This document shows positions 1 through 27,650 of a stretch of 27,650 nt of DNA, one piece after another (positions within the stretch are counted from its first letter, which is position 1; each line of letters opens with the position of its first letter). The translations under genes were made by a program, and so were the position numbers. The notes under the pieces are model-generated. The model ran no database searches. It had not been told where the DNA came from and was given only the letters and a program-made list of their open reading frames with translations. Where the stretch lies: IMG/VR virus record IMGVR_UViG_3300036797_000125, positions 1 through 27,650 of that record; one strand, given 5' to 3'. The DNA is from a virus. Lineage: Duplodnaviria > Caudoviricetes.

Positions 1-1131
1 TTACATATTCATAATTTTATCGAGTTTTTCAGATACCGATTTTTGCATGTCAGGAAGAACGTGACTGTACGTATTAAGTGTCGTTTCAATGTCGGAATGG
101 CCTAATCGATCAGCAATTAATTTAACATTAACGTTTTGTTGAATCAGCATAGTCGCATGAGTATGTCGTAGGTCATGGAACCGTATCTTAGGTAGTCCGA
201 GTTTCTCCGTTAAATTGTAAAACTCTTTTCTTAGGTTACGGGGAATCATCGGCTTGCCTGTACGCGTGCAAATCACTAGGTCATTATCTTCGTAGTCTTG
301 ACCGTGATATAAACGCTCTTCCAGAATCATTTTACGATGTATTTTTAATTCACTAACGAGTTTTTCTGGAATGTGTATAGACCGTACACTAGAAGCGTTC
401 TTAGCTCCGACTTTTATTTCCGCAGCTTGCGTTAGAGTTTGTTTGATGTAAATAACGTTCCTATCAAAATCAATATCTCTCCAACGTAAACCCATAATCT
501 CACCTTGCCGCATGCCGGTTAATAACGCCATTACACACGCAACATAAACGCGTGTGAGACGCTTAATGTTCTTGGATTCTGCTATGAAGTAATTTACTTG
601 ATCTAACGACCAAACGTCCATCTCCTTACGTTGTCTCTTCGGTAAAGTGGTACCTGTCGCTGGATTATCTTTTATGAGCTTCATTGTCTTTGCTTTTTTT
701 AGAGATGCGCTTACTATTCGAAAGACTAAGTGGACAGTGTGAGATGAATAGCTTGTCTCATTTACTAGATTGTTTACAAACTTTTGAATGTGAATAGGCT
801 CAATTTTTTGTAATTGAAAATGCCCTAGTCTCGGCTTGATTACGTTCTCACAATAAATTAAGTGAATTTCGTAAGTGGACTTCTGAAGATATATACGTCT
901 TTCTTCGAACCACTCATCAAGATATTTAGAATAGGACATTTGCGACAAATCAAGAAACTCATCATTTAACATCTCGGCCTGTATTTTAATCAACGTATCT
1001 TCAGCTTCTTTTTCAGTTTTAAAACCACGTCGTTTTATTTGTCTTCTTTTTCCGGTAAATGGGTCTTTTCCTAAATCGAAAGAAAAATACCAACTTCCTC
1101 TTTTTTTATCTTGTAATACGCTACCTTTCAT
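1..1131 (-). CDS. int: Tyrosine recombinase/phage integrase with N-terminal arm-binding domain
   Basis: LLTGMRQGEI (catalytic R), FHDLRHTHAT (H-x-x-R), LGHS...TYSH (Y); N-terminal KRRQIKRRGFKT; RBS GGAGG upstream. Confidence 0.96.
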   Translation of the reverse strand: MKGSVLQDKKRGSWYFSFDLGKDPFTGKRRQIKRRGFKTEKEAEDTLIKIQAEMLNDEFLDLSQMSYSKYLDEWFEERRIYLQKSTYEIHLIYCENVIKPRLGHFQLQKIEPIHIQKFVNNLVNETSYSSHTVHLVFRIVSASLKKAKTMKLIKDNPATGTTLPKRQRKEMDVWSLDQVNYFIAESKNIKRLTRVYVACVMALLTGMRQGEIMGLRWRDIDFDRNVIYIKQTLTQAAEIKVGAKNASSVRSIHIPEKLVSELKIHRKMILEERLYHGQDYEDNDLVICTRTGKPMIPRNLRKEFYNLTEKLGLPKIRFHDLRHTHATMLIQQNVNVKLIADRLGHSDIETTLNTYSHVLPDMQKSVSEKLDKIMNM

Positions 1132-1265
1132 AATTAAACCTCCATTAGGCTTTAACTATTGAAATAATAGCTTCCATATCAAGTATTTTAAACTCTTGGA
1201 CACAAATTGTATAGGGGTATAAAAAGTAGAAAAACGTAAATTATTTTATTTCTTTTTCGGAAAAG

Positions 1266-1294
1266 TGCGCGAAGTTCTGAGTCGGTGCGTCATA
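1266..1294 (+). promoter_or_regulatory. Bipartite motif TGCGCG-N14-TGCGTCATA, copy 1 (candidate phage-sigma promoter)
   Basis: Same sequence and spacing recur at 12803-12831 and 13604-13632. Confidence 0.6.
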
Positions 1295-1347
1295 GTAAAT
1301 ATAAGAAGTTCACAAAGCATTTATTTAAATATAGGAGGTGTTTCGTA

Positions 1348-2025
1348 CTGTTAGAAATGCGAGACAAAGGTTCCTTCATAAAAATATCTACTGATGCTAT
1401 TGAATCTGGCATTGTCGCAGATTTAGGTGATGAGAGTTGGCAGACGTTATGTGTATTAGTTTCATTTATGAATAGCGTAGGAGAATGCTATGTGGCGCAA
1501 GGCGTTATAGCTGATTTGCTAAACATAAGTAGGGAAAGTACAAATAAACGTATTAAAAAGCTATGCGATTATCGTTGGGAGGGAAGGCCATTAGTCGTAA
1601 AGGAACAGAATGTACTAAGTGAGAAACAGTTCTCTACTAATCGATACGTTCTAAAAATTAGTAATGTGTTCGAGTTACCTTGCGGAAATGAATTCGCCGT
1701 TACACAACCGAATAAACCTCACAATGGTCAGTTAAGCGATTTAGAAAGAGTAAGAAGGCGCTTAATATTTGGTTACGGCAAGTGGGTTGGGTATGTTAAG
1801 GAACGAGATAACTACAAGTGTACTGTGTGCGGTAGTAACGAGGAAATCGTCGCACATCATTTAAACAGCTATGACATGTTTGAGGAAGGAAGGACTGACC
1901 CTGAAAACGGATTGACGCTCTGTAGAAAATGTCATTTGAATTTCCACTCTGAATACGGATTTGGAAGTAATACGAAACAACAATTTGATGAATGGAGGAA
2001 GAGAGTTGAAGTCAGGGGTTCTTGA
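1348..2025 (+). CDS. Winged-HTH replication-initiator-like protein fused to a C-terminal HNH endonuclease domain
   Basis: HTH-like GECYVAQGVIADLLNISRESTNKRIKKL; HNH CTVCG...VAHH...ENGLTLCRKCH. Start uncertain: AGGAGGTG at 1333-1340 fits CTG 1348; ATG 1357 is the alternative. Confidence 0.75.
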   Translation: MLEMRDKGSFIKISTDAIESGIVADLGDESWQTLCVLVSFMNSVGECYVAQGVIADLLNISRESTNKRIKKLCDYRWEGRPLVVKEQNVLSEKQFSTNRYVLKISNVFELPCGNEFAVTQPNKPHNGQLSDLERVRRRLIFGYGKWVGYVKERDNYKCTVCGSNEEIVAHHLNSYDMFEEGRTDPENGLTLCRKCHLNFHSEYGFGSNTKQQFDEWRKRVEVRGS

Positions 2026-2362
2026 TTTACGTCACAATAAATTCGTTATGGTAACAAAAGCAGTGATTGATGATACGCGTTTCATTACGAAACCAGTAGA
2101 CAAGCTCATATATGCGGTACTTTGTTCTTATGCAAATAACGATACAAAGGAATCATACCCAAGCGTTTCAGCTATATCGCAAAGGGCACGATGCTCAGAA
2201 CGTACAGTACGTAGATCATTAAGAACATTAAAAGAGTTAGGACTTATTGATGTTAAAGCTAGGTTTGATGATTACGGGCAGTCTACCAATCTTTATATAC
2301 TATTGGAACTCCCTGATTATTTTAATGAGGGGTTGACAAAAACGGAAGAGAGTCCTTGCTAA
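2006..2362 (+). CDS. HTH_36-type phage replication initiator N-terminal domain, possibly truncated
   Basis: KLIYAVLCSYANN...SYPSVSAISQRARCSERTVRRSLRTLKELGLI; GGAGG at 1994-1998 precedes TTG 2006. Confidence 0.75.
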   Translation: MKSGVLDLRHNKFVMVTKAVIDDTRFITKPVDKLIYAVLCSYANNDTKESYPSVSAISQRARCSERTVRRSLRTLKELGLIDVKARFDDYGQSTNLYILLELPDYFNEGLTKTEESPC

Positions 2363-2397
2363 TTTTGTCATGGAGTCCCTGTCGCCAGGTGCAGACG

Positions 2398-2437
2398 AAC
2401 TAGACTTATAATAACTAGACTTACAAGAACTTTACTA
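2398..2437 (+). repeat. Short direct repeats AACTAGACTTA x2 plus a degenerate third copy (iteron-like)
   Basis: gAACTAGACTTAtaatAACTAGACTTAcaagAACTTTACTAA with 15-bp period just downstream of the HTH initiator gene. Confidence 0.45.
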
Positions 2438-2625
2438 AAGATTAAAAGCTAAAACCTTGAAGTCTATTTCTAGCGAAATAACCTTCCATCATTAATATAT
2501 TCGGCGGTAATCACTTATATAAAAGAACGCCGCTAATAGATGATTAGATACGATGAACGAAGTGAGATCGTCAGGTTTTAAAAGTATTAACGATTTATAT
2601 AAATAAAACGAATTAATAAACGGAG

Positions 2626-2979
2626 GTGTTTACGATGAGAGACGTAACGAAACGATTGCAACGTATCCTAACCGAATTAGAATCGCTTGAATCCGATATG
2701 CAACAAACGAATACACGTAAGTCACAAACGGATATAGCGCAGCAAGATATCTTACATACTATCGAAATTGAGTCGTTTACTACAGCGCGTGGTAATCACT
2801 TGTTGAAAGAGCTGAAACGTATTCGTAAAGAACGACGCAAGGCTAAGGACGATCAAGCGGTATTACAGTCGGTGATGCATACTCTAAAAGGCGTTAAGCA
2901 GAAAGTCGAGTGCAGTATCGGAAGTGTAACCGGAGTAATTGAACGTCAACAAGAACGACAGATGACGAAAGGTTACTGA
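2626..2979 (+). CDS. Hypothetical coiled-coil phage protein
   Basis: ORF with GGAGG at 2622-2626; ATG 2635 is the likelier start. Confidence 0.75.
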   Translation: MFTMRDVTKRLQRILTELESLESDMQQTNTRKSQTDIAQQDILHTIEIESFTTARGNHLLKELKRIRKERRKAKDDQAVLQSVMHTLKGVKQKVECSIGSVTGVIERQQERQMTKGY

Positions 2980-3406
2980 CTTATTGTCTAACGCAGATTA
3001 TACGGTCAAATAACAAGAGAGTTATCTAGGTTTTAGTAAATGTATTTATCGGTGAGTGTTATCGGTAGGATAGGCGATAAGAAACGAAGATATAAGGTAG
3101 TGGTCAGAAAAAAAGACCTAAGAATATAGGTCAAAAGAAAAGGTGTAGCCATATATTAACATTTTTGTCGGTCGACGGCTATATGTATCGTATTGAGAAA
3201 ATTCATAACGATATATGTCGAAAACATAGAAAAAAGAACCTCTGTAGCGACAGAGATTCGAAAGGGATGGAGTAAATACGTCTGTTAGGAAGACGCATCG
3301 AGTTGACAATACTCGATGATTAAATGATAGCACGTATCTTCCGAAACTATTAGCGGTAAATGTACCCAAAAGAGGTAGGTAAAGGAGGACTAACAAAAAA
3401 AAACGA

Positions 3407-3574
3407 ATGTACTCAGCACTAATTAACAACGAAGACATACGAAAGCAAATTTATATCGAGGCGCTAATCCGTCGCAACATATTCAAGACGGAAGACGGTC
3501 GGGACTTATGGCAAGCGTCTAACGAGGAATTACATGATAAGTTATTTGAATTATTTAACGAGGAGGGAAACTGA
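3407..3574 (+). CDS. Small FbpA-like (Fur-regulated basic protein family) protein, 55 aa
   Basis: Manual translation MYSALINNEDIRKQIYIEALIRRNIFKTEDGRDLWQASNEELHDKLFELFNEEGN; AAAGGAGG upstream with long A-rich spacer; TGA overlaps next ATG. Confidence 0.6.
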   Translation: MYSALINNEDIRKQIYIEALIRRNIFKTEDGRDLWQASNEELHDKLFELFNEEGN

Positions 3575-3960
3575 TGACCCGCATATCAACGAAAGATTTC
3601 CGCAACCTACCAATCGAAAAGTGGAACGTAACGACATTCCGAGAGTACCTAAAGCATGTACATGAAGAGCGTTATAAAATTCCGTATGTCACTCGCAGCT
3701 ATGCGATGGAAGGACGTATGCTCAAAGCGTTCATCGCCGAGCATAAACCGGAAGCAACAAAACAGTTCATCGACGCATGTCTTGCCGACTATAAACCGAC
3801 ACGGGAGTATCCCGGATTAAACTTTGCGTTTATGTATTCTTATATGCGATCTAGGTTATTGCCGAGAGTTCTTGAAGAAATTCGTAAAAAAGAGGCTCGT
3901 TTTTCGCAGAATTCGCAATATATGAAAGTGAGTACTGAAGAAATTATCGATTATTTATAA
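3574..3960 (+). CDS. Phage replication-module protein of unknown function
   Basis: 128-aa ORF with GAGGAGG RBS, upstream of the DnaC-like gene. Confidence 0.75.
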   Translation: MTRISTKDFRNLPIEKWNVTTFREYLKHVHEERYKIPYVTRSYAMEGRMLKAFIAEHKPEATKQFIDACLADYKPTREYPGLNFAFMYSYMRSRLLPRVLEEIRKKEARFSQNSQYMKVSTEEIIDYL

Positions 3961-4041
3961 ACGTAGAATTTATTTTTCGAGTAAGTGCAAGTGAAGCGCG
4001 AAAAAGTGAGATTAATATTATTAGAGACGGAGGGAAAACGA

Positions 4042-4548
4042 ATGACAAAACGATTATCTTTCGAAGAGGTGCAAGCGAAATTCAAAGAACGGGGATATAG
4101 ATTACTAGAAACGGAATATAAAAACGCTCAAACTAAAATGCGTTATATATGCCCGAAACATCCAAATGATCCGCAGACAATTCGGTTTAAAAGTTTAAAA
4201 AGAGGTTCTGGTTGTCTATTGTGCGGAAAAGAGAAAACGAAAAGATCGCGTGAAATTAACGGTTTAATAGGAGTCGCTAAACGCGAATATCCGAAAGAGG
4301 AAGTAAAGGCAGCTCGTTACAAAGCGGAGGACTTATTAAACGAGTACTGTATGTCCTGTCCGTTTAATAGTTTAACGAGCGTTGAGGACGTACAGAAACA
4401 TTGTTATAAAGAGTGTCCGTATGAAATCGGATTAGAACTACGTAAGTGCGGCGCAATTATGGCCGGTGAGGATGTCGATGCTGTAACGGAGCATTATGTA
4501 GTCAAGCATACGCTTGAACGTATTGATCGTAATGAGGCGACGGTATAA
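4042..4548 (+). CDS. Cys-rich zinc-finger phage protein
   Basis: CPKH...GCLLC and YCMSC...HCYKECPYEIGLELRKCG; GGAGGG RBS before ATG 4042. Confidence 0.7.
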   Translation: MTKRLSFEEVQAKFKERGYRLLETEYKNAQTKMRYICPKHPNDPQTIRFKSLKRGSGCLLCGKEKTKRSREINGLIGVAKREYPKEEVKAARYKAEDLLNEYCMSCPFNSLTSVEDVQKHCYKECPYEIGLELRKCGAIMAGEDVDAVTEHYVVKHTLERIDRNEATV

Positions 4549-5312
4549 TGCAATGCATTCTATCCGATCACTGTTCGTTATACAAAAGCGAATCATGTAA
4601 CCGTCAGTGCACATCGTACATCGCACTACACGGATTCAACGGTAATGGAGGACGTATGGTAGCGACCAACTTACCGAAAGAATACCGTCATTTAACGTTA
4701 CTAAATTCGCCTGTAAAGGACACACAACCGAAAGTCTATAAATCTATCGAAGCATATGTAACGACCTTTATGCGACAGTTTGAGGGAAATGAGGCAACGG
4801 ATGTAAAAGATAAGATCAAATCGATGTATCTGTTTTCCGAAGAAACTGGCACGGGGAAAACGACGACGGCATCCGTAATTTTAAACGAGTGGCTCATACG
4901 GCATTACATCGGAAGTTTGCAACGAAATAGGCAATCGTTGCAGGTACCGGCGTTCTTTCTAGACGTCAATTATTTTCAAACGTTATTCAACGAATTCAAT
5001 CGGTCAAACATACCGAAAGAAGTCGCGGAGAAATCGGCAAAGGAATACTATCGTCGCATGAGTAACGCGAAGACGGCTCCTTTCGCAGTACTAGACGATA
5101 TTGGAGTTCGTAGTGCAACCGAAGCATTTCGAGGGGATTTACATGCGGTGATTAACCATCGAGTAACGAACGGATTACCTACGGTTTACACTTCAAACAT
5201 TCCTATCGAAGAGTTGGAAGGTGTGTTTGATCGTAGGTTGTACGATAGAGTTCGAGATTTGTGCGTAGTGCTACCGTTCGAGGGCGAGTCGAAAAGGGGG
5301 ATGCGGAAATAA
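4548..5312 (+). CDS. DnaC/IstB-like ATPase (helicase loader)
   Basis: Walker A TGTGKTT, Walker B AVLDDIG, PTVYTSN, RLYDRVR; N-terminal Cys cluster. Confidence 0.9.
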   Translation: MQCILSDHCSLYKSESCNRQCTSYIALHGFNGNGGRMVATNLPKEYRHLTLLNSPVKDTQPKVYKSIEAYVTTFMRQFEGNEATDVKDKIKSMYLFSEETGTGKTTTASVILNEWLIRHYIGSLQRNRQSLQVPAFFLDVNYFQTLFNEFNRSNIPKEVAEKSAKEYYRRMSNAKTAPFAVLDDIGVRSATEAFRGDLHAVINHRVTNGLPTVYTSNIPIEELEGVFDRRLYDRVRDLCVVLPFEGESKRGMRK

Positions 5313-5430
5313 AAAATGACCGCTCCTTTTATCAGAACGGCCGTACAAGTATCCATATGTTGGAGGTCATCACAAATGGCTTAAGGCGTCTTCTCTAAGC
5401 AGTATGGACAATGATTTTTACGATTATACA
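5311..5430 (-). ncRNA. Putative sRNA unit 1 (SigG-like promoter, anti-SD segment, terminator)
   Basis: Minus strand TGTATA(5430-5425)-N18-CATACT(5406-5401); hairpin plus U6 at 5344-5311; plus strand contains GGAGGTCATCACAAATGGCT. Confidence 0.55.
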
Positions 5431-5432
5431 TT

Positions 5433-5565
5433 AAAACGGTGAGTAACCAAATAGGCTACCCGCTACGTCCCTGCATGATACGGAGGAGAAACCCCGTTTT
5501 GAAAGAGTGAAGTCGAAGGGAGATCGGCTCAAAGATAGTATGCGCAAAACAAAAACGATTATTCA
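5433..5565 (-). ncRNA. Putative sRNA unit 2 (SigG consensus promoter)
   Basis: Minus TGAATA(5565-5560)-N17-CATACTA(5542-5536); imperfect hairpin ~5437-5464 followed by a U-tract; plus strand GGAGGAGAAACCCCGTTTTG. Confidence 0.55.
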
Positions 5566-5582
5566 AAAGGGAGAATACGAAA

Positions 5583-5741
5583 ATGAAGAAACTTATTATC
5601 GGTGCATTTCTATATTTACCGTTAGCTTTCTGGCTTAGTTATTTTTGCGGAATCAGTACGGTTGAAGTGCTCGCAACAATGTTTATTGTCGGAGTTACCG
5701 GCGGGATCTACAACGTAGTATTGGAAGAAGCGGAAAAGTAG
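5583..5741 (+). CDS. Small membrane protein, 52 aa, two hydrophobic segments
   Basis: MKKLIIGAFLYLPLAFWLSYFCGISTVEVLATMFIVGVTGGIYNVVLEEAEK; AAGGGAG RBS. Confidence 0.7.
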   Translation: MKKLIIGAFLYLPLAFWLSYFCGISTVEVLATMFIVGVTGGIYNVVLEEAEK

Positions 5742-5794
5742 GTATGTGAAGTAAGACCAAATTTGAATTTTGTTAAGAAATGGAGAGATGGAAA

Positions 5795-6049
5795 ATGAGA
5801 AAAGTGGAAATTACAGTAGAAGAAAGAATTAAGAGGAAAATATCTTATGATTTTATCTTGCCAGAGCATGTATCCGAAAGTCAGATGAATATCATAATTG
5901 CCCGTGTAGAAAGTCGTTCGGATTGTGCTGATGATGTTGTACATTTGTTGCAAAAAGAAATACCTAGTTTGAAAGTGCAAAAAGTAGAAGAAACAGACTT
6001 GAATTTTGATGATGCTGAAATAATTGGTTATGACATAAAAGAAAACTAA
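5795..6049 (+). CDS. Hypothetical phage protein
   Basis: ORF after GGAGAG RBS, bounded by junction palindromes at 5757 and 6051. Confidence 0.7.
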   Translation: MRKVEITVEERIKRKISYDFILPEHVSESQMNIIIARVESRSDCADDVVHLLQKEIPSLKVQKVEETDLNFDDAEIIGYDIKEN

Positions 6050-6086
6050 ACCAAAGCGTTATTTGAATCGAAAAGGAGAATGAGAG

Positions 6087-6437
6087 ATGGAAAATAGTGA
6101 AATTAACAATTTAATTGCAGAAAAAGTAATGGGATGGCATTTACAAAAAATGAAACATGTAGCAGCTTGGATTGATGAAAATAGTAACTGGACTTTAAAA
6201 CAAATATGGAACCCTTCGAATGATATCCGAGATGCATGGCAAGTTGTAGAGAAAATGAGAAAGGATTATGATTTTTGGTTCGAGTTAACTACACCAGAAT
6301 CATTTTCTTTAAAAACAAAATGTTATTTCCAATTAGATGATATTGATGTAAGTGCTGTCTGTGAAATTGCGCCATTGGCTATCTGTAAGGCTGCATTACT
6401 AGCGATTGAAGCGAAAAATAAAAACTTAACAAAATAG
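6087..6437 (+). CDS. Phage ABA-sandwich (BC1872-like) protein
   Basis: LIAEKVMGW...WNPSNDIRDAWQVVEKMR...APLAICKAAL; AAAGGAG RBS. Confidence 0.75.
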   Translation: MENSEINNLIAEKVMGWHLQKMKHVAAWIDENSNWTLKQIWNPSNDIRDAWQVVEKMRKDYDFWFELTTPESFSLKTKCYFQLDDIDVSAVCEIAPLAICKAALLAIEAKNKNLTK

Positions 6438-6462
6438 TTATTTTGCAGAAAGGATGTATCGC

Positions 6463-6670
6463 AATGAGTAGTGCATGTATATGTCACATTGATCAAAATA
6501 AATGTTTGTGGTGTAAGAAAAATATATATTTCAGTACATTTTCTCAAGGCGTAGCTATTAATTTTCCGAATGGGCGGATAACGATGTTGCATACAAGGGA
6601 TATGACGAAGGCTCGTGATTTAGCTGAGATTCTAAAAGAAACCGTTGTAAATATCGAGGAATTAAATTAA
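6463..6670 (+). CDS. Small Cys-containing hypothetical protein
   Basis: GAAAGGA RBS before ATG 6463; CxC...CxxC. Confidence 0.65.
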
Positions 6671-6690
6671 ACAAAATTCTTATTTTAAAT

Positions 6691-6804
6691 AAAAAGAGCG
6701 CTTTTAAAAGCGCTCGTTGACCAAGAATTGTATTGAAAAAAGTACTCAATGAATAATACTGAGATGATCATGAGTATTGTATGTAAATTTCTAATGTATG
6801 TGCA
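6691..6804 (-). ncRNA. Putative sRNA unit 3 (SigK consensus promoter)
   Basis: Minus AC(6801-6800)-N16-CATACAATA; perfect palindrome GAGCGCTTTTAAAAGCGCTC followed by U5. Confidence 0.5.
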
Positions 6805-6839
6805 GCTTTTAAGTGGAATTTTTATTTCATAGCAAATAC

Positions 6840-6939
6840 AAAAGAGCACACATATAAGCGTGCTCTTCGATAAAAAAGGAGAACCCTATGAGTGGAAGGT
6901 CTTCATAAAATAACATATGTTTGTCCGGTTTAAAGGTGA
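6840..6939 (-). ncRNA. Putative sRNA unit 4 (SigK consensus promoter)
   Basis: Minus AC(6937-6936)-N16-CATATGTTA; stem AAGAGCAC/GTGCTCTT; plus strand AAGGAGAACCCTATGAGTGG. Confidence 0.55.
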
Positions 6940-7035
6940 CAAGTTTTAATAAAATCTTTATTTTAAAAAGCGAACGAAAAACATCACTGGATCCAATGAA
7001 AGTTCGTGATTTAATACAAAATCGTTATTTCATAG

Positions 7036-7137
7036 AAAAAAAGAGCACACATATAAGCATGCTCTTAGATAATTAAGGTTGGTTTTATGAGTGGCTAATC
7101 CCATGCAATAACATATACTTGTTCGGTAAAAAGGTGA
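7036..7137 (-). ncRNA. Putative sRNA unit 5, paralog of unit 4
   Basis: Near-identical terminator and promoter (AC-N16-TATATGTTA); diverged middle AAGGTTGGTTTTATGAGTGG. Confidence 0.5.
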
Positions 7138-7167
7138 AAAAATTTTGACGAAATCGTTATTTAAATG

Positions 7168-7280
7168 AAAAGACAACAAACGGAGGGGTTTGCTGCCTTG
7201 GTAAAAAGGAATGGCACTAAGTATAAATTACAGAGGTAACTGGTTAGTTAAAGTATATGTATTATATATAAAAATATCAC
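7168..7280 (-). ncRNA. Putative sRNA unit 6 (SigE-like promoter)
   Basis: Minus TGATATT...CATATACT with slightly short spacing; stem AAGACAACAAAC/GTTTGCTGCCTT whose mismatches are G-U pairs only on the minus strand. Confidence 0.45.
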
Positions 7281-7333
7281 CAAACCAAGGTGAGGATTAT
7301 TAAACACAAACGCTATTTTAGTAGAAAACATTT

Positions 7334-7438
7334 AAAAGGCCCTGTTTTTTAGACAGGACCTTAAAAAAGGGAATGACTGTTAACAACTGAAGGTACCTTT
7401 ATATTACCATTATTGGAACTCTAATTCCATATGTCGAA
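7334..7438 (-). ncRNA. Putative sRNA unit 7 (Spo0A box plus extended -10)
   Basis: TGTCGAA at 7432-7438; minus TGgTAATAT at 7409-7401; stem AAGGCCCTGT/ACAGGACCTT; plus strand AAAGGGAATGACT. Confidence 0.4.
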
Positions 7439-7466
7439 TGTTGAGAAATAAAAACTTCATTTGGCA

Positions 7467-7589
7467 CAACAAAGTAGCCAGCTTAATTAGCTAACCACTT
7501 GTTGTACAAAAGAAAATTAGGCCCTACAAGTAATGATGTGTAACCTTAAGTTACAGTTGTAGTGTAAACAAGATTGGAAAAGTTATACG
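7467..7589 (-). ncRNA. Putative sRNA unit 8 (degenerate SigG-like promoter)
   Basis: Minus GTATA(7588-7584)-N17-TACACTA; hairpin related to the AGCAGCTAGC...AGCTAACTGCT type seen in units 9 and 10. Confidence 0.4.
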
Positions 7590-7622
7590 GAAGTGAACTT
7601 AATAAAAACTTCATTTTAGTAG

Positions 7623-7657
7623 AAAAAGATAGGTTTCCTTATTAGGGAAACCTGTCC
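7623..7657 (-). terminator. Intrinsic terminator of the DUF4183-like gene
   Basis: GATAGGTTTCC-ttattag-GGAAACCTGTC stem with A5 on its left (U-tract on minus). Confidence 0.7.
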
Positions 7658-7666
7658 AAAAATAGA

Positions 7667-7954
7667 TTAAGTTACAATAAACTCGACTGTAACTGGAGTC
7701 GCTGGATCAAGTACATCTCCACCAGGGATGGTAATTGAAGAAGGGCCAACAGTAATAGTTGAGGTATCGCCTACTTGAAGTATGCCATTGATGTAGAGAT
7801 TATAATATGTGAACGAATTTGGGAATGTTGAAGTTCCACCTGTATCATTAGTGAAAGCTGTAGCAACAATCGCAAACGTAGCACCTGTACCTGTACCCGC
7901 AGATATTGTAGAAATAAATCTTCTGGAGGCTATAAACGGTGGTATTATTGCCAT
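7667..7954 (-). CDS. DUF4183-like small protein (spore-surface association inferred)
   Basis: AFTNDTG...YYNLYINGILQ...TPVTVEF pattern; GAGGTG RBS; own terminator; opposite to phage orientation. Confidence 0.75.
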   Translation of the reverse strand: MAIIPPFIASRRFISTISAGTGTGATFAIVATAFTNDTGGTSTFPNSFTYYNLYINGILQVGDTSTITVGPSSITIPGGDVLDPATPVTVEFIVT

Positions 7955-8159
7955 TTATAATTCACCTCTTTCTTATTTTTACTAGAACTAGTTTGTAAGA
8001 AAACTTGTTCTGTATTGTATTCTATGAAGTTCTTTAATATTAGAAGCGGCTTATGAACTGGTGCATAAGTGTAAATATCAATTTAGACATATTGTTGTTA
8101 AATAAGGATGACTATGTACAAAAATTTCATTTTGTATAGAAGTGAGGTGAAAAACAAGC

Positions 8160-8327
8160 ATGTTAACTTGGATAACAATTGGTGTCCTTATTTATTTGAT
8201 AATCGGATTAGGATTATTAGTTTGGTCAGTGACTACTTCTTCCTGGGGAGGAATCATATTGTGTTTTGCGATTCCAATTATTTTCTTCTGGCCTTACTTC
8301 ATTATCAGAAGTTTATTCGATAGATAA
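8160..8327 (+). CDS. Small membrane protein, 55 aa
   Basis: MLTWITIGVLIYLIIGLGLLVWSVTTSSWGGIILCFAIPIIFFWPYFIIRSLFDR; GAGGTG RBS. Better supported than the tracked 8108 frame. Confidence 0.7.
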   Translation: MLTWITIGVLIYLIIGLGLLVWSVTTSSWGGIILCFAIPIIFFWPYFIIRSLFDR

Positions 8328-8430
8328 AAGAGCAGCTAGCAAAAGCTAACTGCTCTCCAGAAAAGCATTAAGAAGGAAGTTCAGAACTCAAGTGTATTTA
8401 TAGTATGGACAAGATTTAGAAATTTATTCG
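8326..8430 (-). ncRNA. Putative sRNA unit 9 (SigG consensus promoter)
   Basis: Minus GAATA(8429-8425)-N17-CATACTA(8407-8401); terminator GAGCAGCTAGC-aaaa-GCTAACTGCTC. Confidence 0.55.
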
Positions 8431-8444
8431 AGGAGGAACGGATA

Positions 8445-8531
8445 ATGTGCACTTATTGGGAAAACGCAGTTAAAGAATTCTTCAAGAAGCAAGAGCAGGA
8501 ACGGAATAAAAGAGCAGCTAGCAAAAGCTAA
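8445..8531 (+). CDS. 28-aa mini-protein
   Basis: GAGGAGG RBS; MCTYWENAVKEFFKKQEQERNKRAASKS. Confidence 0.5.
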   Translation: MCTYWENAVKEFFKKQEQERNKRAASKS

Positions 8532-8601
8532 CTGCTCACCTAATGGAGGTCTTGTCTCAACTAGGTGTCTATAGTATTGACGGAATGTTGATTTTTATTC
8601 A
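8508..8601 (-). ncRNA. Putative sRNA unit 10 (SigG-like promoter)
   Basis: Minus TGAATA(8601-8596)-N17-AATACTA; same terminator as unit 9; plus strand ATGGAGGTCTTG. Confidence 0.55.
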
Positions 8602-8611
8602 GGGGGTAGAG

Positions 8612-8725
8612 ATGAAAAAGTTTATTGAGCTAGTAAATCATTACTATATTGAACCTGCTAAAGAAAAAGGGTTTTGGATTACATTCATAATTGTAGCGAG
8701 CAATATGTATTGGATTAATAAATGA
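8612..8725 (+). CDS. Small hypothetical protein, 37 aa
   Basis: AGGGGG RBS before ATG 8612. Confidence 0.5.
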   Translation: MKKFIELVNHYYIEPAKEKGFWITFIIVASNMYWINK

Positions 8726-8769
8726 GTTTTAAAACAAATAATCCTTTTAGAAGAAAGCGAGGCTAAACA

Positions 8770-9054
8770 ATGACTGCATACCCAACGAAAGAACAAGAAA
8801 CGGTATTAACTTTCGACAACGAAACGAAGGAATGGAGCGCATACTCTTGTGTTCCTAAACACATTCGTAAACTAGTAGAGATAGTCGGAGCGGAAAACGT
8901 TACAGTTATCGAAAAGGATGACGACTCTATCTTAGCGGTGAAATGTACGTTACAAGAAAAGCAAGTAAGTATGAAAAAAGTACGTCAGTATAGCGAGGAT
9001 CAGAAACGTAAGATGGCGGAAAGAATGCGAGCGGTTCGTGGTGTTGTGGATTGA
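8770..9054 (+). CDS. Hypothetical phage protein
   Basis: 94-aa ORF with GAGG RBS; EQETVLTFD...WSAYSCVPKHIRKL. Confidence 0.75.
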   Translation: MTAYPTKEQETVLTFDNETKEWSAYSCVPKHIRKLVEIVGAENVTVIEKDDDSILAVKCTLQEKQVSMKKVRQYSEDQKRKMAERMRAVRGVVD

Positions 9055-9178
9055 CTAATATATTCGTTTTAAAAATAGGATAAATACAAAACTGCAATTT
9101 TTCATTAAACTCTTAAGTACAAACGCTCTTTGACAACCGAATAAAAATCGCTCAAAAAACAAAATGGAGGTGTATTTA

Positions 9179-10522
9179 ATGAACTACGGAGAAATGCTTT
9201 TATCGAAAGTGGTAGATACCGCTAACCCTGTTCAACTTAACCATGTAACAGAACGTGACTTTGTTACAGCTTCGGAAAAGAAAGCGTACCGTTTTATCAA
9301 AGATTACGTAGAAACTAATCGAGGGAAAACGCCCGACTTTCGCACGCTAGTAGCAGAAGTCGACGGCTTCACATACGTCCCAAATGTCGAGGATAGTTTC
9401 GAGTATTTAACGAAACAAATCAAGTCTTATAGCGCTAAAATCGAAGTGATGGAACTCTTACAGAACGAAGCGCCTACCCAATTTGAGGAAAAAGACGGAA
9501 ATAGTTTCCTAGAATGGTTGCGAGAAAAAGTAGACGGAGTTATAATTAGAACAAACGTTCGAGGTAAGGTCGGAACAAGCTTAAAAGCCGATGCAAACAA
9601 GTTTCTCGAAGAATATGATCGCAGGAAAAAAGGCGAGTCATATCGCATTTGGAACAGTCGTTTTCCATTCATTAATAAAGCGATTGGTGGCTACGTTTCT
9701 TCGAACATCTACACGATCTACGGAAAGTCAGGGCGTGGTAAATCCGCAACGACTATCGAAGAAGGCGTAGAGATGGCGTTTCAAGGTGCGAACGTACTAA
9801 TCTGGCTAATGGAAATGGGTTGGTTCGAAGGGATGGTTCGTTTATATACTTCGATTTCTTCTCGTATCGGTGCGACTGTAGCCGAATTAGATGGCGTAAA
9901 TCTAGAAGCGGGATTCGATTCGAAAGAAATCCGTCACGGTAAGTTATCGGAGGAATTCGAAGAAGGATTCAAAACGTTTTTAGCAAACATTAACGATATT
10001 TTACCTGGTAACATAATTGTACGAGGCGTAGATGACGACGACTTTCATCGAAGGGATTTACGTCAATTAGAAGTAGACATTACGGAAACGAACGCAGATG
10101 TCGTTATAGTCGATCCGTTCTATTATCTCGATTATGAGAAAAATACGTCCAAAACAGCCGGTGGAGATGCTGCCGAAACATCGAAAGGATTACGTCGATT
10201 AGCAGGTAAGACAGGCGTAGTAATGTTCGCTATCACACAAGCGGATGAAGTCGATAATAATGAAGACGAAGATGGTCAGAGGGAATTACGCTTACCGAAA
10301 CGTAGTGAAGTAAAGAAAACGAAAGCGCTTTTGGAGGATGCGGCGCTATTGATAGCAGTAGATACTGACTCCAAACAAGGACGTGGCATGATCGGTATAA
10401 ACAAAGGACGAGATGGTGGCGAAGGTGAATCTGCCGAAATCATTTACATGCCACAGATTGGCGTAATTAAAGAAATGGAAACCGGCGAACAGGCAGCAAA
10501 ACAATTTACGAGTGTATTCTAG
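9179..10522 (+). CDS. DnaB-like replicative helicase
   Basis: Walker A YGKSGRGKS, LMEM, VVIVDPFY, AITQA, KGRDG; GGAGGTG RBS before ATG 9179. Confidence 0.92.
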   Translation: MNYGEMLLSKVVDTANPVQLNHVTERDFVTASEKKAYRFIKDYVETNRGKTPDFRTLVAEVDGFTYVPNVEDSFEYLTKQIKSYSAKIEVMELLQNEAPTQFEEKDGNSFLEWLREKVDGVIIRTNVRGKVGTSLKADANKFLEEYDRRKKGESYRIWNSRFPFINKAIGGYVSSNIYTIYGKSGRGKSATTIEEGVEMAFQGANVLIWLMEMGWFEGMVRLYTSISSRIGATVAELDGVNLEAGFDSKEIRHGKLSEEFEEGFKTFLANINDILPGNIIVRGVDDDDFHRRDLRQLEVDITETNADVVIVDPFYYLDYEKNTSKTAGGDAAETSKGLRRLAGKTGVVMFAITQADEVDNNEDEDGQRELRLPKRSEVKKTKALLEDAALLIAVDTDSKQGRGMIGINKGRDGGEGESAEIIYMPQIGVIKEMETGEQAAKQFTSVF

Positions 10523-10534
10523 GAGGGCGTTCAA

Positions 10535-11551
10535 ATGGCAACAATAAAGATTCGTGGACAAGACGTAAACGTAGACATCGAATATGAGTTACGGCAACAT
10601 CACTGGACTAATGAACGGTGGTCATCCGATAAGCTGATTGCAGCCAGTCCACTTCGGTATGAGCACACGCCGAGTTTCTTCGTCAACTTAGACGGAGATT
10701 ACGCCGGCACATGGAAAGATTCAGGTGCGTTTGATGCAGAATGGGAAAGCGGCAACTTTACCAGATTGTTATCTTATTTACGAAATGAAACGTATGAAGA
10801 AACAGAAGATTATCTTTTGGAATCGTATGGCACTAGTTACACTTACGACAACCTCGTACTCAAGCCACCGAAACTCCGGATTGATACCGGTCGCAAGGCC
10901 CTCGATTTTGGTCGGTTGCAAGAGTACGCATATAGGCATCTGTATTTAGGCGAACGAGGTATAAGCGAAGAGGTACAACGGCAAATGAAAATAGGTTACG
11001 ACCGCTTTAGGCAGGCGGTTGTAATCCCGTGGTTTGATACTAACGGAAGATTGGCGAATATTAAGTATCGGAAAACGCGCGGCAAAGCATTCTGGTACGA
11101 AAAGGACGGAAAGCCAATTGGAGATTTGATATACGGGCTACATCTTGCTTATAAACGGAATATTAAACGGGCAGTATATTGTGAGGCGGAAATAGATGCG
11201 ATGTCGTTTATGACGGCTGGGGTTTTCGGATTGGCAAACGGAGGATCATCGTTTAATCAACGTAAGGCAGATCAATTATTAAAGTCGCCGATAGAGGAAT
11301 TGGTTATCGTGGCAGATAATGACCCGGCAGGCGAGAAACTTCGGAAAGAACTTGAGAAATATTTAAACGGTAAAATACGGTTGACAAACGGTTATGTACC
11401 TGGATATAAGGACGCAAATGAGGCGTTGGTAAAAGAAGGCGTAACTTCGTTGATATCTGTAGTTGATAATGCGGAGCCAGTTCGATTAAAATTAATATAC
11501 GTGAATTCACGTAGTGACGGTCGGAGGGAAGATACGATACCTTCCCGGTAA
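10535..11551 (+). CDS. DNA primase (TOPRIM)
   Basis: CEAEIDAMS, VADNDPAG, YKDANE motifs; follows the helicase. Confidence 0.9.
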   Translation: MATIKIRGQDVNVDIEYELRQHHWTNERWSSDKLIAASPLRYEHTPSFFVNLDGDYAGTWKDSGAFDAEWESGNFTRLLSYLRNETYEETEDYLLESYGTSYTYDNLVLKPPKLRIDTGRKALDFGRLQEYAYRHLYLGERGISEEVQRQMKIGYDRFRQAVVIPWFDTNGRLANIKYRKTRGKAFWYEKDGKPIGDLIYGLHLAYKRNIKRAVYCEAEIDAMSFMTAGVFGLANGGSSFNQRKADQLLKSPIEELVIVADNDPAGEKLRKELEKYLNGKIRLTNGYVPGYKDANEALVKEGVTSLISVVDNAEPVRLKLIYVNSRSDGRREDTIPSR

Positions 11552-11558
11552 ATAGATG

Positions 11559-11777
11559 TTATTCCGTTTCCCATTCGTACAACTCTTCGATGTCACAATG
11601 TAATACGGACGCAATGTTACGCACTCGTTCCACATTCGGCAAATTACGCAAGCTGATATAATCGCTTATGGATTGCGGTGTTATACGCAGTTTTCTAGCG
11701 AGTTCGGCTTGTGTAATGCCATTTTTCTTACACAGTTCGGGAATACGGCACCTTCCGACTTTAAACGATGTAATCAC
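11559..11777 (-). CDS. XRE-family HTH regulator
   Basis: ITQAELARKLRITPQSISDYI...PNVERVRNIASVLHCDIEELY; start uncertain. Confidence 0.85.
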   Translation of the reverse strand: MITSFKVGRCRIPELCKKNGITQAELARKLRITPQSISDYISLRNLPNVERVRNIASVLHCDIEELYEWETE

Positions 11778-11808
11778 CCCCTTTCTTAAATCGGAGGCTT
11801 AGAAACTA

Positions 11809-12012
11809 TTATTCTTGATTGTTTACAATTTTAACTACTTTTTCTATAGGTACGTCTAGATGTAGACAGATTTCTTCTATTGTACTCAAATTTACAGACA
11901 TTCCTTTGTTAATATTCGCAATGGTCCTCGCATTCAGAATTGTACCGCGGAGATCACTAATTACCATTTCTTTTTCTTTTAGCGTCTCATGCAACGGAGA
12001 GTAGTCAATCAT
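11809..12012 (-). CDS. XRE/Cro-CI (HTH_26-like) regulator
   Basis: IDYSPL...TIANINKGMSVNLSTIEEICLHLDVPIEKVV. Confidence 0.85.
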   Translation of the reverse strand: MIDYSPLHETLKEKEMVISDLRGTILNARTIANINKGMSVNLSTIEEICLHLDVPIEKVVKIVNNQE

Positions 12013-12051
12013 TTTAACACGTCCTTAAAAAAAGTTTCTCAATCTATTGTG

Positions 12052-12094
12052 TGTTTACAAAAGTAAACATTGGAATTATACTTACATTATACCA
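12052..12094. promoter_or_regulatory. Overlapping divergent SigA promoters with palindromic operator TGTTTAC-AAAA-GTAAACA
   Basis: Plus TTTACA(12054)-N17-TATACT(12077) toward aimR; minus TGgTATAAT(12094-12086) toward the XRE genes; perfect palindrome 12052-12069. Confidence 0.7.
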
Positions 12095-12127
12095 AAATTT
12101 TCTTGTACAGCATAGGAGGGTTTTCAA

Positions 12128-13345
12128 GTGCCGGGGTTTCATAGAGAGATATGCGATATTATTAATGATAGAGACGATATAACATTTACAGCAGTTAGTG
12201 AGAGAATCGAAGCGTCAAAACAATGTATGTCTAAATTTAAAAAGGATGGAACCATAGGGTTTAGAAAGCTTTTGAGACTCTCCTATTACCTATTCCCTGA
12301 TAATCAGGCGGATAAGATGTCTAAATGGTGCCTACAGTTAGATTCGGCAGAGTCTATTCAGCAAAGTTTAGAATACGCAGCGATTACTAGGAATGTTGAT
12401 CTACTTAAGAAACTAATAACAAAGCATAAAAAAGAAGATGGTGTAATTAAGGATTATATAAATGTATACCGTATTCTATACAAGTACATGGTAGATGAAA
12501 TAGAGGGGTTTGATCTTATTGATGAGCTACGTAAAATAGGTCAAATAGAGGATAGTACCTTAGTGATTTTAGTGAATATTATGAAATGTTATACATATTA
12601 CTTCGAAAGAAAGTTTCATTTGATGTTAGAAGTTGCAAAAGAGGCTGAACAAATGATCTTCGATTTAAGTGATGCGAGAAAACTATTTATTAAAGAATGC
12701 TACTTACATAGATTAGCAGAAATATTAGCACCTATATATTTGTTCCAAAATCAATTAGATTTAGCTAGACATTATTCTTTTTTAATAACTAATGCTAATA
12801 TCTGCGCGAAAACCGTTTCAGATGCGTCATACTATATAGGGATGTCGTACTTATTAGAAGATATTGATAAATGTTTGGAGTATCTTCTAAAGAGTCACGA
12901 TATCGCCAAGACTATCGGAGAAGAGTATTTCGAAACGGAAACAAGATATAATTTGGACTATGTGAATGTTTACTTAGGTAAACCTCTAGGGTTAAAATCC
13001 GACCCAAGATTAATCATGTATCAGAATAATAGGTTAAACGGGAAGTTAATTGATGATATAGTAGAAGAAAGGGGAGAAAGAGATTTTTTATTAATGTATC
13101 AAGCACTTAATCAAAACTCACTTCCAAAATTATACGAATGTTTTCAAAAGTTTTTTTCGAATTCAAATTTCTTTTTCTCCGGGTTAGTCGCAAAGGAAAT
13201 CTATGAACGAGGAGATCGTTCTATGATGACCCAAACGTTGATTAATTTTAAATCTAATAACGAAAATGGAGATGTTCAATTTGAAAAAAATTATATTAGG
13301 TGTTTTAGCAACTTTGACTTTAGCGATGGGAGTTTTTGCGCTTAA
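12128..13345 (+). CDS. aimR: Arbitrium peptide receptor AimR (HTH plus TPR, RRNPP family)
   Basis: ~400 aa, N-terminal HTH, SLEYA motif, helical TPR-like body, immediately followed by a secreted-peptide gene. Confidence 0.88.
   Translation: MPGFHREICDIINDRDDITFTAVSERIEASKQCMSKFKKDGTIGFRKLLRLSYYLFPDNQADKMSKWCLQLDSAESIQQSLEYAAITRNVDLLKKLITKHKKEDGVIKDYINVYRILYKYMVDEIEGFDLIDELRKIGQIEDSTLVILVNIMKCYTYYFERKFHLMLEVAKEAEQMIFDLSDARKLFIKECYLHRLAEILAPIYLFQNQLDLARHYSFLITNANICAKTVSDASYYIGMSYLLEDIDKCLEYLLKSHDIAKTIGEEYFETETRYNLDYVNVYLGKPLGLKSDPRLIMYQNNRLNGKLIDDIVEERGERDFLLMYQALNQNSLPKLYECFQKFFSNSNFFFSGLVAKEIYERGDRSMMTQTLINFKSNNENGDVQFEKNYIRCFSNFDFSDGSFCA
12803..12831 (+). promoter_or_regulatory. Bipartite motif copy 2, inside aimR
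   Basis: TGCGCG-aaaaccgtttcaga-TGCGTCATA with N14 spacing. Confidence 0.5.
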
Positions 13346-13409
13346 TGGAGTACAAGACGGTAATGGTAAGTTTCAACAAAGTGCAGCAGAGACAAAACCA
13401 GGCGGTTAA
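13281..13409 (+). CDS. aimP: Arbitrium pro-peptide AimP, 42 aa; predicted mature peptide ETKPGG
   Basis: GGAG RBS, TTG start; MKKIILGVLATLTLAMGVFALNGVQDGNGKFQQSAAETKPGG has a signal peptide and a short C-terminal peptide after AA. Confidence 0.88.
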   Translation: MKKIILGVLATLTLAMGVFALNGVQDGNGKFQQSAAETKPGG

Positions 13410-13432
13410 TAAAACAAAATAAGATTTAATTT

Positions 13433-13462
13433 AAGGGCGGTCTTATTGATCGCTCTTTTTTT
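13433..13462 (+). terminator. Intrinsic terminator after aimP
   Basis: AAGGGCGGTC-ttatt-GATCGCTCTT followed by a T-tract. Confidence 0.8.
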
Positions 13463-13473
13463 GTCCGTTCGAA

Positions 13474-13551
13474 TGTTTACATAAGTACACAAGATGGTAA
13501 TTCCAGTACTTAGTGTACTTTGATAAATATTCCATTGTAATATGCTATACT
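13474..13551 (+). promoter_or_regulatory. Candidate AimR-activated promoter: second operator copy, long-spacer inverted repeat, extended -10
   Basis: TGTTTAC-ATAA-GTACACA (13474-13491); AAGTACAC-N22-GTGTACTT (13483-13520); TGcTATACT (13543-13551) with poor -35. Confidence 0.55.
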
Positions 13552-13603
13552 TTGAACATTGGTAATAAACAAAAAACTTTTTTGAAAAAATATATTAAAA
13601 ATG

Positions 13604-13632
13604 TGCGCGGGCTTGGCCGCTTGTGCGTCATA
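13604..13632 (+). promoter_or_regulatory. Bipartite motif copy 3, upstream of the sigma-like gene
   Basis: GTGCGCG-N13-GTGCGTCATAGT, matching the 1265 copy including downstream AATRTAAG. Confidence 0.6.
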
Positions 13633-13654
13633 GTTAATGTAAGGGGGAATAGAA

Positions 13655-14299
13655 GTGAAAGACGAACAAAAATTGAATATTAACAAGATGGCAAACGATT
13701 ATCTTCGAACAGGTGACGATTTCGTATTTACGGATTTGTACACTAGTTTATCGGAGGTATATCGGGACAAGCTTCGGTATTGGAGCACGAGTACATACAT
13801 GGCAACAGAACACGACATAACCGGATTGTTCCACGATGTAATACAGAAGGTACTGAATAGCTTGCGAAATAACGCTGGCGGCGATTTCGTGAAACTATTC
13901 GTAGTATCACTAGGTAACGAATACAAATCACTATTACGAAAGTTACGTACCAGACGAAAGTACGAATTATATGACGGACATGATAACGATGATGACTCGA
14001 ACACGGCAATGTTCGAAACTCTCAAAGATGAATTCGATTTAGAGGAACACGTTATAAAAAAGAAAGAAGCCGACCAGCGTGAGCTAATCGACTTCCTTAC
14101 AGACCCGGCTAAGGTCAGTGACGAGACAACGACGGCGATCGTTGAAACGTTTATTACGAATGATGGACCAACAACTCCGACGGCAATCGGAAAGAAGTTA
14201 GGCCTTCATCATTCTACGGTAATTCGCAAGATCGAGCGCTTGGCAAAGCGTTTCGATGAAAGACAATTCGGTAATTACCGAGATTATCTTCTTGCGTAA
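13655..14299 (+). CDS. Phage sigma70/ECF-like transcription factor
   Basis: Region-2-like FTDLY...HDITGLFHDVIQKV...DFVKLF...NEYKSLLRK; C-terminal HTH TPTAIGKKLGLHHSTVIRKIERL. Confidence 0.7.
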   Translation: MKDEQKLNINKMANDYLRTGDDFVFTDLYTSLSEVYRDKLRYWSTSTYMATEHDITGLFHDVIQKVLNSLRNNAGGDFVKLFVVSLGNEYKSLLRKLRTRRKYELYDGHDNDDDSNTAMFETLKDEFDLEEHVIKKKEADQRELIDFLTDPAKVSDETTTAIVETFITNDGPTTPTAIGKKLGLHHSTVIRKIERLAKRFDERQFGNYRDYLLA

Positions 14300-14489
14300 T
14301 TTATATATACGCATAGGCATCGCGTATATATCGAAGTTTTAAATAGTTATGTGTACGAAGGGGGCAAAACGCTTCCCTTTGTACTTACAACTAACCGACT
14401 TGGCAGGTCGATCAATTGCAATACTTTTGCTTAACGGTAAGTTGCCTTACCACAAGCTAAGTGAAGTCCACAGACAGGACCTCACTGTC

Positions 14490-14518
14490 ATTATACCGCA
14501 TTACGGAATTGCGTACAA
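14490..14518 (-). promoter_or_regulatory. SigA-like promoter on minus strand with no downstream ORF
   Basis: TTGTAC(14518-14513)-N17-TATAAT(14495-14490). Confidence 0.5.
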
Positions 14519-14824
14519 ATCAATTCTTTGTAAATCCGTTCGACACTATTTGTCATATTACGTTTTATTCTGATATTAAAATATAATAGTATGAACGTCG
14601 ATATAACGTCATTACCTGCGTATTTCCCCCGAATATGAACAACGGGTAGTGACGTCATATGGGCGTTTGGCATATACGTCCTACAAATTCTTGATTTCTA
14701 CCGATGTATCCCCCACGTCGGTATTGCGTAACTTGAGAGATTGTTTAGCGCTGAAAAGCGATAAGTTGCGTAATACGGGCGTGGGAGTCACCCAAGCTCG
14801 AATAATAACGAAGGAGTTGTTTCA

Positions 14825-15580
14825 ATGGGAATTAGAGAAACGTTAAAAAAGCGTGAGGAACAACGTGAAGCAAATCAAAACGGAGGTAACAACGATTTTC
14901 CAGAAGGCGTGACGAGATACGTACGAATAGGAAAACACGGCGAAGTAAACGCAGGAGGTAGAACGTTTATCTTATTAGCGGAACCGGACAATTGGTATTT
15001 CTACTTCGTACACGAAGACAAAACATTCGACGGTAAACGTACGATCCATCGATTCCGAAAACATTCTTGTCTACATTCACCACGTGAAACAAACGCAGAC
15101 ATTACGCAATACTTCAAACCAGGTAAAACGGAATGTCCATCATGTAAAGTCGGAGCGAAACGTAAGATGTACGCAATGATTCCTGTTTACGATTTGGAGT
15201 ACGGCACCTATCGCGTAATCGATACGGCTGAGTTCCATATCAACAACATTATTGCTGACTACGATAAAGCCGAAAAGATGGGTCGTAAGTTTAATCCGAA
15301 TTATTCGTTAGTAGGCGAAGCGGTACACATTAAACAAGTCGATAAATCTTACTCGCTTGAGTCAGGTGAGGCAACGGACGAGCAAGTCGAAAAGGCTAAA
15401 ATGTTTATTGGTACGGAATTTGGTTACGAAGACTTAGCGAACTTCCGTGAGGAAAGCGACGTTATCTCATTATTACAAGATGCGGAAGACGATGCGATTG
15501 ATAAATCGAAATTACCGACGGCTTCTAATAGTAACGATGCACAACCGATTGACATTATTGAAGATGAACTACCGTTCTAA
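14825..15580 (+). CDS. Phage single-stranded DNA-binding protein
   Basis: Acidic tail ending IIEDELPF; internal H/C...CPSC zinc ligands; position in the replication module. Confidence 0.7.
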   Translation: MGIRETLKKREEQREANQNGGNNDFPEGVTRYVRIGKHGEVNAGGRTFILLAEPDNWYFYFVHEDKTFDGKRTIHRFRKHSCLHSPRETNADITQYFKPGKTECPSCKVGAKRKMYAMIPVYDLEYGTYRVIDTAEFHINNIIADYDKAEKMGRKFNPNYSLVGEAVHIKQVDKSYSLESGEATDEQVEKAKMFIGTEFGYEDLANFREESDVISLLQDAEDDAIDKSKLPTASNSNDAQPIDIIEDELPF

Positions 15581-15591
15581 GGAGGGCGCAT

Positions 15592-15999
15592 ATGGCACAC
15601 GAAACAACAGTTAAGGGTGGTTGCTCGGAACTCCGAGTAGCCCTCGCGCTCTTAAACCTCGGTTGGGAAGTAGCGAATTCGTTCATCCCGGAGGTTTACG
15701 ACTTAGTAGCGCGTGATCCGATTAACAAACAGTGGTACACGATACAGGTAAAAACGATTCGAGTAAGGCACGATCGTAACGATGCATTAGTAGTACAAGC
15801 GAAGAAAGGTAACGGCGAAGCTTATACGAAAGATGATTGCGACTATATCGCAGGCGTCGAAGGCGACCGAGTATTCATGTTCGAATGTGCAGGACAACGT
15901 GAGTATTGGGCGACGGAGACTAGCGCTAGTCAACGATGGGTTGAGTTAACGGCGGTTAGTGAAGACGAAAGTGAAACGGAGGCGGTTGCGAATGGGTAA
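15592..15999 (+). CDS. PD-(D/E)XK endonuclease
   Basis: SELRVALALL...YDLV...IQVKT. Confidence 0.75.
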   Translation: MAHETTVKGGCSELRVALALLNLGWEVANSFIPEVYDLVARDPINKQWYTIQVKTIRVRHDRNDALVVQAKKGNGEAYTKDDCDYIAGVEGDRVFMFECAGQREYWATETSASQRWVELTAVSEDESETEAVANG

Positions 16000-16408
16000 A
16001 TTATCGGTTTTAGGTGCACAACGTGTTAAAGCTCTGACGGAGATGTTAAGCGAAAAGCTACGTGAAGAATTATTTAATATTGATACTCCTTCAGAAAACG
16101 AGCTACAGACAATGGTAGATAAAGAATTCGGTATCGATGATTGGCAATCAGAATACGAAAGCCATATAGAACAGGCAAGAGAAGTAATTAAGAAGTTAAA
16201 TCCTATAACAGGCAGAAACATTTCAATTAGTGAAAATAATTACGGGCGAAGCAATACTACGGATTATTCGAAACGTCTTAGTGAATTACGTCAGGAATTT
16301 ATAGATAAACCACGTCAACAATTACGTGATGAATATAAAAGGAAAGAACAAATGTTGTGGCTTTGTGAAACGTTAGAAGAAGCGAAAGCAATCGTAGGAA
16401 TTCAATAA
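15992..16408 (+). CDS. Hypothetical phage protein
   Basis: GGAGG RBS before ATG 15992. Confidence 0.75.
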   Translation: MGKLSVLGAQRVKALTEMLSEKLREELFNIDTPSENELQTMVDKEFGIDDWQSEYESHIEQAREVIKKLNPITGRNISISENNYGRSNTTDYSKRLSELRQEFIDKPRQQLRDEYKRKEQMLWLCETLEEAKAIVGIQ

Positions 16409-16437
16409 TAACTAAGAAAACGGGGAGGACGAATAAT

Positions 16438-17871
16438 ATGGCGAAGTTGAACGGAATTAAAGTGGTTAATGGAAATACGGTGGAATATAACGAGTTTGTT
16501 TACGAGCCTACTAATGAAGGAGCGCGACAAGGTGATTTAATTCAATGCTTCGAAATCGATTCTACGGATTTAACGTACAAAGCGTTTTATCGAGTAATTG
16601 GTGTGGATGAATATAACGATATACAATTTCTTGATGATGAAAACGATGAAAGAGAACGAAGTGTTACTGATGAGGAATATAAGGTATTTCGTAAATCCCA
16701 CGCAGTTACTACCGACAAACTAACCGACGCGGAAGGCGGAAAAGAAGGTACTGTAAAAATCGAATTACCTGACGGAACTAAACTCGAAGGTACTCCGTCT
16801 GACTTAGCCTCGGTTACTCGTAGCATGCAGGCGTTGCAAGCGGAACAAGTAGCAGCGGTGGAAATGCCGGAAGAAGCGGTTGAAGAAGACGAGGTACTAC
16901 CGCCGCAATTAAAAGCTGGTGAATACGGTAAAGTTGTCGAGAAGTACGACATGTTCTTACCAGGAGATATCATAAAAGTTTTACGCAACGATGGATCACG
17001 CGTTCCCTATTATGCTAAACGTCTATCAGGTGGAGAAGAGAAATGGCTTTTAGAAAAACAGTTAGTGCGTGCTACAGAAGCCGAAGTAAAAGCGGCGACT
17101 GAGCCGAAAGAGGAACCGTTAAAAGTCGGTGATTATGCGAAATTAATTAGCACAAATTTTAATACGAATGCAGATTTAAACGAGATTGTAGTAATTAACG
17201 TTGTTGACAAGACGGTGATTCCCTACGGAATTAAAAATTTAAACGGTGAAGAGATTGGGTGGGCACCTAAAGATCATTTAGTAAAAGCAACCGACGAAGA
17301 AGTCCTCGAAGCGAAGCAATCATTATTGAAAGAAGGTGACTTTACGAGGGTTATTGGCGTAGAGCATACGAAACGTGGTGGATTTCACGATGAAGATAAC
17401 GAAGATGTAGGAGGAGGACACCTATTTGAAAATGGAACCATTGTTGAATTAAATAATCCTTACAATAAGCAAGATGAAACTGAGGATGCTTTTAAAGCGT
17501 ACTATCTTGACGGATCCGATTGGTGGTGGGTACACCGTAAAGACCTCGAACCACTAACGAAAGAAGAAGCGAAACACATAGAACGTGAAGCTGAGGAAGA
17601 GAAGAAAGCGAAAGCGGAACGTGAGGAGAAAGAAGCGGAGCGTGTTAAGTGGACGGTTATCGGTCGTGAGGTTGGCGAGATTAAGAAAGGTGATATCGTT
17701 CGTACGATTTCTCATTGTGGGAGTGTCAATCCGAAAGGGACTATCGGCATCGCTGAGTATGACGGAAAAACATACAGCACAGCAACAATCGCGTTAAATG
17801 GAAATTGTGGTAATTATTCTCAAGTGGAACTAATCGTACCTGTAGAACAACGCTTCGATACAGTAGGTTAA
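16438..17871 (+). CDS. Acidic multi-repeat protein with tandem small beta-barrel-like domains
   Basis: Repeats LKAGEYGKV, LKVGDYAKL, LKEGDFTRV, IKKGDIVRT; first three end LVRATEAEV, LVKATDEEV, LEPLTKEEA. Confidence 0.75.
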   Translation: MAKLNGIKVVNGNTVEYNEFVYEPTNEGARQGDLIQCFEIDSTDLTYKAFYRVIGVDEYNDIQFLDDENDERERSVTDEEYKVFRKSHAVTTDKLTDAEGGKEGTVKIELPDGTKLEGTPSDLASVTRSMQALQAEQVAAVEMPEEAVEEDEVLPPQLKAGEYGKVVEKYDMFLPGDIIKVLRNDGSRVPYYAKRLSGGEEKWLLEKQLVRATEAEVKAATEPKEEPLKVGDYAKLISTNFNTNADLNEIVVINVVDKTVIPYGIKNLNGEEIGWAPKDHLVKATDEEVLEAKQSLLKEGDFTRVIGVEHTKRGGFHDEDNEDVGGGHLFENGTIVELNNPYNKQDETEDAFKAYYLDGSDWWWVHRKDLEPLTKEEAKHIEREAEEEKKAKAEREEKEAERVKWTVIGREVGEIKKGDIVRTISHCGSVNPKGTIGIAEYDGKTYSTATIALNGNCGNYSQVELIVPVEQRFDTVG

Positions 17872-17874
17872 ACG

Positions 17875-18048
17875 ATGCGTATTTGCGAAAAATGTAGCGC
17901 TGTGCTCAACCGTGAAGAGTTCGTTTACGACGATCGGGAGGGTAACACATTTTGCGATAAACGTTGTTTCGAAGAGTGGGCGGACGAGCACCATGAAATA
18001 GTAACGAGTTTTTATTATCGATTAAATTGTAAGGAAACGGGGCGGTAA
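17875..18048 (+). CDS. Small zinc-finger protein, 57 aa
   Basis: MRICEKCSAVLNREEFVYDDREGNTFCDKRCFEEWADEHH...; CxxC and CxxxC; fills the gap between two genes. Confidence 0.65.
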   Translation: MRICEKCSAVLNREEFVYDDREGNTFCDKRCFEEWADEHHEIVTSFYYRLNCKETGR

Positions 18049-18050
18049 GT

Positions 18051-20231
18051 GTGACGCCGAAATTAACGTTGAACTTAAAGATACCGAGTAAGACGGACAG
18101 GCAAGCCGTTGAAAATAGGGTAGCAAAAGCGGTCGAGCGTAAGGTAAAGGCGACCGAAACGATGGAAGACGCGTGGCAACGGATTCTATCAATGAAGAAC
18201 AGTGAGTCTGATAGGCAGAGACTTGTGGAAGTAAAAGAAGCGATGACGAAGGGCGAAATTGGTCGTAGCCCTTCCGACCTCGCTAAACGTTTTAGTAAGG
18301 CGGAAGCTTTGCGATTATGGAAAGTTCTACATGAGCGAAAACGAGACGATAAGATACGTGAAATGGTGTTGGCTACACCGGACAATTACATATTAGTTAC
18401 CGATGGCAAGGTACTAAAGCAAATGTTAGATGGTATAAAAACGTCTGATTTAATCGGATTTGACTGTGAAACTTTCGGAGAGGAAAACGGAGCATTAGAC
18501 CCGTGGAAAGGTGATGTAGCAGGCTTTTCGATATCGACGAGAAATCACAACTATTATGTACCGTTGAATCACGAAGAAGGCTCGAATTTAAGTGAAGCCG
18601 TTTTATTACAATACGTTAAACCTGTGTTAGAGCAAGTGAAAACCGTAATGCACAACGCACCTTTCGATTGTAAATGGTTTATGCAGCGTTACGGAATTAA
18701 CTTAATCGATAACTTACATGCAGATACACGGATAATGGCGATGGCGTTAGATGAAAATCGAAACCACCGACTAAAGGATTTGATAACGGATTGGTTGTGT
18801 CAGCCAAGCGATAATTTTGATGAATTATTCGGTAAAACTCCGTTTAATAAGATTCCGTTAGATGTAGCGTTAGTTTACGCAGCGGGCGATACGGAGAAAA
18901 CTTTAAAACTGTACGATTGGATTATGGAATGGTTTGACAAACGAGAGGATTTACAAGAAATTAAGTCGCTCGTTTTTAATATAGAGATGTCGGTATGTAG
19001 ACAATTTATTAAGTCGGATTTGATTGGTATCAACTTCGATGAAGAGAAAGCAAATGTATTAGACGAACAACTGGCTAAAGAGGAAGCGGAAATACAGCGT
19101 GAGATATACGAATTATTTGATGAAGAAATTAACTTAGGTTCACCGGTTCAATTGAAGAAAAAGTTATTCGTAGATTTAAAGTTACCCGATATAGAAAACG
19201 GATCAACTGGCGTAAAAGCATTGAAGAAGTTGAAAGGGAAACATCCCGTAATTTCTAAGATTCTCGATTATAGAGGCGTCAGCAAACTACGCGAAGCATT
19301 TACGCAGAAGTTACCGAAAGAAATCAAATATGATAATAAGATTCATCCGTGGCATAACACGTACGGAGCGGCGACAGGACGGTTCACATGCAAATCGCCA
19401 AACACCCAGCAAATACCCGCAAAGCGTCCTGAAATACGCCGCCTGTTTACATCGAGTGCAGGTAAAATACTCGTTTCTATAGATTACTCGCAAATTGAAT
19501 TACGCGTATTAGCGCATATGGCCAAAGAACCGGAACTAATCAAGGCGTTCAAAGAAGGCCGCGACATTCACTCGACTACAGCAGCGATGATTAGTAACGG
19601 TAAATACACGTATGAGGATATCGAATCAAATAAAGATACAGACGGTTCGCCTGAGCAGAAATCTCGTAAGCAAGCTAAGGTGGTTAACTTTGGTATTGTA
19701 TACGGAATGAGCGACAAAGGATTAGCTGATACGTTAGGTATTACGAGAACCGAAGCGCAAACAATTATTGATAACTACTTCAAAGGTTACAAAGGAATTC
19801 AACAATATATGGACGAGCAGAAACTGTTGGCCCGTAAGCAGGGTTACATTACGGATATTTTCGGTAGGAAACGTCGGTTACACACCGAGTATAAGTCGAA
19901 AGACCGTTTCTTACATTTCCGTGCGGATCGTATGGCCGGTAACTTTCCGATACAAGCGTCAGCCGGTTCAATTTTAAAGAAAGCTATCGTAGATTTACAG
20001 GCAGTTTTATCGAAACATAACGTAGATATTTTACTCCAGGTACATGATGAATTGTTATTCGAGTGTCCGAGAGGTATTTCGAAGGAAGCACTATTCGAAT
20101 TGAAAACTACGATGGAAAACGCAGTTAAATTATTAGTTCCTGTCAGATGTGACGTTGAGATAAATCCAGAACGATGGTTAGAGAAAGTAAGTATTGAAGT
20201 ATGGTTTAACGAAGAGGAGGAAACGGAATGA
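18051..20231 (+). CDS. polA: Family A DNA polymerase with 3'-5' exonuclease domain
   Basis: Exo FDCET, HNAPFD, YAAGD; pol ATGRF, DYSQIELR, KVVNFGIVYG, QVHDEL. Confidence 0.96.
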   Translation: MTPKLTLNLKIPSKTDRQAVENRVAKAVERKVKATETMEDAWQRILSMKNSESDRQRLVEVKEAMTKGEIGRSPSDLAKRFSKAEALRLWKVLHERKRDDKIREMVLATPDNYILVTDGKVLKQMLDGIKTSDLIGFDCETFGEENGALDPWKGDVAGFSISTRNHNYYVPLNHEEGSNLSEAVLLQYVKPVLEQVKTVMHNAPFDCKWFMQRYGINLIDNLHADTRIMAMALDENRNHRLKDLITDWLCQPSDNFDELFGKTPFNKIPLDVALVYAAGDTEKTLKLYDWIMEWFDKREDLQEIKSLVFNIEMSVCRQFIKSDLIGINFDEEKANVLDEQLAKEEAEIQREIYELFDEEINLGSPVQLKKKLFVDLKLPDIENGSTGVKALKKLKGKHPVISKILDYRGVSKLREAFTQKLPKEIKYDNKIHPWHNTYGAATGRFTCKSPNTQQIPAKRPEIRRLFTSSAGKILVSIDYSQIELRVLAHMAKEPELIKAFKEGRDIHSTTAAMISNGKYTYEDIESNKDTDGSPEQKSRKQAKVVNFGIVYGMSDKGLADTLGITRTEAQTIIDNYFKGYKGIQQYMDEQKLLARKQGYITDIFGRKRRLHTEYKSKDRFLHFRADRMAGNFPIQASAGSILKKAIVDLQAVLSKHNVDILLQVHDELLFECPRGISKEALFELKTTMENAVKLLVPVRCDVEINPERWLEKVSIEVWFNEEEETE

Positions 20232-20554
20232 AAGTAATTACGAAACAAATAGAGATAACGGAAGAGATAGCAGACAATTTATTCGAGGATTGTGGCTTTA
20301 TCCATGAAGGAATCAATTACGAATTTGTCAAGGAGACTGACGAGGATATGGACGACAATGGTAAAACGTATTCGTACATTGTTAAAGAAGAAGGTACGAA
20401 TCATTACTACAGTATTGACGTTTATCTAGTGAGATATGGATACGAAGATTATGGGTTTGAAAAATATGTACAAGACCACAAAATGTATCGCGTTGAATTA
20501 AAAACATTAACTACAGAAACATGGGTATGCATTAAGGAGGAATCAAATGACTAA
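20228..20554 (+). CDS. Hypothetical acidic phage protein
   Basis: ATGA overlap with polA; GGAGG RBS. Confidence 0.75.
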   Translation: MKVITKQIEITEEIADNLFEDCGFIHEGINYEFVKETDEDMDDNGKTYSYIVKEEGTNHYYSIDVYLVRYGYEDYGFEKYVQDHKMYRVELKTLTTETWVCIKEESND

Positions 20555-20702
20555 CATAACACAAGTGTCAACGAAAGAACTAAGCGAGGAATTAGAGAGG
20601 CGACACGGCGTAATCACCGTCCAGGTCGAGCCTTACGAAAAGATAGAGGTCGGAGGCATACGCGTAGCAGGACCGGCAATCGTTTTAATAAATCAAGATT
20701 AA
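20547..20702 (+). CDS. BC1881-like small phage protein, 51 aa
   Basis: MTNITQVSTKELSEELERRHGVITVQVEPYEKIEVGGIRVAGPAIVLINQD; AAGGAGG RBS. Confidence 0.75.
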   Translation: MTNITQVSTKELSEELERRHGVITVQVEPYEKIEVGGIRVAGPAIVLINQD

Positions 20703-20757
20703 GTATTTAGTAGAAAGAAGAGAGCCAAAGCCCTCTTCTAAACTAAAAGTTCAGTAT

Positions 20758-20895
20758 TTATGAACAAATTGGAATTCCTAATACAGTTAAAGCTAGCGCC
20801 ACTTGAAGAGTTATCTCCAATCTAGCAACTTCGATCCCTGCAACTGAGAGAACTAAGAATGGATTACCATTTACAAATAAAATACAGCTTGTCAT
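20758..20895 (-). CDS. DUF3956-like small hydrophobic protein, 45 aa (moron)
   Basis: MTSCILFVNGNPFLVLSVAGIEVARLEITLQVALALTVLGIPICS; GGTGGTG RBS; upstream CATACACTA (20935-20927); downstream hairpin AGAAGAG...CTCTTCT. Confidence 0.7.
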   Translation of the reverse strand: MTSCILFVNGNPFLVLSVAGIEVARLEITLQVALALTVLGIPICS

Positions 20896-21024
20896 GTTTA
20901 TTCACCACCATTCTATGAATCTACTATAGTGTATGTTCAAGCAAAGAGATTGCAATAGTTAAATAGCTTGATTTAATAGACTTGAGTAGATGGCGACATA
21001 AATTATTAAAGGAGGCGTTGACTT

Positions 21025-22071
21025 ATCGTAACGAAAACTAATGCAGCACAACTACTACGTCAGAACACGCAAGAAACATTCGCTTATGAAATCGCAGAGG
21101 AATTCCGTAATTTCCTCGAAACGTGGCATTCATATACGGAGCCTTACGACACGCCTTTAGATGTTTGGCTTCACGAAAGCTATGCCAAAGTATTAAGCAA
21201 AGGGACCTACTTAGATTATCGTAGTCTACCGTATTTCTCACCTTCCTCGGCGAATAGCTGTCCGAGAGAGCTTTACGAAAAGGCGTTACGAAGTCCACGA
21301 GATCAAGCCGAAGTCAAACCGTGGCAACGTCGATGGCAGTTCATCGGAACTAATATCGGCGATGCGATTCAACGAGATATTTTACTCTCTGAAAGGCATT
21401 ACGAAAAGCTTGCCGGTGAGAAACCACGTTTCAGAATCGAACGTACGAAAGACGGTTATCCAGCGTTTGAGGATTTCGTTAAAACACGAAAGGTAGTCGA
21501 ACACAACGGTCAACAGTTCGCTTTAATCGGTACGTGTGACGGCATTTTAGAATACACCGATGGGAATGGCGTGGTTACAAGAGTTGGACTCGAAATTAAG
21601 TCGAAACAGACATCGTACAGTAGAACTTCTGAATATTCACTGCGCGAACCTAGCGCCGACCACGTCAAACAAGTTACATGCTACTCGTTAATGTACGACT
21701 TAGATTATTACATCGTACTTTACATGAACGCATCGAAGAAAGCATGGAATATGAGCGAAGAAGATTACGCGAAGTATCCGGACTTTAGAGCGTTCGGCAT
21801 TGCGGTTACAGACGAGATGCGTGAAGAGGTGCTGGACAAGTTTACTAGTATCGTAGCGGCCGTAAAAACGAAGCAACCACCGAAACTAGATATCGAGCAT
21901 TGGACATTTAACAATTACAAATCGGCATGTGCTCAGTCGTTAAGTGACGAAGAGTGCGAGGAAATTAAAACACAAGTCAGCCGAGTAAAGCGTTCAAGTT
22001 TATCAGATACGAAGAAAGCTCCGTATATTGGTGCGTTGGAGTTTATCGATAAAGTACGGGAGGGAATGTAA
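21025..22071 (+). CDS. Cas4/AddB-like PD-(D/E)XK exonuclease with non-canonical start
   Basis: Frame open from 21022; SPSSANSCPRELY, GTCDG, LEIKS, QVTCY; AAGGAGG (21009-21015) lies 9 nt before ATC 21025. Confidence 0.75.
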   Translation: MVTKTNAAQLLRQNTQETFAYEIAEEFRNFLETWHSYTEPYDTPLDVWLHESYAKVLSKGTYLDYRSLPYFSPSSANSCPRELYEKALRSPRDQAEVKPWQRRWQFIGTNIGDAIQRDILLSERHYEKLAGEKPRFRIERTKDGYPAFEDFVKTRKVVEHNGQQFALIGTCDGILEYTDGNGVVTRVGLEIKSKQTSYSRTSEYSLREPSADHVKQVTCYSLMYDLDYYIVLYMNASKKAWNMSEEDYAKYPDFRAFGIAVTDEMREEVLDKFTSIVAAVKTKQPPKLDIEHWTFNNYKSACAQSLSDEECEEIKTQVSRVKRSSLSDTKKAPYIGALEFIDKVREGM

Positions 22072-22359
22072 ATGGAAAATAACAAATATCTTTATAGATT
22101 TTATTGGGACTGTGGTCGAAGTGGCGATTTAGAAGGGTTATTAGTGGCAACGGAAGAGGATGTATCGAGTGCAATCGGCAAGGAAGCGTATTTTGGTGAA
22201 GTGTTAGGTAAGCATAGCGAAGTTTACGGAGAAATTGAAGAAGGTGACATTGCGAAAGTTGATATCTCACCGGAAGCGGTTGCCGAAGTATCGAAACATC
22301 TTGGCACAAATTGGAGCGGATTCAATCCGTTAGAGTACATCAATGAGGACGATGAGTAA
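22072..22359 (+). CDS. Hypothetical phage protein
   Basis: FYWDCGRSGDLEG...YFGEVLGKHSEVYG; GGGAGGG RBS. Confidence 0.75.
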   Translation: MENNKYLYRFYWDCGRSGDLEGLLVATEEDVSSAIGKEAYFGEVLGKHSEVYGEIEEGDIAKVDISPEAVAEVSKHLGTNWSGFNPLEYINEDDE

Positions 22360-22864
22360 ACGTAAAGTCTACCGAGTACTTTCGGTAGACACATCGTTAG
22401 GTTGTCCAGGTATTGCTGTAATCGACGTAATCGACGGCAAGCCGAAACTAATCGACGTTTCCCACGTTAAAACAAAGTCGACTGAGCCGATTGCTTTACG
22501 TACGAAAACAATTGAAGCATGGGCGCACTTATTCATTCGCAAGTACGCGCCCTATGATTTGATAGTTCGAGAGGGGTTCGCTAGTAAAATACCACATACG
22601 AACTATACGGTGTTTAGCGCTTGGAATGCGGTGGACCGCGCGTTAAATGATTTCGGATTGAAAGTCGATGATAGCATCGGACAGGCTTCCGTAAAAAAGA
22701 AACTACTCGGCAAGGGACGAGCGGAAAAGGAAGAGGTCGAGGCTGGTGTGAGGAAGTACGTTGAGTGGAGCGAGTTCAAGACGAGCGATGAAAGCGATGC
22801 GTGTGCGATAGGATTAGCGTATTTACTCGATAAAGAGATTATTTCAAAGGGGGGAGCGCAATGA
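22352..22864 (+). CDS. ruvC: RuvC-like Holliday junction resolvase
   Basis: VLSVDTS, IVREG, VKK...GKGRAEKEEV, DESDACAIG. Confidence 0.85.
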   Translation: MSKRKVYRVLSVDTSLGCPGIAVIDVIDGKPKLIDVSHVKTKSTEPIALRTKTIEAWAHLFIRKYAPYDLIVREGFASKIPHTNYTVFSAWNAVDRALNDFGLKVDDSIGQASVKKKLLGKGRAEKEEVEAGVRKYVEWSEFKTSDESDACAIGLAYLLDKEIISKGGAQ

Positions 22865-23154
22865 TTATATTAAGTGTTCGTGGTGATGGTGACTATGGTG
22901 CAATAACATTTGAGGAAATGTATAATGCGCAAAGTGTATACGAAGGAATGATAGCGGAGGGGGTTACGAAGAAGTCACTATTGGATGATTACGATGAGTT
23001 AGGAATTCACGTTGAAATATTTGAGTTCGGCGAAGTAGACTCCGAGTTTATTAACTTTTTATATAATGAAAACTTTATAGATTATGACAGCGCTAAAGAT
23101 CGAAATTTCTATGAAGTAGAGGCCGTTAAATGGAATACATCCTTCACCGACTAG
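22861..23154 (+). CDS. Hypothetical acidic phage protein
   Basis: ATGA overlap with RuvC gene; GGGGGAG RBS. Confidence 0.7.
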   Translation: MIILSVRGDGDYGAITFEEMYNAQSVYEGMIAEGVTKKSLLDDYDELGIHVEIFEFGEVDSEFINFLYNENFIDYDSAKDRNFYEVEAVKWNTSFTD

Positions 23155-23288
23155 GGATCGTATTTTCTCCGTCACTCACACAAAAAGGAGTCGGACCATT
23201 TCCTATTAAGTTCGCGAGAAAAAGATTTGAACAACGTATTAGATTAATCGAAGAATTCTTACGTAAGCAAAGGGAGGACGTGGAATGA
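23130..23288 (+). CDS. Small hypothetical protein, 52 aa
   Basis: MEYILHRLGIVFSPSL...; GAGG RBS; fills the operon gap. Confidence 0.55.
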   Translation: MEYILHRLGIVFSPSLTQKGVGPFPIKFARKRFEQRIRLIEEFLRKQREDVE

Positions 23289-23428
23289 AAAGATTCTTAA
23301 TAGAAATATCTGGCGAAGTAACTAAAGGTGATATTTCAGACGCACTGTACCACGGGCTGGAAAGAAATGAAGTGGATTGGACATCATACAATGTTTTAGA
23401 AATAGAGAATGAGGAGGCCGCACAATGA
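23285..23428 (+). CDS. Small hypothetical protein, 47 aa
   Basis: MKRFLIEISGEVTKGDISDALY...; GGGAGG RBS; ATGA overlaps at both ends. Confidence 0.65.
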   Translation: MKRFLIEISGEVTKGDISDALYHGLERNEVDWTSYNVLEIENEEAAQ

Positions 23429-23826
23429 GCGACAAATTAGTCGAACTGTTCGAACTACAACATGCTTTAGATAACCGAATCATCTTCGAAAGAAACATCG
23501 ATAAATCAATCGATGAATGGGTCGTAGGTATCACGCTTGCAATGGAAAGTGAGATCGACGAAATCAGACGTGAAGTAAATTGGAAGTGGTGGAAGAACGA
23601 GAAGGAAATGGATAAAGATGCGTTACAAGGTGAAGTAATCGACATATGGCATTTCCTGATTAGTCTTTCGCTTAAATGCGGTTTATCAGCGGAAGATGTT
23701 TATCGTACTTACCTAGAGAAGAATCGAGAGAATCACGCAAGGCAGGACGGAACAAGTACGAAAGAGGGTTATGAAGTAGGAATCGATTTTGCAAATGGCA
23801 CGGATCATACAGGATATCCGAAGTAA
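23425..23826 (+). CDS. Dimeric all-alpha dUTPase
   Basis: LFELQHALD, SEIDE...WKWWK, EVIDIWHFLIS, YLEKNRENHARQ. Confidence 0.88.
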   Translation: MSDKLVELFELQHALDNRIIFERNIDKSIDEWVVGITLAMESEIDEIRREVNWKWWKNEKEMDKDALQGEVIDIWHFLISLSLKCGLSAEDVYRTYLEKNRENHARQDGTSTKEGYEVGIDFANGTDHTGYPK

Positions 23827-23860
23827 CTCGAGTTTGATTTCGAGAAGGAGCACGTGAAAT

Positions 23861-23886
23861 AAAAAAGCCTCCTATACTGGAAGGCT
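23861..23886 (-). terminator. Terminator of the minus-strand moron
   Basis: A6 then AGCCTCC-tatact-GGAAGGCT. Confidence 0.6.
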
Positions 23887-23895
23887 AGTAATTTC

Positions 23896-24534
23896 TTAAT
23901 CAATTAAACTATATGTTTTTGAATAAGATTTAAAGTTAATCTTTTTGCTGCGTTTGTTAATAAGAAAACTCTTGAAAGATATAAGATTTTTGATTGAAAA
24001 GGCATGTTTCTTGCGAGCTTCAATAGCGACTTTAAAAGTAACAGTTACATCAGTAGTAGAAATATTAGGCTTAGGAGAAAATGCAATTGTTAATCTTGTA
24101 AAACTATTTGATTTAAACACTCCGTAATTAGATTCTGGAGCATTAAGTGCAAGAGTATCATGGGACGTTTTGTATTCAAAATAAGTAGAATCTGGATAGT
24201 TTCTTTTTAGATTTAGCATATTATAAGTTTCAAATACATTATGGTTATTAAAATCTAGAATACCTAAATCAAAGTATGCAATATCAGATGGTGAGGGGTT
24301 AACGACTGCTAAATGACAAATATAAATACCATTATCATTGATTAGCATGACTTCATCAGTTTCTATTGAATTCGCTATTTCTAACTTATCTTCGAAAGTA
24401 ACATCTAATCTTTTCTTATTTTGTCTATAAACAGTAATCGAAACAATTAAAGCGGCTGAAGAAATCAGTACGGGTAAAATATACCTAATGAAATCGAAAA
24501 TGTGTTTATTTAAAAAAGTATATAATTCGGACAT
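23896..24534 (-). CDS. AT-rich moron: N-terminally membrane-anchored hypothetical protein
   Basis: TM segment YILPVLISSAALIVSITVY; AAAGGAG RBS; opposite strand with own terminator. Confidence 0.75.
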   Translation of the reverse strand: MSELYTFLNKHIFDFIRYILPVLISSAALIVSITVYRQNKKRLDVTFEDKLEIANSIETDEVMLINDNGIYICHLAVVNPSPSDIAYFDLGILDFNNHNVFETYNMLNLKRNYPDSTYFEYKTSHDTLALNAPESNYGVFKSNSFTRLTIAFSPKPNISTTDVTVTFKVAIEARKKHAFSIKNLISFKSFLINKRSKKINFKSYSKTYSLID

Positions 24535-24630
24535 TAGTGCAACTCCTTTCCAGTTAATTATAAGGTAAAAAATAAGGATATTCTAATAAAACGTTTGTTA
24601 ATTTTAAAAAAATAAATGGGGTAATCGAGT

Positions 24631-25437
24631 ATGAATCTTAAATTACTAGCGCATACGCAATTAAGCGAAGAGTTCTATGACAGTTTTGACGTTTACAACG
24701 AATTTATTGAAATAAAAGGTAACGAGTTAGATAGGTTGGGAGCAACTGATGGACAAGCCGTGGCGCTATCCGCAGTTCGCACGTGCTACTCCGCAAACAA
24801 GCCGTCAGAGATTGTCGCTAAAGAAGGCGGTAAATACTTCGGCAACAAAGCAACGGACGGAGGAAAAGGTACGGAAGCTGATCGCTTAATGCGTCATATT
24901 GTAGCGAGCAAACACGTTTCTACCCTGGAGCATATAACATTTACTTTTGCTATCGAAGGTGTAAGTCGTGCTTTACTAGCGCAACTCACTCGTCATCGAG
25001 TCGGATTCAGCTTTTCGGTGCAGTCGCAGAGATATGTACGATTTGGTAGCGATGATAAGTCAGGTGGATTTGATTACGTTACTCCGAAAAGTATTGAAGA
25101 AAACGAAAAGATATTCGATATGACACTACTTGATGATACGAAAGCAAAACGTAAACCTCAATTTTTCTACGAAGATGCAATGCAAGTCGCGCAATATTGC
25201 TACGATACTCTTCGTGAAATGGGTATTCCCGCAGAAGACGCTCGTATGGTTCTTCCGCAAGCAGCAACTACGAATCTAGTCATGACGGTGAATTTACGTA
25301 GCTTACTAGATTTCTACGCTAAACGTAGGAAGGGAAATGGGGCGCAGGCGGAGATTGCAGAGTTAGCGGAGAATCTACGAAAAGAAGTCGTTAAGGTTGA
25401 ACCGTGGGTTGATGAATTTTTTGAAGGAGGGCGTTAA
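24631..25437 (+). CDS. thyX: Flavin-dependent thymidylate synthase
   Basis: RHRVGFSFSVQSQRY, HVSTLEH, EDARMVLP, NLRSLLDF, AQAEI. Confidence 0.95.
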   Translation: MNLKLLAHTQLSEEFYDSFDVYNEFIEIKGNELDRLGATDGQAVALSAVRTCYSANKPSEIVAKEGGKYFGNKATDGGKGTEADRLMRHIVASKHVSTLEHITFTFAIEGVSRALLAQLTRHRVGFSFSVQSQRYVRFGSDDKSGGFDYVTPKSIEENEKIFDMTLLDDTKAKRKPQFFYEDAMQVAQYCYDTLREMGIPAEDARMVLPQAATTNLVMTVNLRSLLDFYAKRRKGNGAQAEIAELAENLRKEVVKVEPWVDEFFEGGR

Positions 25438-25438
25438 T

Positions 25439-26035
25439 ATGGCAGACGTAACTAAAATCGAAAGTAAAGATGGAAATATCTACGAGGTTGACGGAAAGAA
25501 ATATCGTGAGTTAACGAAAGAACCGGTGGTTGGGGATATGGTGTTAATTGTTAAACCGCAACAAAGTATCAATTATGGGGAAGGAGATGTTCTTATACTA
25601 ACGGACGTTAACGTGGAGATGGGTGATTATGGTTTTGTTGACAAAGTTGGTGATGAAAACGGATTGTATCGAAATGAATTCGTAATCGTAGAACCAATCG
25701 AAGAGATAATCGAGCAAGCTGTCGGTCGGGAGTTCGATTCTCTATCTCGAAAAATCAATCGCCTAGCAGAACGTACAGAAGAAAACCACCGTAATATCAT
25801 AACGTTCTCACAAATGGCTGAATCCGCTAGAAGCGACTCTTCGAAAGCAATCGGTGGTGTAAACGCACTAGACGAACAGTTAGAGCTAGTACGAGAAGAT
25901 ATCGTATTCCTTGACGAAAAAGTATCAGCGCTAGAAGAAGCAAAACCATCGCAGAACATTACGATAAATATTAACGTTTTAGATATTGAATCCGCTAAAG
26001 CAATCGTTGAAACTATAACGAAAGGGCGTGGGTGA
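25439..26035 (+). CDS. Hypothetical protein with beta N-terminal domain and coiled coil
   Basis: GGAGGG RBS before ATG 25439. Confidence 0.75.
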   Translation: MADVTKIESKDGNIYEVDGKKYRELTKEPVVGDMVLIVKPQQSINYGEGDVLILTDVNVEMGDYGFVDKVGDENGLYRNEFVIVEPIEEIIEQAVGREFDSLSRKINRLAERTEENHRNIITFSQMAESARSDSSKAIGGVNALDEQLELVREDIVFLDEKVSALEEAKPSQNITININVLDIESAKAIVETITKGRG

Positions 26036-26759
26036 TTTGAAGAAGATTCCTCTACGAGGTAAGAACGGAAGGGGGAATTTCGCTCTTGTGTCGGACGATG
26101 ACTACAACGAAATATCACAGTATAAATGGTATGTTACACAGGGTGGTTACGCATGGCGAGATTGGAATGAAAATGGAAAGAAAAAGAGTATCGGTATGCA
26201 TCGTCAGATAATGAAACCTCCAAAAGATTTGGTAGTAGATCATATCAACGGAGACAAACTGGACAATAGAAAAGAAAACTTAAGAGTATGTACTCAACGA
26301 GAAAACTCTCTAAACAAAATCATCGGAAAAGATAATACAAGTGGTTATAAAGGCGTGAGTTATGCCAAGCGAGATAACAAATGGCAAGTCCATATTAAAA
26401 AGGACGGTAAATCGTATTATTGTGGCGCGTTTGATGGTGTTGAAGAAGCCGCACGTGCCTATGATTATTATGCTGACAAACATTATGGAGAATTTGCACG
26501 GCTTAATTTCCCTAGTGAAGTACCAATGGAGCCACGTAGACCTATAGTGAAGCGGAATAATAAGTCTGGGTATAGAGGAGTAACTTGGGATGGGAGACGT
26601 AATTCATGGAGAGCAACCATTGTTAGAAATTATAAACAGAAATATCTTGGTAATTTTGAGTCAGTAATAGATGCGGCTGAGGCATATAACAAGGCAGCGA
26701 TAGAGTTGTTTGGCGAAAAGGCAAAGCTAAATTTAATTAAGAAGGAGATGTCTGTATGA
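26028..26759 (+). CDS. HNH homing endonuclease with two AP2 domains
   Basis: MHRQIM...VDHINGDKLDNRKENLR; SGYKGV...AARAYD; SGYRGV...AAEAYN. Confidence 0.9.
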   Translation: MGDLKKIPLRGKNGRGNFALVSDDDYNEISQYKWYVTQGGYAWRDWNENGKKKSIGMHRQIMKPPKDLVVDHINGDKLDNRKENLRVCTQRENSLNKIIGKDNTSGYKGVSYAKRDNKWQVHIKKDGKSYYCGAFDGVEEAARAYDYYADKHYGEFARLNFPSEVPMEPRRPIVKRNNKSGYRGVTWDGRRNSWRATIVRNYKQKYLGNFESVIDAAEAYNKAAIELFGEKAKLNLIKKEMSV

Positions 26760-27370
26760 CAAAGTTAGCACTTACAGGAAAAGCACGTTCAGGGAAATCC
26801 GAACTTGCTTGGTATGCGCATTTCATATACGGATTTAAAGAATTCGACTTCTCAGCGGTATTGAAGGGCGAGTTCCATCGACTGTTTCCACATATCCCAC
26901 GCGACCCGAAACCCCGCGCTTATTATCAAAAGTTCGGACAGTGGTTACGTGAGATTGATCCGGATATTTGGGTGAAGATGACGATGGGAAAAGTACACGA
27001 ATATTGCTTCGAGGATTCGTTAAATAAAGTGAACCATAAGCCGAAAGTGTTAGTAAACGGAGTGAGACAACCTGATGAGTATCAACGCCTTAAGGACGAA
27101 GGTTTTACGATTATCCGAGTAAACGCATCGGATGACTTACGTATTGGGAGGGCGCACAACGCAGGTGATGTATTTACCGAAGTTGATTTTGAGCATGAAA
27201 CGGAAAGTCATATCGATACTTTCGAAGTAGATTACGAGATTAATAACGTTAGTAGTATAGGCGAGATGTACGATCAGTTCGATGAGGTTATGCTTGAATT
27301 AGGTGTGAAGTCGGTTAACAGTCGTGATATTAGAGCGGATGCTTTTAATGATTTGAAAGTGATTTTGTAA
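26756..27370 (+). CDS. Deoxynucleoside monophosphate kinase-like P-loop protein
   Basis: LTGKARSGKS, RAYYQKFGQWLREIDPDIWV, GVRQPDE, HETE. Confidence 0.8.
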   Translation: MTKLALTGKARSGKSELAWYAHFIYGFKEFDFSAVLKGEFHRLFPHIPRDPKPRAYYQKFGQWLREIDPDIWVKMTMGKVHEYCFEDSLNKVNHKPKVLVNGVRQPDEYQRLKDEGFTIIRVNASDDLRIGRAHNAGDVFTEVDFEHETESHIDTFEVDYEINNVSSIGEMYDQFDEVMLELGVKSVNSRDIRADAFNDLKVIL

Positions 27371-27407
27371 TAGAATTTGAATTTTGTACAGAAACGGGAT
27401 GAAAGAG

Positions 27408-27650
27408 ATGTCCAAATATGAAAAACCAAAATGTGATTGTGGAGAAGGATTGGTGTATTGGACACAGCCAGTACAGACCTTAGTATACAAGATTAATAAG
27501 AATGGTCTGAAAGCAAAAAATCCTTTTAGAAACGGAATCTTGATTGAAGGGTGTGTAGACCGACTCGTATGTGATAAGTGCGAATCAGAATACGATATTG
27601 AATTTGATGAAAAAAGTCGAGTAATTAGAGGCGGGGTTTACTCTTACTAA
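27408..27650 (+). CDS. Small zinc-ribbon hypothetical protein
   Basis: CDCG...CDKC; preceded by a junction-type palindrome at 27371; start could be 27399. Confidence 0.65.
   Translation: MSKYEKPKCDCGEGLVYWTQPVQTLVYKINKNGLKAKNPFRNGILIEGCVDRLVCDKCESEYDIEFDEKSRVIRGGVYSY

Follow-up and report, generated by a model that had tools for sequence, protein, structure and literature searches.

What fills the gaps between the early genes of this virus, and why should a run of short elements there read against the genes around them? The window analysed here (27,650 nucleotides, positions 1 to 27,650 of IMG/VR record IMGVR_UViG_3300036797_000125, a record that is about 45% complete) belongs to a prophage of the Bacillus cereus group. 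IMG/VR classes the record as a provirus and an integrase gene is present, so the prophage origin assumed in the original prediction is right. Inside prophage early genes read from the plus strand, positions 5308–8601 hold a minus-strand array that, judged from its letters, plausibly consists of about ten separate mini-genes, each with a promoter, a body of 35–215 nt without a ribosome-binding site and an intrinsic terminator. An Rfam search gave no match at the gathering score; the candidate SurA, with a gathering score of 100, was rejected at a noise-level 13.6 bits.

Strand, terminators and promoters of the array

A terminator scan of positions 5000–9200 found nine sites, all on the minus strand, compared with 2.3 ± 1.7 in shuffled sequence. 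A second scan (5311–8601) gave 11 minus-strand matches, ten strong and one weaker, and just two on the plus strand, both weak. The original prediction had described a promoter–body–hairpin architecture repeated about ten times on the minus strand, and the ten strong terminators, together with the comparison with other phages, bear this out. It had also read stem mismatches as G–U pairs of the minus strand; in the minus sense, the ten window stems have 16 G–U wobbles and 4 A–C, and across all loci examined 130 distinct hairpins, oriented by their T-tail alone, give a ratio of 194 to 35. Pairing within the terminator family is preserved through double changes (for example, GAGCAG/CTGCTC to GGACAG/CTGTCC). 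The folding energy of the bodies shows no strand preference (84 versus 89 units), so that they add nothing of their own in favour of the minus strand. The originally noted lack of ORFs led by a Shine–Dalgarno (SD) sequence also holds for the predicted transcripts of the array, the only hint being a weak AAGG before a TTG in unit U6. Sequence and comparison together establish the units, their orientation, their terminators (with a U-tract and G–U pairs in the minus sense only) and their lack of coding capacity.

Promoter boxes exceed chance on the same strand. For the forespore-type pattern, scored over 13 positions as TGAATA-N17/18-CATACTA, the minus strand of the region has four matches of at least 11/13 (shuffle mean 0.15; 0 of 300 dinucleotide shuffles reach four) and three of at least 12/13 (shuffle mean 0.003), the excess over shuffled sequence that had been anticipated. 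This measure is crude, because the SASP promoters of the host itself score just 8–11/13. Exact GAATA-N17/18-CATACTA occurs twice in the 27.65-kb window, both strands searched, and both copies lie in the array. SigK-type matches on the minus strand of the region number three, one of them (at 7828) within the DUF4183 gene, against a shuffle mean of 0.19 (1 of 300 shuffles). Sigma-70-like sites in 5000–9200 are not enriched (15 versus 16.0 in shuffles). The labels SigG-type and SigK-type follow what we take to be the consensus sequences of Nicholson 1989, Wang 2006 and Helmann and Moran 2002.

All of the motifs listed in the original prediction are present where it placed them. Three units, all on the minus strand like those that follow, have forespore-type boxes. 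U1 (5308–5565) has two such promoters in the motif scan, TGAATA-N17-CATACTA at 5565–5536 and TGTATA-N18-CATACTG at 5430–5401, with a single terminator in common (stem 5344–5316 plus U-tract; 3 G–U pairs in the minus sense), giving predicted RNAs of about 215 nt and about 85 nt. The U1 RNA has no SD-led ORF and its fold is ordinary (z = −0.36); the −35 box is 18 nt from a plus-strand gene start at 5583, and part of the unit is kept in phages J5a, Athena and PHBA67-J. U9 (8318–8430) has CGAATA-N17-CATACTA at 8430–8401 (8429–8401 as originally listed, from GAATA), a body of about 45 nt and the common terminator hairpin at 8357–8328. A 28-amino-acid plus-strand ORF with a strong SD starts at 8445, 15 nt from the −35 box of U9. 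The unit falls in body cluster 1 (20 distinct members) and is 91.9% identical to a stretch of phi4B1 that is unannotated there. U10 (8502–8601) has TGAATA-N17-AATACTA at 8601–8572, 11 nt from a plus-strand gene start at 8612, and the common hairpin at 8537–8512; its body of about 35 nt, in body cluster 10, folds as a hairpin with CCUCC in the loop.

SigK-type boxes were found as claimed, in clean copies at 6801–6775 and 6937–6911 and in a one-mismatch copy at 7135. U2 (6688–6804) has AC-N16-CATACAATA at 6801–6775, which alternatively reads as the sigma-70-like TGCACA-N17-TACAAT, a body of about 60 nt and a terminator at 6718–6693, a piece of which is common to Gamma, WBeta, Cherry and Fah. The U2 boxes and their spacing are retained in MY192 and in a B. 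thuringiensis prophage despite different spacer letters. U3 (6833–6937) has AC-N16-CATATGTTA at 6937–6911, a body of about 45 nt that includes a CU-rich stretch, and a terminator at 6868–6841 (2 G–U) that is identical in ten IMG/VR loci; the weaker eleventh terminator match, at 6904–6879, also lies within U3. In the ten-member alignment (A2) that contains U3, the promoter boxes are invariant. U4 (7033–7135), with AC-N16-TATATGTTA and a terminator at 7066–7041 (2 G–U), is a diverged direct repeat of U3 (repeats D6 and D7; terminator identity 90%), and its mismatch puts T in place of C where the −10 box begins.

No sporulation-type promoter was found for U5, U6 or U7. U5 (7162–7280; terminator 7199–7170, 2 G–U) has no SD-led ORF in its RNA. 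The site at 7280 had been called SigE-like, but it matches a weak sigma-70 pattern only (9/12) and none of the SigE patterns tried, and upstream there is nothing beyond a weak sigma-70-like GTGATA-N17-TATACT and a TATAAT. U6 (7325–7438; terminator 7360–7338) has either sigma-70-like TCGACA-N17-AATAAT or TGGTAATAT at 7409–7401. The letters of the Spo0A box and TGnTAATAT proposed there are present, the former as one 0A-box complement, TTCGACA, at 7438–7432; the assignment to Spo0A is not supported, as a single 0A box is no more than chance predicts (about 0.8 expected, by estimate). MY192 holds another unit at this position, with TACATA-N17-CATACTA. U7 (7440–7626) is a conserved non-coding segment in which no promoter was identified. 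It has a long hairpin at 7507–7468 (3 G–U) whose core resembles the common terminator hairpin, is bordered by 16-nt direct repeats at 7447–7462 and 7601–7616 (D9), is about 80–84% identical to AP631, A16R1 and McSteamy, and also aligns to MY192.

The array also contains a protein-coding, sporulation-type moron on the same strand as the units: a 95-amino-acid DUF4183 gene (7954–7667; Pfam PF13799, E = 1.9e-14), followed by its own terminator at 7657–7627, found in two terminator scans (whole element 7627–7954). The family is that of the F-ENA endospore appendage, as given in the relevant part of PMC12357932, and the gene places the array in a sporulation context.

A cassette family in B. cereus-group phages

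Exact copies of one terminator hairpin occur in about 330 stretches from IMG/VR and in 103 from genomes, the titles of which are nearly all B. cereus-group Bacillus. Within 140 nt upstream, 213 of 245 copies have a forespore-type promoter scoring at least 10/13, and these represent 186 distinct units in 45 body clusters. Among distinct regions upstream of this hairpin, 98 of 122 score at least 11/13, with 1 (reverse complement) and 3 (shuffled) in controls; related sequences in these counts are not independent samples. Of 115 promoters, 99 have a 17-nt spacer, and the −35 and −10 boxes keep this spacing across unrelated spacers and bodies, in line with the conservation in homologues that was looked for. 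The commonest variant has AATACTG instead of CATACTA (38 of 115). In this variant the entire 35-mer is conserved, spacer included, and its letters also fit a series of three T(G/C)AATA repeats, each one helical turn from the next, which hints at a further or different constraint.

In the five phages compared, units run antisense to the gene strand only. Of those formed by a forespore-type promoter and a terminator, 12 are antisense and none is sense, and the 11 sense-strand box matches all lack a terminator; SigK-type units are 6 antisense and 0 sense, one of the six being that with the DUF4183 terminator. Over 5.1 kb of a B. thuringiensis prophage, 13 terminators lie on one strand and 2 on the other, with tandem runs of five and seven units about 100–160 nt apart. 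A 5.4-Mb B. thuringiensis genome contains three exact copies of GAATA-N17/18-CATACTA (reversed control, four), two in the prophage array and one 29 nt upstream of the forespore gene fin (Pfam Fin, E = 5e-25). Sequence comparison thus shows that the array belongs to a very large B. cereus-group phage family with standard signals and at least 45 different bodies, often in tandem. The feature is widespread, yet our literature searches found no published description of it.

Proposed function and alternatives

On balance, we favour a reading in which the array is transcribed by host sporulation sigma factors and its RNAs would serve, during sporulation, as an antisense brake on the early (replication) operon of the prophage. 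U1, U9 and U10, with TGAATA-N17-(C/A)ATACTA, would be active in the forespore through SigG, or SigF, and U2–U4, with AC-N16-CATAnnnTA, in the mother cell through SigK. Over their whole length, the predicted short RNAs complement the polycistronic early message of the plus strand; pairing would open that message to double-strand RNase, and polymerases running head-on from promoters 11–18 nt off three plus-strand start codons would cause transcriptional interference as well. Pairing and interference together would hold lytic genes silent in both compartments, and forespore RNAs might also survive in the dormant spore and act at germination. The silencing function we purely infer. Of the compartment- and stage-specific small RNAs originally proposed, the architecture is supported by comparison, and expression during sporulation is plausible.

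Host factors may not be the only ones to read these boxes: several related phages encode a SigF-like sigma factor of their own that could do so. That such a factor is their main reader, making the units a phage-borne regulon timed by phage development or prophage expression and not by the host sporulation cascade, we regard as quite improbable. WBeta, MY192 and BceA1 bear units, and the early region that contains them also includes, in each phage, a Sigma70_r2 gene; the commonest −10 variant departs from the SigG consensus towards a SigF-like form. However, the whole 38,663-bp record of phi4B1 has four units and no Sigma70_r2 match, so a host sigma factor suffices in principle; the window record, about 45% complete, also gave no such match, and a SigF-like factor would not cover the SigK-type units. 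In the passages concerned, PMC9429907 lists sporulation-like sigma factors for WBeta, MY192 and PfEFR-4/5, describes the Fah factor as SigF-like in vitro and gives the role of such factors for the phage as unknown. It also seems unlikely that the RNAs act in trans on host messages, as lysogenic-conversion small RNAs tuning sporulation, spore properties or germination, their CU-rich, anti-SD-like stretches masking host ribosome-binding sites. Such stretches do occur (CCUCC, CUUCCUUCUU, as in the U9 body, or UUUCUCC...CCCCC, often in hairpin loops), the payload behind the standard signals is highly diverse (45 clusters) and other sporulation morons adjoin units, F-ENA here and a collagen-like protein plus a sigma factor in WBeta. 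But anti-SD-like stretches lack specificity, and in one host genome the U3/U4 family, at no more than three mismatches, matched only the prophage's own copy, and BLAST of U9 only prophage copies and chance-level sequences, a thin test of one host and two families.

Two further explanations give a minus-strand RNA no role. It is very unlikely, in our view, that the units are chiefly mobile linker cassettes, similar to PeSL elements, with an RNA of no role and with conserved ends (terminator hairpin, 35-mer and an AAATA(A/G)CGnTTTT block after terminators) serving as homology patches for shuffling early-gene modules. The window and MY192 have mainly the post-terminator blocks and U7 in common, with the units between them swapped; the same exact hairpin lies in hundreds of otherwise different contigs; repeats D1–D5 sit at the ends of genes in the window; and 105 of 190 distinct units are 7–22 nt from a plus-strand SD and start, therefore marking gene boundaries. 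Homology patches, however, need no U-tract, strand-specific G–U pairing or boxes held at 17 nt over unrelated spacers. Cassette shuffling and RNA function are not mutually exclusive. Only the slightest probability attaches to a functional plus strand, on which a leader made up of the hairpin, an SD-sequestering stem and a micro-ORF would govern the downstream early gene through its stability or its translation. Many bodies, taken as their reverse complements, do read as an SD, 7–11 nt, an ATG and then 4–9 codons; one family keeps the micro-ORF in 80 of 80 copies (6 codons in 76, 4 codons in 4), with two variants synonymous; the same 105 units abut a plus-strand gene start; and bodies fold equally stably in the plus sense. 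Against this, plus-sense hairpins show A–C mismatches and no U-tract, micro-ORF frame and peptide vary between families, the next element is another unit and not a gene in 85 of 190, and the five- and seven-unit runs leave no gene to control.

Relation to known systems

Among the known systems closest to the array are OOP RNA of lambda and sar RNA of P22, each a lone unit that the housekeeping sigma factor reads, with the defined targets cII and ant. Like these, the units would make short untranslated RNAs with their own promoter and intrinsic terminator, set backwards in the early region and complementary to the early message; they differ in that about ten stand in a row, mostly with sporulation-type boxes, that dozens of bodies follow shared signals and that the target is only predicted. 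The B. subtilis sporulation small RNAs CsfG (SigF/SigG) and SurC (SigK), said to have been described by Marchais 2011 and Silvaggi 2006, are likewise small and non-coding, with forespore or mother-cell consensus promoters and intrinsic terminators. Each of the two is a lone gene on the chromosome, with conservation across endospore formers, whereas the units are phage-borne, multi-copy, antisense to phage genes and found nearly always in the B. cereus group. The PeSL (promoter-early stem-loop) cassettes of T4-type phages, reportedly the work of Arbiol, Comeau and Krisch 2010, also repeat a promoter and a stem-loop where small early genes meet in a hyperplastic region, and mark points of modular exchange; their promoters face the same way as the genes and drive them, whereas promoter and terminator of the units face the opposite way, with a non-coding body between them.

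Among prophage loci, the type I toxin–antitoxin pairs bsrG/SR4 and yonT/SR6 of Bacillus prophages have antisense RNAs of 100–200 nt that pair with an opposite-strand message, in the portion of PMC8270828 that treats them, as the RNAs of the units would. Opposite the units, however, there is no conserved ORF for a small hydrophobic toxin; the 27-amino-acid ORF at 6749–6832 has no SD and is not retained in homologues. SPbeta carries the SigG-controlled gene sspC, as the corresponding passage of PMC8270828 has it. That gene encodes a SASP protein, unlike the units, which have no SD-led ORF; the two are alike in being prophage-borne and, in the reading proposed here, under the host forespore factor SigG.

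Expression signals of the array

The window is a provirus record of 27.65 kb, which CheckV rates as about 45% complete; it is related to the Bacillus cereus-group temperate siphophages phBC6A51, BceA1/SpaA1, MY192, phi4B1 and WBeta/Gamma/Fah. An integrase at its left end is followed by a plus-strand replication module (DnaD-like, DnaC-like, DnaB-like helicase and primase), and an AimR-type regulator, DNA polymerase, ThyX and dUTPase are encoded further right. The array (5311-8601) is flanked by the DnaC-like loader (4548-5312) on the left and the helicase (9164-10522) on the right. Its G+C content is 34%, below that of the remainder of the window (39-40%), and it includes small plus-strand genes with PHROG matches at 5780-6049, 6087-6437, 6443-6670 and 8160-8327. 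The replication genes seem to form two sets, one of DnaD/DnaC/DnaB/primase towards the left end and the other of DNA polymerase I, RuvC-like, ThyX and dUTPase towards the right. Immediately 5′ of the DnaC-like loader gene, the plus strand (3985-4548) encodes a 187-aa protein with a CapR homology domain (Pfam PF21817, E = 6e-6) and PHROG endonuclease matches. The AimR-like regulator (12128-13345, plus strand; Pfam PF22871, E = 2e-32), which occurs alongside a small HTH gene (11559-11777, minus strand), suggests an arbitrium-type lysis–lysogeny system in this record.

The original prediction placed about ten antisense small-RNA units, driven by sporulation promoters, on the minus strand of the array, and every promoter string that it listed was found at its position. 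Forespore promoters carry TGAATA or GHATR at −35 and CATACTA or CATnHTA at −10, spaced by 17-18 nt, and SigK promoters carry AC, 16-17 nt and CATAnnnTA. Scored by letters matching TGAATA-N17/18-CATACTA, the two promoters of unit U1 reach 13/13 (5565-5536) and 11/13 (5430-5401), and those of U9 and U10 reach 12/13. Sites of at least 11/13 number four on the minus strand of the array versus a mean of 0.15 in dinucleotide shuffles, none of 300 of which reaches four, and sites of at least 12/13 number three versus 0.003 expected. Exact GAATA-N17/18-CATACTA occurs twice in the entire window, counting both strands, and both copies are within the array. The SigK-type motif AC-N16/17-CATAnnnTA, which is of low information content, has three matches on this strand versus 0.19 expected (1 of 300 shuffles), one of them within the coding sequence of a DUF4183 gene; it is exact in U2 and U3 and has one mismatch in U4. 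Sigma-70-like sites in 5000-9200 are not above chance (15 versus 16.0 in shuffles). Two further sites named in the original prediction, a ‘SigE-like’ promoter at 7280 and a Spo0A box at 7438, found no support beyond the letters being there. SigE and SigF patterns have no match anywhere in the array region. No promoter could be named for U7, a conserved non-coding segment (7440-7626).

Terminators also point to the minus strand. A scan of 5000-9200 returned nine sites, all on that strand, versus 2.3 ± 1.7 in shuffles. Across the whole window, a second scan for terminator-like hairpins gave 27 on the minus strand and 8 on the plus strand; 11 of the former fall in 5316-8537 (ten of them strong, the other, at 6904-6879 within U3, weaker). 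The stems are followed by a U-tract in the minus sense only, and, read in that sense, the non-Watson–Crick positions of the ten window stems comprise 16 G-U pairs and 4 A-C mismatches. Among 130 distinct 11-bp hairpins from all loci found, oriented by the T-tail alone, there are 194 G-U pairs and 35 A-C mismatches, a ratio that overstates the number of independent events because the sequences are related; 98 of these hairpins have G-U only and 11 have A-C only. Folding energy of the bodies has no strand bias (minus better in 84 units, plus better in 89).

The predicted transcripts appear to be non-coding. As had been claimed, they lack open reading frames led by a ribosome-binding site: nine of the ten have no start codon behind a Shine–Dalgarno-like motif, the exception being U6, with a weak AAGG before TTG, and the short reading frames that do occur are not conserved. 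Small 5′ hairpins in the bodies are weak and variable in the alignment of the U3/U4 family, and the fold of U1 has ordinary z-scores on both strands. An Rfam search of the window gave no match at gathering score; at E up to 5 there were six matches, every one far under its family threshold. The sequencing runs listed as containing 5300-8700, 24 in all and mostly from soil metagenomes, are DNA or of unknown type, with none of RNA.

A cassette family in Bacillus cereus-group phages

U9 and U10 end in a common terminator hairpin (8357-8328 and 8537-8512), which recurs exactly in 123 IMG/VR stretches among the matches listed (about 330 estimated) and in 103 stretches of a set of species-representative genomes. 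Of the 80 titles listed for the latter, all are Bacillus, mostly with cereus-group species names, except seven ‘Paenibacillus sp. 102’ rows and one ‘Bacillaceae bacterium’. Variants of the hairpin retain pairing through double changes. A promoter of at least 11/13 is present in 98 of 122 distinct 160-nt regions upstream of the listed IMG/VR loci, versus 1 in the reverse complement and 3 in shuffled sequence, and, of the 115 upstream regions that score at least 10/13, 99 have a 17-nt spacer. For the two collections together, 213 of the 245 copies of the hairpin are accompanied, within 140 nt, by a promoter of at least 10/13; these represent 186 distinct units, with bodies in 45 clusters. Several promoter families have identical boxes and unrelated spacers, a pattern expected of a promoter and not of one conserved block. 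By their sequences, the units found across hundreds of B. cereus-group phage contigs are one putative cassette family, with common expression signals and varied bodies.

The SigK-type units also have relatives. In ten aligned members of the U3/U4 family, TTCAC...GACAAGCATATGTTA, two body motifs and the terminator are all kept, and the SigK-type motif is kept in nine of the ten (variants CATATAGTA and CATATATTA). That of U2 is also kept in MY192 and in a B. thuringiensis prophage. Exact scans found the U2 terminator at three loci and the U6 terminator at none, numbers too small for analysis.

The commonest promoter 35-mer of the IMG/VR and genome-set loci (TGAATAAAACTCAATATTCCGTCAATACTG; window 8572-8606) is conserved, spacer included. 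One reading of it is as three T(G/C)AATA repeats at intervals of 10-11 bp, and this arrangement hints that the promoter is overlapped by a site for a DNA-binding protein. The commonest −10 variant, AATACTG (38 of 115 regions), may lean to SigF or a phage factor.

A recurring plus-strand block, A(A/C)AAAnCGTTATTTnAnnnGAAAA, lies directly after minus-strand terminators and at the ends of plus-strand genes (6039-6073, 6422-6452, 6660-6694, 7016-7039, 7137-7171, 7293-7327 and 7591-7625), and is among the few pieces common to the window and MY192. Possible identities for the block are a recombination patch, an UP-like element and a site for a regulator. Units swapped between the window and MY192, together with these conserved post-terminator blocks, show that the predicted cassettes also mark apparent points of modular exchange. 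U7 is flanked by exact 16-nt direct repeats (AATAAAAACTTCATTT, plus strand; 7447-7462 and 7601-7616), an arrangement reminiscent of the insertion or duplication of a cassette at this place.

Orientation and candidate sigma factors

In five phages (the window, WBeta, MY192, BceA1 and phi4B1), a forespore-type promoter followed by a terminator within 260 nt occurs 12 times opposite the gene strand and never on it; the gene strand has 11 box matches of equal quality without such units. SigK-type motifs give six units from ten antisense matches versus none from five sense matches, one of the six antisense units being the terminator of the DUF4183 gene. Within 5.1 kb of a prophage from a complete B. 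thuringiensis genome, one strand has 13 terminators and the opposite strand 2. The tandem runs of five and seven units in this prophage, spaced by about 100-160 nt, mix forespore-type and SigK-type boxes and include kin of U1, U2, U3 and U9.

Several other accounts of the units were considered. That they are leaders of plus-strand genes is disfavoured by the B. thuringiensis runs of five and seven units, in which there is no space for such genes. Three forespore-type promoters in the window lie 11-18 nt from the plus-strand start codons at 5583, 8445 and 8612, and 105 of 190 distinct units likewise adjoin a plus-strand start; the other 85 are followed by another unit or by no recognisable start. 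The −10 boxes of the units fall outside annotated genes of the plus strand. PeSL-type cassettes, with which the units share a position at gene boundaries, were rejected on orientation: all 12 forespore-type and all 6 SigK-type units point against the genes. The units do not look like type I toxin–antitoxin pairs, as the plus-strand micro-ORFs opposite them have only 4-9 codons and vary in frame; one candidate toxin, ORF 6749-6832, has no Shine–Dalgarno sequence and no Pfam match, and is absent from the B. thuringiensis homologue. Nor do the payloads seem to be copied from real gene starts, because each of the 80 IMG/VR matches to a 20-mer from the most frequent body sits inside a unit.

Some plus-strand reading frames run into the terminators. 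A 28-aa ORF with a strong Shine–Dalgarno sequence (GAGGAGG; 8445-8531) ends inside the U10 hairpin, which encodes its last residues, KRAASKS, and a second frame (8266-8349) likewise terminates in the U9 hairpin.

The exact box pair has three matches in the 5.4-Mb B. thuringiensis genome, and a reversed control pattern has four. Two of the three are in the prophage array and the third is 29 nt upstream of a 74-aa ORF adjoining pth. This ORF matches Pfam Fin (anti-sigma-F factor), and fin is a forespore gene read by SigF/SigG. Promoters of host SASP genes score 8-11/13 on the forespore consensus so that, by this crude classifier, the phage units are nearer consensus than most host promoters tested. 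The use of SASP promoters as an empirical SigG calibration set was dropped, as the fit was too loose and the background included prophage loci.

WBeta, MY192 and BceA1 each have a Sigma70_r2 gene, and none was found in the whole phi4B1 record or in the incomplete window; units occur in both of the latter, so a phage sigma factor is unnecessary for their existence. According to PMC9429907, such phage sigma factors occur in WBeta, MY192 and PfEFR-4/5, that of Fah is SigF-like in vitro and what they do for the phage is unknown. In WBeta, genes for a collagen-like protein (33523-34938) and the sigma factor (31466-32212) share a region with its antisense units; these two genes are another cluster of sporulation-related cargo.

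A possible antisense brake and its setting in sporulation

Phages of spore-formers face a host that shuts down, splitting into two cells with different transcription machinery. To our knowledge, the way in which a prophage keeps silent in sporulation, or is carried through it, has been worked out in no more than a handful of lytic phages (phi29 and Spo0A). In the intergenic gaps, the predicted RNAs and the plus-strand early message are perfect complements of each other. Because of this complementarity, and because the promoters are set near plus-strand starts, we favour a role for the units as a cis brake on prophage early genes. The RNAs would pair with the early message to form duplexes, and head-on transcription interference could add to the brake. 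Units read by SigG or SigF would be active in the forespore and SigK units in the mother cell, and RNAs made in the forespore might pass into the spore.

Alternatively, the RNAs may act in trans on host messages, for which CU-rich stretches resembling anti-Shine–Dalgarno sequences in the bodies would be suitable. When one B. thuringiensis genome was searched by BLAST with U9 and by a 23-mer pattern for the U3/U4 family, every match was a prophage copy or at chance level, and no host partner emerged from these two limited searches. A broader reading, which we consider improbable, is that B. cereus-group phages keep a library of standardised cassettes, each with a forespore or mother-cell promoter, a hypervariable payload of 20-60 nt and a shared terminator ‘handle’, that are swapped in an integron-like manner. 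Forespore RNAs would be stocked in the dormant spore and, at germination, would gate the early genes of the resident prophage or of an incoming related phage; the boxes may also be targets of the SigF-like phage factors.

The array also contains a gene, on the strand of the units, for a 95-aa DUF4183 protein (7667-7954, minus strand; Pfam E = 1.9e-14), the N terminus of which, MAIIPPF, resembles the hook motif described for subunits of F-ENA endospore appendages. DUF4183 proteins form these appendages (PMC12357932). The gene is a putative phage-borne copy of a spore-surface fibre subunit, and its place within the array suggests a change to the spore surface by the phage as well.

If confirmed, a cassette that hands control of antisense RNAs to the sigma factors of forespore and mother cell, with about ten copies in each prophage and a presence in hundreds of phage contigs of the B. 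cereus group, would add a new and general layer to phage–host coupling. The reason why many of these phages have sporulation-like sigma factors would become open to direct testing, as would a compact set of compartment-specific promoters and terminators for use in this group.

Our literature search found no description of such units; Schuch and Fischetti 2006, Nicholson 1989 and Minakhin 2005 were outside it and may bear on promoters and transcripts of WBeta/Gamma/Fah. Judged against this literature and Rfam, in which it has no family, the candidate family appears undescribed. The B. cereus group also carries 18 kinds of repeat, bcr1-bcr18, of 100-400 bp and mostly chromosomal (PMC6542083). 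A strand-specific RNA-seq study of B. anthracis reports that antisense exceeds sense signal at nine prophage genes, among which an integrase is named; no link to the present units could be drawn. The sspC gene of SPbeta, a prophage gene under SigG (PMC8270828), is a precedent for such control. In their proposed action the units are akin to OOP, sar and other cis-antisense RNAs of phages, and in their predicted timing to sporulation-controlled small RNAs such as CsfG.

Follow-up and report, generated by a model that had tools for sequence, protein, structure and literature searches.

Promoter-to-terminator units opposite the early genes of a B. cereus-group prophage

The window, the whole stretch of 27,650 nucleotides that was analysed, comes from a B. 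cereus-group prophage and carries about ten minus-strand promoter-to-terminator micro-units, inside which lie segments resembling Shine-Dalgarno (SD) and start sites. Units of this kind are positioned in intergenic gaps of prophage early regions, opposite plus-strand genes. Judged by likeness to sigma-factor consensus sequences, five have forespore-type promoter boxes, three have sigma-K-like or degenerate ones and two have sigma-A-like ones. A DUF4183 protein gene stands amid the units.

5310..5429, minus: U10; promoter GTATA (5429-5425), 17 nt, CATACTG (5406-5400); predicted RNA about 5393-5310; terminator stem 5342-5318
5427..5564, minus: U9; promoter GAATA-N17-CATACTA (5564-5536); predicted RNA about 5529-5427; bulged hairpin 5463-5437, then UUUU
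6689..6801, minus: U8; sigma-K-like AC-N17-CATACAATA (6801-6775); terminator 6715-6696
6834..6937, minus: U7, of the K-type family; sigma-K-like AC-N16-CATATGTTA (6937-6911); terminator 6868-6841
7034..7137, minus: U6; degenerate -10 (GTATATGTTA); terminator 7066-7041
7163..7280, minus: U5; sigma-A-like GTGATA-N17-TATACT (7280-7252); terminator 7199-7170 with loop CCCCUC
7322..7437, minus: U4; sigma-A-like TCGACA-N17-AATAAT (7437-7409); terminator 7362-7333; contains CAUUCCCUUUUUU
7447..7588, minus: U3; promoter GTATA-N17-TACACTA (7588-7560)
7631..7954, minus: DUF4183 gene (7954-7667; PF13799, E 1.9e-14) with its own terminator (7653-7631)
8323..8429, minus: U2; promoter GAATA-N17-CATACTA (8429-8401); predicted RNA about 8394-8323; 28-nt family terminator 8355-8330
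8505..8600, minus: U1; promoter GAATA-N17-AATACTA (8600-8572); 28-nt family terminator 8537-8512

Several features are strand-specific. Between 5200 and 9200 there are nine terminator-like sites, every one on the minus strand, compared to 2.1 ± 1.3 in shuffles. Folding of the 28-nt family hairpin yields -19.7 kcal/mol for the minus strand but only -13.8 kcal/mol for the plus, a U.G pair that becomes C.A there accounting for the difference. Variation in the K-type, U9 and U10 terminators runs through G.U pairs, which can form on the minus strand but would be A.C mismatches on the plus. All four occurrences of a relaxed forespore pattern in the 27.65 kb are minus-strand sites between 5536 and 8600, with none on the plus strand. 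Sigma-70-like sites in the region are at chance level (15 versus 14.7). Of 223 distinct copies of the family hairpin, 159 have an upstream sequence that agrees with at least 10 of the 12 promoter consensus positions, and information content peaks at both boxes; in the first copy set, promoter matches were found for 102/121 copies, as opposed to 2/121 for the reverse complement and 3/121 for shuffles. Both boxes of U10 are invariant in eight relatives while the spacers vary, and those of the U3 family are conserved around a variable spacer in 30 distinct homologues. From these sequence features we infer that the minus strand is transcribed into small RNAs at the units and that the promoter boxes are read by sigma-F/G and sigma-K.

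A strict forespore pattern was found in none of seven SASP gene upstream regions, only three or four of which resemble it by eye. Exact GAATA-N17/18-CATACTA occurs three times in one complete B. thuringiensis genome, versus four times for the reversed control; two of these sites are beside prophage units and the third is 28 nt before fin, expression of which is partly under sigma-G (PMC5942855). Upstream of B. thuringiensis csfG (Rfam ylbH) the boxes are GTATA-N17-CATAAAT.

Three unit families are recurrent among hundreds of B. cereus-group prophages, and in one genome all matches to the K-type and U3 families fall at 2.30-2.41 Mb, where that genome has its hairpin units as well. U7 has 33 distinct homologues and U6 is a diverged copy of it. 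Few relatives of U5 were found. U9 and U10 together constitute an insertion between two plus-strand genes that directly abut in about ten relatives. The same promoter/terminator blocks border many different genes: 36 of 162 terminator contexts directly follow a plus-strand ORF of at least 30 codons, and in 64 of 116 promoter-bearing contexts a plus-strand ORF follows within 45 nt.

Start-like words and their CU-rich complements

The preliminary description had read the plus strand of these segments as translation-initiation regions with no substantial ORF behind them. All eight words that it quoted were found on the plus strand, at most 2 nt from the positions given:

5362-5384, plus: GGAGG (5362-5366), 9 nt, ATG (5376), GCT, TAA (5382-5384)
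5482-5489, plus: GGAGGAGA
6876-6881, plus: AAGGAG, with ATG at 6888 (MSGRSS, stop)
7075-7078, plus: AAGG, with ATG at 7087 (MSG, stop)
7203 (site as quoted), plus: AAAAAGGAATG, with ATG at 7211
7366 (site as quoted), plus: AAAGGGAATG, with ATG at 7373 (MTVNN, stop)
8370-8379, plus: AAGAAGGAAG, start codon absent nearby
8543-8549, plus: ATGGAGG

Three of the eight are weak, with only AAGG at 7076 and an SD that touches the ATG at 7203 and 7366. The ATG at 7211 begins a 30-codon frame, and that at 8543 shares its frame with a real gene starting at 8612.

The words are more frequent than background. An SD-like 5-mer is present in 7 of the 11 plus-strand 30-nt stretches after minus-strand terminators (background 0.18, binomial P 0.0011) and an SD-like 4-mer in 8 of the 11 (background 0.35, P 0.0115), counts for which the motif set was picked after the data had been seen. 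Among the relatives' segment classes, which are mutually non-independent, 9 of 46 carry a strong SD 5-mer with an ATG 4-10 nt after it, compared to 2.7 ± 1.6 when shuffled, and 0 of 300 shuffles reach nine. SD and ATG persist in the majority of the 35 K-type rows, despite plus-strand frames of only 2-27 codons that differ from one another. In eight relatives of U10, GGAGG, the 9-nt spacing, ATG, one codon and TAA are all kept on the plus strand while the spacer letters differ; on the minus strand, the boxes GACCUCCA and CUUA(A/U)GCCAUUU are invariant, with 6-7 variable nt separating them. The conservation of SD-N9-ATG-codon-TAA in U10 fits a plus-strand mini-ORF equally well.

On the minus strand, the U9 word UUUCUCCUCC, within a small hairpin, mirrors GGAGGAGA, and UUCUCCUUUUUU of U7 mirrors AAGGAG and the ATG at 6888. 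The 13-nt core of U2, AACUUCCUUCUUA (plus-strand 8369-8381), is invariant across 14 variants with variable flanks. In U1 a hairpin CCUAGU...AUUAGG surrounds GACCUCCAU, and in U5 CAUUCCUUUUU is unpaired in the predicted fold. The plus strand of the U6 region has the AAGG at 7075-7078 and the ATG at 7087. An SD-like word was not found in U8 or in U3; the latter folds into a GUAAC/GUUAC hairpin at its 5′ side and, at about 7507-7464, a long hairpin with a core that matches the 28-nt terminator. In many G-type classes the complement of ATG is 9-12 nt from the -10 box, which places it at or before the predicted RNA start.

Folding and pairing were assessed against shuffled sequences. C makes up 49% of hairpin loops and pyrimidines 91%, versus 34% and 79% in those shuffles that are able to fold, and CCC, UCC or CCU is present in 68 of 86 loops. 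The ten predicted RNA folds leave the CU-rich word unpaired in U2, U5, U6 and U10 and pair part of it in U1, U7 and U9. Fold z-scores are -5.8 for U1, -1.8 for U4, -1.39 for U10 and -0.89 for U9, and neither of the last two surpasses shuffles. Folding of the variable parts favours neither strand: of the whole segments, 49 do better on the minus strand, 66 on the plus and 8 equally well, and the numbers for the hairpins are 44, 40 and 2. A consensus second hairpin was not found by RNAalifold on a MAFFT alignment. The duplex energy of 46 minus-strand segments with the SD consensus is -8.18 kcal/mol, versus -8.69 kcal/mol for dinucleotide shuffles, and since shuffles pair equally well, the anti-SD look follows from C/U-rich composition. 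The earlier proposal that minus-strand RNAs expose anti-SD seeds beside a terminator is supported in part: the words, the adjoining minus-strand terminators, the placement of the seeds, the C-rich loops and some invariant cores agree with it, whereas anti-SD pairing does not exceed that of shuffles and several seeds are partly paired.

Candidate targets and known small RNAs

It had also been proposed that the units may each silence a particular host mRNA of the spore or of germination. We searched four segments against a single complete genome of B. thuringiensis, not that of the window's own host, and this proposal was not borne out, as none of the four had an extended complement there. The 25-mer of the sigma-K-type unit matched only the unit itself, and two 20- and 21-mers of the window had no matches at up to 3 mismatches. 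Allowing one mismatch, the 13-nt core gave 23 matches versus 31 for the reversed control, at most three of them at plausible gene starts. The best trans match is between U10 and the start of a primase-like gene that the window has at 10535, with a duplex energy of -27.7 kcal/mol. We rejected this start as a conserved U10 target, the duplex being only -9.5 to -15.4 kcal/mol in five of six U10-bearing relatives. U2 and the start region of ORF 20547 are alike over 14 bp.

The closest host comparison is CsfG (ylbH motif, RF00516), a forespore sRNA found in endospore formers and described in PMC8216469 and PMC9147052 as a sigma-F/sigma-G small RNA gene with C-rich regions and an intrinsic terminator. 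The G[AT]ATA-N17-xATACTx boxes of five units, candidate forespore promoters, resemble in sequence those before host fin and csfG. The B. thuringiensis CsfG copy (123.4 bits to RF00516) carries the words UUCCUCC and UUUCUCCUCUCCC and has the 11-mer GGUUUCUCCUC in common with U9. The RF00516 covariance model gave no match in 5200-8800 even at E ≤ 5, or in the whole window at gathering score. Alignments of CsfG to the units were not significant, with an uncorrected P of 0.016 for U9 in 10 tests; of the 46 segment classes, 5 reach P ≤ 0.05. CsfG is encoded by a single chromosomal gene, conserved beside ylbH and about 140 nt long, whereas the phage has numerous short, swappable units that lie opposite its early genes. 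RoxS/RsaE and FsrA pair with SD regions through unpaired C-rich words, and the units share with RoxS, FsrA and CsfG the C-rich or pyrimidine-rich words adjoining a terminator (PMC8216469). RoxS/RsaE and FsrA, sRNAs of Firmicutes, differ in being conserved chromosomal genes with non-sporulation promoters, and SD pairing of their type is only predicted for the phage units. Rfam 15 gave no matches in the window at gathering score, and neither family was among the seven chance-level matches at E ≤ 5 in 5200-8800.

Phages themselves offer further parallels. Lambda OOP, P22 sar and P1/P7 c4 are short promoter-to-terminator antisense transcripts against the phages' own early genes, and c4 blocks a ribosome-binding site. 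The nine terminators and four forespore boxes, all on the minus strand, predict the same anatomy for the units, that of a short terminated transcript opposite an early operon. However, OOP, sar and c4 each overlap or target one defined gene, whereas the units, arrayed and with sporulation-type promoter boxes, lie in gaps and overlap only orphan SD and mini-ORF sites. A conserved gene-start target of the OOP/sar/c4 type was rejected, given this position in gaps and a U10-primase match not kept in five of six relatives.

PeSL cassettes of T4-type phages, which Arbiol et al. are said to have described in 2010, are reportedly conserved promoter-plus-hairpin blocks at gene boundaries, and the units resemble them in being such blocks beside many different genes. 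The units differ in enclosing a short predicted transcribed body. A PeSL-type cassette was discarded: PeSLs are co-oriented with the genes they serve, whereas the units' promoters and U-tracts face opposite to the flanking genes. Type I toxin-antitoxin RNAs, which overlap a small toxin gene of their own, were likewise rejected, since the same terminator follows many unrelated plus-strand contexts and only 36 of 162 come straight after a frame of 30 codons or more.

Proposed antisense RNAs and the alternatives

We tentatively favour, at a rough probability of 0.45, sporulation-timed untranslated antisense RNAs that would pair with purine-rich ribosome-binding regions, most simply the phage's own orphan sites. 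The SD- and start-like words would then be the plus-strand mirror of pyrimidine-rich unit bodies. The units would give untranslated RNAs of 60-105 nt, mostly from sporulation-type promoters, and the simplest partners would be the overlapped orphan SD and mini-ORF sites on plus-strand early transcripts of the phage. That the RNAs pair with start regions we infer from sequence.

Selection could instead act on the plus strand, with orphan SD sites and mini-ORFs of 2-27 codons binding ribosomes on the early polycistronic mRNA and the minus-strand promoter look being secondary. Such sites might keep ribosomes loaded or block 5′-to-3′ decay after cleavage, like STAB-SD. The latter, which Agaisse and Lereclus reportedly described in 1996 in B. 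thuringiensis cry3A mRNA, is said to be an SD without a gene behind it; STAB-SD is located in a coding-strand 5′ leader and is relevant here only if the plus strand is the selected one. We consider this rather unlikely. The start-site arrangement kept in eight relatives of U10, the SD and ATG of most K-type rows, the 9 of 46 classes where 2.7 are expected and variable parts that fold no better on the minus strand all agree with it, but it leaves unexplained the conserved, all-minus -35/-10 boxes with 17-nt spacing in four unrelated unit families, the terminator U-tracts and G.U pairs, and the purine core that class 0/U2 retains without a nearby start codon. Less probable still is that the RNAs are real and their SD likeness a by-product of C/U-richness and of being antisense to a purine-rich strand, with the units acting by transcriptional interference or protein binding, or serving as conserved linkers for recombination of phage modules. 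The plus strand of the window is indeed 57% purine, shuffles match the real segments in SD-consensus pairing, and the blocks flank many genes (36/162 directly after a plus-strand ORF, 64/116 before one). Invariant CU cores amid variable flanks, loop C enrichment that exceeds composition, and the ATG complement retained in K-type and U10 units argue against it.

That every unit acts in trans to repress a single host mRNA of the spore or of germination at its start region appears improbable. Its appeal lies in the sRNA-like anatomy, the sporulation-type boxes, C-rich words like those by which RoxS, FsrA and CsfG pair with SD regions (PMC8216469) and the 46 classes of differing middles, which could mean many targets; however, the four segments lacked an extended complement in the one complete B. 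thuringiensis genome, core 13-mer matches fell below the control (23 versus 31) and complementarity to the SD consensus is accounted for by composition. We regard as very improbable that the words are functionless fossils of plus-strand gene starts at mosaic junctions. The resemblance of the plus strand of U10 to the primase-like gene start at 10535 (-27.7 kcal/mol) and of U2 to that of ORF 20547 (14 bp) would fit, as would U6, which looks like a decaying copy of U7, but U9 and U10 are an inserted cassette rather than a decayed gene, their boxes are invariant in eight relatives while adjacent letters vary, and a full-length gene with these starts was not found among the aligned relatives.

As to the timing assumed for the antisense RNAs, the boxes of U4 and U5 are sigma-A-like rather than sporulation-type, and this counts against sporulation timing.

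Early-region setting and anatomy of the micro-units

The record is a provirus of 27,650 bases whose closest published relatives are B. cereus-group phages, and its plus strand carries the early and replication module of a temperate phage.

Landmark genes of the provirus
1-1131, minus strand, integrase
4548-5312, plus strand, DnaC-like loader
9164-10522, plus strand, DnaB-like helicase
10535-11551, plus strand, Toprim primase-like gene
12128-13345, plus strand, AimR (NCBIfam NF038310, equivalog, E 1.3e-85)
18051-20231, plus strand, family-A DNA polymerase

On the minus strand, positions 5310-8600 hold a chain of about ten micro-units (U1-U10) and one small protein gene (DUF4183). Each unit consists of promoter-like boxes, followed by a 30-60-nt body and then a terminator; the boxes were typed by the general consensus sequences of sigma factors. 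Five units carry boxes of the form G(A/T)ATA-N17-(C/A/T)A(T/C)ACT(A/G).

Forespore-type boxes of the micro-units
8600-8572, minus strand, U1 boxes, G(A/T)ATA-N17 type
8429-8401, minus strand, U2 boxes, G(A/T)ATA-N17 type
7588-7560, minus strand, U3 boxes, G(A/T)ATA-N17 type
5564-5536, minus strand, U9 boxes, G(A/T)ATA-N17 type
5429-5400, minus strand, U10 boxes, G(A/T)ATA-N17 type, one letter off the relaxed pattern

The relaxed forespore-type pattern has four matches in the entire window, all on the minus strand and within the unit region, and none on the plus strand. In U7 and U8 the boxes read AC-N16/17-CATAnnnTA; U6 is a degraded copy of U7, and the boxes of U4 and U5 are sigma-A-like.

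The DUF4183 gene (7954-7667, minus strand, 95 aa) has its own terminator (element 7631-7954) and lies moron-like among the RNA units, in the same direction; its protein received no name from NCBIfam or PHROGs. The motif AAATA(A/G)CGNTTT is repeated on the minus strand of 6053-7318, directly behind terminators and in front of the -35 box of the following unit, and also precedes the plus-strand genes at 6087 and 6464; allowing at most one mismatch it has 10 matches versus 3.6 ± 2.0 expected, a number reached in 1 of 100 shuffles. The long hairpin of U3 (7464-7507) contains the core GCAGUUAGC...GCUAGCUGC, as does the 28-nt terminator of U1 and U2 (8330-8355 and 8512-8537), and thus the unit families have a common terminator ancestry. 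A plus-strand ORF of 28 codons (8445-8531, MCTYWENAVKEFFKKQEQERNK...) runs from the promoter side of U2 into the U1 terminator, and its 3′ end is seen again in several related loci, directly before the same hairpin. We also considered a MITE-like selfish repeat; no conspicuous flanking inverted repeats were found around the units.

Reading strand and host promoter anchors

The U-tracts of the terminators point to the minus strand, on which the 28-nt hairpin has a folding energy of -19.7 kcal/mol, compared with -13.8 kcal/mol on the plus strand. The terminators of U9, U10 and the K-type family (U7 and its homologues, with sigma-K-like boxes) vary through G.U pairs, which on the plus strand would be A.C mismatches, and in alignments of unit relatives the -35 and -10 boxes are constant while the spacers vary. 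Folding of the variable parts gave no strand signal, both strands being equally good. RNAalifold on 46 aligned second hairpins recovered the invariant terminator alone, because the loop lengths misalign, so covariation in the second hairpin rests on individual examples, without a count.

In one complete genome of B. thuringiensis, GAATA-N17/18-CATACTA is present as an exact match three times, twice adjoining prophage units and once 28 nt before fin; it is not commoner genome-wide than its reversed control, which occurs four times. Expression of fin is partly under sigma-G, according to a passage in PMC5942855. The host csfG gene carries GTATA-N17-CATAAAT, and both promoters serve as host anchors that fit a forespore reading of the boxes. 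None of the 7 SASP upstream regions examined contained a strict sigma-G pattern.

SD-like words, C/U-rich middles and relatives

Eight Shine-Dalgarno/start-like words reported on the plus strand within 5359..8556 were all found, 0-2 nt from the positions first given, and each directly adjoins a minus-strand intrinsic terminator, a distribution that is not random. The nine terminator-like sites in 5200-9200 are all on the minus strand, versus 2.1 ± 1.3 in shuffles, and no comparable excess of terminators is seen elsewhere in the window (23 versus 14.2 ± 4.3). An SD-like 5-mer is present in 7 of 11 plus-strand stretches of 30 nt that follow minus-strand terminators (background 18%, P 0.0011). 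The words themselves are of mixed quality, three being weak sites; one ATG starts a 30-codon frame, and another shares the reading frame of a real gene.

Exact copies of the 28-nt terminator shared by U1 and U2 are present in at least 122 viral stretches (about 330 estimated) and in 102 stretches of species-representative genomes, with B. cereus-group species, 'Bacillus sp.', 'Paenibacillus sp. 102' and 'Bacillaceae bacterium' named among the 80 genome matches listed. Of 223 distinct copies, 159 are preceded by a sequence that agrees with the promoter at 10 or more of its 12 positions; the corresponding count in the first set was 102/121, versus 2/121 for the reverse complement and 3/121 for shuffles. 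The 123 distinct middles between promoter and terminator fall into 46 classes. We found 33 more distinct homologues of the U7 family and 30 of the U3 family, with promoter boxes kept in both; in the B. thuringiensis genome neither the K-type nor the U3 family has chromosomal copies beyond 2.30-2.41 Mb. No exact copy of the U10 terminator was found in the viral contigs searched. The DnaC-like gene directly abuts the next gene in about 10 relatives and is separated from it by U9 and U10 in 8 others; on this comparison, U9 and U10 are an insertion.

According to the preliminary description, the minus-strand RNAs would expose anti-SD seeds. Across the 46 classes, CTCC occurs on the minus strand in 26 versus 12 on the other strand, TCCTT in 9 versus 0 and CCCC in 12 versus 3. 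A hairpin stands right before the terminator in 86 of 166 distinct 30-mers; C makes up 49% of its loop and pyrimidines 91%, compared with 34% and 79% in those shuffles that also folded. A 13-nt core is invariant in 14 variants of the U2 class, as are the boxes GACCUCCA and CUUAWGCCAUUU in U10, and the K-type family retains SD and ATG without conservation of the peptide. Many G-type classes (those with forespore-type boxes) have the complement of ATG at or before the predicted start. In 3 of 10 folds of the predicted RNAs, part of the CU-rich word is base-paired. The C-rich loops and invariant cores bear out part of the anti-SD proposal, but pairing energy with the SD consensus was no better than for dinucleotide shuffles (-8.18 versus -8.69).

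Units of this kind are present in the phages phBC6A51, IEBH, phi4B1 and BceA1. At the unit positions, published phage records carry no annotation or 'hypothetical protein'. A limited literature search, mostly without full texts, found no description of these units, and the terms sRNA, small RNA, intergenic, non-coding, antisense and forespore are all absent from PMC4113786, a review of phages of the B. cereus group published in 2014. The matches to HE614281/NC_018277 ('Staphylococcus phage SpaA1') are those of Bacillus phage BceA1 (HE614282/NC_048628) shifted by 148 nt, and the two records look like nearly one phage under two host labels.

Candidate targets and possible function

We read the units as predicted genes for small antisense RNAs; most carry sporulation-type promoters, and their C/U-rich bodies mirror ribosome-binding sites. 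Their RNAs may act in trans on purine-rich start regions, and the suggestion that each silences a specific host mRNA found no backing: four segments had no extended complement in the one complete B. thuringiensis genome, which is not the window's own host. For phage self-targeting, we paired the 5′ part of each of the ten predicted RNAs with 36 plus-strand start regions. Two pairings alone were conspicuous, U10 with the primase start (-27.7, reached by 5 of 700 shuffles) and U2 with the start of ORF 20547 (-24.1, reached by 18 of 700), neither being significant after correction for ten RNAs. When compared with 314 start regions of other phages, U10 alone exceeded all. The U10-primase pairing was dropped as a conserved relation: of 6 relatives that retain U10, 5 have a different primase start. 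A test for the longest words shared between segment classes and 475 automatically called start regions was void, since its top matches were other units picked up by the start caller. Given the lack of host complements, the non-significant self-matches and the lost primase match, a unit's one constant match is its own plus strand, an orphan SD or mini-ORF site in the early transcript.

The simplest mode would be cis action against early transcripts of the phage itself, in both forespore and mother cell. Alternatively, the plus-strand words may be ribosome-binding sites without genes; these could also form one device together with the units, as its second half. We give a chance of about one in five to the units being an exchangeable set of anti-ribosome-binding-site RNAs, each specific to one compartment, in B. 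cereus-group temperate phages; backward forespore- and mother-cell-promoter cassettes across the early lytic operon would silence it in both chambers of the sporulating cell, letting the phage ride safely into the spore, as a viral counterpart of CsfG. To our knowledge, the behaviour of temperate phages during host sporulation is little understood. Such a large phage-borne family, with testable promoters and seeds, offers a direct handle on sRNA roles in forespore and mother cell, and on how a prophage stays quiet or is carried into spores. For the sporulation-controlled small RNAs of Bacillus, CsfG included, known targets are still lacking, according to PMC8216469 and PMC9147052.

CsfG, which together with RoxS and FsrA is listed among the C-rich-region sRNAs of B. 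subtilis and is placed under sigma-F/G control in PMC8216469, is the nearest known thing in function to the units. We place the units outside the CsfG family because Rfam gave no match on the window at gathering score (chance-level matches only at E<=5) and their alignment to host CsfG was not significant. In the B. thuringiensis genome, the Rfam 'ylbH leader' model matches the ylbH strand at L310:2302-2481 (L310 being a stretch of that genome), and opposite to this strand reads a C-rich RNA with promoter and terminator. This fits the 'ylbH leader' motif being the sRNA gene csfG, as we presume it to be.

Elsewhere in the early region, 12128-13457 forms an arbitrium-type module, in which a 47-codon ORF (13266-13409) that could be the peptide gene overlaps the end of the AimR gene and is followed by a plus-strand terminator at 13433-13457. 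The ORF at 13655-14299 (214 aa) has a weak, sub-cut-off likeness to sigma-70/ECF-type sigma factors (TIGR02937, E 5.7e-4) and may be a phage transcription factor.
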